From the NCBI RefSeq assembly GCF_009834535.1, contig NC_045714.1, forward strand, positions 14,756,001 through 14,820,000: a DNA stretch of 64,000 bases, in the 5' to 3' direction. Shown here piece after piece: positions 1-64,000 of this stretch. The translations under genes were made by a program, and so were the position numbers. The first letter of the stretch is position 1, and the number at the start of each line of letters is the position of its first letter. This stretch comes from Camelus ferus (Eukaryota). A model generated the notes under the pieces. It was not told the DNA's origin. It saw nothing but the letters and a program-made list of their open reading frames with translations, and did not search any database.

Positions 1-2674
1 ATTATTCTAGAATCACCTTTTCAAATGCAATGGTAACGGTTTGCCTGTTAACACGTGCCCTTGAGATTCTCCGGGATACAAGAAACAGGACGGACATGCA
101 GGGGAAAGGACCTCAGTGATTCTGGCCCCTTTACCGTAACCTCTCGGTCAGCCTGCCTCAGCCCAACCTGGGCCCGCTGGAGAGGCGGCAGAGGAGAGGG
201 GACCACTGGGGGATGTGTTAGGAGGGGCGGGCCCAGGGGCTCAGGCCTCTGACTCGGAGCCCTCCTCCTGCCAGCCTGGCCCTCCTGGCATCAGTGCACT
301 TCCCTCGCACGCAAGGAAGGCCCTGGGGAGAAGAGAGGACCAGGGGCTTCACGGCATTCGAACCACCTGGACAAACCAGAGCGGCAGCAGCGGGGCCACG
401 GCACTGTGCTCCCCGAAAGACCCAGCGCCTCACTCTGACCTACACGTAAGCCTGAGCCACGACAGGACGCAACCCAGGACGCGAGCTCTCGTGTGTCATG
501 CTCAGCCCTGAACTCCCCTCACGTCCGTCCCAAGTCCAGCCACTTATGGACAAGTCCACCATCCCGGTCACCCCAGCACCACTGTGTGGATAGGTGGCTC
601 TCGGCCGCCTCCAGCCAGGACTGTCCAAGGGAAAGAGGAGACAAGCCAGCCAGCATCACCGGGAACCTGCGTCCAGCCCTGGGGTAAGGCCAGGCAGGGT
701 GGCATCTGGGAGAGGAGTGGCCAAGCAGGCTGGTGGTGAGGGCTACCTGGAGGGCTGGGCTCCATACCAGCCCGGCCCACGCTGTCTGGCCCCGCCAGGC
801 CACCAGCACACAGCAGGCTTTGTGCAGGGACCTTAGCCCACCTGCATCCCCACCCTGCTGGCAGCACACTTCCCACCACCTCTGCCACATTTCCTGCAAA
901 ACTCTGAAAGCAAGGCAGCAAGTGATCCGGCAGAGCTCCTTCTGCAGCAGGAGAACTTGGAGGTGTTCCCCGAGCACTGTGGTCTGCACCGCACCACCTC
1001 CCCTCCTCGCTGCCTTGAGGGCGTGGTTCCAGGTGGTTCCAGGCCATCTGCAGCACAGGGTGGGGGGGTGGAGGTGGCGGTGACTGTTCTGGCCTCAACT
1101 TACAGCAAAGCTAAAACTACACTTGTTTCAAACATGAACTCTACGTGAGCCCGCCAACGGCACTGCAGAGTTGGGCCGCTCGTGATCACAGGCAGCCCCT
1201 CGGAAGCCACTGGCCCTGGCCTCAGGCTCTCAAAACACTCAGCACGGTAGCTCAAACGCTGTCCGGCCTGGCTCCTGCGACAGCCGCAAGGCCCAGCTAG
1301 AGTGCGTGGGTTCACCTGCTAGGGACGCGGGTGCAGAAGCCAAAGGGATGGAAACAAATTCCACGCCTTCATGCCTCTGAGCAGGCAGGTCATGGGTCTT
1401 GTGAAAGGAGCAGCACAGGAAAAAATTCTTTCGAGGACAAAGCAGGTAAAACAATAAAGCCATCGCCCTGACTGCACGAGGCTTCTAGTTACAGCCTTTG
1501 CACAACTTAGGGCCTCAGAGAAGGGAGGCGGCAGGTCTTCACGGCAAAATGTCTGCTGACTGCAGGGAACACAGCCCCAAGCGTTGCACCCCTAGGCCAA
1601 GGCAGAAGTGACAGACAAAACGTGCCCTCCAAAGTAAGCTCAAGCAGTCGTGACAGTTACTCCCAGGTCACTTTCTTTGAAGAACGAACAGTAAAAGACA
1701 ATAAAGCCATAAGCCTGTCCTATCATTAAGTGTTTGTTATACTTACCAACACTCACCCACGTTAAAAAAAAAAACCTTTCAGCCTCAACAACCAGAACCA
1801 TCTATTTTAAACTGGAAATGTCTGCTTCCTAAACCCAGCTGTCTTAGGAGGAATAATTCCAGAATTACTCAAATGCTTTAAGTTTCACAAACAGTAAAGC
1901 GACGCAGCCATTAAGGTGACCAAGAGGAGGCAAATGGAAGGAAAAACAGAAAGGCCCCTTCAGAACCTCAAGGCAAAGAGAACACCTCTGGAGTCTGCAG
2001 AGCAGCATTTACTTGGGGGAGGGGAGTGACTATCATAAATTATGTAAAAGAGGAAAAGCACCTAGGGCAGTGAGGAGCAGTGACAAAGCGAGTGACACAG
2101 GCTCCGGGGAGAGGCCTGGGGGTGCGGCTGGTTCCCCCCTCGGAGTCCTGCATCTGCTTCCTGCCTCGGCGAGCAGTTCTGAGTGACCTCACAAAGAGGT
2201 CTGTCACCGCTCTTCAGGCACCGTTAGCTGCATTTCAGACGGAAGCCCCTACTGTGTGCACCATCCTTGTGTTTTAGGACGTCCCTGGCTCTCAGATGCA
2301 GCTACAGGAAACGGATGCTCAGCCAGTGCCCACTTGACCAGGCACTCCTCGCTGCCCGGGCTCACTGGCCCACCAGCGGCGAGTCACATGCCAGCTTCCT
2401 CCCAGACTCTTCACAGTGGCCCCAACGCCAAGAAAAGGTATCGATTTAGCCCAGCTTTGTGCTTGCCACCCAAAACCTGACAGAAACCCTGCTGACAGCT
2501 TTCACAATACAGGTGGGCTAGGGTCCCTGCACACAGCACAGGTGTCAAGGAGGGCGCTGTCAGGGATGCCAGGCAGAAGCTTCTTGCAAAGAGAGTACAG
2601 AGGCACAAACTCCAGCGCACACAAGATAGCATCTGAGAGACACTGTACACCAGGTCTCCAAGAGATGCCACGCG

Positions 2675-2688
2675 GCGCCCTCAAGTGG
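2675..2688 (-). promoter_or_regulatory. Candidate CTCF core motif in YTHDF1 intron 3
   Basis: Minus strand reads CCACTTGAGGGCGC, one mismatch to the CCACTAGAGGGCGC-type core. Motif match only. Confidence 0.35.
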
Positions 2689-4548
2689 TAAAACACATGC
2701 CCAGCACTTCAGGTGGTTCTGCACACAATAGGTCAAGACTTGACTAACAGTACAGCTTCCTCTGGTTACAGACGGCCGGCCGGCACCGGGACCCGAAACA
2801 AGTACCTTCACAGAGCGCTCTCGTACGGTGTTTCTCGTTACACTCCAAGCACAACAGAATTGTTAAGGAGGAATAAAAAGTTCGCTTTTATCCCTTCTGT
2901 ACCGGGCAGGTGTGACCGGGCACACTGACAAGTCCATCGACAGCCAAGTGCCTCCAGTGTAGATGCAGGCGCCCCGTCGGTTCCCTCCCGGCCTGGCAGT
3001 TGGCTGGCACACCTGCAACAACTCAGAAGAGGAACTTTTCTGGGTCCTTTCGGGGGGAAAAAACAAAACAAAACAGGACTGGAAAGGAGGCAGGCCCTGA
3101 GGACAAAGTCAGGAGGACTCAGCAGCGGCAGAGCCCCACCCAACGCCTTCACCCCGGGCCCCCACCCGGACCCCGCTGCTTCAGGAAAGCTGACCAACGT
3201 GTGCTGCCCCGGGAGCCCCAGGAAGGGACATGCACACCGGGAGCAGTGGCCCCAGCCTTCCTGAGGGAAGGACCAGCCACCAGAGCGCAACAGTCCCGTT
3301 ACAGAGCATTACCATTAACCAACTGAACTTAGACGGCCTGCTTCTAAATGTTTTCCAAGTCATCTTCAATACGAAGGCTTCACAAATCAGAAAGCCACAG
3401 TGTCTCCAAGAGGCTACTAGAAACCACACCTGAGTTCTGACAGGTGAGCATCGCAGAGCTGACGGAGGTGCTGGCTCCATGAGGGAGGATTGCGTACACA
3501 AGTGGGCCCTCTCGCCACAGTCCACCTGGCAGCAGCACCACCTCAGCAGAACCTGGCGCAAACAGGGCTGCACGCTTCCCTCTGCTGGCCACGCCACCAC
3601 TGCTCCGGCTCACGCACCAGCAGTCAGGCTGGACATCACGGCACATCCTCAGTCTGAGCACCTTCCTAAACCTCCACCGGCAGAGTCCACGTGGAGAGGC
3701 AGCAACCATCCCCAGTGACTCCTGACTGCATCACAGCTCACGCGAAGAAAGGAGAGGCAGACACAGGACCCAGAGAACCCGGCTGCACGCCTGGCACGAG
3801 GCACTGGCCCTCAGGTTCCTCATCCACGAGACGACGAGGATCCAAGAGCCCCGGCGGTCACAGGCTTCCTGTGCCCTCCAGCAGTCGGGCATTTCTGGAC
3901 AGTCTGTTCTCAATCAAGAGCCTTCTCAGCAGGTTCACTGTGCGAACTGATCTTGCTGAAAACTGCACATCTAACATCCGGGAGGAAGGGGCCATTTTCA
4001 GGCTGTTCACTGACAGCACCAACCTGTGGGGTCTTTCCACACGGCTCCCGGGGGACAGCCGGCCCTCTTCTGATATCAGAAAATCACCCACTCTGTCTGG
4101 AAGGAACTCCTCCGGAGTGACGAAAGCTCCTGCCTTGTAAACATAAGACTAAACACGTAACACTTCTAGATCCAATTACATAAGAGAAATAAGATGGTCA
4201 ACAAAGTAAGTCCACTAAACTGCCTGGTCACTACCTCCAGCTGACCGCCCATCACTGAGCAGCCAGTTCTACTGTGCAGCCCTCATCCTGCCCAGGAGGG
4301 TGGGTTCTCGGGGCCCCTCTGTACAGGGTCTCTCAGGTCCCTCAGCTGCTGACTTGCCAAGTGCAGCAAGAAAGAGGAGGGTGAAGAAAAGTTCTAAGAC
4401 ACTTCAGAGAGGGGCAGACTAGCAAGAAAAGAGGCTGAGTAGGTTTACACCACAGGAAGAGGCAGAACCTGGTTTTATACTAAAGCAAACATGCACAGTA
4501 CATTTTAAAAGCAGTACACACTAGGCTTAAACCTAAATCCAACTAGCT

Positions 4549-4776
4549 AAGTGGTCTTAACCAGGGCTATTCAGCCTCCCAGAGACATCTGCCAAGACAT
4601 CTTTGGTTGTCCCAAAACCAAACCATGTGATTAGGGGGCAGGGGAGGGGGTACTAGTGGCATCTCATGAACGAAGGCCAGGGAGGCTGCCAAATATCCGA
4701 CAATGCACAGCACAGCCCCCAGAACAAAGCCTGTTTCAGTCCAAAACATCCTCAGTGCCAATGCTGAGAGACCTTG
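4549..4776 (+). mobile_element. MER20-like hAT-Charlie DNA transposon relic
   Basis: Recognisable MER20 blocks: GTGGTCTTAACCAGGG...GACATCTTTGGTTGTC...TAGTGGCATCT...GAAGGCCAGGGAGGCTGCCAAATATCCGACAATGCACAG...AGTGCCAATGCTGAGAGACCTTG. Recognised from memory of the consensus. Confidence 0.75.
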
Positions 4777-5285
4777 AAATACCTAAGAAAACCAAGTGGC
4801 ACTGACTTACCCAGGTACCACCCTGAGCTCTACACAAACTGTCTAGTCTTAGCCTCCCCAGTTCTATCAGGAGCTACTGTGAACTGTCCTACAGAAAAGG
4901 AAGCAGGCACAGAGAGGGCAAGCCACTGAGGCAGTGTCACACAGTCATCATTGGAGTGAAGAACCCAGGGCCAGAGTCTCACTCCAGAGTCCTGCTCCTA
5001 GCTGCTCTCCCAGTCCACAATTCCAATTGTCCAGAGCTAACACAAAGTCACCAGACAACCTCAGAGAACCATGCACACCTCCACTCTGTCAAACGCAGTG
5101 TATCACTGCCCGCCAATGCTGAGGCCAACTAGAACTCTGGTCAAACGCCAGCCCCAGTAGGACGTCATTTACAACATTTTATAGTCCACTTCTTTGTTGT
5201 TTAGGATAATAAAAGTCGGATTTACGGTAGTAAACTTGTGTTACAAAACTAATGGAAAAATACATGTTAAGAAAGATAAACTCAC

Positions 5286-5365
5286 CTGGTTTGACTGTCC
5301 AGAAAGGTAGGGCTCAAAGTCATTGTCATGAACTGTGTCCTTCTGATGCAAAGAACCATTTTGTA
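5286..5365 (-). CDS. YTHDF1: YTHDF1 coding exon 3 (80 nt; (V)[26 protein letters not shown])
   Basis: Peptide matches the YTHDF1 N-terminus. TAG acceptor at 5368-5366, GTGAG donor at 5285-5281. Cumulative CDS 132 nt, ending in phase 0. The next (YTH-domain) exon is not in the window, so 1-5285 is intron 3. Confidence 0.97.
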
Positions 5366-6433
5366 CTAAAACGAGAAATTGCAAAATACTACATTTAAAT
5401 TTCAAAAAGTTACTTTTAAGCATGAAAATTAAAGGTAATAAGGCTTATCTCCATCAATTCCTAGTAGTCGTTGCTTCTACTTAAAAACAGTCATTACAAA
5501 ACTGGTACTTACACAACTAATTACAAAGATGATGCACAACTTTCAATAACTTAAGCTACCTTTCTGATAAAAATTAACTGCAATTTGGTAAATGCTGACA
5601 AAACAGAGGTGCAGACAAAATAATGTGAGGCACTCGTAGCCAGGTTTTGGTAAAGATGATGTGGTCTGAGACCCACGTGTACCACACAGAGAATGGCGCT
5701 TCCCAAAGCCTAGCTGTTCACGTGAGGAGAGGAGACCAGGAAACGCAGGGCAGCGTGGCTGGGAAGAGAGTGGGACAGAACAAGGCGTTGGTGAACGTGC
5801 TGTTATCTGCCCTGTTCTCATTTTCCTCTGTCACCGTGCCCAGCCAGGAAAGGAAGGGGGAGGTAAGGAAGTGCTGGGCCTTCTCCAATCTTAAAACACG
5901 ATGAACCGTATCTGCTTACACCCGAGTCTCTCTCTCACACACACACACACGTGTTAAAAACAATCTTCTGAGTAAACATAAAGCAGAGTCACTAGTTCTC
6001 ACAAGAATGAGTCCTGGGGGTCTGCCTCAAGACAGATCACAAGGGTTCCAGCTATCAGAGTAAGAGCTAGCTTACAGGGCCAAGGGCTGGCAAGTCACCC
6101 AGAGTCAGCCCCACACCTGGGGCACAGACAGGCAAGGCCCTGGCCAGGGTCCCCTCCCCCATTCAAATCAAGCATCTCGCGGTAGGAAAGGAAGATGGAA
6201 TTCTCTAACCACCTGTTTATTCATCTCTTGAAAAGTCTATTTTAAGCCCGTTAAATCTCCCCAAGTATCCCAACCTAAAGTTGCATCTCCCTGAACCTGC
6301 GCGTGGAAAACTTGGCGGTTCCAGGCGCCTCTCCGGAGCCCTGCTCTTACTCCGCACGGAGCGCCCGATTCCCAACAAGCCCCGCTTCCCGCTCCGCCCC
6401 GGGGCCCGCACGGCCCGTCCCGGCTCCGCTCAC

Positions 6434-6458
6434 CTTTATTATCTTGTCCTTTTGTTCG
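6434..6458 (-). CDS. YTHDF1: YTHDF1 coding exon 2 (25 nt; RTKGQDNK)
   Basis: CAG acceptor at 6461-6459, GTGAG donor at 6433-6429, phase consistent with exons 1 and 3. Confidence 0.96.
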
Positions 6459-6659
6459 CTGCTTCCCCGCAGGCCCGGACGTGCGAGTGGACAAAAGCCA
6501 GGAAAAGGAAACACAAAGTTATTCACGAGAACCCCTCCCAGGCAGGCGGCGCGCTCCGGCACGAAGGGCCCGCGGTCACAGGCGACGCCGGCCCGGTCCC
6601 TGGCCCCGCGACCCCGGCTCCCGGCTTCCGGCCCCCGGGCCCGCGACCCCGGCCGCTAC

Positions 6660-6686
6660 CTGGGGGTCCACGCTGGTGGCCGACAT
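6660..6686 (-). CDS. YTHDF1: YTHDF1 coding exon 1 (MSATSVDPQ), m6A reader protein
   Basis: ATG at 6686-6684 in context AGCATGT, GTAGC donor at 6659, peptide matches the YTHDF1 start. Confidence 0.97.
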
Positions 6687-6915
6687 GCTTCATGAACAGC
6701 GCGGCGCGGGGCCCGGGCGCCCGCCGGCTCGGGCCTCCCCGCGAGGTCGGGTCTGTCACCCGCGCTCTCGCGGCCCCGGGCCCGCCGCCTCCTTCCCGGG
6801 CGCCGGCCGGCCGGGCGGCGGCGGCGGCGGCGGCTGCTGGGCGCGCAGGCCGCGAGCGGGCCGGGCGCAGGGCGGCGAGCAGGACCGGACGCACTGACCA
6901 GGTGCTGATTCCAAT

Positions 6916-6916
<1 letters not shown>

Positions 6917-6946
<30 letters not shown>

Positions 6947-6985
6947 GCGACGGCGACGGCGACAGCGGCAGCAGCGGCGGCGACC
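6917..6985. repeat. Imperfect GCG/CGC trinucleotide repeat in the YTHDF1 5' UTR
   Basis: (GCG)8 followed by GCA/ACG-interrupted triplets. A second GCG run lies at about 6815-6832. Confidence 0.9.
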
Positions 6986-7929
6986 GGAACGAGGCTGCGC
7001 GACGTCAGCGCGCGCGGGGCAGGCTGGGAGGCCGACCTGCTGCCACGCGCCGCGCCTGCGCAGCGCCTTCCGGGGGGACGGATCTCGCGCCCGAGGGCCC
7101 AGTCTCGCGCGGCGGCTCAGGGGCGGGGCGAGCCCCGGAAGTCACGTGGGCGTGTCCAATGGCGCTGCGGGGGCCGCGACTCAGGGGGTCACCTACTGGG
7201 CCTCGAGCGCGCAGCCGCAGCGTGGGCAGTGGTGCTGCAGAGTCTCGGCGCCTGCAGCCGCTGGCTGGCTCAGGTAGTGGGCCCGATGACACCCCTGCGC
7301 TGGTCCCCGGGACGGGGAGAAGCGAAGCCAGCAAGTGCAGCCACTCCGAAAGCCACTTACAGCAGGCTGCAGTCCACTGTACCCTGCTGCTCGCCCCAAA
7401 CGCCCCGCCGGCATCCCTCGGAGGGGCGCCCAGGCGCCGAGCTTTGCTGTCCTCGGGGCGGCTCCTTGGTTTCTGCAGCAGCTGTCCCGGTAGAGCCCTG
7501 GGCTCGGGCCTCCCTGAAGGTCGGCTTTGCAAGCACTCTTGGATCTACAAGGGGCTCCCCAGTTTATAACCAGTTTGCATGTTAGATTCTTGACTCCGGG
7601 TTTCACCACGGGAAGGAAAAGAGAGGTCAGCTCTGCATGGCGCCCTTTTGGGCCTTTTGGTCTCTGTTCAGGGGTGGACAGCCCCTTCTTGGCTCCAGCT
7701 TCCTGAAGGGAGCCCAGTTCCCACTTCCTACTCACTTCCATGCCTTAACCCACGGAAGGTTCCAGCCTGGATGTCCCTCCTGGCTCTTGGGCCCCTGTGA
7801 CTACTTCCCAGCATGGCTTCCAAGTGGGTCTTTTCTTCTTTTCCAGCTCTGGCAGGTGTACCACCCTCACAAGGCCCAGGTCTGGGTCCTGTCCTTGTCC
7901 TGCTGAAGGTAAGAGGCCTGGAATGTTGG

Positions 7930-8165
7930 CTCTCTCCATTTCTGGTGGCCCCAGGTGTCCTTGGTGCTCTGTCTCCATCATCACATGGTCTTCTCAGTGT
8001 GTTGTGTCTTGACTCTTCCTCTTCTTATAAGGACATACATCATTGGATTTAGGGCCACCCTACTCCAGTATGAGCTCATCTTAACTTCATTCTATCTGCA
8101 GCGACCCTGTTTTCAAATAAGATCACATTTCCAGGTAACAGAGAGACACTATTCAGCCAGTACAA
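7930..8165 (-). mobile_element. MLT1-type MaLR LTR fragment
   Basis: TCTTATAAGGACA...CATTGGATTTAGGGCCACCCTACTCCAGTATGAGCTCATCTTAACT...GACCCTGTTTTCAAATAAGATCACATT is typical MLT1 sequence. Confidence 0.75.
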
Positions 8166-10929
8166 GGATCACAGGTGATGTCCACTGAAAAAGTTGGAGA
8201 TGAGCTATAGGACTGAGCAGTGAAAGGAGTAGCCCCCAAAACTGAGGCCTGAGGAGGTGTGGTCAGACCAGCCTGCTGACCGGGGAAGGGGCAGACAGGA
8301 TCTGGTAGCCACCACCTCCCCACTACCCTCCAGGCTGCCACCCTGCCAGCTGGGAAATCTGGCAGTGTCCCTCACTGATCTCAGTGAAGGGGGAGAGCGA
8401 GGGTCGTCCAGGGCAGGGGGCAGCGTGGTCCCAGCTGGCAGGAAACATGGGACCCCAAAAGCCCTATGAAGGGACTATGTGGGCCCAGCACTGGTGGCTG
8501 AAGCCCTCAGATCAGCCTCAGGGGAAGCCTTTTCCTCTGCCAGGCATGAGGACACAGGAAGGTTGGTGTCAAGGAGTCTAGAGCGAGCTTCCTGTAACTG
8601 CAGAGCACCACTACCATGGTCCAGCTGTGAAGAAGGTGAGAGAAAACTGCTCCAGTCTCACCTTTCCAGCCCAGCTTCTCTGGGACAGGGAGGCCCGGGT
8701 CCAGCAAGCTGGGGACAGAGTAGTTCCTGGCACAAGTAGGTGTGGTAGGGGCCTCAAATGACACTGACCAGCTCAGGCTTTGGAACAGCACAAGAACCTC
8801 TGGGGCAAAGATGGCCCAGCCCCAGGGTCTGTGCTGGGACCCATGGGCTCTCCCACTGTCCAGAACCCTCTGCTCCTGCCCTCCCCACCTGACCCTTGGC
8901 CATCCTCCAGCTTCCAGGAGCAGCTGAGTCCATGCAGGCACGGGGTACAGAGGTCTCCTCCCCTGCAGGTCCAATGGCAGAGAGAACCCACCCCATCCTG
9001 GACCCTCTACCTTCAGGCACCCCCTCTCTGCCGGACCCAGCTGGTATGGGATTGTGTATACATTGCCAGCATTGATTTAAAGAGATTTGATTTTCTACTT
9101 ATTTCAAAGGCATATGGGCACGTGGTTAAAACCCTCGTCTTCGTACTCGAAAGTACAGGGTGGAAGACGGAAGGTCTCTCGCAGCCTGTTCAGGTTCCAT
9201 TGTACAGCTGTGTAAGGACCCCTGGAGGGAGGTTCCTGCAGGGGGGTCCCTGGGTCAGAAGGCACTCACATTGGCCACCTGCATGTTGTCAGATCTGGCA
9301 GGTTGCCCCCAAGAGAGGCTGTGCCGATTCCCCAGCAGGGAGCTGGGGGTGGGGCCTAAGGGGCGGTGGCCCTGGCCATGGGTCCCTCAATGGCTGGCTT
9401 CTAGGGGCCTGCAGATGAAGACAGCCTTCCACCTCGCACCTCAGCTAGCACCTCCTGACTGGCTCCAGGGTCCCCCTGACCTGCCCTAGACAGCCTTGCA
9501 CCTCCCTGTGCCTCTAGTGCCCTTGAGGACCAACCAGACAAGCCTCCACTGCAGCTGTTCCCTCTGCTTGTGGCACCCTTCCCTGCCCTCTGCACAGCAC
9601 GCTCAGCTGCTTCTTCCTTTCTTCTCCCGTGAGAGTGGTCTGCCCTACCCTTCCACGGCTCCTCTGCACCTCATGCTCACCCTGGGGCCACTTGGGGCCC
9701 AGCCAGGTCATCAGTTGTCTGCAAGAGCTCTGCTCGACCCATGCCTGAGACGCCCTGCCCCAAAAAGGGCCTCCTTGTGAGCTTGAAAATCTACAGAGTG
9801 TGAAGGAGAGAGGGAGAGGCAGAAAGACAGAGGTTTTGAGCCCCTGTAATCTGTTCACCACCCCCACCCCCGAACTCAGCCCACATGGAGTTGGGATAGG
9901 CAGTACCCGTTTACCCTTGCAGCCTATCAGTTCAGCTTTCCCTGGAGGCCTGCTACCTGCTGACCATGGTTATGGTTAGCAAGCTCCCTGATCCAGCCCT
10001 TCCTGAAGCGGAACCCAGCAATCCTCTGGAGCCCTGGGCTGGGATCTGGGGCTGGAGATGGGACCTCTTACGTCTCCAGATGAGGTGGTCTGTCCCGTCA
10101 GTGAACATTTCAGGGTCTGCAGGACTGAGACAAGAAGGCCACCGTTCAGCCTTCCCTCCTCCCATGTCAAGCCCCATGTCATGTCTTCCACCCACCCCCA
10201 GCCTCCCAGCTCTGCCTCAAGGGGCACCTGGGCTTGGAGAAGGGCAGGAAGGAGCCAGGCTCAGCTGTGCTGAATCATCTGCAGGGACAGGCCGATCTTC
10301 CTGCCCAGGCCTGTGGCCACACATGCCCATGAAATCGTCTGATTTAATAAGCCCCAGTGATGTGGACTGGGCTGGGAAGACAGCCCTGAAGCTGTGGTCC
10401 AGATGGCTGCACGCGGGCCCATAGCTGGGTTAAGGTCTGGAGGTCCAGCCTCAGCCCTTGGGTGGGAGGAGCCCAGGATTGGGTCTGCCCTGGCTCTCGC
10501 TCTCCCCAGGCGGCCTCTGCTGGCCCCTTGTGGCTCTGCCCGCTGGCCACTTGCCCAGAGCCAGGGAACTGGGCCCAGCGGCTAGGGGTGCACAGGCTCT
10601 GAGGCCCCCAGGAGGGGAACCCACGGCAAGGACCCCTCTGGCATACACCCAGCATTGGCATGTTGCCCACTGCCTCCTGCTGCTTCCTGCAGTGACCCCC
10701 AAATAAAGTTCTTACACCCTGGCCTTGGTTTCAGGGTCTGCTCTGGAGAGCTCTACTCAGAGTGGAGATGAGGCAGTGCAGAGCATCCTTCTCTAAGGGG
10801 GAGTGAAATAAAACCCATCCTTCCCCCTCCCTCCACCCCTTTCGCTCGATTTCCACCAAACGTTATGACACTCTGGCCCAGGCTCTCGTGACCCCACAGA
10901 GAACCACAGCAGACATGGCTCCCACCGCC

Positions 10930-11317
10930 CACGTGACTGCCTTGGCTGCCCCGTGTCGTCCCTGTAGAGGAGGCTGCCCTCCCCTCCTGGGCGGCACTGC
11001 CTGCCTGGCTCAGGTGACCTGGAACCTTCTGCTTTCAGAGCCCCCTGGCGCCTGGCCCAGGAACTCAGAGCCAACCGACAGCAAAGCCCACCCTTTCTCC
11101 CCTCCCCTCCCCGGAGGTCCCAGAGCCAGGACCAGCCCTCTGCTGCCTCGGGAGGGGTCTTTGTGCTCTGGCCCCTCCCCTTGTACCAAGACACCACCTT
11201 CCCCTGAAGCGTGGAGTGAGGGCTGCAGCCCCAACGGCGGCCCCACCCGCTGAGGCCCCTGCCCAGGAGCCCCATGACACCTCCCACTGCAGGGAGCATG
11301 TGACACGGGCTGTCACA
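10930..11317. promoter_or_regulatory. BIRC7 proximal promoter E-boxes (candidate MITF/TFE sites)
   Basis: CACGTGAC at 10930-10937 and CATGTGAC at 11297-11304. The latter is part of the inverted repeat TGTGACA-N5-TGTCACA (11299-11317). BIRC7/ML-IAP is an established MITF target in melanocytes. Confidence 0.55.
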
Positions 11318-11552
11318 CTGGACCCTTCCAGAAGGTGGTAGGCCCCAGGGCCCCTCCCAGCCCCTGGGGGCATCTGGTGGACAGGACTGTTCCTGCCCCG
11401 TTGCCCAGCTGTTGGAAGCGAAGGCCACGGCTGTTTACGGGCAGGGCCCAGGGACCAAGAGCCCCGAGGCGGGCTGGCTGGGCACATTCCAGGGCTGGCC
11501 GTCCAGGGGCCCCGTCGCGGCTGCAGAACTGGTCAGGACTGCTGTTTTCTCT

Positions 11553-11880
11553 ATGGGGCTGGAGAACAGGGGCAAAAGTCAGTACTGTGGCCCGGAGCCG
11601 AGCCACTGGGTAGCTGGCGGCAGCCCTAATGAGGGACACCGTGAGCCCCACTTTCGGTGTGGCCACACCCAGCGCCAGGACCACACGGATGGGCAGATCC
11701 TGAGCCAGCTGCGCCCCCTGGCAGAGGAGGAGGAGGAAGAGGGGCCTGGGGCCTTGTCTGCCAGGCCCGCCTTCCCCGGGATGGGCTCCGAGGAGCTGCG
11801 GCTGGCCTCCTTCTATGACTGGCCGCTGACCAGCGCGGTACAGCCCGAGCTGCTGGCTGCCGCCGGCTTCTTCCACACGG
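11553..11880 (+). CDS. BIRC7: BIRC7 (Livin/ML-IAP) exon 1: N-terminus and start of BIR domain
   Basis: MGLENRG...[15 protein letters not shown]6-...[12 protein letters not shown]...[10 protein letters not shown]|GTGAGT donor, phase 1. Confidence 0.96.
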
Positions 11881-12684
11881 GTGAGTCCTGAGGGCCTGGG
11901 GCCATCCAGGACCCTCCCGGGCTGGGGCTCCACCTTCTCCACGGAGCCCCTCCCCCATGGCAGGGAGGTGCTGGCCTGATGCAGAGGGCCGCAGGGCCCT
12001 TCCACACCTGTCCCCGGCCCTAGGGTCTCTCCTGGGCTCGTGCTTCAGATTAAGTGCACCCGGGGAGAGGCCAGAACAGCACAGATGGACCCTGGTGTCA
12101 GGGGTCAGTGGTGGGACAGTGGGGGCCGAAGGAGAAGCAGGAGGTGGGGGGCATCCGCAGGGCCCCTGGGGGCCAGGGACAGGCTCTAAGAGGATGAGTC
12201 TGTTGACAGCATGGGGTGAGACAGAGGTGAGGGCTGCAGGGGCAGAGATGCGGGGTCCCCACCCCCGGGTGGTGTCAGCCTCTAAAACCAAGCCTGGCAG
12301 CAAACAGTCCCTTCTTGTGGTCACTGGGAATCCATCCTGAGGAGGTGACGCCTAGGGTGGAGGTGTTGGGGGCACTTCTGTCTCCAAAGCTCTGCAGTGA
12401 CACGGGATGTTCTGGCTGGGCGGCCCGTCCCTCAGCCTCTCTGTGAACAGCACAGACACCCAGCAGTTGCATTCCCTTCCCGAACATTCACCAAACATTT
12501 GCCTCGATTCTGGCAAGTGCTCCAGCCACTGTTACCCCCGTTCCCCCTGCAATAAAACAGGCACGAGTGAATTCCAAGGAGAATGCAGGGCAAGGGGGTG
12601 GCAGAGGCCAGTGGGAACCCCCAACCCCAGCCTTGGGGGACACTCCTGGCCGTGTGAGGGGCCAGCATCTCTGCTCTGCCCCAG

Positions 12685-12784
12685 GCCAGCAGGACAAGGT
12701 TCGCTGCTTCTTCTGCTACGGAGGTCTGCAGAGCTGGGAACGAGGAGATGACCCCTGGACGGAGCACGCCCGGTGGTTCCCCAG
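12685..12784 (+). CDS. BIRC7: BIRC7 exon 2 (BIR: [31 protein letters not shown])
   Basis: CCCCAG acceptor, AG|GTACTG donor, Zn ligands C-x2-C and H present. Confidence 0.97.
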
Positions 12785-13084
12785 GTACTGGCTCTGTGGG
12801 GGGGTCCTGGGGCTGGGCGTGCACCAGCCTCCCCTGCCGTGTCCCGGGGTGTAGGGTCTCAGGGACGGGGCCCCATCCAGATGGCACTTGTGCTGTTTCT
12901 TCCTTGATGCTCAACAGACCCCGACGCAGCAGCCCCAAGTGTCTCCTGCGGGGAGTCTGGGGGAGCGGTAGATGATGGCGCCATCCCTGCCAGGCGGTCT
13001 GCAGGGCTTGCCCTGGACCTGGTGGGGGTGGCTCTCTGACAGGGCAGGCCCACTGGCCACGGGGCTCCTGACCTGCTCCCTCAG

Positions 13085-13163
13085 GTGTGAATTCCTGCTC
13101 CGGACAAAAGGAAGGGACTTTGTCTGCAGCGTCCAGGAGTCTTGTTGCCCGCCAGGCTCCTGG
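13085..13163 (+). CDS. BIRC7: BIRC7 exon 3 (end of BIR: RCEFLLRTKGRDFV...GSW)
   Basis: CTCAG acceptor, TGG|GTGAGT donor, 79 nt keeps the frame, fourth Zn ligand Cys present. Confidence 0.95.
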
Positions 13164-13251
13164 GTGAGTTCTGCCTGTTCTTAGGGCTTTGGGGGGCAGG
13201 CGGAACGGGTCCCTCCCACCCTGCTCCACAAATGTTCTCTGGTCCTTCCAG

Positions 13252-13297
13252 GACCGATCAGAGGAACCAGAAGACACGGGTCCAGCTGCCCCCTCAG
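13252..13297 (+). CDS. BIRC7: BIRC7 exon 4 (DRSEEPEDTGPAAPS)
   Basis: TTCCAG acceptor, CAG|GTGAGC donor, 46 nt, ends in phase 1. Confidence 0.93.
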
Positions 13298-13389
13298 GTG
13301 AGCCAGGGTGCGCGGCCTGGGCCCTGCTCCCTTGGGCATCTCCAGCCTGACTGTGGCTGGGGCTGTCGGGTGCCCCCTAACCTCCGCAG

Positions 13390-13530
13390 GACAGCCGAGA
13401 GTGAAGGGGTCTGAGCTGGCCTCATGGGGGGGCTCCACAGACACCATGTGTGCGTCCAGGACTCCAGTGAAGCCAAAGCCATCCCCTACGACCACAGAAC
13501 TGGCCACCGTGGGCACGGCCATTCCCAAAG
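13390..13530 (+). CDS. BIRC7: Candidate extra BIRC7 linker exon (141 nt, Ser/Thr/Pro-rich)
   Basis: CTAAC..CTCCGCAG acceptor, AAG|GTGGCC donor, phase 1-1, open in the BIRC7 frame. No recognisable domain. Confidence 0.35.
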
Positions 13531-14096
13531 GTGGCCACGGGGGCGTGGAGAGGGGCGGCCTTTGCCGGTGTGTCTGCCAGTCACCCTTCAAGAGCTCACT
13601 TGGCCAGAGTCACCAGCACACAGAGGAGCCGCCGTGCTGAGCTCTGCTTCCCGTGTGGTGCTCAGGACCCAGTGGGGTAGGGTCTGAGGGGCTCCAGGGT
13701 TCAGGTCCCGTGCTTCCACCCAGCCCTGTAACACATGATTCTGCTCTCTGAGCCTCAGTGCTCTGAGCTGTGAAATGGGATGGAGCCAACCTCATTTGGG
13801 ATTGAACGGGGTCCAGTGATGCCCCGGGAGCAGCACCTGGTGTGTCGCAGGACTGTCTGTGGCCGCTTTGGTCTCAGGCCTGTCACCTTCCCTGTGTGGG
13901 GGCACCTCTGATCCAGGCACTGGGAACACAGCCCTGACTTGGGCATGGCTGGAGCAGCCATGATGGCCACAGGGGCCCTCACGTGGAGGTGGCCCTGGTG
14001 ACGGATCAGAGTGGCAGGCCACTGCCTCTTTCCCAGGACCCCGAGGCCCTGGGCCCTGCCTGCCCTGGGTCCAGCACCCCTCATACTACCTTGCAG

Positions 14097-14300
14097 ATGC
14101 TGGGGACAGCCAGGAGTGGCCCGCGTGGAGCCAGTGCCCCGCCGTGCAGGCCGTGCTTGGGATGGGCTTCGGGCAGGGCCAAGTGTGGCAGCTGCTGCAG
14201 CGCAGGTACCGCCGGGCGGTGCCGACCAGCGTATCCGCGTCCCAGCTGGTGGCCGACCTGCTCCAGGAGGGGGACAGGGGCCGGGCTGTGGGGGCCAGAG
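14097..14300 (+). CDS. BIRC7: Candidate BIRC7 exon encoding an IAP-type UBA domain (204 nt, 68 codons)
   Basis: CTACCTTGCAG acceptor, GAG|GTACCT donor, phase 1-1, no stop. The peptide QCPAVQAVLGMGF-x25-LVADLL aligns without gaps to the XIAP UBA (QNPMVQEAIRMGF-x25-LVADLV, recalled sequence). Confidence 0.8.
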
Positions 14301-14584
14301 GTACCTCCGCCTCTCTGGACACTGCCCCCACCTTTCCTGCCTCACTGCTCCCACAGTGCCCGGCACACAGTGTCCATGGCACCACGTGAGGTGCTGCACA
14401 GGCAGAGCGCCCCGGTGTGGAGGGGGAGCTGGGATTCTGGCGCGCTGGGCGGGGCGGGGGGCAGATGTGGGGGCAGGGGCTGTACTGCCAGTCAGAACTG
14501 GACCTCGCCTGCAGCCAGCTGTCTCTGGGCCAGGCCTTACCTCCCCGGGGACCTGGGCCTTAAGGCTCTTCTAACTGCCCACAG

Positions 14585-14656
14585 CTCCTGTCCACCTGGG
14601 GCCTGAGCTGCCCGTGCCCAGAAGAGAGGCCCCGTTGGAAGGAGCCAGGGAGCCAG
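14585..14656 (+). CDS. BIRC7: BIRC7 exon 5 (72 nt; [24 protein letters not shown])
   Basis: CTAACTGCCCACAG acceptor, CAG|GTGGAG donor, similar to the human Livin ELPTPRREV...QEP segment. Confidence 0.92.
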
Positions 14657-14859
14657 GTGGAGGGGGCGCCTAGGGTGGGAGTGGGGCCGGGCCTCCTGCC
14701 TCCTGCGGTGGGGGCGGCCACCCCTGGTCTGGCCCGCCTCCCACATCTGCCAACACAGAGGGCTGAGGTCAGGGTGTGGGGATGGTGTCACAGGTCGCCC
14801 TTGTGGAGAAGCGGGTGGAGCCCAGGCCCAGTGGGTGCTGGTGGCCCCAGAGTCCCCAG

Positions 14860-15053
14860 GAGCGCGGGATGCAGAGGAACAGCTGCAGCGCCTGCGGGAG
14901 GAGCGGACCTGCCGCGTGTGCCTGGACCGCACCGTGGCCGTTGTTTTCGTGCCCTGTGGCCACCTGGCCTGTGCCGAGTGCGCACCCAGCCTGCAGCTGT
15001 GCCCCATCTGCAGGGCCCCCATTGGCAGCTGCGTGCGCACCTTCCTGTCCTAG
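14860..15053 (+). CDS. BIRC7: BIRC7 exon 6, RING domain to stop (Livin-beta-type acceptor)
   Basis: [23 protein letters not shown]...CGH..C..C...CPICR...VRTFLS*. Exons 1-6 sum to 819 nt (272 aa), or 340 aa with the UBA exon. A donor follows at 15058/15059 (3' UTR intron). Confidence 0.96.
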
Positions 15054-15929
15054 GCCAGGTGAGTGTTTGGACACCAGGCTGCCCCTGAGATTTTGGAACA
15101 GGCCTGGACAGTGACCACAAGCATGCCGTCTCCTGTGGTCCTGATGGTGGCCCAGCGTCGCAGGGACCGGGGGGGGGGCAGGAGATGGCACTACTTACTC
15201 CCGCCACCTCCCTGGCCCCACAGACGTTGCCCGTCCACTCCCCCTGGTGCTTGGGTACCTGCACTGAATTCTTCTCAACGCAGCATCCCAGGCGGCCACT
15301 GCCACCCTGCTTGGGCGTGTTAAGCCACACCCACTGGGCACATCTCTGCCCGGGTTTCTTAGTGCTCAGAGGGATGGTGCCACCCGTCCAGCCGGGCATA
15401 GAGGGCGGCACCCTGGCCGAGGGTTGCTCAGCTTCGGGGGTGTATGGAGAGCACATGCCGCCCTTGTCAAGGGGAGGGGGCTGGGGTCTGCCTGAGCGTG
15501 GACCCCACAGGGATCCCAACCTGGGAGCAGAGTCCTGATGGAAATGCATGGTGTGGGGGGGGGGGCCCTTCGGCGTCACGGAGGTGGGGGCAGGAGCCAC
15601 GGCCTTCTCAGGGTCTCTGTGCTCCAGGATCTCCCCAAGAATCTTCCGGGGTGGAAGTAGCAGGGAAGGAACCTCTCAGGGCTGAGGGGTCCCAGCCGGG
15701 TGGACAAGCCAACTGGAGCTGCTGCTCCCACCTCCTCCCCTCCAGGAGCTGTGAGTACCGCTCCAGGAGGGCACCCCACTCGCTCAGCCTGTCCCTTGGC
15801 CCACTCGGCGGCCCGTTGGGGATGGCTGAGCTGGTGTCCAGCACTGACCAGCCCAGCGAGGAAGAGGGAGCTGTGGACGGCTTGGTGGAGGGGGTGGGAG
15901 CCTACCTGTGGAAGCTTTGGAAGAGTCGA

Positions 15930-15935
15930 AATAAA
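15930..15935 (+). terminator. BIRC7 polyadenylation signal
   Basis: AATAAA followed by the GU-rich GTGTGGGTTTTCC. Confidence 0.8.
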
Positions 15936-16164
15936 GTGTGGGTTTTCCTTGGACAGTGCTCTGCAGCCTCTGTTCCAGAACCTCCAGCCCCTCCCCACTA
16001 CCCTGCCCCAAACGGTCTGTCCCATTCCAGGCTATTTGCCCCTCCCGTTCGCTCCCCACTTTCCCTGGTTCTTCTCTTTGGCCTTGGGCCACTCCTGAAA
16101 CTAAACTTGTGAATACCCCACAAGCCCCTGCATCTCAGAAACATGGTCTGGAGGGCAGGTTCCT

Positions 16165-16170
16165 TTTAAT
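16165..16170 (-). terminator. NKAIN4 candidate polyadenylation signal (ATTAAA)
   Basis: TTTAAT on the plus strand, about 690 nt past the NKAIN4 stop. Confidence 0.55.
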
Positions 16171-16851
16171 CCACTTGTGGGCACCTTGGGGGATGCCCTA
16201 GGACTATTTCATGGGGGGGGGGGGGACTTGAACAGGACCCGCCCCCCATCAGCACATTTCCAGGCAGCTCTTGTCCTGTGGCTCCTGGGCAAGCCCAGCC
16301 CCCACCCCAGGGTTCCACCAGCCACAGCACCTGGGGCAGGTGGGGCCTGGTGGGCACAGTGTTGAGTCAGGAACCTGCACTCGGGTGGGGGTCTCTAGGG
16401 ACTCATGCTGACCTTCATGGTGGGGTCACACTTCCCCATCTCGCAGTCCTGGGGCCAGCCCCTCTCCCCAGCACGGGTGTGTGCAGCGTCTGGGTGCCTG
16501 GCTGCCCCAGGACAGGGCTCCCAGGGAAGGGGGCTCATTGGACAGCAGCCCCAGGCCTGCTGTGGACAGAGAGCAACCCTAGTGCTGCCAGAGGCCAGGT
16601 ATGACATTTCCTTCTGTGTCTTTTTCTTTCTTTTTTTTTTTTTAAGAAAAAGGAAACAGCAAACTTTTTGATGTTGCATCCATCTTCCACCAGCTCAGGT
16701 CCAGTCACTCGACCCTGGGGCAGGTGCTCAGCCCCTGCAGGGTCCCTGGGGCAGGAAGGCCCAGTGCGTCCCGCTGCCTGGCGTCTGCTCACCATCTGCA
16801 GTGGGTCACTGAGGCTGGTGGGGTCACAGGAGGGGGTGGACGCTCCTTCAC

Positions 16852-16861
16852 TTACGCAGGC
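16852..16861 (-). CDS. NKAIN4: NKAIN4 exon 7 coding part (G CCT GCG TAA)
   Basis: CCCCCACAG acceptor. Completes the C-terminus ...AYLPA*, as in human ...VYLPA. Confidence 0.88.
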
Positions 16862-18004
16862 CTGTGGGGGCGAGGTGGGGGTGAGCAGGGTCAGAGAACC
16901 CGGAAGGAAAGTGCAAGGGGTCAGCGGTCAGCAAGGGCGGCTGTACCCTGTTCCCTTCCAGAACAAATGGGACAAAATCCAAGAAAAGGAAGGCTTCCTG
17001 GCCTTTGGGAAAGGGCCAGGGGCAAGAGGCTGAACTTCTGCCAGGCCTGGCCAGGACTGCGGCTTGCCACGGAAATCTCAGGGCCTTGTCCCTACACAGC
17101 TGACTTTGGCCGCAGGCACCTCAGTGGGGTTTGGGCCAGGAGACTGGGAGCAGAATGAGGGGCTCACCTTGGGTCCCTCTGGCCACCCAGATCCATGGCT
17201 GGAGGGAAATCCCAGAAGCTTGTCCAGCCTGGCAAGCTCTTCCAGAGCCTGTGTGTCCAGGCCATCAACTCCCACACACCTTGCCCTGGCTTGGGCGCCC
17301 GAGCGAGGTCCCCTACTGTGGGAGCTGGACACCTGCTACCTCTGACGGCCCTTGGCTGACGTGGGTTACTTAGAGGATAGAAAGGCTGGGAGGCTGCCAA
17401 GAGGGCCAGAGTCCCCAGAGGGTAGCTGCAGTGTGGCCCCAAGGGCAGGCTTGTCCCTGAGGGCCAGGGTGGGACAGAGGAAGCACAGCCCTCCCAGGAG
17501 AAGGACCACCAGCTGCCTCTTCTGACCCCAGCTTTCAGGATTCCACGTGGGACAGGGCCCGCGGCAAAGGTCCCTTCAGAGGAGGTGGGCCAGCAGCCCA
17601 GGTGCCCCGACCTGAGGCCTGGGGAGTGCAGGGCCGTGGACACTGCTTTTCAGGAGGGAAGTGTGACCCTCCAATGGCAGGGAACACCTCACACTTCCTG
17701 CCACGGTGAGAACTGGGAAAATCGCCACGTCACCTCCCGGGAGGAGGCCTCTCAGCGCCTCCTGGGTCCCCGGCACAAAGCCAGCTCAGCTCCCACTCCC
17801 ACAGACCCTGCTGGGTGCGGCGCTCTGCACCCCCAGTCCAGGCCTGCTGCCGGCGTGAAGAGACCTTGGGAAGGTGGGAGATGGATGGACGGATGGGTGA
17901 TGGATGGACAGACAGAAAGACAGCTGCCTGGTGAGGCTTCCCAAGGTGGCTGTGCTAACCGCACTGGCCAGGCCAGCCGGGGCAGGCTCTGCGGCCGTAC
18001 TTAC

Positions 18005-18089
18005 AGGTACGCCTGCTGGAACAAGAGGCTGGAAGACTTTTCATTGACATGGTAGAGAGGAAATGGGTCAAATCCACCAATGAAATCAA
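18005..18089 (-). CDS. NKAIN4: NKAIN4 exon 6 ([29 protein letters not shown])
   Basis: TTCTTTCAG acceptor, CT|GTAAGT donor, 85 nt. Confidence 0.95.
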
Positions 18090-19299
18090 CTGAAAGAAAC
18101 CAAGACCCAAATAAAACAAACCCAAACAATGGACAAGATGGCAGAGTGAGGTCGTCCCCAAGCACAAACACCCCTGCAGGGATGCAGAGGCAGAGAGGCA
18201 GCGGCCTGAGGTGGCGCCCCTGGCGGGCGGGCTCACACCCGGAGGATGAAGGGCGGACTCCCGCTGGGGGAAAAGCTTCAGAGGATGCTGGCGCTCTCAG
18301 GAGGCTGCGGGGGCTGCCCGGCTCTCCCAGTCACAGCACCTTGAGGTGGTGGCTGCACAGTGCATTCCTGGCCAGGGCTTGCTGAGCAAAGCTAACACAT
18401 TCTGAACCCCAGGGCTGGCTCCCATGCGAAAACGTTTTAGTGCGACCGACACAGGAAGCCCCTTCCGTTTCTTCCCAGCCAGCTGTGGGCTGAGTGACGG
18501 TTTGGGGGTCTCACCACACAAGGACTGAAGGTATCTGGGGGCTGGTCCAGGAGTCAGCCTGCTCTCTGAAGGATGTATGGACCACCTACCCAACGGCCGC
18601 CTGACCTCTGGAAACAGGCTCTGAATTCAGATCCCAACCCCAGAGAAGCTGCTGCCTGTGGAGCCACGGCGCTCTCCCCGGGTGCTCCCAGCCCCGCCCA
18701 CCCTGACTTCGTCCTCCTCTGCAAGGTCTTCCTCTTCCCAGGAGACCCTATTGGAGCCTGAGGCAGTCAGGGCCAGCGAGAGCACCCCAGCGTTGACGCT
18801 GCAAATTAAAGCACAGTCCAGGGGGCTCATGGGTGGGGGGATGTACGAATGGTCTCAGACGGGCCCAGCCAGAGCTGGGGCCTGAAGCGGCCCCAGGTGC
18901 AAGGAGGCACTCGGCGGGGCAGCGGGGCAGTCAGGGCACTTTCCTCTGTAGGTCAGAACTCAGCCTTCCGCCTGCAACAGCTGTGGGGATCACTGGGGGC
19001 CAGCCCGCAGCACAGGAGCCCCCAGCCCGGGGGAGCGGGGGTGCACTGCGCCCTGGTGCCGCAGCCCGGGACCCTCCTCATCTCTTCTCAGGTGGCTGGA
19101 CCGTCCCCCAGGCCAGGGGGGCCAGGACAGGCCAGGACCTCTGTGGCACAGGGATCCATTTAAGAGGCCAGGTCTCAGGCCTGGGCCATGACAGGCCTCT
19201 GTAGTCGATGTTCAGCTTCCCTTTCCCTCCCCCACTGCCTGGTGGGGCCAGACGGCTCACTAAGGGGCTTTGGCAGGAGGCTGGTGGCCGCACACTTAC

Positions 19300-19360
19300 A
19301 GCTGTCCTCCTCCTCGGTGAAAACACTGACCACATAACAGGCACAGATGAAGCCCAGGAG
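19300..19360 (-). CDS. NKAIN4: NKAIN4 exon 5 (LLGFICACYVVSVFTEEEDS)
   Basis: TCTTTCAG acceptor, T|GTAAGT donor, 61 nt. Confidence 0.95.
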
Positions 19361-21421
19361 CTGAAAGACATGAGAGGATTCTCAGGGCGAGGACCCGGGA
19401 GCCGGAGAAGCATCATTACGGGAAGTGGGCCCCAGGGCATCCTAACTATGAGGCCACTGCCCTCTCGGCCTCTGTGTCCTCGCCTGTAAAACACAACAAG
19501 GAAAGAGATCCCTTGGCCTCCTAAGCTCTGGAGTTCTAACGGCGTCGAGTCCCCACTGTGGGGGGAGCACCTCTGCAGGTGAGGGGGACACATGAGGGTG
19601 AGGGGGCCAGTGGACAAGCAAGTCAGGAAGATGACCAAGCCCCTGCTTGAACAGGGGGTGAGATGCAGAGAGAAGCCCTGGGAGACCCGTAGCCACGGCC
19701 TGGATGGGCCCCAGGCCGACTGTGCCCCCAGCGTGACACCCCCATTACAGACGGGCTGTCCTCCCTGGGGTCTCTGGCCTTAAGCAGACAACCACTGGGT
19801 TTCTCCTCCTGGGGGAGAGGGCATCTAGCGGCAGCCACAGAGGACAAGTTTTGAGCCCACCAAGCTGCATGGTTTGGAAGAGAGTGCCGGAGAGAGAGAC
19901 GGAGGCCTTTGCCCAGCAGGCGACTGCGGGCAGAGTGGATGGGGCTGGCTGCTGCCCTGCGGGAGTCGAGGGCTTGACCTGGCAGAGATTCTTCAGCCAG
20001 GCTCCTCAGAGGATGCTCAGACTGCAGGGGAAAGAGGACAGGTGAACGCCCGGGCCCCAGGGCTGCTAGGAGAAAGGGCTTCCACTGAGACGGGCAAGAC
20101 CGGCACTGCCCACGGCTGGCCCCTCCGATCTCGCACAGCCCAGGCAACAGTAACCATGGGGTGAGTTACTCCCAAGTGTGGAGTTTACTGGCCTCATGGA
20201 ACTGCATCCTCTCTGATGAGAACGAGGGGGCCCGGCTCCAGCCCTCAGCACACAGCGGCCTGGAGCAGACAGCAAAGTGCATCTCGACACTGCAGGGGCA
20301 GCTAAGGAGGGGCCCACAGCTCCCTGTGCTCCCAGGATCCTTGGAGGGGCTGCCCCACCCCAGCTCATCCCGGAGGCTCTGCAGAGGGAAGCCTCTTCCA
20401 CAGAAGCTGGAAACCTGAGAGGTGGCCCAGGACAGTGAGCTCATGCCCTCTGACCTCCAAGCCCAGTAGGTCAGACCTCCACGCTCTGGGGCATCACCAA
20501 CTGTCTGATCACCCCCACACCAGGTGGTGATCTCGACCTCCAGGACATAGCACAGAGGATGGTCCCAATGGTGGTGGGTCATAGGTGCCCCAGCTGCCCC
20601 GGGCAGACGTTCCCCCAACATTCCCCACCCTGCATGGTGTGGATGGTCCACCCATGGGCTCCCGCTCCCTCCAGCTTGGGGTGGCCAATGGGGAGCCCAG
20701 CAGGAGACTAGGGGGAGGGAGGGGGTTGGGGGAGAAGCAGGACGTATATCTCCCAATGCCTTGTCCGCAGGACTGCCTCCCAGCCCCGGGGCCACAGCTC
20801 TGCAGATCTCTGTGGTGTACCATAACTCCTCCCTGCGTCCCTTCAGGCCAGCGTGGCAACGGCTCAGCCACAGCCCCGAGGGAGTCTGGTATCCCATGTG
20901 GTCTCCAACAGGGCACCCACCCTTCACTAGCCCCCAGGAATTCACCTAATCTGAATGCATCATTTGTCTTGGTGGGACCTCGCCTGATCAGGGGAATAAA
21001 CAGAAAAGATGTTTCATGGGGATTCCTGCCATGGAGAAGCTAAGCAGTCTTCTGAGAGAGGTGGTGGGGAAACTGCAGCCTGGGAGGGGACAAGAGGCTG
21101 GTGGAGGAAGGGGAACAGGAAGGCAGCCACTGGCACAGGAGCAAAGGGCTGAGGGAGCGAGAGACTGGCCCTCCGTCAGCGAGACCTCAGGGGGTGCACT
21201 TAACCTTTGTGTCTTGGTTTCTTCACCACAGAACAGGCCCAGTGTGCCTCCAAGGAGGAGGTGGAAGCCTGTCTGTCCAGGCGGCAGGTCAACGGCTCCT
21301 CTGTGCCTGTCTCTTTGCCGTTGCACAGCAAACTTGAGACACCTTCCCAAGCAGCCTTTCCTGGCACCGTGGGCCCAGGGGGAGGCCGCCCACAGGAGCC
21401 TGGAGCTCCTCTTGGGAGAAC

Positions 21422-21445
21422 GGGGGGGGGGGGGGGGGGGGGGGG
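21422..21445 (+). repeat. Poly-G tract (24 nt)
   Basis: Directly visible homopolymer next to the RE1 site. Confidence 0.95.
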
Positions 21446-21455
21446 CGCAGCCCTG

Positions 21456-21476
21456 GGCGCTGGCCGCGGTGCTGAA
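21456..21476 (-). promoter_or_regulatory. RE1/NRSE (REST-binding) element in NKAIN4 intron 4
   Basis: Minus strand reads TTCAGCACCGCGGCCAGCGCC versus consensus TTCAGCACCACGGACAGCGCC: 19/21 identical with canonical spacing. Confidence 0.7.
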
Positions 21477-21559
21477 ACCTCCACAGCCGCCCTGCTCCTC
21501 CTCGGCGGGGCGGGGCGCCGGGGAAGGACGTCCCAACTGCCTCTCCTGTGCCCTCCAGT

Positions 21560-21566
21560 CCCTCCT

Positions 21567-21597
<31 letters not shown>

Positions 21598-21606
21598 TCC
21601 TCCTCC
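21560..21606 (+). repeat. (TCC)n / polypyrimidine tract
   Basis: CCTCCTCCTCTCCTCCTCCTCCTCCTCCTCCTCCCCCTCCTCCTCC. Confidence 0.9.
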
Positions 21607-22399
21607 GGATTCGGCCCAGCTCTTCCGTGAGGCTCTCAGACGGCCCGCAGGACCTGCTCCCCCAGCCCACCTGTGCAGCCAAGGGCCTGCTGCTCCTGGA
21701 CCCCCGAGGACAAACAGCAGAGGCTGACAGGTATTCAGAAACTCGCACTTCACTGCAGAAATCCCCAGCGGTGTCTCCCCCAACAGTGCACAGCGCTTGC
21801 GCACCAACAGCACGATGGAAACGCCCTGCGAGAATCGTCACTTGTCCTTTTCCAGTTTCCTTTCTGTTGCCTGTTCACAAACCCTGTCAGTGACTTCAGA
21901 AGTTCTGACTTGTATCCTTGGCAAGTGGTTCTTTCTCTTTTCGAGCAACGTACCCTGGTTCCCACGTGTTTTGGGGTAACCGGAGCCCTCTTTTTGCCTC
22001 AGCGAGTAAACCGTGGTGGGAGAGAGGAGGTCCCAGCACCTGAAGGAGGGGCAGCGCCCAGGCGCCCCGAAGTCTGGCTTCTGTTGGACCTGCAAGAGTG
22101 GGGGAGCGGGCAGCCCAGCAAGCTCTCACGGCTGCCCCCACGGTCTCGAGCCTCGTGCCAGGGGAGGCCCTCAACTTGGGATTCAGTTTCCGATGTCAGC
22201 TGCCAGCGCAGAACCTTTGTCCTGTAAACCCGACACCCACTGGGACATGTTGGCATCGACCCAGGGGGTCAGGAGCCCCCAGATCTGACCAGTGCCCTGC
22301 GGTGGCCCACCGCGCGTGCCAGAGCCCTGGAGTCGGCCAGCTGCCAGGCACTTACTTGCTCAGCCCACTCTCCGCCCTCCCTCCACATCAAATCGTTTC

Positions 22400-22580
22400 T
22401 CTGCAGACAAAATGCCTGATGTCTACTGAAGTTTGAACTTCAGATACACGATGAAACTATTTTTAGTAAGTACAGCCAAAAAGTGGCATGGAACACGCTT
22501 ACAGTAAAACTTACTTGCTGTTTATCTAAAATTTAAATTTAACTGGGCTTCATGCATTTTTATTCACTGAATCTACACCC
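22400..22580. mobile_element. MER53-like palindromic MITE relic
   Basis: The left arm GTTTGAACTTCAGATA and the right arm TGTTTATCTAAAATTTAAATTTAACTGGG resemble the MER53 terminal inverted arms (recalled consensus). AT-rich island within GC-rich intron. Confidence 0.6.
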
Positions 22581-23128
22581 CTAACTCTCAACGTAGCAGG
22601 AGCTGAAAGCGGCCAGTGTGCCAGCTGGCTAGGTCTCCGCCCCCCTTTCCACGACCCACTGTCGGGCGGACATGGAAACAGTCCTTCTGACTTGGAGGAG
22701 GCTGTGGAGAAGCTCTCGGGGCTCCTCACCTGCCCATGCTGCCTCCAGGGTGGGGAGAGGGCTGCAGGAGCCTCCATCCTGATCCCTCCCACAGAGGGCC
22801 CCCCCTCACCTGGCCCCCCCCACCCCACAGCATCACCAGAGCCTCCGGTTCTGTCCCCTCGTTTCATCCTCACTCCGACCCTGGGGTTGGAGTCAGTTCC
22901 GAGCCCACTTTACAGAGCGGGGCACTGAGGCTGAGGTGGCCCAGGCCACACAGATGGGAGAGGGGGTGTGGTTCCTTAACCCTTGGGCAGGGATGGGTGG
23001 GAAGGGGCTCCCAGCCCTGGCAGAGGACGGTGGTCCTGCCTTGTGCAGGAAAGGCCTGGGACCTGGTCCCATAGCAGGATGAGCCCCCTCCACCCTTCCC
23101 CTCCTTTCCTCCCCTCCCCCAAGCTCAC

Positions 23129-23323
23129 CGCCACCAGGATCTGCAGGGTGCTGTGCAGGGCCTCCACGTAGCCATGCTCCAGGGTGCAGCCGATGGCCGG
23201 CACTGGGGCCTGGCTGTCTAGAGGGCCCAGGCCAGCTGCTGGCTCCTCTCGCAGACAACCTGGACCATGCTCACGCCACCAGGAGCGGTGCCGGGAGAGG
23301 TTGAAGGTCAGGAGCTTGCTGTC
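23129..23323 (-). CDS. NKAIN4: NKAIN4 exon 4 ([23 protein letters not shown]...[14 protein letters not shown])
   Basis: CCCCAG acceptor, GCG|GTGAGC donor, 195 nt, phase 0-0. Confidence 0.96.
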
Positions 23324-24138
23324 CTGGGGTGAGGGGGTGGAGCTAGGTTAGTGCCAGGGACATGGTCAGCCTCCACCCACCCCAGCCCAGCGTGGGCCCC
23401 CCAGCCCAGCGTGGGTGCCCAGACCTCCCACTTCCCCTGCCTGCAGAGGGGGGCAGGGGCACCAAGGCCCTCTCGGCCATTCTCCTGCAGGGAAGGCCTT
23501 GCTGTTCTTGCCAACAGCCCCCGGCTCACAGCCCCTCCTCCAGGAAGGCCTCCCTGCCCAGGTCGGACCCCCAGGACATGCTCTCACAGTGCCCTGGGCC
23601 CCTCCCTCACCTCTCCAGCGAATGCTGCCGTTTCAGGTGTATTTGAACTAAGGTCTGTCTCTCTCAGTGCCGCCCCAGGTATGGTCCCAGGGAGCAGGGG
23701 CCGTCTGCCCCACCGCACACCTGCCATCCCACTCCTGAGCATTGTGCAAGGATGAACTGAAATGCTTTGTGTGAAGGGCCCAGATCAGCAGCTCAGGCAG
23801 GATTCACTCACACGGGCGCTTCCGCAGCACATGGCTTGGATGTGGTGCCCCCTCCCCACAGGAGGGACCCTGGGCTTTATCAGCATTTGAAAGAGCCGCA
23901 GGAGGACAGTGTCCCCTCTGGCCACACCGGTGCTGTTTCCATCTGCATGCCTCTGCCAAGGCTGGGCCCTCTGCTCCCCTTCCCCAGTCCTGACTCTCCT
24001 TCCAGGCACTGCCCAGGCTCCAAGGCCCCCTCTTCCAGGAAGCCTTTTTTGGTGCATCTCCTTCCAGCTGGTGACCACTTGCCCAGCAATGCCCACAGCC
24101 CCTCATCCATCCATCACATCACTTTCCCCAGACATTCA

Positions 24139-24387
<249 letters not shown>

Positions 24388-25296
24388 CTAGGGAGACAAG
24401 AGAGGGTAGGGGGAGGTGAGCCCAGACCTTGGAGGGGAGGGAGCCCAACTTGCTTTGGCACAGTGCCTTTGGAGGACGAGGCCTCTGCAGCAGTAGAGGG
24501 GTCTCTGCTCCCTGAGTCTGGAGGCCAGGGTGTTCTGTTTGGAGGATGACCATCCCGAGCCCCCTAGGGACAGGTCTCAGCCATGGAGCCTCATACACTG
24601 TGCCAAGAGGGTGGCTGGGCTCCTGCTCCCATGGGAAGAGGGGCGCCCAGGAGATGGGGCTGCCGGGACAGCCAGCTGGAAGGACCCAATCTCCTGGCCC
24701 AGAGGTGCCCATGGCCCGTCCCAGGTGGACCAATGATAAGCAAGGGTATGAGCAGTCTGAACCCCCAAAATCCACCCAAAGAGCCCCTGAGATCTGCTGC
24801 AGGGAAAGGAGGGCTGCCAGCTGGCACCTGCTTTTGTCAAGTTTTACTGAGATGCAGCCACGCCCGGGCTGTGCCAGTGCAGAGCCAGGTACCCTCCACG
24901 GAGACCATGGCCCACAAAGCTTGGGAGACCCACATCTGGGCTTTTACAGAGAAGTGTCTGCTCCAAGCCCTGGTCGAGACCAATTATTTTGATCTGCACT
25001 GAACGAGAATGCTGCTCCGCTTGGAGCAGAACTTTCTGGACATTGTTTGAGCATCTCCAGAGACGGGATGGCAGTGGGGGGAGGGGCGGGGCTGGTGTAC
25101 ACTGGGTTCCAATCCTGCCTTGAACCCCCAGCAGGTGCTCTGCACCCCAGTTTCCCAGAACCATCCCCAAAGCCACAATTTCCAGGTCTGAACTCTGGAA
25201 CTTATCCAGGCTTTGGGAAGGTTTGAGCCCGGGGTTCTGGAAAGATGGTGTATGGCTGAAATCCTGGCCTTTCCGGGTTTCCTGACAGAACTGTCA

Positions 25297-25503
<207 letters not shown>

Positions 25504-27502
25504 CTAGGAGCAGAGCGGGCCTGTGAGGGGCGGCGGACCCCCTGGGGGAGGCCTCAGCCCCCCTCTCCTGCCTGATCATCACCATCCAACACCCACTGCG
25601 GTCCTGGCTCTTCCAACAAAAATCTCCAAATGAGTTGGATGGGCCTGGGAGCATCACTGCTGGGGTGTTCCTCCTCCAGTGAGCCCCCGTCCTCAGTTTC
25701 CTCATCTGCAGAATGGGCTCACAGGGGGCTGCCCTAAGGGGGCTGTAGGGCCAACAGCAAACAGTGGAAGGTGAAGGCCTGGGACACGGGTCCCAGGGTG
25801 CTCTCGGCCGTGAGCAGATGCTGGGCTCCTAGGCCCCCCAGATCAGCACCCTCCTCGTCTGTGGGGCTCTCTCACCATTTTGGGGTACTCCTCCCCTCCG
25901 AGGACTTTCTTTACCCCAGCTCTGTGGACGCCAGCCCTGCAGGCATGGCCAACAGAGGACCAACTCGAGGGAATCAGAGACACCTAAGGAAACTGCTGTT
26001 TCATACGTAGGGAGACAGACTGGCTCTGAGCTCAGTTGACTTCAGGAAGCAGTCATTCATTCCTTCATTCACTCATTCATCACGTTTGTGGGCCGACGAC
26101 ACACTAGGAGAAAGTACAGCTGAATCCGCTGCACCCCAGACACCATCCCACCCGTGTTGAGGACAAGGAAAGCTGGCGCAGCAAGGGCAGAAAGGACCAG
26201 CACGTCCTGGAAGGATGGTGGCAGAGAAGGGACAGCAACCCAGCAGGGCCCATGGCTGCTTCCCACGGTTTCCCCACAGGCCCACTGCGCGCCCAGCACT
26301 CATTGCCACTGGACAGACTACGGAGGCAGGCGAGAGCCATCCCGAAGCACAGCGCCAGCAGAGGCGGAGACAGGGTGTCAGCTGAGCCCTGGGGCGGGGA
26401 GGACTCTGAAGGGCCGGGGGTGGGGTGGGGAGCCCCTCCCAGCAGGTAGCCTCAGGCATGGGAGGGAGACGCCAGTCTTCCCACAGCCAGGCAGGCTAGG
26501 TCACTGCATGCCCCTCCTCAGGACTAGCTGGGCTGAGACCAAGAGCAGAGGGGAGAGGGCAGGACGGGGTGGCAGGGGCCAGCCTCCCTCCCACATGGCC
26601 TGCTGGCCACAGCCAGGGAGCTCCGCACCCCTATCCCCCACCCTGGCCTGTGTCTTGGAGCCCTCTCCGGACCCCGACCAGCCCCCAAGAAGCAGCTGCT
26701 GTGGGAGCGTCCTGGGCACTGCCCAGCTGCCATGGACGGCCCCGAGCTGGGGGCATATATTTCCAAGAGGTTTCAGGGAGGGGGACATTCCAGGCATGCC
26801 CCTTGGAGGGCTGGGGTCCGTCCTAGGAGACAGCTGGGGTGGAGAGGCAGGAGCAAGTGCACAGCAGTGCATCACATCAGGAAATGGCCCTGGTGTTCCC
26901 ACCAGGACAGCGTCCCCCTGCGAGTCACGAGGAGGAGGCTCCCAGCCACGGGGCAGAGCGCCTCCCCTCCATGGCTGAGGTGGACGCCGTCAGGCTGCAG
27001 CCTCCCTGATCACAGCCCTGTGTCCTTCACCCCCAAGGTTGCGAACCTCAGCGACAGTCCTGCTCGGTGGCTTTCTAGGAAAGGGACAAAGGTTGGAGGG
27101 TGCTAACAGGCTGGGGATGGCGAAGAGGGGCCAGTTCAGGGCCGCAGACACACCCGGGGGTGACAGCAGAGACGTAGCTGTGGGTTACAGGCCCCCACGT
27201 GCCCAAGTTCCCACCGCTAAGCTCGATCCCTAACTGCAGCCCCAACAAAGTCCCCACACATGGCACAGAAGAGAGTGGTAATTATGTGCCAGGAAGCAGG
27301 GGGAGGATTGGGGGCTCCTCAGAGGGGTCCTTGGCGCTGATTCTCAGAGCTCCCCCCCAGTCAGCAGGCACAGGACAGAGGGCTGCCCAACAACCTCCAT
27401 GCCCCTGGACAGACCAGGCCAGACATTCACACGGCAGGGAGGACCTTGACAAGTCAAGCTCTGGGCCAAGGCAAGGGCTCCAGCCACTGTCTGGTCTGGG
27501 CT

Positions 27503-27600
27503 CCAGGGCCAGGGGCTGGGAGCTGGCTGCGCCCCAGGGCTGGGGGCTGTGAGCTGGCTGGGCCCAGGGCCGGGAGGGGGTGTGTGTGAGCTGGCTGTGG
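27503..27600 (+). repeat. Short degenerate tandem repeat (about 3 copies of a roughly 30-nt unit)
   Basis: The unit CCAGGGC...GGGGCTG(G/T)GAGCTGGCTG recurs three times. Confidence 0.6.
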
Positions 27601-29759
27601 CTGCGAACAGGCTGCCACACTCAGGGCTCTAAGCCACACCCAGTGTTACCTCACGATGTCCGTGTGTAGGGGTCCAGGCACATCTTAGCTGTCTTCTCAG
27701 CTCAGGGTGTCACCAGGGTGTAAATCAAGGGGCCAGCAGGGACTGAGCAGGGTCTGTCCTGAGCCTCCTGACCTGGGTAGGGGGCTGCATTCTTTTGGGA
27801 TGACCGAAGCTCCTGGCCGGACAGGGTGTGCATCCCTGCTAACCACTCTCTAAGTCTGAGGGGGTTCCCAGGGTCTGCTCACAGAAGACAGACCCTGCGC
27901 TGGCAGGCTGGCCAGCACAGGTGGCGGCCTGTGGGACATCTTTTCATTCTGAAGCCAAAGCACTGGAAGGCTCAGCACCCTGAGATGCCTCAGTGGCCGC
28001 CTGCCCACCCCAAGCCCCTCGCTGAGCCCTGGCTCCTGTCAACGCCTGGGGCACAGCCCGGGAAAGAGTGGGCAAAGGTCAAGCTATTCTTCAGGGAGAA
28101 GGCCCCGGGATGGTCGGGCCTTTGTCCCATAGCTGGGTAACGAGAAAACTCGCACACTTGTCAAAAACAGAAAAGCAAGCCAAGGACCACCCCGCCCACA
28201 GCCTCCCCCTCGGCTCCCCAGCCCCACACACGGTGACCAGAGCGGAGAGGGTGTCAAACCTCTTCCCACTACGCTGGCCCCTCCACTGGGCAGAGCAGGG
28301 GTGGGTGGACAGCCAGGACAAAAGGCTTTTTCGTAGTCCCTGCTGCCTTTCAGCTCTGGCCACTGGCAGCACGGGGACACAGCTCTGTTCTGCCCTCAGG
28401 CTCACCTGGCTGAGACCAAAGAGTCTGCGAGAAGCCCCATCCAGGGAAACCCTGCTGCCCTCCAGCCTAGAGAACCACCCCGCATCAGCTGTAGTCAGAG
28501 TCCCAGCGGCCTGTGCCAGGCCCACCTGTGCACCATCCCCTGTCCTCTGCTGGCCAGACAGGCAACATGGCCCAGCCTGATCCCCAGAGCCCTGGGGCCT
28601 CCTCCCTCACCCACTGCAGCTGTTCCTGCTGCTCTGAATCTCAGCCCACAGTCGCCCTCAGGTGCATCCCTCACACCAAACTCAACCCACAGAAGCCAAA
28701 GTCATGCCACCGCCGAAGCAACTCTGCTTCCTGATGCCCGGACACGGCCAGCCAGCTGCCAGCCTCCAGACTGCAAAGTTCCCCGTCAGCCGGGGCTCCT
28801 CCTGTCCTCCTACCCATGATCCCTTCTTCCCTTCCCTGCCCCCTAGCCCCATCCCCAGGACGGATTCTGGCCACAGAAGGAGCCCTCCCACCCAAAGACA
28901 GTGAGTGACACCTCTGCTCCAAGGCTTGCAATAGCTCCCTATTGCCAGCGCAACAGTCCTCAGGCCTCACAGCCTGCTGCAGAGCCCAGGCTCTCCCTCC
29001 ACCTTATCTGTCCAGCAAAACCCTGCAGACCACCCACCTTCCTCCATGCTCCCCATCAGCCTGCCCCCCATGCTTCTGCAGCACTCAGCTCACAGGGCAG
29101 CTCCAGTACTCCTTCCTTCCTCCAAACAGGACATACCAGCCTGTGCATCTCAGCCCCCTGCCAGCCCTGCCCCCAGGCAAAGGACAGGACCCCAATCCTG
29201 GCACAGCCATGGGTGCAGGAGGACTTCCTACTCACAACATCTTTGAAGCAAGCCCTTCCTCCTCCCCATCAGCCCCCTCTAGCTCAGGAGGAAGCACCCT
29301 GCCAGCTGAGCCAGGAGCACACCCAGCACCCTTCCACAAAGCAGCATTTCCCTTTTAAGACCAGAGTTCCAGGAACCTATCAGCATCTTCTCCCCAGCCC
29401 TGGGCCTCTACTCCAGGGCTCTAGGAGTGAGAACTACTCGGAGTCCCTGGAGCTCTAAGGGCAGGCGAAAACTTGGCCAAGGGATGTCCAAGTTCTTTGA
29501 CAAAGCTTTGTACCCAGGGGGCCCAGCTAATCCTGGACACAAGAGACAGAAACGCAGCCCCAGGCACCCGCCTCTTCTCCACTCCCCATCTCCCCTGGCC
29601 AGGGCAAAAGGGGAGGGGCCACCTCCTCCACCGGCTTGGGAGGGGCCAGGGGCCGGCAGGGTGGGCCTCACACACCCCACACCCCCCACACCCCAAGACA
29701 GACACACACACACCCCTGTACACGCTCCTTGCGTGCACACTTGGGGCCACACACACTTT

Positions 29760-30700
29760 CTGTCACGCGTGGACGCCGGTGCCCCTTCCCCGCCGCGCGC
29801 ACAGGACTTGGAGATCGCGGGCTAGGCGCCCGGGCCTGAAGGCTTTTGTTCCTCGCCAGCCAATTCCAGCAGCTCCCCAGCACCTGCCCAGCCGCTTGGG
29901 GCCCCGCGGCTGCCCCCGAGATCCGCGCGCGAGCACACACGCTGTGGGGCTCGCGGGGTTGCACCGAGGGGCCGTCGGGGTCGCGCACAGGGCGCTGGCT
30001 TCCCACGCCCCTGGCAGCTGCCGGGAACTTCGGCCGCAGAAGCTCTCGGGTCTGAGCTGTGCCCAGTCAGGAGCCTCCAGAGGCAGGCGCGGACCCAGCG
30101 GGCAGGGCTGGGGTCGGGGGACGGCGCCCGGATCCCCCATTGTGCAGGGACTGCGGGTCCCGAGGAGGGGTCGCCGCTCACCAGCTGGAAAGTGCAGAGG
30201 AAGATGAGCGCGCAGCGGCCAGAGCAGCAGCCCATGATGTCTGCCCGGCTCGCGGGCGTCGCCTCTGCCAGTCTGAACCAGAAGCCACCCGCGCGCGGGA
30301 TGCCCAACGCCTCGGCCCGCAGCCCCAGCAGCGCAGCTCCCCCCATTCCTGCCCCCCCGCCCCGCCTCCGGCCCCGCCCCGCCGCGCAGCGCCCTGCCCG
30401 CCCCGGCCCCTCGGCCCCGCCCCACCCTGCAGACCACCCCCATTCCCGGCCCTGCCGGCTCTGCCCTAGATCCCTGGTCCCTTCAGTCCCTGGCGGCCCC
30501 TGACCCCGCCCCACAGACTTGAGACCGCCTCTGGCCAGGTCGCACCAGGCACATCCCTCCGTCCTCCCGCCCTCCCCTCGCCGGCCCTTGGCCCTGGGCC
30601 AGTCCCTGCGCGCCCCCTCCTCGGGCTGCCCTCGGCCCAGCTCCGCCCCTCGGAATAACAGCTGCGCCTCGTCTTTCTCCCACAGCCCCAGACTGGACTG
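29760..30700. promoter_or_regulatory. NKAIN4 CpG island / promoter
   Basis: CpG-dense with multiple CCCGCCCC GC boxes upstream of exon 1. Boundaries approximate. Confidence 0.8.
30182..30235 (-). CDS. NKAIN4: NKAIN4 exon 1 (MGCCSGRCALIFLCTFQL), Na+/K+-ATPase interacting protein 4
   Basis: ATG at 30235-30233, CTG|GTGAGC donor. The seven exons sum to 624 nt (207 aa). Confidence 0.97.
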
Positions 30701-32399
30701 GAAGCCTCTGAGGGGCTTCTCGCCAGCTGGGGAGGGGGCGAGGAACCCTTTCTTAAAGGGGCGATGGCACGACTCCTCAGGCTGTGTGGAGCGGTGAGGG
30801 TCAGCCTGTGGCCCAGAGACAGACCCAAAGCTGCTGCAAAGCCACTCCGCAGAGTCCAGGAAAACCCCATGATACTCTCCTGCCAGGCATCTCCTGGGTC
30901 TTTGAGTGACCTACCCAATCAGCCTCCTTCCTGGTGAGGCCTCAGGCACACCGCATTCCTGAGGCATCCTGGACCAGCTCAGAAGTCCCCCTCCTGGGGG
31001 TGAGGACCCAGGAGTAGGAGGAGGGGTGAGCTGGCCTACCAGGAGCTCACCTGCCCAGGCAATGTGGGGGGACCTGCAGGCCAGGTCTGCTCTTTGAGGG
31101 GCCAGGCCAGGGTCAGGCCTGAGGGGAAGAGAGGGACCTGGGAGACCTTGGGTTGCAGGCAGCCCTGGGGCAATGGTCCTGCATTTAGTGGGGGGAGGAC
31201 TGGGCCAGGACCCCGATGTGCAAAGGTGCAGAGGTGGGACTGACAAGGTGTGGGGCAGATGGTGAGAGGGGAGGCAGGTAGGGTGGGGCCCAGCAGTTTG
31301 GGCACAGACTAGCTTGGACTTTATTCTGTTGGTCATAGGGAGCCACTGGGGTCTAGATCAGGGTAGGCCGTGACCAAGTGACTCTTGTGCTGGGAGGCAG
31401 GAGGTGGTCCTGGCCAGGACCTAACAGAGTGGCAGTGGGTGGGGGGAGGGGGCACAGCACATTGCATTTCAGCTTTGGGCCATTGTTCTTGGCTCCAGGG
31501 GTCCAGGGCCAGGTCCCAGCCCTGCAGTGATGATGGGCACTGGACATCGGGTCTTTGGAGATCTGGCTGCCCTGTTATCAGCTACCCCCTTCACGCAGGA
31601 GGGACCTGAGACTAATTTCCCATGGCAAGCTCAGTTCCTGACCTCGCTCATGTGATTTCACAGACTAGCCAGAGTTTTCCCATGCGAGTTTTTGGCTGAC
31701 TGTCCTGCAGTCCCTGGAAGCGGGAGAGGCCAAGTTCATCGGTACATTTGATGGAGGAGCAAGGTCAAGTCCTCCTAAGGTCTTCAGCGAATTGGGGATG
31801 AAGCCGCACCAGATGCCTAACCCAGGCTCTACTTGGGGGGGCAGCTCCCAGACCCCGGCAAACAGAAGGGGTGGGAGGAAAGGTCTGGTGAGCTGGGAGG
31901 GGGTCCTCAGGCTGTTTGTCAATGGGAGGGAACAGGACGCCCGTGGGGCACAAGGAGGGCCCCGGACACCACTCAGTACAGCCACGGTGGGGCTGGGCCA
32001 GGGGAGCAGGAGGGGCCTCTGAAGCCCCCCAGAGTGACACCCAGTCCCTGGCATGATGACTCAGCAGGCCTGAAGAGACCCCCCTCCTGGGAAAAACTTG
32101 GACTCACTGCCCAAGGTCTTTGACCTTCCTTGCACGTCTTGACCTTCACAGTGAGCTGAGTGAGAGTGGCAGGACTCCCCAGGAGGGTGTTCATGAGAAA
32201 TGACTCAGTGAAGGAGCAGGTGGCAAGGGGATCTCTTCAACGGCAGCATCGTGAGGTGTGGGCCTGTGACTGCTGTGGGGGAGGGGGTCTGGCCGCAGCC
32301 CTGGGCTCCTCCCACCAGACGCCAGCGACACTCCTGCCAGTCATGAAGGTCAAAGACGTATCCAGAGAAGGACAAACGTCCCTTGGGACCGCCCTCACT

Positions 32400-33130
32400 C
32401 TTGTCCAGGTGGCCTCGATTTTATAGAAAGCCCTGCGTCTGCTCCGAATGGCATAGATCAAGGGGGCGGGACGGGGATCGCGTCGCCAACTGACAGTCCT
32501 GGAATGGAGCAGAGTAAACGTCTCCCCTGCACGCATTTGCCCACCTGTGCTGGGACGCGTGGGGAATGGCTGCCACTGCGCTGTCTGCAGACCGAAGCCA
32601 GACTAAATAGTTGTAGTTTCCAACAAGCGCCGGAAAAGAAGAGCGCCGTTCAAAACCGCGAGAGACCACTTCACACGCACTGGGATGGCTGGAACCCACA
32701 GACAGACACAGCAGGCCTTGGCCAGGACTCAGAGACACCAGAACCCTCACACCCTGCTAGAGAGGGCGCAAAACAGTGCAGCCGCGGTGGAAAACTGCCC
32801 GGCAGACCCTCAGAGGTTAAATGTGAGGTTACTGTAGGGCCCAGCATTTCTATTCCTGGGTATTTTCCTGAAAGAAACAGAAATACCCTCATAAAACCGT
32901 GTGCACAGCGTTTCAGCACCAGCGTTTCTAATAGCCCAAGCGGAAACAACCCAAGCGTCCCTAACTGGGTGGATACATCTAAAATGTGGTCCAGCCGCTG
33001 AGGGACTGTCCCTTGGCTCCAAGAAGGAATCAAGCTTCGGATATGCGCTGTACCTCGGCCGAACATTGAAAACGCCAAGTGAAAGGAGTCATCGTGGGCC
33101 ATCCATTCCTGAAAACTGATGCCAGGGGAG
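32400..33130 (+). mobile_element. Ancient L1M-type LINE 3' fragment (GC-shifted)
   Basis: GACCACTTCACAC..CACTGGGATGGCT; CCCAGCATTTCTATTCCTGGGTATTT; TAATAGCCCAAGCGGAAACAACCCAAGCGTCC follow the L1M ORF2-end/3' UTR motif order. Confidence 0.7.
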
Positions 33131-33920
33131 GGGGGAGCCCTGCTAGCCTCCCCTTCTGGCACCTCCTGGCGGCCTCCTGAGCGTCACCTGTTCCAGAAGT
33201 ACACGTCCTGGTGGAGGGGTCAGGGATCCATCAGAGCAGCTCAGACACTGACCTCTCACATGTGGGGCTCTGCATGGGGTCGATGGTGTCCATATACCCA
33301 GGGCAGGCAAGCTGCTGTGGACGGGACGAGGGGCTCCCCCCTACTCCTGCCCCGGAGTGCAGAGGGCAGCAAGTCTATGACTGGGTCATCCCTGGGCTGT
33401 GGGGTTTTACATAACACCTCATTTCACATTCCTTCTTGCTGAGGGTTAATGGTTCCTGAGAGCTGAATGGTGCCAGATCCGCATTTGACGTAGACTCCCA
33501 GACAGGAAGTCACTGATCAGAGGCACCCACACCGGCCTCCGGATTCAGGACAGCAGAAACGGCAATGCTGTGAGTCAAGACCAGAGAACAGGGGTGAGCT
33601 CTCTTCAGGCCCCCAGCAGACCGCCCAAGGGGCTGGGGGACGGATGGCAGCCTGACACCGGGCAACAATGCCAAGTCAGCAAGGCGAGGTCAGGAGTGCT
33701 CGCACCACCCGCGTCTGAGCACTGACAGCACGAAGGGAGGAAGCCCTGCTCTGGGGTCTGCGGACCGAACCGGCGCAGTCAGGGGAAAGTGTCCCTGGTT
33801 TCCAGACAGCAAAAACAGGCACTCCGAGTATGGGACTGTTTCCCTCTGGGTTGGAGGGGTCTTTCCCAGGGAAGGCCTCCAGGCAGGGCTGCAGGGCAGG
33901 GCTCTGTGTGTGCTTCCTTA

Positions 33921-34375
33921 ATGCACCCAGTCATTCATTTGCTGTGGCAGCCGTAACAGTTCACTACAAACTGGGGGCAGGGGGAGGGCTTAAAGCAACA
34001 GAAATGTTTTCTCTGAGGTTCTGGAGGCCAGAGTCCAAAATCAAGGTGTCTGCAGGCAGGGTCACCTCCTTCCAGAGGCTCCAGACCCATCCTCGACTTC
34101 CAGCTCTGGGGGCTCCAGGCGTCCCTGGGCTTGTGGCTACATCACGCCCATCTCTGCCTCCATCTTCACGTGGCCCTTTTCTCTATCTGTCCTCTGCTGT
34201 CTCTTGTAAAGACACTGATGATGGCCTTTAGGGCTGACCCAAGTAATCCGGGACAGTCTCATTCGAGGCCCTTAACCCAGTCACAACTGTGAAGACCCTT
34301 GTCCTAAACAAGTTCCCGTTCACAGATTCCAGGCATTAGGAACATGTCCTCTGGAGGCCACCACTCGACACTACA
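33921..34375 (-). mobile_element. MLT1-type MaLR solo LTR
   Basis: TTAAAGCAACAGAAATGTTTTCTC..GTTCTGGAGGCCAGAGTCCAAAATCAAGGTGTC..CTCTTGTAAAGACACT..GTAATCCGGGAC are characteristic MLT1 blocks. Confidence 0.85.
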
Positions 34376-36039
34376 CTTGGAGAGGCCAGGCTGAGTTTTG
34401 GGGGGCTCCTGGCACCCTGCCGCCACCTCCACCCACCCTCCCTGTGGCAAAAACAACAGGTAAAGACCCCGATCCCCGGTCTGTGCAGGGTCAGCTCACA
34501 GCGGCTGGAAGAACCTCCGCTCCGTCCAGACCTCTTGACATCCCTGTTCACCAGGAGCGACAGGAACTGCCATGTGCACAAATGCTTTCGGATGAGATTG
34601 AGAGAAGTTTCCAACTATCCACAAACACTCCTGGAAAAACAGAAGCCTTGACCCCTGGAACTACACAGAGGGGGCCGCCCGAGCCCTTCCTCCGGACCAG
34701 GAGGCAGCCCAGCGGCAGGCCTTGCCAATTCTGTTCTTCCCTTGAAAGAAAATGCACCGGGCCGTCTCCAGGGCACAGCAGAAAAGCAAAGAGGAGGAGC
34801 CCCTTTGTGGAGGAGCCAGCACCCACACCTCCATCCTGAAAGGCCAGTCCCCCTCAACAACAGCCTCAGGACGCCTTTCTTGTGTGGAAGAGCTTGTGCA
34901 TCTGAACCTTGGGGAGCCCAGGACACCTGGCCTACGATTTCCCGGAGGCAGTGCCTCCACGTTTCCCAGGACCAGAGATTCTGGTTTCCTGGTCCCTCAG
35001 AGTGGACAGAGTGGATGCAGTCATGCCCTGCTGAACCGCAGACCCTTGAAATCCTGGCTCCATTGCGACCCATCCGGGGGAACCCACCTCCCCCTTGAGC
35101 TCCAGGGTTGGAGCCCAGGGCTGAGATGCCACAGGTCAGTGCATCCCCTGCCCCTGTTGGCCTAGAAGTGGACACATGACCCAGGCTGGTGACTTTCTGG
35201 CGTTTGGCAGGGATGCTGAAGCAAAGCCACTTCCTGCCGCTGCATGCAGACCAGGGAGCATACAGCCTTGGAGCTGCATGTTGGGATGTTAGCATGAAAA
35301 CGAAACAGCAGAGCAAAGGCGTGATGAGAAACCTGGTTCTCGGCAACATCGCTGAGCCGCTGGATCAAGCTTCACCTGAAAGCCTGGACTTCTGGACTTT
35401 TCACCACAAGAGTCCATAATTTCCTTTTTTTTTTTTTAAGCCAGTTGGGGTTGGGTTTTCTGTCTCTAATGACTAGAATCCGGAAAGATTCCTGACTAAG
35501 ATGGGTGTGGGAGGGCTAAGGCAGGGGCTGTGTGGGTCTTACTGTCATAGCCCAGAATCTGAGCCCTCAGGCCTGCAGTGTGAAAAACTGGCCCTGTCTC
35601 AACACATTCTTGGCTGGGACTCCCTAGCTGTGTGGGCAAGTGTCATTCAGCGCAGCTTCTAGTTCCTGGGTTGTTTTAGGGTGGAGCGACGGCTCAGGAT
35701 TCCTGAACCGCTGTGCTCTGTCACGATGCACAGCCCACAGAAGGTGGGGCCATGTTCCAACATTTCTTCCATTTCCTTCATCCCAGGGCCCAGTTCTTCC
35801 TGAGCATCACCTGGGGCAGCAGCAGGGTCAGATGGGGCAGGGCCGCCCAGGCCCTTCTCCCCATGGGGCCATATCCCCCCACCCAACATGCCAGAGCCTG
35901 GGCAGGCCTGAGCCAACCCTACGCCCTTTTCTTGGGCGCAGGATGGAGCCACTTCAGGAAGGCACTGGTGGTGGAAGGTAGTCAATGGAGAACAGAAACG
36001 TGGAGGGAACGACACGGGGGGACGTCCACATATGCCCAG

Positions 36040-36330
36040 CTCCACCACCGTTAACGAAATGAAAACCTCAGTCGCAGTGGCAACACACACGCTCACAGCG
36101 TGGCACCAAGGAGCCGCTGGTAACACTGAGCCCCGAGGGGTCGTGAGAAATGCGGCGCCCACATCCGGGCCTCTGGTCCAGAAGCTGTGGAAACAACCTG
36201 ACAGAATCCGCCAGAGTTTACCCAGCACCTCCACTGCCAGACGTCTACACCACGGAAACGCTCACGTGAACGCGGAGAGCTGGCTGTACACATACTGATG
36301 TCCGGTATGACTGAGACAGCGCAGCAAAAT
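36040..36330 (+). mobile_element. Highly diverged L1M-like fragment
   Basis: TGTGGAAACAACCTGACAG...TTTACCCAGCACCTCCACTGCCAGACGTCTACACCACGGAAACGCTCACGTG parallels the L1M motif ACCCAGCAATTCCACTCCTAGGTATATACCC. Confidence 0.5.
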
Positions 36331-37289
36331 CCTGACAATGATGAGGATAGCGGTGACAGCAGGCGGCCAGGCAGGGAACCCCTTATACGACCCCGCAGCT
36401 GGGAAGAGTGTCCGCGATAAAGTGAGGAGAAGGCGCCCAGGGAGCTGGCTGCCTGCCGAGCAAGGGCCAGGGAATGTGCTGATGAGGAGGCTGGTCTCGG
36501 CAGGTCGTCCCGAACTGCTGGACACAGCCTCCTCTGGAGGGGCCTGCCCTGGACCCGAGGGCCGCGCACCATGTCCTGGGGCATTAGGCTGTGTCCGTCT
36601 GGCTGCGTGAGGCCCTGCAGGGGATGTCTGTCCACACGCGGCCCGTTCTCACCCATCCTGGCTGGAGCCTGCTGAGGCCTTGGTGGCAAAGCAGGACCAG
36701 GCAGCTGGGCCACAGGAATCTACCCTGAGCTGCTCTGTGTGAGACCCTGCGGGGCACACTCAGTGACTGGAGAGATCAAAGCCGTGGGCAGGCCCTTCCG
36801 CAACTCCCAGGCCACAGGGCAGGGCAGCACAGGGTGGGCTGCAGGGAGGCAGACCCTGAGGAATGAGCAGGATTTCCACAAGGAAAGGAGAGCAGAGAAC
36901 ACCGGGTTGGCAGGGCCTGAGTGCCAGGGTGGGGGCAGGGCAGAGCCCGGACCAGAACCCACACACAGAGGTGAACACTTACACAAGTGCACACACATGG
37001 CCCTCACCTGCCCTGTGTAGCTTCAGCTGCTTCTTTAGGCTCTGCCACCCCTGCTGGCAGCTGGCTGAACCCTGGGACCCAGCTGACCGGGCTGTGAGGC
37101 CCAGACAGGACCACTGATGACCGGTGCTCACAGACTTACCCAATTTGTCCATTACTTCCACATGTTGGGAATGAACCTGACCTCTGAGACTGGGGCTGGG
37201 TCAGATCAGAGACACCATTGCCCGTCCCCGGCCTTCACACCCCCAGCTCCCTACACCCTCCTACTCTGAAGAGGACGGTACAGAAGCTG

Positions 37290-37590
37290 GGTGCAAACCT
37301 CAGCTCCATACTCACTGCCTTTCTGACCTTGGGAAAATTACTTAACTGTTCTGGGCCTTTGTTTCTTCATCCGAATGATGGGTTCATATCAGAAAGACCG
37401 TGCTTTGTTGTGCAGCTTAGACAAGATCTTCCTGATTGGGCCCAGGGCCTGACTTCTCCCAGGGGGCAGGAGGCGAGGTCCGCGAGGCGAGGTCCCTGGC
37501 CTGCAAAGGGGGATCAGAGCCCTCCTTTCACAGATGGGGAAACTGAGTCCAGGAAACAGGCCTATGGCTACCCTGCAGGTGAGCTCGTGT
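37290..37590. mobile_element. MIR SINE fragments (two, opposite orientation)
   Basis: TGACCTTGGGAAAATTACTTAACT..TTTGTTTCTTCATC and TTTCACAGATGGGGAAACTGAGTCC are MIR core motifs. Another MIR core lies at about 25685-25745. Confidence 0.75.
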
Positions 37591-38489
37591 GGCCTGGGCC
37601 GGCACCAGGAGCCACCCAGCCCCTCAGAGTCATTGACTCAGGTTTTCATTTTGCTGTCCTCATAGTCTCTTTGGTTTTATTCACATGGAGAACTGCAGGA
37701 GCCCCAGGGAGGTAACCACGAAGATGATCACATTACTGTAACTGGAAATTAATGGACTGCTGGTGGTTCTAAAAGAGAAACAAATTATGTAAATATTTTA
37801 GATGGGGTAATAAAACGTTTTCAATTTGCAGCTACATGTTCTGCCATTCACCCACCACTTCATTGCCCAGATTCTGCTGCTGTCAGTGAGCATTTTATCC
37901 TCTGCTGTTTGCTCACTGTACGAGCCTTGAGATGTCAGAGGGAGGCAGGGGTGCTGCAGAGGCTGTGAGGTGGCAGCTTGCCCTGTCCTTGGAAGGGCCA
38001 CCCCCCTGCTCTTGTCTTTGGGGACCTGGGCCTCACTCTGGAGGTGAACCTAGCCCCATGCCTCCCAGAGCCAGGGGTGGAGTGGGGGTTGACCTTTTAG
38101 CTTTATGATCAGAAAACTGAAAATTCAGCCTCGACTTGTTGCTTGCTCTAGCTAGTGCCAAATGTTGGCTACCGCTCTGACCTGCCCTTTCAACATCTCA
38201 TCCTTCACAGCCCACCTCCTCCAGGGAGCCTACTGGAAGGAACCCAGCACAGGGCTCTCACTCTCTGAACTTGTGGAGCCTACACAGTCCCAACCACAGG
38301 ATCTTGTGCTGAAACGACACTGTCTCACGTTGCCCCTGGGTGGACCCTGTTGGTGCCCTCTCATTTCTGGGAACGCCAGAGGCTTCTGGCTGCAAGAACT
38401 GCTGACTCCTTCCTGAGGGTTTCCCCAGGCTGCAGGAGGGTGCACATGGTGAGCTGGGCACAGGGCAGACTGGAAGTGCTGGGAAACTA

Positions 38490-39180
38490 AGATGAGCACC
38501 CAGGGCAGCTTTCAACCGACAATGAAGGGAAATGCCAATGAAACTGCAATGAGATACTGTGTTGTTCCTGCTAGACTGGCTGCAACAAAAAGACTGACAA
38601 TGCCAAGTGTTGACAAAGACTTGGAGCAATTGGAACTCCCACACTGCTGGTGGATATAAAATGGTACAATCATTATGAAGATTGTTTGGCAATTTCTTAG
38701 TTCAACACATACCCCATCACCCAGCGATTACTTCTAGGCAATTATGCAAGAGAAATAAAAAGTATGCTCATAAAAAGACTTGCAAGTGAATTTCAGGGCA
38801 GTTTTATGCACAATGGCTGAGATTCAGAAACGACTCCAGTGTCTAGCATGTGACTGTAGAAACAAAGCCCTATACTCACTTAATGGAATACTATTCAGCA
38901 ATAAGAAAGAACGAAATGCTGGTACACGCTTGATGAATGTGGATGGATGAACCTTGAAAATATTATGAGAAGTGAAAGAAGTCCTTTGAAACATTACTTA
39001 TTGCATAAATCTATTTATATGCAGTTCTAGAACAGGCAAACTGAGATATGGGGATAAAAATCAGAACAGTAGTTGCCTCTGATGGACGTATTCTATACTC
39101 CATCATGGTGGAGGTTACCTTGGGGCAGGCATTTGTCAAAATTCATTGAGTGAAAATTACTGAATGTAAATGATACCTCA
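38490..39180 (+). mobile_element. L1M-type LINE 3' fragment (AT-rich)
   Basis: TTGGAGCAATTGGAACTCCCACACTGCTGGTGGATATAAAATGGTACAATC...AATGGAATACTATTCAGCAATAAGAAAGAACGAA...GAACAGGCAAACTGA...AGAACAGTAGTTGCCTCTG. Confidence 0.85.
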
Positions 39181-39679
39181 GGAAACATGGTTATACTGGA
39201 TCACTCCAAAAGTTACACAGATCAGTGCAGAACATGTGAAATACGTGGAAAAGCCCGAAGTAAAAACAAAACCCAAATCACTTGCAATTATATCCCCAGA
39301 GGTCACTGCTCTCGGCAGTTCTCTTTCTACAGCTGTATTCCATATATCAGGGATTCTGGCGCTCGCCCTGCTTTGCAGCCTGCTTGCATCGTCTGCATTA
39401 CGTGATGCCCTCGCTCCACCCGTCCAGCCACCCTCCGTGTCCACTCCCCACCCTTCTCCACCTCGGACTGCACCGATGGGCTTGGCCAATGGGAGAAAAA
39501 TAGGGAGATGAGAGTCTGAGAGGCCACAGAGACCGGCATTTACCCCTGTGGCTTCCTCTGCTAGGTCACCTTGGGCTGGCCATGCCCTCAACCAAAGATG
39601 ACAGCTCCTCTGGGTGGCGGCCCTGAGGACTCTTTCCTTCCAGAGTCCGGGAACCTCGCCTCCCCCTTTTCTTTGGAGC

Positions 39680-40520
39680 GTGTTGACGTCACAGCTCTGC
39701 TGCTCCAGCCCTGGGCTCTCGCAGAATTCCTGTGACGTGTCTAAACCCGCCCACACCCTCCTAATCAGCGCCCTTGTAAATGACCCCCCATGAATCGTCC
39801 TAATCGGAGCAGGCCGTCAGTCTCCCGTCCGGATCCTGACGGTGCACCCCAGTGAGCATGGCTGGCGGTGCCCAGACCATCGCGGTCCCCGCTAGACAAC
39901 CAGCTCTGACACAGCAGCCCAGAGGAGGACGCGTCCCCGTGGCAACGGGGGGGGCGGGGCCCACTTCCGGCCCGGCGGGCGGGCGGGCGGAAGTCCCTCC
40001 CCCGCCGGCCCGCCCCGGCTTCCCGTCAAGCCTTGCGAGGCGCTACGTAGCCGGAAGCGGGTGGCGCCGAGGTGGGCGGTCGGCCCGCGTCCTCGGTGCA
40101 GTTCGGGGCGCCGCCGACCCCGGCCCGGACCCCCGCGCGCAGGAGCGAGCCCACCTGCCCGGTAAGCGCGCCGCCGAGGCCCCGAGGCCCCGGCTCCCCC
40201 CGGGGCTAGTCCACCGCCCCGCCCGGCGGCCGCCCCCGCCCGGACCCCCGCCCGCCGCGCAGCGCCCCTGGCCCCCAGCCTCCTCTCCTCTGAGGCTGTT
40301 ACCGGCCCCCGCCCGCCCGCACCTCCTCTAGGGGGAGAGCCGGTCCTGACGCCTGTCCCCTCCTTCGGTCCCAGGACCTGGTGTGGACACAGGGTTCAGT
40401 CAGATCCGGTCTGAGTTCTCAGGGGGCTTCCATTGAAGGGTTGTGCCCGCCGGCGCCCTAGAGGCTAGTCTAAGCAGAATCGACAGCCTCCGCGGCCTTA
40501 AGTCCCTATTCCTCCTCACC
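39680..40520 (+). promoter_or_regulatory. ARFGAP1 CpG-island promoter
   Basis: CRE TGACGTCA (39684-39691), RFX-like GTCCCCGTGGCAAC (39933-39946), GC boxes and several ETS CCGGAAG/CTTCCGG motifs. Confidence 0.85.
40050..40161 (+). other. ARFGAP1: ARFGAP1 non-coding exon 1 (start approximate)
   Basis: Strong donor CCG|GTAAGC at 40161/40162 inside the CpG island. TSS inferred. Confidence 0.7.
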
Positions 40521-42880
40521 CTCTGCCGCGGGTGGTCGTCTTGGCAGAGGGAGAGGAAACCAGGAAGGGATTTTAAAATTCTCCTTCAGCTTAGGTGCAT
40601 TCAGGTAGGAGAACCAGGCTCCCTGTCTGCCCTGTTAAACGGCTTCGTTGCCCACCAGCCATGTGAGAGTTGGCTGTGCTCACTCAGCGCAGGCCTCATC
40701 TCGCGGTGCTGTGTGTGATCCGGCAAAGCGGGGCTGTGATACTGGCCCAGGGGAGAACTAGCATTTCCCTTTGCTTTGGTGTGCCCTCCATGACCTGCCC
40801 TGCTGAAGTTCAGAAGTACCCGTGCTTTAGAATGAGAAAGGGTTGTTCGTAAACACAGGTGCTTTGAGTGCGTCAGGTGGTTTCTGAGAAAGACGGGTGT
40901 GATTTCTGCCTGTGGCCTGTGTGACAGCCCTGGGGACTGAGCAGTGTCCTGAAGTCATCGCTTTTAATCGCAGACGTTGAGGAAGTCCCAACTTAACAAG
41001 CAGTGTTCTGCAGTCTGACAAGTGGCTTCCTTCGTGAACTGAGAAAAACGTCCTCATTTGGTTCAATGTTTATTGAAATCACGCCTGCTTTCAGAAAGCT
41101 GTGTTTTACCATCTTGGTTTCAAGCATTAAAACAGAAGTTCTTGGGTTATTTTTCAAGATGAACTATGGCTTTGAAAGTTAAGTGTTTGTTCTTATGTCT
41201 TAAGTTTAGCATTTCCCAGAACTAAAGGATTCTCATATCCAAAACCAGTCACCTAGGGGAGTCCTTTGAGATCTGAACCAAGTCATTTATTTTTCACATA
41301 TTTCCCATAGTAGTTCTGCAGACACTCACTCTGCCTTATTTTGCACTATTAGAAATTCAGGGCAGGCTCACCCCTGTTCGGGCTTTTGTTTGCTTGTGTT
41401 CAGTTGGCCAGAATAGGAGCCTTTGGGCAGACACAGTTCCCTGGGAAGAGCACAGGCCCCCAGTGTCCACCCGTCTCTGCCTTTGAGCCAGGGGTGAGTG
41501 GAGCTGTGTAGGTTGGTCCAGGCACCGAGTCCGGGGCAGGATTTTGCATTTAGATATTTGCCTTCGAGGTCAGGAGACCATCTTGGGCAGCAGAGAAGTA
41601 CAGAGCAGAAGGGAACCTTGGGTGAACTCTTGGTTTTGTTTCCATCGATAACGGAAAACAGGTGTTTATTTTCAACTTAAGCTTAAAAGTGGGCCCTTGA
41701 GCATCAGGAGTTCTGGAGTTCCAGATTCAGGAAGTGTGGCTGTGTGGACAGGCAGGGTCCCCTTGGAAAGTAACTGAAGGTGACAGATGGAATACAAGAC
41801 AGACCTTCTGGGTCTTTGATGCTGCACCTCTGCACAGAGCTCACTGTACTGTCACAGGGAAGCTGGCCGGAGCCGCCGCCTCACAGGCGCAGTAGGTGGA
41901 GAGCAGCATCCGAGGGTGGGAATGTCCCACAGCGGTGCATGCGGGTGGCTCTGCCACTTAACAAGGCTCGTGTGTTCTTGGGAAGACGCGTGCTGCTGTG
42001 GGAGGTCAGACAGCTTGCAGGTTCCACTCATGAGCGCAGGGCGAGCTGAGGGCCAGGGTCAGTGGTGTGTGCGGGAGAGGTGGGACGGACTGTGTCCAGC
42101 GCCATGCTCGGCCCCCTCCCCTCCCTCTGCTTGAGTCTTACTCTGTCGACTTTCCTGGTCATGGATTAAACGGGCCACCAGATGAGCTTGAATTTAGTCA
42201 AAGCTAGATGATCTATAAAGAAATGAACAGCTTTCCTCTTCAGCCCCAGGACCCGACAGGTTCCCTGTGAGGCGTGGTGGCAGGTCTCCTGGTCCATAGG
42301 CCACTGTCCTTGCCCTGCTATGGGCATGCTGTCTGTCACCTCCTTCCCTCAGATGGCCCCAGGGAGGACCTACCTTTGGACCCTCCATCTGCCAGCCTCT
42401 CCACATGCCGCTGCTTCCATCCCAGGCCGGGAGCCTCGCTGCACCAGGCCTGGGAGCTGGAGGGAAGATGTGGCCGCAGAGAACGCAGCTCCCTGTGTTC
42501 GGATGCCGCCAGCCCACGTCTGCCATATTGCCCTGAAAGTGGGAAGTCAGGTTTCGCGGACAATCTGAGCACGTCTTGTAAGGACCACTGCTTGCTGTGA
42601 ATGTTCCTAGGAGACAGGCCTTCTGTAAATTGTGCAATCTTGATGTCCATGAGGCTCAGGCAGAGTGGATGCCAGTAATTACTCTCGCTTCTAATAACTG
42701 TGGCACTGTTGGCTTGGGAGCATCCACACTGCTCGACTTAGAGTGTGGAGAACGGACTCTTGCGGGCCGTAGCCCTGTTACCCTGTAGCTTCTAAGCAGC
42801 TTTTTTGCACTGACAGTTGATTTTCTCGTAAAGTGACCTACTTGTGAGTTTTAGGAGTTTGTTCTCTCCTTTGCAGCACC

Positions 42881-42940
42881 ATGGCCAGCCCGAGAACCAG
42901 GAAGGTCCTTAAAGAAGTCCGGGTGCAAGATGAGAACAAC
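42881..42940 (+). CDS. ARFGAP1: ARFGAP1 exon 2 coding part ([20 protein letters not shown])
   Basis: CAG|CACCATGG (Kozak), AAC|GTAAGT donor. Confidence 0.98.
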
Positions 42941-43122
42941 GTAAGTGTCTGCTTTTCTCGGGCGGGCTTCACGAACCTCTCGGAAGTTGCTCGCAGCCTC
43001 AGAGCTCCCCTCCCTGTCACGCACGGTTGGTCTCTCAGCCAGCCTCCCTCTGCGCCTCTTGGGGCCACCCATCGGGCCCTGCCCAGAGCCACTGGGTGAG
43101 CTGCCTGTGGCCCTCTCTGCAG

Positions 43123-43232
43123 GTGTGTTTTGAGTGCGGTGCGTTCAACCCTCAGTGGGTGAGTGTGACCTACGGCATCTGGATCTGCCTGGAGTGCTCG
43201 GGGAAGCACCGCGGGCTCGGGGTGCACCTCAG
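43123..43232 (+). CDS. ARFGAP1: ARFGAP1 exon 3 (GAP zinc finger CxxC-x16-CxxC and arginine finger HRGLG)
   Basis: [36 protein letters not shown], canonical splice sites, 110 nt. Confidence 0.98.
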
Positions 43233-43444
43233 GTCAGTGCCCGCCTGCTCCTGCTGCACCATGAGCCAGGGCGGGGAGACAGGCCTGGACGGGGTGTTGG
43301 GCCAGGGGACGGGCCTGGGTGGGGAGACGGGCCGGGGCAGGCCCCTCATGGGCCAGCACCATGGGACCCCAGTGCACAATTCAAGACTATTGGGGGCTCG
43401 AGGATGCCCCGTGCTGGTGATGAGGCTGACCCTCTGGTGTGCAG

Positions 43445-43616
43445 CTTCGTCCGTTCTGTCACTATGGACAAGTGGAAGGACGTGGAGCTGGAGAAGATGA
43501 AAGCCGGCGGAAACGCTAAATTCCGAGAGTTCCTGGAGTCTCAGGAGGACTATGACCCCCGGTGGTCCCTGCAGGAGAAGTACAGCAGCAAGGCCGCCGC
43601 CCTTTTCAGGGACAAG
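43445..43616 (+). CDS. ARFGAP1: ARFGAP1 exon 4
   Basis: [27 protein letters not shown]...ALFRDK, 172 nt. Confidence 0.98.
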
Positions 43617-43973
43617 GTGAGGACAGGCCCGCAGGCCCGTTGGCTGCTGCCGCAGTTCTGGGATTAGAGGCTCCTGACACGCCACGGGGGCTGTGTGCAG
43701 CCCCAGGCAGACAGGACCTGAGGCCCCATCTCTTCGCAGCCAGGGGACGCCCATCATTTAGGGGGCAGAGAGTGGGGCCCCAGGCATTTGGGGTTGGAGC
43801 CACACTGACCAAGAACTCGCTCATGCTCTGTCTGTCATGAGGCCTGGTCTCAGCGTTTAGACTGGGTGAGCCCCTAGCCCGTGGCTGAGCCAAAGTGGCT
43901 GCGTGAGGGGCACGGGGGCGCTAGAGCAGGCGCGCCCACGGCTGCCCCGACGGTTCCCGTGTCCCCTTGGCAG

Positions 43974-44074
43974 GTGGCCACCCTGGCTGAAGGTAGAGAA
44001 TGGTCTCTGGAGTCGTCGCCCGCCCAGAACTGGACCCCACCTCAGCCCAGGGCACTGCTGTCCACTGCCCATCG
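43974..44074 (+). CDS. ARFGAP1: ARFGAP1 exon 5
   Basis: VATLAEGREWSLESSPAQNWTPPQPR, 101 nt, ends in phase 2. Confidence 0.97.
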
Positions 44075-44832
44075 GTAACTTATCTGGCCTGCTGGCTGGA
44101 GGGTGCTGCTGTCAGCCCGGCCCTGACCCTGACTGTGGCTCAGGGTCCCCGTGCTATTGTGGCAACGATTCGATTGTCAGCTGTTCTAAAGGCAGAGGGA
44201 AAACCAACTTTTTAAGTTCCATATTTAAACTTCCAGTAAAAATTCAACCACTAAGGGTACGTTCAAGGTAGAGCATACCGTCCCCCGTTCCTCAGCGTAG
44301 AGTCTCCAGGTTTGTGCCCACGACACTTGGCAGCTCTGGAGGAATCTGCCTGGCTGGTGGTCTGGTCTGAGGCTTGCCCACCTCCCCAGGGCACAGGAAC
44401 GCAGGGCGGGCTGACCCCATGCAGGTGTCTCGGGTCCTCTGGCACACAGGAGACTCGTGTTCTGGGGGGCTGGCATCAGGAGAGGCTCCCTGTTTACACC
44501 AGGGGTGCCCTGCAGTCCCCCTCCTGTGGCGAGAGTCCCCTGTCAGAATGTCTCCAGACCACTGCCAATGTGCTTCCTTTGGCCTCGGTCCCTCTGGCCT
44601 CCCTGTGGATGCAGGCAGGCGTGGAGCCGCTGGGGAGCCTGCCCGCCAGGCTGCCTCGACCTCCTCTTGCTCCTTGCCTCCTCTGCTCAGAGGTGGAGGC
44701 CGGCTCAGCCCAGGTGCTAGTGTTTCAGAGGAGCTGGGTGTCATCAGGTGGGCGTGGCAGCACCTTCATGACCACAGCTCCTGCCACGTGTGCCTGCCCT
44801 GTTGGTCTCACTGACTTCTGACTCCGTTTCAG

Positions 44833-44913
44833 AGCCCCTGGCCAGCTGCAGAGCTCCACCACTGCCTCTGACAAGGCTTCCGAAGACTGGCTGAGCGACG
44901 GCTCCTGTCGAGG
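44833..44913 (+). CDS. ARFGAP1: ARFGAP1 exon 6 (proximal, in-frame donor)
   Basis: TTTCAG acceptor, APGQLQSSTTASDKASEDWLSDGSCRG, GG|GTCAGG donor. 81 nt keeps the frame with exon 7. Confidence 0.85.
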
Positions 44914-44992
44914 GTCAGGCCTCGGGGGGCGCTGGGGGTCTGAGCGACGGCCTTGGCTCCTGTCAAGGGTCAGGCCTCAGGGCGCTGGGGGG
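44891..44992 (+). repeat. Two-copy tandem duplication of the ARFGAP1 exon 6 3' end and its splice donor
   Basis: Copy 1 (44891-44939) CTGAGCGACGG------CTCCTGTCGAGG|GTCAGGCCTC..; copy 2 (44940-44992) CTGAGCGACGGCCTTGGCTCCTGTCAAGG|GTCAGGCCTC.. Confidence 0.92.
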
Positions 44993-45447
44993 CTGGGGGC
45001 CTGCATGGACCCAGCTGTGGAGGGTTTGGTCCCTCGGGGCAGCGCTGTCCTGGTGAGGGTGGGCGCTGCTGCTGCTTCACAGGTGCAGAGTCGGCAGGCC
45101 TCACGGGCCAGCCTATGTTCGAGTAGGGGCTTGAGTGGAGAGAAACCCCTTAGAGACGATCACTTCTAGGAACACTTAGGAGGAACAGGTGAAAGAGGGT
45201 CCCCAGAGCTGTCGGGTTGAGCCACTGTGACGCTCCCTGCGGTCGCTGGCCGTCAGCTCTGGGTCTTGCTGAGATTCTCAGGCCAAGTGCAGCAGGGGGG
45301 CCTCGTCCCTGAGCGCAGGAAAGCCTGACCCCCACGCGGAGGGCCGTGGGCGCACCTGCACGCCCTCCAGGGGCTCCGTCTGGGGTCCGGGCGCCCCCAC
45401 CCCACGGCTCTCGGGAACATCACGGCTGCTGCTTGTGCCCCCTCCAG

Positions 45448-45544
45448 GGCCCAGGAGACCCGCTATGTGGGCTTTGGGAACACCGCGCCACCTCAGAAGA
45501 GAGAGGACGACTTCCTCAACAGCGCCATGTCGTCCCTGTACTCG
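45448..45544 (+). CDS. ARFGAP1: ARFGAP1 exon 7 (start of ALPS1: DDFLNSAMSSLYS)
   Basis: CTCCAG acceptor, TCG|GTGAGG donor, 97 nt. Confidence 0.97.
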
Positions 45545-46593
45545 GTGAGGACGCCCGTGCTGCTCCCCCGTGCCGCCCGTGTGCGCCCCGAGGGGCCTCC
45601 CGTGGCTGGCGCGGGCCCTCCCCCTTTCCTCCGCTGACACTTCCCGGAGCGCGGCGTACTCAGCTCCGTTACTCCAGCTGCAAGACGCGCAGTTTGGGTT
45701 TAATGAGGTGCGTTTTCTCCAGAGAACTAACGCCCCGTGTGGAGAGCCTCCCTGAGCCACAGTGGTTCTGGGTGTCACTCCGTGGCTCTGTCGGTGGCAG
45801 AGGTGACAAGCTCGTAAGCTGCGCAGGCTGGGCCACCGCCTGGAGGTGGCTCCTGGTCACACGTGTGCCTTCCCCCCACCCTCGGCCACTCTAGGTCAAA
45901 CCATCGTTTTCCAGAGAAACTTACTTTTTAAAAACACGTTCTATTTGTCACAACCTGGTCTATGACGCCAGTAATTGCGGCCGTCCCAAGCGTCTCTGGA
46001 CGCTGAGCGCACAGAAAGACGGACATGCTCTGTGTGCTGAGAGGATGGGGTTGAGGGCTGGGGGGCCTGTAGGGAACTGGAGGCTGGGCTGGTCCCAGGC
46101 TGTGTGAGCACAGAGCCTCTGGACGGAGCCCAAGGAGGGGGTCCAGACTTGGGCCGTGGGAGGTCGCCGTCACCACTGCATGCGCTCCTTGAACCACGTG
46201 TGTCTGTCCCCCAAATGAACGGGCATCTCACTCAGAACATATTTAAGCCCCATTTGCCCCTGAGGCGCCTGTAGCGGGATCTGGGGGCCCCCAGCGTCGC
46301 TCTCCCGGGTGCTCTTTGTGGCTTGTTGGCCCGAAGCCTGCTGTGAGGAGATTGTCTTCCGGAAACACCCTCCCAGGACCGCAGTGTGTTTGTGTCTCCC
46401 CTCAGAGGGGCCGGCGGGCCAGGCAGTGGGAGGAGCTGGCTCACCCCAGTGGTGGGGGCTCCACCCTGGGGCCCCACCCTCCAGCCCTCCTGGTCCAACC
46501 ACGTGTGGGGTGGGGACGGTCCCACGGCATCCAGCTGTGTACGAGGCGGGTGGCTTGGGTCAGAGGAGCACCTTCCGTGTTGCTTCCTCTCAG

Positions 46594-46650
46594 GGCTGGA
46601 GCAGTTTCACCACCGGAGCCAGCAGGTTCGCCTCGGCAGCTAAGGAGGGA
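46594..46650 (+). CDS. ARFGAP1: ARFGAP1 exon 8 (ALPS1: GWSSFTTGASRFASAAKEG)
   Basis: CTCTCAG acceptor, GTAAGT donor, 57 nt. Confidence 0.97.
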
Positions 46651-47839
46651 GTAAGTAGCCTGTCCCACAACGCAGCCACGTGGGCTGGAGGGCTGGGGAG
46701 GACGGAGGGTCCTGAAGGGGCTCGGGCCGCACATCTGTCTGCCCCAGGAAGCCTGGTGAGTGGCCCCCGCCCTGCCCTCGGCCGGTGCCCTGAGACTGGG
46801 CAGGTCCTCAAGGCCCCGCGGAGCTTCTTTGCTGTAATAGTGGGTCTTGTGCTGGCTGCAGAGGAGTCGCTGGCAGGGCCTGGCTGGTTCCAGGAGAAAG
46901 AGGTGACAGGGTGGCTTCCACTTGCCCTGGTGAAGCGGTGTTGGCCCTGCAGCCCCCCGAGTGTCAGCTCCCGGGTCTCCAGTGCAGTGTAGGCCGTCCG
47001 AGTTTCCACTCCCAGCCTTGCCTGCTCCTTGGCCTAAGGCGAGGGATGACTGGGGATTTTGTCAGGACAGATGAGTGGACACTGGGCAGTGACCTGGGCG
47101 AGAGCCGGGCGGGAAGGATCAGGCCAGAAACCTGTACGAGGATGTCATCCTGGAGGGGAGACTGCAGCCAGCATGGCGTGGTGGTGACAGGAGGGGTGTG
47201 AGGAGGGGAGCACGGAGCAGGGATTGGAGGCTGCCTGGCAGGCTGACCCAGGGCACACGGGCCCAAGGGAGCCCAGGACAGGAGTTTCTGAAGGCCAGAG
47301 CGTAGCTGCCCAGCCAGCCAGTGGGAACCCTGGGGTTGGAGTAGAGTCTGGGACACATCTCGGGTGTGCCCCAGTGGGCCAGTGTGCCCAGCGTCGGGCA
47401 GTGCCACCCATGCTCCTGAGTCACCTCTGCCTGTTTTCTCTGAGGCCTTGTCTCCCAAGGGCTCTGCGGCGGGGGGTCCAGGACTGCTTGTTTTGAGAGT
47501 GGCCTGGGTGCCGGGCCGAGGTGAGAGGCCTGAGCAGACTGGGCTTGTGGGAGGCCTGTGGGCCCCTGCGTCCTGGACTGGGGAGGTCAGCGTTAGCTCT
47601 GCTCCCTCACACCGGGTGCTGCACAGGCCCCCCTGCCCTGATGGCCTCCCGGGGGGAGCTGAAATCGTGTGCATCTCTGAGGGCCCCTTAGAGCTGCTGT
47701 AGGGTGAGCACAGGGCCTCGTGGCCGTCGGGAGACAGGCCTGGGACTGATCACCTGTCTGTACCCCAGGGAGCGGCAGCCCCAGTGGCCAGCGTCAGGAC
47801 AGTAGACCAGACACCAGGCGTCTCTCTGTTTTCTTTCAG

Positions 47840-47872
47840 GCTACGAAATTCGGATCCCACGCAAGTCAGAAG
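47840..47872 (+). CDS. ARFGAP1: ARFGAP1 exon 9 (ATKFGSHASQK)
   Basis: TTCTTTCAG acceptor, AAG|GTAACG donor, 33 nt. Confidence 0.96.
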
Positions 47873-48687
47873 GTAACGAGGGAGGCCTCCACGTTGGTGT
47901 GTGAGGCTCCTGGCCAGCCTGCCCTCTGTGTGCTCTGGGCCGGGACACTCCTGCAGGCAGCTCGGGCACGCCCACACATGTGGACTTGTCTCCCAAGCTC
48001 CCATGTCACAGGGGTCACTTCAGGTGCCTGCGGGTTTAGCAGGTGGAGTAAGGCTGTACCTGCTTAGGGTCTGTGGGGCCAAAGTCGTCACCTGTATCTG
48101 GCAGCTGTGGGCCGCTGTACCGTTTGCCTCATAGGGAGGGAGCAGGCAGTGGCCCCGGGATGGGGAGAGAAGGCTCAGTGTGGCTGAGGCTCTGCTGTGT
48201 CTGGGCAGCCCCAGGCGGGGTGACTGGGGCCTCCTGTAGGACACGGGCTGAGTCCCGCGGAGACAGGTCCTCGTCCCCAGTTAGCGCTCTCTCTTCTTGT
48301 GGATGGTGTCTTGGGTCCTGGTGTTCATCTTTCCGAATTTTGGTGTGCAGCCCACATGGTCCCCATGTGGTGCCAGGCTCAGGCCGGCCCGTCCTCCGGC
48401 ACTGGGGGTCAGGACTCAGGAGGGGCGGCCACAGAGGCTGTCACAGGAGCCCACGGCCACACGGGCCCCTCGCGCCCTGAGGAGGGGTCCCAGCCCCCAC
48501 CTGGGAACCTTCTCTGAGCCCCTACCTTGGGCTCCTGAACCACCCACTTGCGTGGCCCTGGACTTGCAGAGCCAGGACTGGGGGCGCCATGGGGCCCTGC
48601 CAGGGCGCGTCCTCTTGTTGCCAACGCTGCTGCCACTGCCTTGCTCTCTCTCTCTCTCCGTCGTCTCCCTGCGCTGCCTGGGTAAAG

Positions 48688-48717
48688 TTCTGGGGTTCCA
48701 AGCAGCAGCCCGAGCTG
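48688..48717 (+). CDS. ARFGAP1: ARFGAP1 alternative 30-nt exon (FWGSKQQPEL), brain/heart-type insert
   Basis: AAAG acceptor after a CT-rich tract, CTG|GTAAGG donor. Resembles the known 10-residue FW-containing tissue-specific insertion. Confidence 0.88.
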
Positions 48718-49522
48718 GTAAGGCCGTCCGAACTGCTGCATGCCCCCATCCGCGCGGCACGAGCTCTGCTCCCCACTGTCCGCACTGTGGCGTGTGTTGG
48801 TGCTTCCGTGTGCTCGCGCTCTGATCTGCTGCCGATTTCCGCCTGACCTGTCCGCGGCGCTCGGGCACCCGTGTCGTGGGCAGGAGACGCGGGACCGGCC
48901 CAGGACTGGGGGCTGCTGCCGCTGCCGGGGCTGAAGGGCCCGGGTGCTTGGAGCTTCTTGGCGAGATTTTCACTTTGTGGTTTAATTACTTCCAGCCAAA
49001 TTATCCAAAGGAGTCCTGTCCCGGTGGCCAGGGCCACGCACTGTGTTGCCTCCCCTGGTCCTGCCCACCCCCACCTGAGCTGCCGGCCGGGCTCGTTCCC
49101 CCCACCCCCTTTTCTCCAAGCTCCAGCAGGGCCCTGGAGGGCAGGTGGGCTCGGGACCTGCCCGTCTGTGTCCCGGTGGGGGGTCGTTGTCGGCACACAG
49201 GCTGTTCTCACGGGATGGGTCACGTGAGCTCCAACGGGGAGACCCTGGAGGTGGCTGCTGGATGGTGTAGGCTCCCAGGGGCTTGCCGCCGTCCTGGCCC
49301 CTTCCCAGAGCAGGTGGGCCAGGGGCGGCAGCCTCTGGCCTGCACGCATCTGCCCACGTGCCACCCGCCGTGAGAGCCTGGCGTGTTGTGTGCTGCCGGG
49401 CTGCTCGCTGGCCGCTGCTTCCTGTCTGTGCGCAGAGCTCGCAGTGACCGTGCTGCTGTGTCCTGGGATGGACCTGCCGCCGAGCTCACTTGATCTCCTC
49501 ATCAAGTCTTTTCTTCTGACAG

Positions 49523-49579
49523 GCGTCGGAGTTGGGGCATAGTCTGAACGACAGCGTCCTCAAACCCGCCCAGGAGAAG
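49523..49579 (+). CDS. ARFGAP1: ARFGAP1 exon 10 (ASELGHSLNDSVLKPAQEK)
   Basis: GACAG acceptor, AAG|GTAACG donor, 57 nt. Confidence 0.96.
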
Positions 49580-50127
49580 GTAACGCCACGACCCACGGTG
49601 CTCCGCCACGTGCTCCTTGCAGCTCCCGTGGGTTCTTTTTGGGGGCGGCTGGCGTGGGGGCTTTGCTCAGGGGTACGGACTCCTGAGGGTGCCCCGTGTT
49701 CCCCTGGGTGGCTGGTGCCCTGTACCTGTGGGTTCATCCCCGTCTCAGCAGGGCCTGGCCTTGCCCTCTGCTGCTGGGTCGGGGAGAGCCCTGTCCCGTG
49801 TGGCTGGGTGTGCCCCCTGGCTTCTCGTCCTGGCCACAGTGCTCAGAGGAGACCCGGATGGGCTGAGAGGCTTTGAGGGGCTGGGACTTAGGGGACAGGG
49901 CCAGCCTGTCCTCAGAAGGTTGTGGGTGGCGTTGAGACCACCCGGGGAAAGTCTGAGTTAGACCAGCCTGGGCTGTGGCCTGGCAGCCCCACTTCCTCTC
50001 ACTTCTGGGGAGGGGCAGCGTGGTGTGGAGGCAAGTTCCGTGAGCAGGCGCCAGCGGGCGTGTCCTCTGTCAGGGGCGGGCAGCGGGCCTCTGCCCCTCG
50101 GCTGACGGCGCTGTTTCAATCCACCAG

Positions 50128-50187
50128 GTGAAGGAGGGAAAGATTTTTGATGATGTGTCCAGTGGGTTCTCTCAGTTGGCATCCAAG
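50128..50187 (+). CDS. ARFGAP1: ARFGAP1 exon 11 (VKEGKIFDDVSSGFSQLASK, ALPS2)
   Basis: CACCAG acceptor, AAG|GTAGGG donor, 60 nt. Confidence 0.96.
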
Positions 50188-50741
50188 GTAGGGTGGCCCC
50201 GCCTGACACTTGGGCATAGCTGGAAGCCAGTCTCCATATTCCAGGGCACCGGGAACCGCGAGCAGGAAGGGCCTGGGCGCTTCTTGCCCCGGATGGTGTC
50301 TGCGGCCTGCGTGGCCTCTGGGACATGAGGAGGGTCAGGTAGATGCTCCGGTGCCGGCGGCTCGAGGAATCTGGAAACAGCTGGACGGGCACCTGTTACA
50401 GCCACTAACCTGTTGCTTCCTTTCTTTCTGTCCTTGTCTTGCTGCTGCCGACCTCTCCCTGGTGAGTGTGCCGGGGCGGCCTGCCCGCCTTCTCTGCCTT
50501 AAAGCCACAGTGGGCAGCGCGTCTGTCTGCTTCCCAGCACGAGGCTCTGTGTGGGGCGGCCGTCCACCCAGGGAGCCTCGCACCCACCTGCTGGGGCCAC
50601 AGCCTCTCACTGTGCTCACGGCGGGCGTCCCGCCTGCCCCGGGAGATTCCATCCCGGGTGAATGGGTGCAAATTCCAGGTCTTTAGACACCGTGCTCTCG
50701 GCGCCGGAGCCCTGGCTGAGCTGCCCCATGTCTCCTTACAG

Positions 50742-50818
50742 GTCCAGGGGGTTGGCACTAGGGGATGGCGGGACGTCACCACCTTTTTTTCTGGGAAAGT
50801 GGAGGACACCTCGGACAG
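50742..50818 (+). CDS. ARFGAP1: ARFGAP1 exon 12 (VQGVGTRGWRDVTTFFSGKVEDTSD)
   Basis: TTACAG acceptor plus a tandem CAG 6 nt downstream that would drop VQ. AG|GTATGC donor. Confidence 0.96.
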
Positions 50819-51672
50819 GTATGCCGGGCCCCTCATCCTGATGTAAGCCCCCCTTTTCTGGTATTCTTTCTTGGGGTCTCTGGGAGGCAGATGTGTCACC
50901 CCCAGGGGTTCAGGGGTCACAGGGCAGAGGGCCCCCAAGCCCTTGACCTCTTACTCTGAAGCTCTTCCTTGGACCTGGCAGGAGCTGCCGCTGCCCAGGG
51001 CTGGAGAGGGAGGGAGGGTCTCAGGCGGGGAACTGGGTGTGGAGACGAGGGGTGGCTGGGCTCTGATCCCACCTCCTGGGGTCTGGAGCGCTCACTGGCC
51101 CACTCGAGGCTGGGCCCAGGCCTTCCTGCTGGAATCCTAGTCTGCCTGGCTTTCTGGTTCTCTGACCCCAGGGGGAGCCTGGGATCTGATGGGAGAGATG
51201 GCCGGGGGCTGGGCCAGAGCAGTGGCCACAACCGCCTTGGCGGTGCCGACGGCCTGCCCTGGGGCCGAGGAGCGTCCCGCTTGCCGGCAGGCAGGGTGCC
51301 GCAGCGCTTGCTTGGCCACCCGCTGTGGGACCATGTGACTGCAGTTCTGGTGAGGGGCTTTCCATCCTGAGCTGACCCTTCACGATGCCGATGCCAGGTC
51401 TCTGGGTTTTCTTTTGCCCTTAATCATCGCAGAAAACCAAGATCTGCGTGTTTCCCGGATTTCAGCTCTGTGGATGGGTCTCCTCTGCTTTGGAGCGAGA
51501 ACAACAGCTCCACGACCCTGCCTGGCGCTGGCCGAGCATCCTGGGTGGGGTCTCAGACTCGGCCTTGAGCCGTCTCTGGGGAGAAGCGGGGAGAAAGCCA
51601 GGCGGCTCAGGGCCCCCGCAGCAGCTTTTCTGGTTTTGTGAGAGCCACTCAGAGGCCTCTTCTTTGTCACAG

Positions 51673-52030
51673 ACTCCCAGAGGGCCAGAGCTACCAGAAC
51701 AGCGGTGGGGACAACTCCCAGAACACCATTGATCAGAGCTTCTGGGAGGCCTTTGGGACCGCTGACCCCGCCAAGGCACACCGGTCCCCGAGCAGCGACA
51801 GCTGGACATGCGCGGATGCCTCAGCCGACAAGAGGAGCTCAGACAGTTGGGACGTGTGGGGCTCGGGCTCCGCGTCCAACAACAAGAACAGCGACAGTGG
51901 CGATGGCTGGGAGGCCTGGTGGGGCGGCGGGGAGGGCGCAGCCAAGGCCACCAGGGAGGGCACAGCCAAGGCCACCAGGAAGGCCGCGCCACCCACGGCG
52001 GACGAGGTCTGGGACAACCAGGACTGGTAG
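51673..52030 (+). CDS. ARFGAP1: ARFGAP1 last exon coding part (...QSFWEAFG...SSDSWDVWGS...WDNQDW*)
   Basis: GTCACAG acceptor. The constitutive exons sum to 1263 nt (420 aa). Confidence 0.97.
51932..51979 (+). repeat. In-frame 24-nt tandem duplication in the ARFGAP1 C-terminus (EGAAKATR-EGTAKATR)
   Basis: GAGGGCGCAGCCAAGGCCACCAGG / GAGGGCACAGCCAAGGCCACCAGG, one mismatch. Confidence 0.92.
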
Positions 52031-52227
52031 GCCCCAGCCCTGCAGCCAGTGCTGTGGAAGGCAGCCTCGGGCGGGCCCCTGGGCCGTGCCTGCCGGTCCT
52101 GTGTCCCTGTCCCCGCTCTCCTGGATTCTCGGCAGCCCTGGGCACTTGGGCCAGGCGCTGTCGAGGGCAGGGGTCCGTGCTGCTGCGGGAAGCCGGCCGC
52201 ACCCTGCCGTCCCCCCACGCACTCAGT

Positions 52228-52233
52228 AATAAA
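52228..52233 (+). terminator. ARFGAP1 proximal polyadenylation signal
   Basis: AATAAA about 200 nt after the stop. A variant CATAAA at 53574-53579 may be a distal signal. Confidence 0.65.
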
Positions 52234-55200
52234 CATCCTTCCTGGTGGCACATGTGGCCACGTGTCGGTGGCTGAGGCTTGTCTCCCCCGACGCATCCTG
52301 ACTTTCTGTTGGTGCCGGCTTTTTCCCTCCTGAGGAAGCTCCGGAGCTGCCATCGCCCCTCCTGCACTCCACTCCCAAGCCCTGTCTTGGTAGGGCCTGT
52401 GCCTCGCGGGCCGGGGTCTGCACTGTCGCCCACCTGCCGTCAGCCCTCCACGAGTGTCTGCTTGCCGGGCCTCAGCGCTGGGACTCGGTGCCCGCAGGGA
52501 GGCCCGTGGGCATCCAGGGTGCTCTGGGATGGGGGCGCATCGGTACTTCGAAGCACCGGCCAGTCTGGTGGTGCTCCTGGTCCTCAGCCTTCCTCGCAGC
52601 CCCAGCCCTGCTGGTGTTGGCTGCGCCTGAGATGCTGGCCCCCTGCCCCCCACCGTCTCCTCGCACCACAGTTTGGATCTCTGTCGGCCTAGAGCCCAGC
52701 TGACTTTGGCCCCTGTGTGTCGGCCCCCTTGTTCTTGTGGCCTGGCACTGACAGGTGCCTGGTCCACCCATCAGCTCTGATGACCTCGTGAGACATGAGG
52801 CCGTGGTCGGTGCCCTGTCCCCACACCTGCCTCTGCTGACCCTCCCGTCTGTGAGCCGAGCTTTGACCTGGTGCTGCACAGACCTGAGTCCTTTGGGATT
52901 TGTGCAGGACGTCCCCATCCCTGCCCCACTCTGGTGGCCACGGCCCTGCCAGATGGGCCCCTCTCCCGCGTGAGGGCTTGTGTGTCAGGGCTGCAGTATG
53001 TCCCTGAAGTGGGGGCTGACAGAGGGGCCAGTGTGGGACAGCCCTGCCGCCCATAGCTCTCCCTTCAGGATGTCCACGCGTGCTTCTGGCTGACTTTGAG
53101 GATCTCAGTCACTGAGCCAGTAGTTGACCTGGATCTGAGGTTAGAGGTCAGGCTTAGGCTGACAAGAAGACCCAGGTCAGGCCAAAAGCCAGGGCCGCAT
53201 TTGGCCAGTCGGGCCCAGAGCTGGGGAGCTCAGGGGAGCCAGGCGCAAGGCGAGCATCCCCATTGGGCTGACATGGTGCCGCTGTGGCGTCCCTCAGGTC
53301 AGCGCCGTCCGGGTGGGGGGGTGTGGCCCATCCCACTGCAGGCTTCAGGGGCATTTGTTCTGTTGGTTCTGGTCCAGGAGGCCCTGCCCCAGAGTCCACG
53401 TTAAGCTGGGAGTAAGGTGCCCTCTGCCCTGGGGCCCTGTTCACCACCAGGTGCAGGGACTGGGGCTGAGTGGGGATCTCTGCCCCCACGCCCACTTCAG
53501 GAGCGCTGGGATGTGGTGGTTTGACCGTCCGGTTCCCCCCCCCCCCCCCCCCGCACGGAGGCGCTGACGTCACCATAAAAACACGCAGGAACACGGAGTG
53601 GTCTGGCTGACTCCCAAAGGGCCACTTCCAACAAAGGTGCAGGCAGGGACCAGGCCAGGTGTGCGGGTTAGAGACCGCCGGAGGGTTCTGGACCTGAGGC
53701 TGTGTCTCCTGGTCGGTCTTCCGTGTTGTCTTGTCCGGGGCAGCACTTTGGGGCAGGTGGGCCCAGACCGAACAGGTGAAGGTGGTTGGGTCTGGGTGCG
53801 GAGGCCGGTCTGGGCTGGGTGTGGTTCTGGGTGGGACAGTGCTGGAGCCTGTTCTTGGCTGATCCCAGTCACCACCCCCACCCCACCTGGCTTGTACAGG
53901 CCAGGCTGGCCTCCATCTCTCCAGACAGCTCACCCATCAGCCATGGAGCTGCCCTCGGCCCCCGAGCTCTGTGTGCTGCCCACCCAGACTGGGCCTCCTG
54001 GCCAGTCTCCACTCCCTGTTTGCCCCAGACTTGGCCAAGGCGCCAGGACTGATCAGCAGACACTTCAGGGCAGCCCCTGGTCAGCTTAGGTCCCTTTTCC
54101 AGAACTTGCATCCAACCAGGGACGACCTGTTTTTCCTGGCTGCCCCCTTTACATGTGTCCACTTTTGCTGCCACCCTGTCCAAAAGTTCCTCCCAGCCAG
54201 GTAGCCCTGCCCTGTGGGCCCTATGCGTGTAAGTGCAGATGCTGGCGGCCCTCCTGGGGCCCCACGCCCTGAGCCAGCCCTGCAGGAATACGGGGAGCAG
54301 AGCTTCCTGGGGGCTGTATGGGTTGGGGTTCCTGGGTGGTGGGCGCCCCACCCTCTGCACCTACTCCGGTCCCACCAGCCGTGCTGTGTGCTGACCCAGC
54401 AGCCAGGTCGCACGGGGTGGGGCTTGCAGCAGCTACACTGAGGCACGGCTCAGTACTGAGGGTTGGCTGCCCAGGCGCTCAGAACTGGAGCTCCTGGGGT
54501 CCCTCCCCACCGCTGGGGCTGGGGGAAGTGGGGCCTCTGCTCGGGGTCCCCACCTGGACGCTGGAATGAGGGCCATGATGGGGGACTTGCACCAGCCAGG
54601 ATGCCACGGCTGTGCCACTTCCAGAGCTCTCCCAGCGAGGGGCCTGCCTGGCTCTAACCTGTCCTTTCTCAGCTGTGACCCTGGGCAGCGCATGCCCTGG
54701 CCGATCCCTGACCCTGCTAGGTCGGCTGCAAGCCCTCGGGTGCTCGCGGGCACAGAGCACCTGTTGGGTTCAGAGACTCCTGGGCGGGCACATGGGGTGG
54801 GGGACCAGATGGGGTCCAGCCAAGGGCACTTGCTGACTGGCTCACACGAGTGGAGGGCAGTTCCTTGGAGCGTGTGGACATGCACATGAGTGTCCTGCGT
54901 GCCTGTGAGCCATGGACGTGGATTGATGGTGTTAGTTGTCGCCGCTAGACCAGGCGCCCTCTGCTGGCTTCTGCTTGGGTCTGCAGGGCCCACCTATGTG
55001 GCAGGGTGTGGGTCCCAGGACCCCAGGACCCCAGCACCCAGCACCCAGTGCAAGGCATCCACCAGCACTGCAGCATCCATAGCATCTAGCCATGGGTTCA
55101 CAGGCTTGGGCGGCTCTCGGGCCACAAGTCTCAGACCTCCCTTGCCTTGAGATGCTCAGGTCAGGAGCACTGACCGCCAGGCAGGATGACAGGGCGGGGT

Positions 55201-56194
55201 TGGGGCGGGGCGCAGGACACCTGGTGCAAGGCTGTGGAGCTGATTGGGTCCTGCAGCCCCACCTGGTTGCTAGGGGTCTGGGGGAGGGGCAAAAGCGCCC
55301 ACCCCTCCAGCAGCATCCAGCCCTGACCTTTACGCACGACCCCTCCCAGTCTCCAGCGAATATCGCGTCCACGACTGTGTCCTGTGCATCCTGAGTGTCC
55401 TGTGCCGGACCCGTCTCCCCCAGAGCACCTCTGCTCCCAGAAGCTGAACCTAGAGCAGGGTCAGAGTGGCCCTGGCAGCCTCGGCACACGGCGCTCAGCA
55501 CCCCCCCGACACACACTGGCTACCCTAGGGAGGGGGCCTGTCAGGTCCAGGTTTGGGTAGAGTGGGTCTGGTCAGGGCAGGCCCTGGGGCCCAGCTGGGC
55601 ACCCCCTAGCAATGGTCACCGGGCCCAGCCTGGGGCCGTCCGGGCAGGTGGGGAGCGCTTGAGGAGAGGCCCTGCTTGGGAGGCCCTCGCAGACTGGGGA
55701 GGGGCTTGTGGAGAAGCGGCCAGTGCAGAGGAGGCTTCCGGGGAGGGGGCTAGTGTGGTCTGGGTCATTGGAGAGACCTACGTGTGGCTCTGGTTTGGGG
55801 TCCTGGGTCCTGGAGGCGATGATGGACGAGTGGGGGGAGTGGAGTCTAGTTTGACCCCCAGGGTCCAGGTGCTGCTCCAGGCCGCCCCCCAGGCTGCCAG
55901 AGACCCCAGGCCCATCTCCCACAGCGTGCTGCATGGGGCCACTTGTGGTGCCCTTGTCCCTGAGGCGCCTCCCCTGTGAGCCTCTCTGGGACAGACCCTG
56001 TGGTGTGAGGGTTGAAGGTGTTGACCCCTTGCTGCCTTGCATCCCTGCCCTGCAGTGTGATGGGGTTCTTCTCCCTGGGGTGCCTGTGCCCCCAGCTCAG
56101 GGGAACGTCCTGGGCACCAGATGGGAAGAGTGTAGAGCGGGGGAGGGGTGGGCCGGGGGTGGGCCAGGCAGTGACGTCGGTGGACAAGGGCCTC

Positions 56195-56282
56195 ATAAGC
56201 TGCGGCCTCCCTGTGGCTGCAGCAGGACCGGGCTGGACGGGAGTGCGCGAGACCGAGGGACGCTGCTCTCGGACAGGAGCAG
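56195..56282 (+). other. COL20A1: COL20A1 non-coding exon 1 (start approximate)
   Basis: ATAAGCTGCGGCCTCCCTGTGGCTGCAGCAGGACC resembles the human COL20A1 mRNA 5' end as I recall it. CAG|GTTGGT donor, CRE-like TGACGTCG at 56172 and AP-1 TGACTCA at 56288. Confidence 0.6.
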
Positions 56283-57192
56283 GTTGGTGACTCATCTGGG
56301 GGCCGGGGCCACCGGGGATGTGCCCAGGTCTGTGATCTGAGGATGACCTTGACCTCCTAGAAAGGTTAGGGGGGAGTGGAGCTCCTGGGGAGGGGGCAGC
56401 AGGACCAGAGGCACAGTCAGGGTGGGGCTGGGGTCTGACCCCCGGGCCACGGGGCATAGAGGAGTCCTGCTCCCAGCACTGGCCTCCGTGTCCCTGGAAG
56501 GGGTCTCACCGGGTTTCTGGGGAGAGGAGGGGTCTGGCTTCAGAATGTGAATCAGGAGGGCCAAGGACCTGGGGTGCCCAGAGAGCCCCTCCACAGCCCT
56601 GAGGACCCCCACAACCTTGGCTGCCCTGGGGGTGGCCGGGGCCCTGAGAGCCTGTGCTGCATGTCCCTTCTGCTGTCAGCAGAGGCGCAGAGGCCCTGAG
56701 GTCCCAACCCCGCTTCAGGGCTTCTCCCCGCCCCCTCGCTGGTAGGCCGGCTCTGGGGCCAGCAGAGGGGAGGCACGCTGGGGGTCCTGCTCAAACTGGA
56801 GTCCCAGTCCCTGCCTCGGTTTCCTCCCCAGACCCCCAGCCCTGACAGTGGCCACCGTAGTCTGGTCTAATGACAAGTGACCAGAGCAGCAACCAGGGCC
56901 CCTTGTTGTCCCATAGAGAACGTCCCAGGGCACGACGCAGAAACTGACTGGGCTGCCCTGTCTCAGGGGGGCAGGAGGGCAGCTGACCTCTCAATCCAGG
57001 AAGCTCCTGCCCAGGTGGACAGCAGGGCTGGTGGCTGCAGGCCTTGGGGCATGGGCTGAGCCTCCCTGCCCACAGGGCCACAGGTGAAGACGCTCTGGCT
57101 TCAAGGTCAGGAGGGGATGGACAGATGGATGGACAAATGGAGGAACCGACGGATGGCTGAGCAGCCTTTCTTCTTCCCACAGGCCACGCACC

Positions 57193-57274
57193 ATGAGTGA
57201 CTGTGTGCTCCCCTCCCTCGGGGTCGGCCTCTGGCTGTTGCTGGGGGCTGCCATGGGACTTGGCCAGGGTCAAG
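57193..57274 (+). CDS. COL20A1: COL20A1 exon 2 coding part, signal peptide (MSDCVLPSLGVGLWLLLGAAMGLGQGQ)
   Basis: TTCTTCCCACAG acceptor, CACCATG Kozak, hydrophobic signal peptide, CAAG|GTAAGG donor in phase 1. Not in the supplied ORF track. Confidence 0.9.
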
Positions 57275-59377
57275 GTAAGGACACGGGCAGGGGGCTTCCT
57301 GGGACTGTGGACCCCACCAGACACCCACCTGCCCGCCCAGCCCTCCACCCCAGCTGACCCGCAGGGCGCTCCTGCTCGGGGCGGAGGCCCTGCAGTGGGA
57401 CTGGCTTCCCTCTGTCCTGAGTCCCTGGCAGGGACAGGCTCTCTGCAAGCAGAGCCAGGAGGCAGGACGGCCCCTCTGCCCACAGCCCCACCCTCAGCTG
57501 TGGCTTGACCTTTGGCCTTGCAGTCCTTTCTTTCACTTGGGGCTTTTTTGTGTTTTCTATTTTGTTTTTTAACAGTTATCAACACACTGTGCATTTAATG
57601 TCCTCTTACATGTATGTTTTTTTAGAAAGTCATTCCACAAACACGTTTTCAAAGTGAAATTTTCAAACATTAGAATTTAGAGTAAAAAGTGACCCCCACC
57701 CCCAAGGAGAGCCCCAAGATGCTGGCTGCCACCATCACCCCAGATCCCCGTACCCCTTGTGCGGTGCACCGCGTCCAGCAAGGGGTGCTTCGATCTGACC
57801 ACTCCCTCCTGGGTGTCCTTTTGGGGTAACGAGCATTGCAGTGTCGTTTGTAACTCCCCGAACCCGAGGAGGAAGGCTGCTTAGACCGACTCTGGGAGGT
57901 GGCGTCCAAGGCTCCGGTCACTCAGGGAGCCTCCTCTGCCCTGCTGGCCGCATCCCTGGCGTGCGCCCGGCTCCCATGGGCGACGAGGGTGGGGGACCAC
58001 GTTTCCTTGCCGGTTCAGCTGTGCTTCGTGGATGCGGCTCAAGCGGCCTCGCGAGGGCGGCAGGGGGCATCACGCAGCCACCAGCCTGGAGCCCAGGGTC
58101 TGCCAGCCCCCTCTTCCTGGTGGCCTGTCTTCCTGTTTTTGCTTTTGCAGGCAGGTTGGTGATGGCTGAGTGGGTGGGGCCCTGGGTCCTCAGGGTCACC
58201 CAGGGGGCTAAGCCACTAAGGGGCCTCACAGACGCTTGAGTCCAGACAGCACGAGGTCCCCCAGGCTCTGGGTGAGCTGGGGGGGCGGGGGGTGCAGGCT
58301 CCACGTCCAGGCTGCCCTTCCCCGAGGGCGGTGGGGGAGGAGCTCCTGGGTGGGTGCCTCCCACTGCCAGCCCCCCGGCTGTCTCCCCAGTGCCCCACCA
58401 AGGCCCCGACCTGTGGACCCAGAGGGCGGCCTGGAAAGCCTCCCCCAAGACGTGAGGGGCACAGCGAGACAGAGGCTCTTCATGAGCTGGGCTCCCTGCT
58501 CACAAGTGACTTTTCAAAGCCACCACCCCCGAGACATTCCTGCCTTTCAGCCCGTGCTCCAGGGAGCAGAGGCCCATCCGGAGACCGGCTCAGCTGCTTC
58601 CAGCTCTGAAGCCCTCATTGTGCCTCTGTGGGCTCCCGCCAGCCCTGTGCTTCCCCTGTGCTCCTGACTTCAGAGGGGCAGCCGGAAGAAGCCTGTCTCT
58701 CCCCGTTTTCCAAAAATAGCCATCCCCACCAACGAGCTCCCGGAAGCTTCCCCTGGAGGTCAGGCTGTGCCTGGGGCCCCAGGCCTCCACTGCCCCTTCC
58801 TCCTCCCAGGACGGCCAGGGCACCCACCCCAGCGCACCCACCAGAGTGCAGCCCCACACTCAGGGCTCTCCACACCCAGGGCGCCCACCCCAGGGCACCC
58901 TACCCTCATGGGCTGTGTAAACCAACCGTGACCTTGGCAGCTGCGATCTGCGGCCGCACAGCTGCTCCTCCCGCTGCCAGACTCAGGCAGGGGAACCCGG
59001 GTTGGGAGGCAGCTGCTGTGTTGGCGCAGCGCCTGCGTCTCCGGGGGCAGTTACTGCCGCTCCCAGATGCTGACCTGAGCCTCTCTCTAGGGGATGGGGG
59101 GACACCCCTAGGGGCAGGCGGGGGCCTCCTCAGAAGGAGCAGTCTCCCCTCCCTGGAGCTGCCAGGTGGCCCCAGTGCCTCAGAGCCGTCAGAAGCCGGG
59201 TCCCCCTTCAGCCCCAGGTGGGGCCTCCTCTTGCCTAGCCCCACCCAAGTGAGCCCTCAGTGGGGCCACAGCCTCCTCAGGTGGTCAGGGCGGGCCCCTC
59301 ACACCTCTCCCAGCTCTCCACAGCTGGTTGGTGTGGGCCCCAGAGGTCATCCTGGCCACCCTGTCCTGTTTCCCCAG

Positions 59378-59488
59378 CAAGCGGCCGCCTGAAGCTGGTG
59401 GTGCTGCCTGAGGACCGGCTACAGATGACGTGGAGGGAGTCGGAGGGGCGCAGCCTTGGCTTCCTGGTGCGGGTGAAGCCCATGGCAG
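59378..59488 (+). CDS. COL20A1: COL20A1 exon 3 (first FN3: SGRLKLVVLPEDRLQMTWRESEGRSLGFLVRVKPMA)
   Basis: TTTCCCCAG acceptor, CAG|GTAGGA donor, 111 nt, phase 1-1. Confidence 0.95.
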
Positions 59489-59999
59489 GTAGGACCTGCG
59501 CCTCCCCTCCGTGCGGACCACAGTGACAGCGGTCACCATAGGCGCTGCAGTGGCCGGCTCCTCTGTGAGTCTGCCCTCCCTCCTGTCCATCTGCCCTGCT
59601 AACTCGGGGAAATCATGGCAGGAGGACAGGTCCTAGGGAGTCCCCATAGCTGTGTCCCCACACCTGGCACACGCAGGGGCATTCGGTCAAGGACCCTCCT
59701 CCAGCTTAGAGCTGTCAGGACTCTGCCAGCTCAAGCGGCCCATGTCTTATAGGACGGTGGCGGAGACGCCTGGTGGCTCAGCACAGACCTCCAGACAGGG
59801 TGAGGGCTGCGAGTATTAAACCCTTTCCAAAACTGAGGTGTGACACCTGCAGGCGAGTCCCCAGTCACGGGCGTGTGGCTGCCGCGTTGGCCAGATGCAC
59901 GATGCGAACCTGCGCTCAGTCCCTGCGGGGAGAGGCCCCGCCGGGCTCACTGGCGCTGCCCCGAGAAGACCCCCAGCCTGACCTGGCTGTGGTTTCCCT

Positions 60000-62680
60000 A
60001 GTATTTTAGCTAAGCCACCTTTGTTTATTTTTCCTGTCTTTTATATCGTTACTGATGTTTTGCGTGTGTATCTACTTACCCATCAACTGCTGAGAGAAGT
60101 ATTTTAAATCCCCGGCGTGACTGCAGATACGCCTTCCTCGTGCGTCTCACTAATCGGTTTACGTGTCGAAGCTCTGTTATTAGGTGCATACAAATGTAGA
60201 ACGGTCGTGCCTTCCTAGTAGACGGAACCTCTTCTGTGACAAAGTACTCCTCATTACCTCCCTGCGGCCATTTTTTTTTACGTTCTGCTTTCCGTAAGGT
60301 CAGTATTGCTCCACCAGGAAGCGTTTGCTCTGGATGCCGTGCTCCGTTCCTCTCCTTGACCTTCCTCCAGCCTTTCGCTTCAGACGCTGCTTCTCAGAAG
60401 CACAGAATTGCTGTTGTTTTTATCCAGTGATACAGTCTTTCCCTTTTCGTCGAAACATTTCCCCGTTTACATTTAATGACATTTCTGATACATTTGGATT
60501 TAAATCTACTATCTTTCTATTTGTTTTGTTTTTGTTCCACTAGTTATAACTTCTTCCTCTCCTGTCTTCTTTGGAACTGAATTTTTCTAGAACAATTTTA
60601 AAACATGCGGAAGAAGAGAGTTCGGTGTGATGCAGCCTCGTGCGCCCGGGACTAAGCTCCAACAGCTGCCAGCACGCGGCGGGGCCGCGCTGTGCTTCTC
60701 TCCCAGCACCTTCCTTAGGTTGTGTTATCTTGAGCAAGTCCCAGACAGCATATACTTCTGCCTATAAATATTTCAGTATGTTTCTCTAAAAAGGAAGGGA
60801 TGAAAAATAACTCCAGTACTGCTAGCATGCCTGAAAAATGAAAATACTTCAGGACTATCATTAAATATTCTGTTGTGTTAAAAATCATCCAGCCTGCCAG
60901 GTAAATGTCATTTACAATTGACTTCCTTGCACGGGGGTCCCCGCAGGGCCCTCGCACTGTGCCTCACACTGTACTGGTTCCCATGTCTCAGGTAATGTTC
61001 CGTCCAGAACAGTGTCCTCTCCCCTCCTTTTCCTCGGCACTTGTTTGTGGAAAAAAAAGATCATTCATCCTGGAGGACTTGCACGTCCTACGTCTTGCTG
61101 ACGGCATCCCCGTGGTGCCTTTTAGATTGCTTCTGTCCCCCGTTCTGCCCCGTAGATTGGCAGTTAGGTCCCGGAGTTTGATCAGATCCGGGTTTGATTG
61201 TATTCTGTGGACAGGAATCGTTTGTGAGTGGTTCCTGTCCCACTGCGCCCTCACTGGAGGTGCACAGTGTCTGTTGCCTCTTTTCTCGTGTGGAGTTACC
61301 ACGGATTGGCAGCTGTGAGAGGAGTGGGCACTTTCCGCATTCCGTGTCCCCTTTGCTCGTGTGGTGGACAGGGGCCGCAGCACCGCCCTCGGTTTATTAG
61401 CACGTAGCATCGTGACAGCTCTGTAGCTTTCCCCGCACAGACGCCGCACAGCGGTGCCCGCCCTGTCTCATGTGTGCTCCTCCGTAACCTACAGCAAATC
61501 TCATAAAGCATTTCCATTTTTTCAGTTGCTTGATTTGATGTTAATTCAGACCAGCTCGTGTATTTACCCCTTCGTTGCCCTTTGTTCCTTCCAGTGCCTC
61601 TCCTTCTGGGGCTGTCTTCTTTCTGCCTGAAACGTTTCCTTGAGTAAGGGTCTCCTGGCTGCAGGTTCTGTGTTTTGGGGGGATTTGTTTTTTTCCTAAA
61701 TGTCTGTATTCCACCTTCGTTCTTGAAGGATGTCATTGCTGGGTATAGAATTTTGGTTGGAACTTCCCTTCAGCACCTTGAAGACTCCTTTTATTGTCTT
61801 TCGGCTCCTACCGTTTCTCTTGAGAATTCGGTTGCCAGCCCAGTTGCTGCCCCATTAGATGAGATGTCTTGCTTCCTTTTTTCCCTAATCCCTGCTTTTA
61901 AGACTTTTCCCTCTGCTGCAGTTTCCAGCACATTTAGTCTGGTGTGCGTGCGCGTGCGGGTCTCTCATCTTGCTTCAGGCCCATTGGACTGCCGGGACCC
62001 AGGTCTGACGCCCTGTAGCTCTGGAAACCTCCTTAGCTGATCTCCTCAAGCCATACTTGCTCCTGCTCTCCCCGTCTCCCCGTGGGCTACACGATGGGGG
62101 TCTTGTCACTGCATCGGTGCCTCGTACGCCTTCTCCAGTGTTTTCAGTTCCTTTCTCTCTCCAGCCTTCCTTTTTGGTCTCACTCTGAAATGCCTTCCCC
62201 TGCTTACCCCCTCATTTGTCTGTAACAAGCTGTTCAGTCATTCTCAGAATTTCTAGCTTCAGCTTTTGTGTTTCTCCATTCTAGAATTCCCATTTGGAAA
62301 TTTGCACTTGGTTTTTCCACTCCAGAATTTCTTTTTCATTGGTTTGTTTTCATAGTTTGATATCCAAATTCATAGGCTTGGTCATTTTGAAGTCTCGTAA
62401 CTCCATTATCTGGGAAATCTGCGGGTCCCTTTCTCTTGTCTAAGGTTTCGTTTCTTTTAACTTTCAACCATGCCATCTTGCTCCCTTGTACACCTGGTTA
62501 TTTGTTGTTGCAGACACTGTGAAAACCTATAGGAATAGTGTATGGCCTCGTATGACATTGTCTTCCTTCAGAAACAATTTGTGGTTGTTTCTGACAGATG
62601 ACAACCTGGGTCATCTTCACTCCATCTTAGAAGTTAAGATTGTTTGAAGCTGGGGTCCAGTCCCTTCAAGACCCAATCTG
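60000..62680 (-). mobile_element. Degraded antisense L1M-type LINE sequence (mosaic) in COL20A1 intron 3
   Basis: T-rich antisense L1 motifs: CTCTGTTATTAGGTGCATACAAAT; TTCTTGAAGGATGTCATTGCTGGGTATAGAATTTTGGTTG; TTTCAGCTCTAG-like TTTCTCCATTCTAGAATTCCCATTTGG. Boundaries approximate. Confidence 0.75.
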
Positions 62681-62853
62681 TCCTCACGAATCCTAGCTCC
62701 TGGGTGTAGCTCTTCAGTGTCTCAACCCAAAGAATTGTGGGGGGGCGGGCATGGGCCAAGGATTCACACCCTCAGAGGGCCCCAGGCCCTTCTTGCCCCT
62801 TAAGCCTCCACGCCCGTCAAAGCCGCTGGCCTGGGTCTCTCTCCCAGACACCC

Positions 62854-63214
62854 TGTCTTCACCTGTTCAGGCTGCTCCAACAAGGGACTACAGGCTGCAG
62901 TTGCAACAAGTTGAATGACATTGGCTTCCCGCCGTCCAGGAGGCTGGACGTCCGAGGCCAGGGCTCCAGCGCGGCTGGGTTCTTGGAGGGCTCTCCTCCT
63001 GGTTCACAGACCGTGCTCTTCTCGCTCTCTCCTCGTGCGGCAGAAACAGCGAGGGAGCTCTAGGGGGGCCCCTCTTATCAGGGCGCTGGCCCCCTCGTGA
63101 GGGCTGCACCCTCATGACCTCGTCCCCTCCCGGGGGCCACCTCCTGACGGGTCGCCTTGGGGGTTAGGATGTCAGCCTGTGAACCTGGGCGGATGCAAAT
63201 GTTCAGTCCACAGC
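62854..63214 (-). mobile_element. MLT1A-like MaLR LTR (GC-shifted)
   Basis: TGTCTTCACCTGTTCAGGCTGCTCCAACAA...GAGGGCTGCACCCTCATGACCT...TTGGGGGTTAGGATGTCA...ATGTTCAGTCCACAGC. Confidence 0.75.
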
Positions 63215-63813
63215 CCACCCTGGCATGCAAGCGGGCCGGGGGCAGGGATGGCCTCTTTGTTCCGGATCGCCACCCGGTTAGCGCGCTCGGCCTTCAAGGG
63301 ATTCTGTGGAAAAACGCCACCTAGTTTCCCAACTCTCAGCAAGAGGGGGTGTTGCCGGCGCCAGAGCGGAAGCCCAGCCCGGACCTCGCGTGTCCTCCAG
63401 GTGCTGGCCCTGGCGGGTGGGGGCCCGGCTCCTCCAGCCATCGGCCTCTCTCCCTGTGCAGCCTCCATCGTCACAACTTCGTGGTGGCCCCAGGACTGTT
63501 GCGCTGGGGCATCTGGAGGGCTCATGGGTGCTCGCAGTGGGTAAATCCCTCCGGGGAGGCTTGGTAAAGGACACACTACTTTGCTGCTGCAGATGCATTC
63601 ATCCTCAGTTTATTGCCCAGGAGTGCTGCTCCCTCTCATCAGGTCCTAGAGGGAGGAGCAAAGGCCTCTCCCCTTCCTCCCTCCTCTGCCCCGAGGGGAG
63701 GAGCTGGGGTGGGGGGAGCCCGGAGGACTTCACCACTCCCCGACAGGCACACACACGTGCACGCAGACTGTCCGGCTCGGCAGCCTTGACAGCTCTCCCC
63801 ACCCCCACCCCAG

Positions 63814-63957
63814 GGGACCCAGAGCAGGAGGTGATGCTGACAACCAAGACCCCCAAGGCCACGGTGGGGGGCCTGAGCCCCTCCAAAGGCTACAGCGTGC
63901 AAATCTTCGAGCTCACGGGCTCAGGGAACACCCTGCTGGCTCGGAGGGAGTTTGTGA
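63814..63957 (+). CDS. COL20A1: COL20A1 exon 4 (GDPEQEVMLTTKTPKATVGGLSPSKGYSVQIFELTGSGNTLLARREFV). Gene continues beyond the window
   Basis: CCCCAG acceptor, A|GTAAGT donor, 144 nt. Not in the supplied ORF track. Confidence 0.95.
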
Positions 63958-64000
63958 GTAAGTCCGTCCTCTGGGGGTGCACGTGTTTGCACAGAGAAGG

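Follow-up and report, generated by a model that had tools for sequence, protein, structure and literature searches.

Does Livin, the product of BIRC7, carry a UBA domain in the camel? In reviews, a UBA is assigned to cIAP1/2, XIAP and ILP2, and ML-IAP (Livin) is drawn as a BIR-RING protein (PMC7290580). A 2026 survey describes the presence of the UBA as labile or hard to predict and, for human BIRC7, discusses the loss of the BIR alone; in the literature, we found no paper on a UBA in non-primate mammalian Livin. The question is raised by a 204-nt block lying between two linker exons of BIRC7 in Camelus ferus, which a first-pass annotation described as a hidden, intact UBA exon of this mammal. 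Here, we report on this block and on the window that contains it (the whole stretch of DNA analysed, 64 kb), considering the gene model, the homology of the encoded peptide, the history of the exon in other mammals and the function that the domain might have.

The BIRC7 gene of Camelus ferus and its UBA exon

The gene model, rebuilt from GT-AG boundaries and frame continuity, consists of seven exons when the block is included (Table 1). The product is 362 aa long with the block and 294 aa without it, the frame being open either way, and it is recognizable as a BIRC7 ortholog by its one BIR, its C-terminal RING and 64-74% identity to other Laurasiatherian BIRC7 proteins. The anatomy of the block was confirmed at every position: 204 nt of phase 1-1, with a cag acceptor, a GAG/gtacct donor (the slash marks the exon boundary) and 67 full codons free of stops. 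Its acceptor reads ...catactaccttgcag/AT, the AG occupying 14095-14096. The window holds zero N bases, and an AATAAA is found at 15930-15935, about 880 nt past the BIRC7 stop codon.

Table 1. Coordinates of the camel BIRC7 exons, of the elements of the UBA exon, and of the same exon in other mammalian loci
Feature	Position	Strand	Remarks
BIRC7 exon 1	11553..11880	+	ATG, N-terminal region, acidic E-run, beginning of the BIR
BIRC7 exon 2	12685..12784	+	BIR core; 84-100% identity with cattle, orca, panda and hedgehog exons
BIRC7 exon 3	13085..13163	+	End of the BIR, start of the linker
BIRC7 exon 4	13252..13297	+	46-nt linker exon, ending in phase 1
Pyrimidine-rich tract and AG acceptor of the UBA exon	14077..14096	+	
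UBA exon	14097..14300	+	204 nt, phase 1-1; protein residues 185-253 of 362 aa, including two split codons
MGF loop, helix 1/helix 2	14162..14170	+	Equivalent to XIAP Met382-Gly383-Phe384
LVADLL, helix 3	14246..14263	+	Leu54-Leu55 (14258-14263) correspond to XIAP Leu414-Val415
UBA exon donor GTACCT (GAG/gtacct)	14301..14306	+	No G at +5
BIRC7 exon 5	14585..14656	+	72-nt linker exon, phase 1-1
BIRC7 last coding exon	14794..15053	+	Linker, RING, TAG stop
Cattle exon	L001 3901-4104		AG/GT boundaries, phase 1-1
Orca exon	L002 4299-4502		AG/GT boundaries, phase 1-1
Hedgehog exon	L003 4877-5077		AG/GT boundaries, phase 1-1
Panda exon	L005 3874-4077		AG/GT boundaries, phase 1-1
Opossum exon	L006 9352-9561		AG/GT boundaries, phase 1-1
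Echidna exon	L009 7366-7551		AG/GT boundaries, phase 1-1

The 340-aa Livin proposed at first sight holds if an internal acceptor of the last exon, at 14858-14859 (ccccag/GA), is used together with the UBA exon, giving a product 22 aa shorter; it does not hold for the seven-exon model, in which the last exon begins at 14794. The short form is the one found in the stoat, dingo and hyena models, and the choice of the last-exon acceptor varies among orthologous BIRC7 models. We take the alternatives at 14858-14860 to be the parallel of human Livin alpha/beta, the short form being presumably Livin-beta-like.

The translation of exon 1 matches C. ferus XP_032317445.1 at 100%; in fact, the entire 362-aa model with the block is residue for residue XP_032317445.1 (RefSeq BIRC7 isoform X2, Camelus ferus). 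The UBA exon is already annotated coding sequence of camel BIRC7 and not a discovery. The word "hidden" has therefore to be dropped, the exon being present in this model and in BIRC7 models deposited for over 40 further species, and genome annotation is unchanged because the species' own RefSeq model already includes it; the value of the exon is comparative.

The model differs at one position from that of C. bactrianus, at three from that of dromedary and at ten from that of alpaca, and the cluster of the dromedary model groups the 362-aa RefSeq proteins of C. dromedarius, C. bactrianus, C. ferus and Vicugna pacos; camelid models of 361 aa and 381 aa also contain the exon. Codon GGG at 14270-14272 encodes Gly243, just past LLQE, where C. 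bactrianus, C. dromedarius, Vicugna and nearly all other species have Glu; the Gly thus represents a change or polymorphism specific to C. ferus. An Arg-to-Gly change directly preceding MGF is common to all camelids.

Elsewhere in the window, a 434-codon frame at 6281-7585 was rejected as a gene, consisting of poly-Ala, GC-rich low-complexity sequence. It holds a 27-nt tandem repeat (6920-6984) and is situated where the window is richest in CpG (observed/expected 0.64); rather than a protein, it probably represents a CpG island or the beginning (5' end) of a neighbouring gene. Downstream of BIRC7, homopolymer runs are found at 15169-15178 (G10), 15555-15565 (G11), 16213-16225 (G13), 21422-21445 (G24) and 53535-53552 (C18), which may be assembly-sensitive sites. 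An Rfam search of the window gave no match.

Homology to the UBA domains of IAP proteins

In this locus, with about 65% GC, the block is contained in four open frames out of a possible six: the three forward ones (13964-14386, 13983-14606 and 14011-14574) and one on the reverse strand (13755-14399). For this reason a stop-free block is uninformative alone, and what exceeds chance is the homology, as established by scanning the window with an IAP-UBA profile. This profile contained only UBA domains of BIRC2/3 and of non-therian BIRC7, no eutherian BIRC7 being included, and it was run against the 1353 six-frame fragments of the 64 kb; the frame of the exon was the sole match (34.7 bits, E = 8.2e-10), and the runner-up had E = 5.6. 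Furthermore, the exon follows those of the BIR and precedes that of the RING, the placement expected of an IAP UBA.

Single-sequence searches did not reveal this relationship. With phmmer, the 67-aa peptide found no IAP UBA in the PDB but only unrelated weak matches, and among 1.8 billion representative proteins it reached neither XIAP nor cIAP; the eight matches obtained there, with 66-76% identity, were orthologous exons only, including that of stoat BIRC7 isoform X1, in which the UBA exon is spliced in exactly. Profiles of the exon itself did match IAP UBA domains. When five Laurasiatherian exons were combined and compared with the PDB (177,635 sequences), the top two matches were cIAP1 3T6P (E = 0.0076) and XIAP-UBA 2KNA (E = 0.012); with the addition of opossum and echidna, the E-values were 8.8e-9 and 3.8e-5, respectively. 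Both alignments were gapless, and the ungapped XIAP alignment given in the first-pass annotation was reproduced by HMMER against 2KNA. In profile-profile comparison by hhalign, the Laurasiatherian profile matched the BIRC2/3 UBA with 97.6% probability (P = 4.8e-12) and the non-therian BIRC7 UBA carrying Pfam PF21290 with 98.5% probability. An IAP UBA homology between BIR and RING is thus supported by the HMMER profiles, by hhalign and by the window scan.

The precomputed Pfam list of the camel protein (P0046) gives BIR and RING only, PF21290 (UBA_BIRC2-3) being absent; this family is recorded on BIRC7 of dog, fox, echidna, turtle, gar and paddlefish, the first two being the only eutherians. 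On the IAP-UBA profile of the window scan, built from Pfam-positive members and distinct from the Pfam HMM, camel scores 37.4 bits, the Pfam-positive dog 47.3 bits and panda 35 bits. On these scores, the missing label looks like a threshold effect.

The predicted fold points in the same direction. For the exon alone, AlphaFold2 (pLDDT 76) places helices at residues 6-11, 14-21, 26-36 and 47-63, with the MGF loop (residues 22-24) between the second and the third of them, so that the three-helix bundle anticipated for the peptide is borne out by the model with the addition of a short N-terminal helix. In the full-length dromedary model, the order is BIR, a helical module at 208-269 and RING, the module being the sole folded one in between; its pLDDT is about 87-90, a confidence comparable to that of BIR and RING, and the flanking linkers are below 50. 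Foldseek ranked cIAP1 3T6P first for the exon model (probability 0.89, TM 0.63), with UBASH3A-UBA and USP5 third and fourth; for a model of 67 residues the E-values are non-significant, and the ranking alone was used. Taken together, we are largely confident that the block codes for a UBA domain of the IAP type in BIRC7, which has diverged but is intact.

Conservation, skipping and loss of the exon

The exon is not a peculiarity of the camel, as the wording of the first description implied, but is widespread in Laurasiatheria, marsupials and monotremes. Word-indexed searches retrieved it in BIRC7 models of carnivores (mustelids, walrus, fur seal, panda, cats, dog/dingo, fox and hyena), of cetartiodactyls (cattle, bison, buffalo, musk deer, goat, sheep, pig and several cetaceans), and of hedgehog, opossum, Tasmanian devil and echidna, and a local profile scan of every fetched protein reproduced the same distribution. 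In 14 carnivore and cetartiodactyl models it is spliced in identically. Six metagenome-derived ENA/Logan proteins (P0001-P0004, P0009 and P0010) result from prokaryote-style ORF calling applied to the DNA of mammalian hosts, running through the exon and its flanking introns; they look whale-, cat-, hyena-, dog- and ruminant-like.

At the DNA level, we compared loci in which panda represents the carnivores and pig is not included (Table 1). The acceptor cttgcag/AT is kept in cattle, orca, panda, hedgehog, horse and guinea pig and reads tttgcag in opossum and echidna; the GAG/gt donor is kept in cattle, orca, panda, hedgehog, opossum and echidna, and is GC in horse. Of the 67 exon positions, 23 do not vary in a set of 15 Laurasiatherian sequences, including CPAV, MGF and LVADLLQE. 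Pairwise dN/dS of the UBA exon averages 0.29 (range 0.20-0.55), with means of 0.10 for the BIR exon and 0.23 for the RING in comparison. For five of six pairs its bootstrap interval stays under 1, and one interval extends to 1.27. The pairs that contain camel are the least constrained, with the highest values (0.44-0.55). Against hedgehog, dS exceeds 1 and dN is 0.27, and nucleotide similarity hardly extends past the exon, ending within a few bases on its flanks. The UBA exon is under purifying selection. A dead splice site, one of the marks of a fossil, was found in horse, and the splice sites of the loci in Table 1 are kept as far as echidna.

These data bear on the idea that the block is an unexpressed pseudo-exon, retained by gene predictors for its open frame and splice-like ends. 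Open frames are indeed common here, and the models are computational predictions with XP_ accessions; nevertheless, splice sites and phase have been kept since the monotreme split, the similarity to hedgehog stops at the exon, dN/dS is about 0.3, and the horse copy displays the look that a true pseudo-exon has. We regard this reading as very improbable.

The ancestry of the exon follows the same pattern. The first-pass view of an ancestral exon was upheld by the opossum and echidna exons, which agree with that of camel in phase and splice sites, and by PF21290 on BIRC7 of echidna, turtle, gar and paddlefish. The exon was probably inherited vertically from an ancestral vertebrate BIRC7, because similarity falls stepwise from camel to other Laurasiatherians, marsupials, echidna, turtles and fish and, finally, BIRC2/3, and because the exon is orthologous in position and phase. 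On these grounds, we also rejected an acquisition of the exon from XIAP or cIAP as well as a chance ORF.

In other lineages the exon has been lost, and three losses are visible at the DNA level: a complete one in a primate (gibbon), one leaving only a helix-3 remnant in rodents, and a pseudo-exon in horse. The horse block (L004:4290-4520) is dead, with an in-frame TAG, deletions of 44 nt and 5 nt and a GT-to-GC donor; the 44-nt deletion takes out MGF and helix 2, and the annotated horse protein skips the block. The horse copy illustrates the speed at which an exon out of use decays. The loss presumed for primates and rodents was found in the former, for gibbon as the only primate tested, and takes another form in the latter, where the exon is truncated. 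In fact, in the gibbon intron blastn, tblastn, Smith-Waterman and a profile scan gave no signal above shuffled controls, and guinea pig (L008:3815-4000) has a 75-nt in-frame deletion leaving, between intact splice sites, a mini-exon with the helix-3 part only (..LLQEE..), as linker. The same remnant occurs in squirrel, marmot, porcupine and two cricetid models (rodent models P0070, P0076, P0093, P0098, P0107 and P0109). For bat and pangolin the comparison covered protein models, from which the exon is absent. Among the pinnipeds, a read-through model of the southern elephant seal (Mirounga leonina, P0045) has VGF in place of MGF and a sequence that diverges afterwards, and the 306-aa model of the northern elephant seal (M. 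angustirostris, P0047) skips the exon. The elephant seals may represent a loss inside the pinnipeds, which would be recent because walrus and fur seal retain the exon.

Skipping also occurs in models of lineages that keep the exon. A second reading, proposed in the first-pass annotation, is a symmetric cassette of 204 nt whose inclusion would depend on tissue or state, so that Livin would alternate between a BIR-UBA-RING and a BIR-RING form. Its phase 1-1 and its length, a multiple of three, leave the frame unaffected on skipping (294 aa), and the donor has no G at +5. Models with exact exon 4-to-5 skipping are found in dog, hyena, blue whale, musk deer, narwhal, reindeer and Kogia, and exon-containing models exist for the same or closely related species, with both forms in dog and hyena. 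However, all camelid models retrieved contain the exon, none of them showing the 294-aa form, and several of the skipping models come from Ensembl-type pipelines, which may project the human exon structure. Regulated inclusion is compatible with an intact UBA domain and is possible, even if we consider it rather unlikely; if it exists, skipping might tune ubiquitin binding in the species that keep the exon.

Ubiquitin binding and comparison with known systems

The role of the MGF loop of XIAP and the ubiquitin-binding motif, consisting of MGF and of LL/LV at the end of helix 3, have been described (PMC3240630), and the structure reported there was the basis for mapping camel residues onto XIAP. 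The core positions Val376, Ala379, Ile389, Ile392, Leu410 and Leu414 of XIAP correspond to Val, Val, Val, Leu, Leu and Leu in camel; Pro374 and Met-Gly-Phe are retained, and the Leu414-Val415 position is Leu-Leu. MGF is invariant in 25 of 25 aligned BIRC7 and BIRC2/3 sequences and LVADLL in 15 of 15 Laurasiatherian ones. On the other side, the ubiquitin contact Leu407 of XIAP is Ala in camel, and the TG..Y motif shared by the UBA of non-therian BIRC7 and BIRC2/3 is replaced.

On this basis, the encoded domain is predicted to comprise a short N-terminal helix followed by three helices, with the MGF loop and a Leu-Leu pair at the end of helix 3, and this surface would bind the Ile44 patch of ubiquitin, as XIAP-UBA does. 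The UBA might then hold the Livin E3 close to partners that are ubiquitylated, or to a ubiquitin-charged E2, as described for cIAP1 and XIAP, and might in this way affect the site of action of the Livin RING or the type of chain that it assembles. The mechanism is drawn from work on XIAP and cIAP1 (PMC3240630; PMC7290580). By analogy with these proteins, we lean slightly towards the view that the camel UBA retains ubiquitin binding.

The main rival to ubiquitin binding is a module that is spliced and translated but has drifted, so that it no longer binds ubiquitin; such a module would act only as a spacer with a fold, or would be in the course of being lost. The change of XIAP Leu407 to Ala and the disappearance of TG..Y agree with drift, as do the missing PF21290 match on the camel protein and on most eutherian BIRC7, the 10 bits separating camel from dog on the IAP-UBA profile, the relatively high dN/dS of the camel pairs (0.44-0.55) and the independent losses in horse, primates and rodents. 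Nevertheless, MGF, LVADLLQE and the six core positions are invariant or conservatively replaced in 15 Laurasiatherian sequences, dN/dS is well below 1, with a dS above 1 against a dN of 0.27 in the comparison with hedgehog, and the AlphaFold2 confidence of the UBA is comparable to that of BIR and RING; furthermore, where the exon fell out of use, in horse, it decayed outright. A drifted, non-binding module is in our judgement unlikely, a little more so than regulated skipping, and we retain ubiquitin binding as the working interpretation.

The repeated losses in horse, primates and rodents show that the UBA is dispensable for Livin. From an evolutionary standpoint, ancestral mammalian Livin may have been a ubiquitin-binding BIR-UBA-RING ligase, still made by most Laurasiatherians, marsupials and monotremes, with the BIR-RING form of human and mouse derived through several independent losses; we give this scenario an even chance. 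The portrayal of ML-IAP as BIR-RING is a modest gap in a human-centred literature, rather than a discovery to be claimed. The Livin of cattle, pig, dog, cat, camel and whale carries a conserved UBA-type module, and if this binds ubiquitin or charged E2, the biology of human and mouse Livin may not transfer to livestock and companion animals. Moreover, the repeated losses represent a natural experiment on the contribution of the UBA to an IAP E3 ligase.

Among the known systems, human Livin alpha/beta (ML-IAP) is the product of the same gene and shares BIR and RING, but it is drawn as BIR-RING, and the primate intron, tested in gibbon, is traceless. XIAP (BIRC4) has three BIRs, unlike the single-BIR BIRC7, and its UBA (2KNA) has the same placement between the last BIR and RING and aligns without gaps over 45 residues, with Pro374, the six core positions, MGF and the Leu414-Val415 position retained in camel, and with a short N-terminal helix also predicted for the latter. 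The two domains, in contrast, are only about 25% identical and are not connected by single-sequence search; besides Leu407, which is Ala in camel, the Ser-Asn-Tyr-Lys preceding helix 3 of XIAP has become Pro-Thr-Ser-Val. The UBA of cIAP1 (BIRC2, 3T6P) is the best match both by profile (E = 8.8e-9) and by Foldseek, gapless over 55 residues; however, cIAP1 has a CARD between UBA and RING and a closed, autoinhibited arrangement, whereas in camel BIRC7 disordered linkers are predicted on both sides of the UBA. Finally, BIRC7 of echidna, turtle, gar and paddlefish is the orthologous gene with PF21290 recorded, and the echidna and opossum exons are orthologous to that of camel; non-mammalian BIRC7 proteins are longer (383-439 aa), and the therian UBA, unlike the non-therian one, has lost TG..Y and in most species lies below the threshold recorded by Pfam. 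The closest solved relatives of the camel domain are therefore cIAP1-UBA and XIAP-UBA, and its closest family is the Pfam-labelled UBA of echidna, turtle and fish BIRC7.
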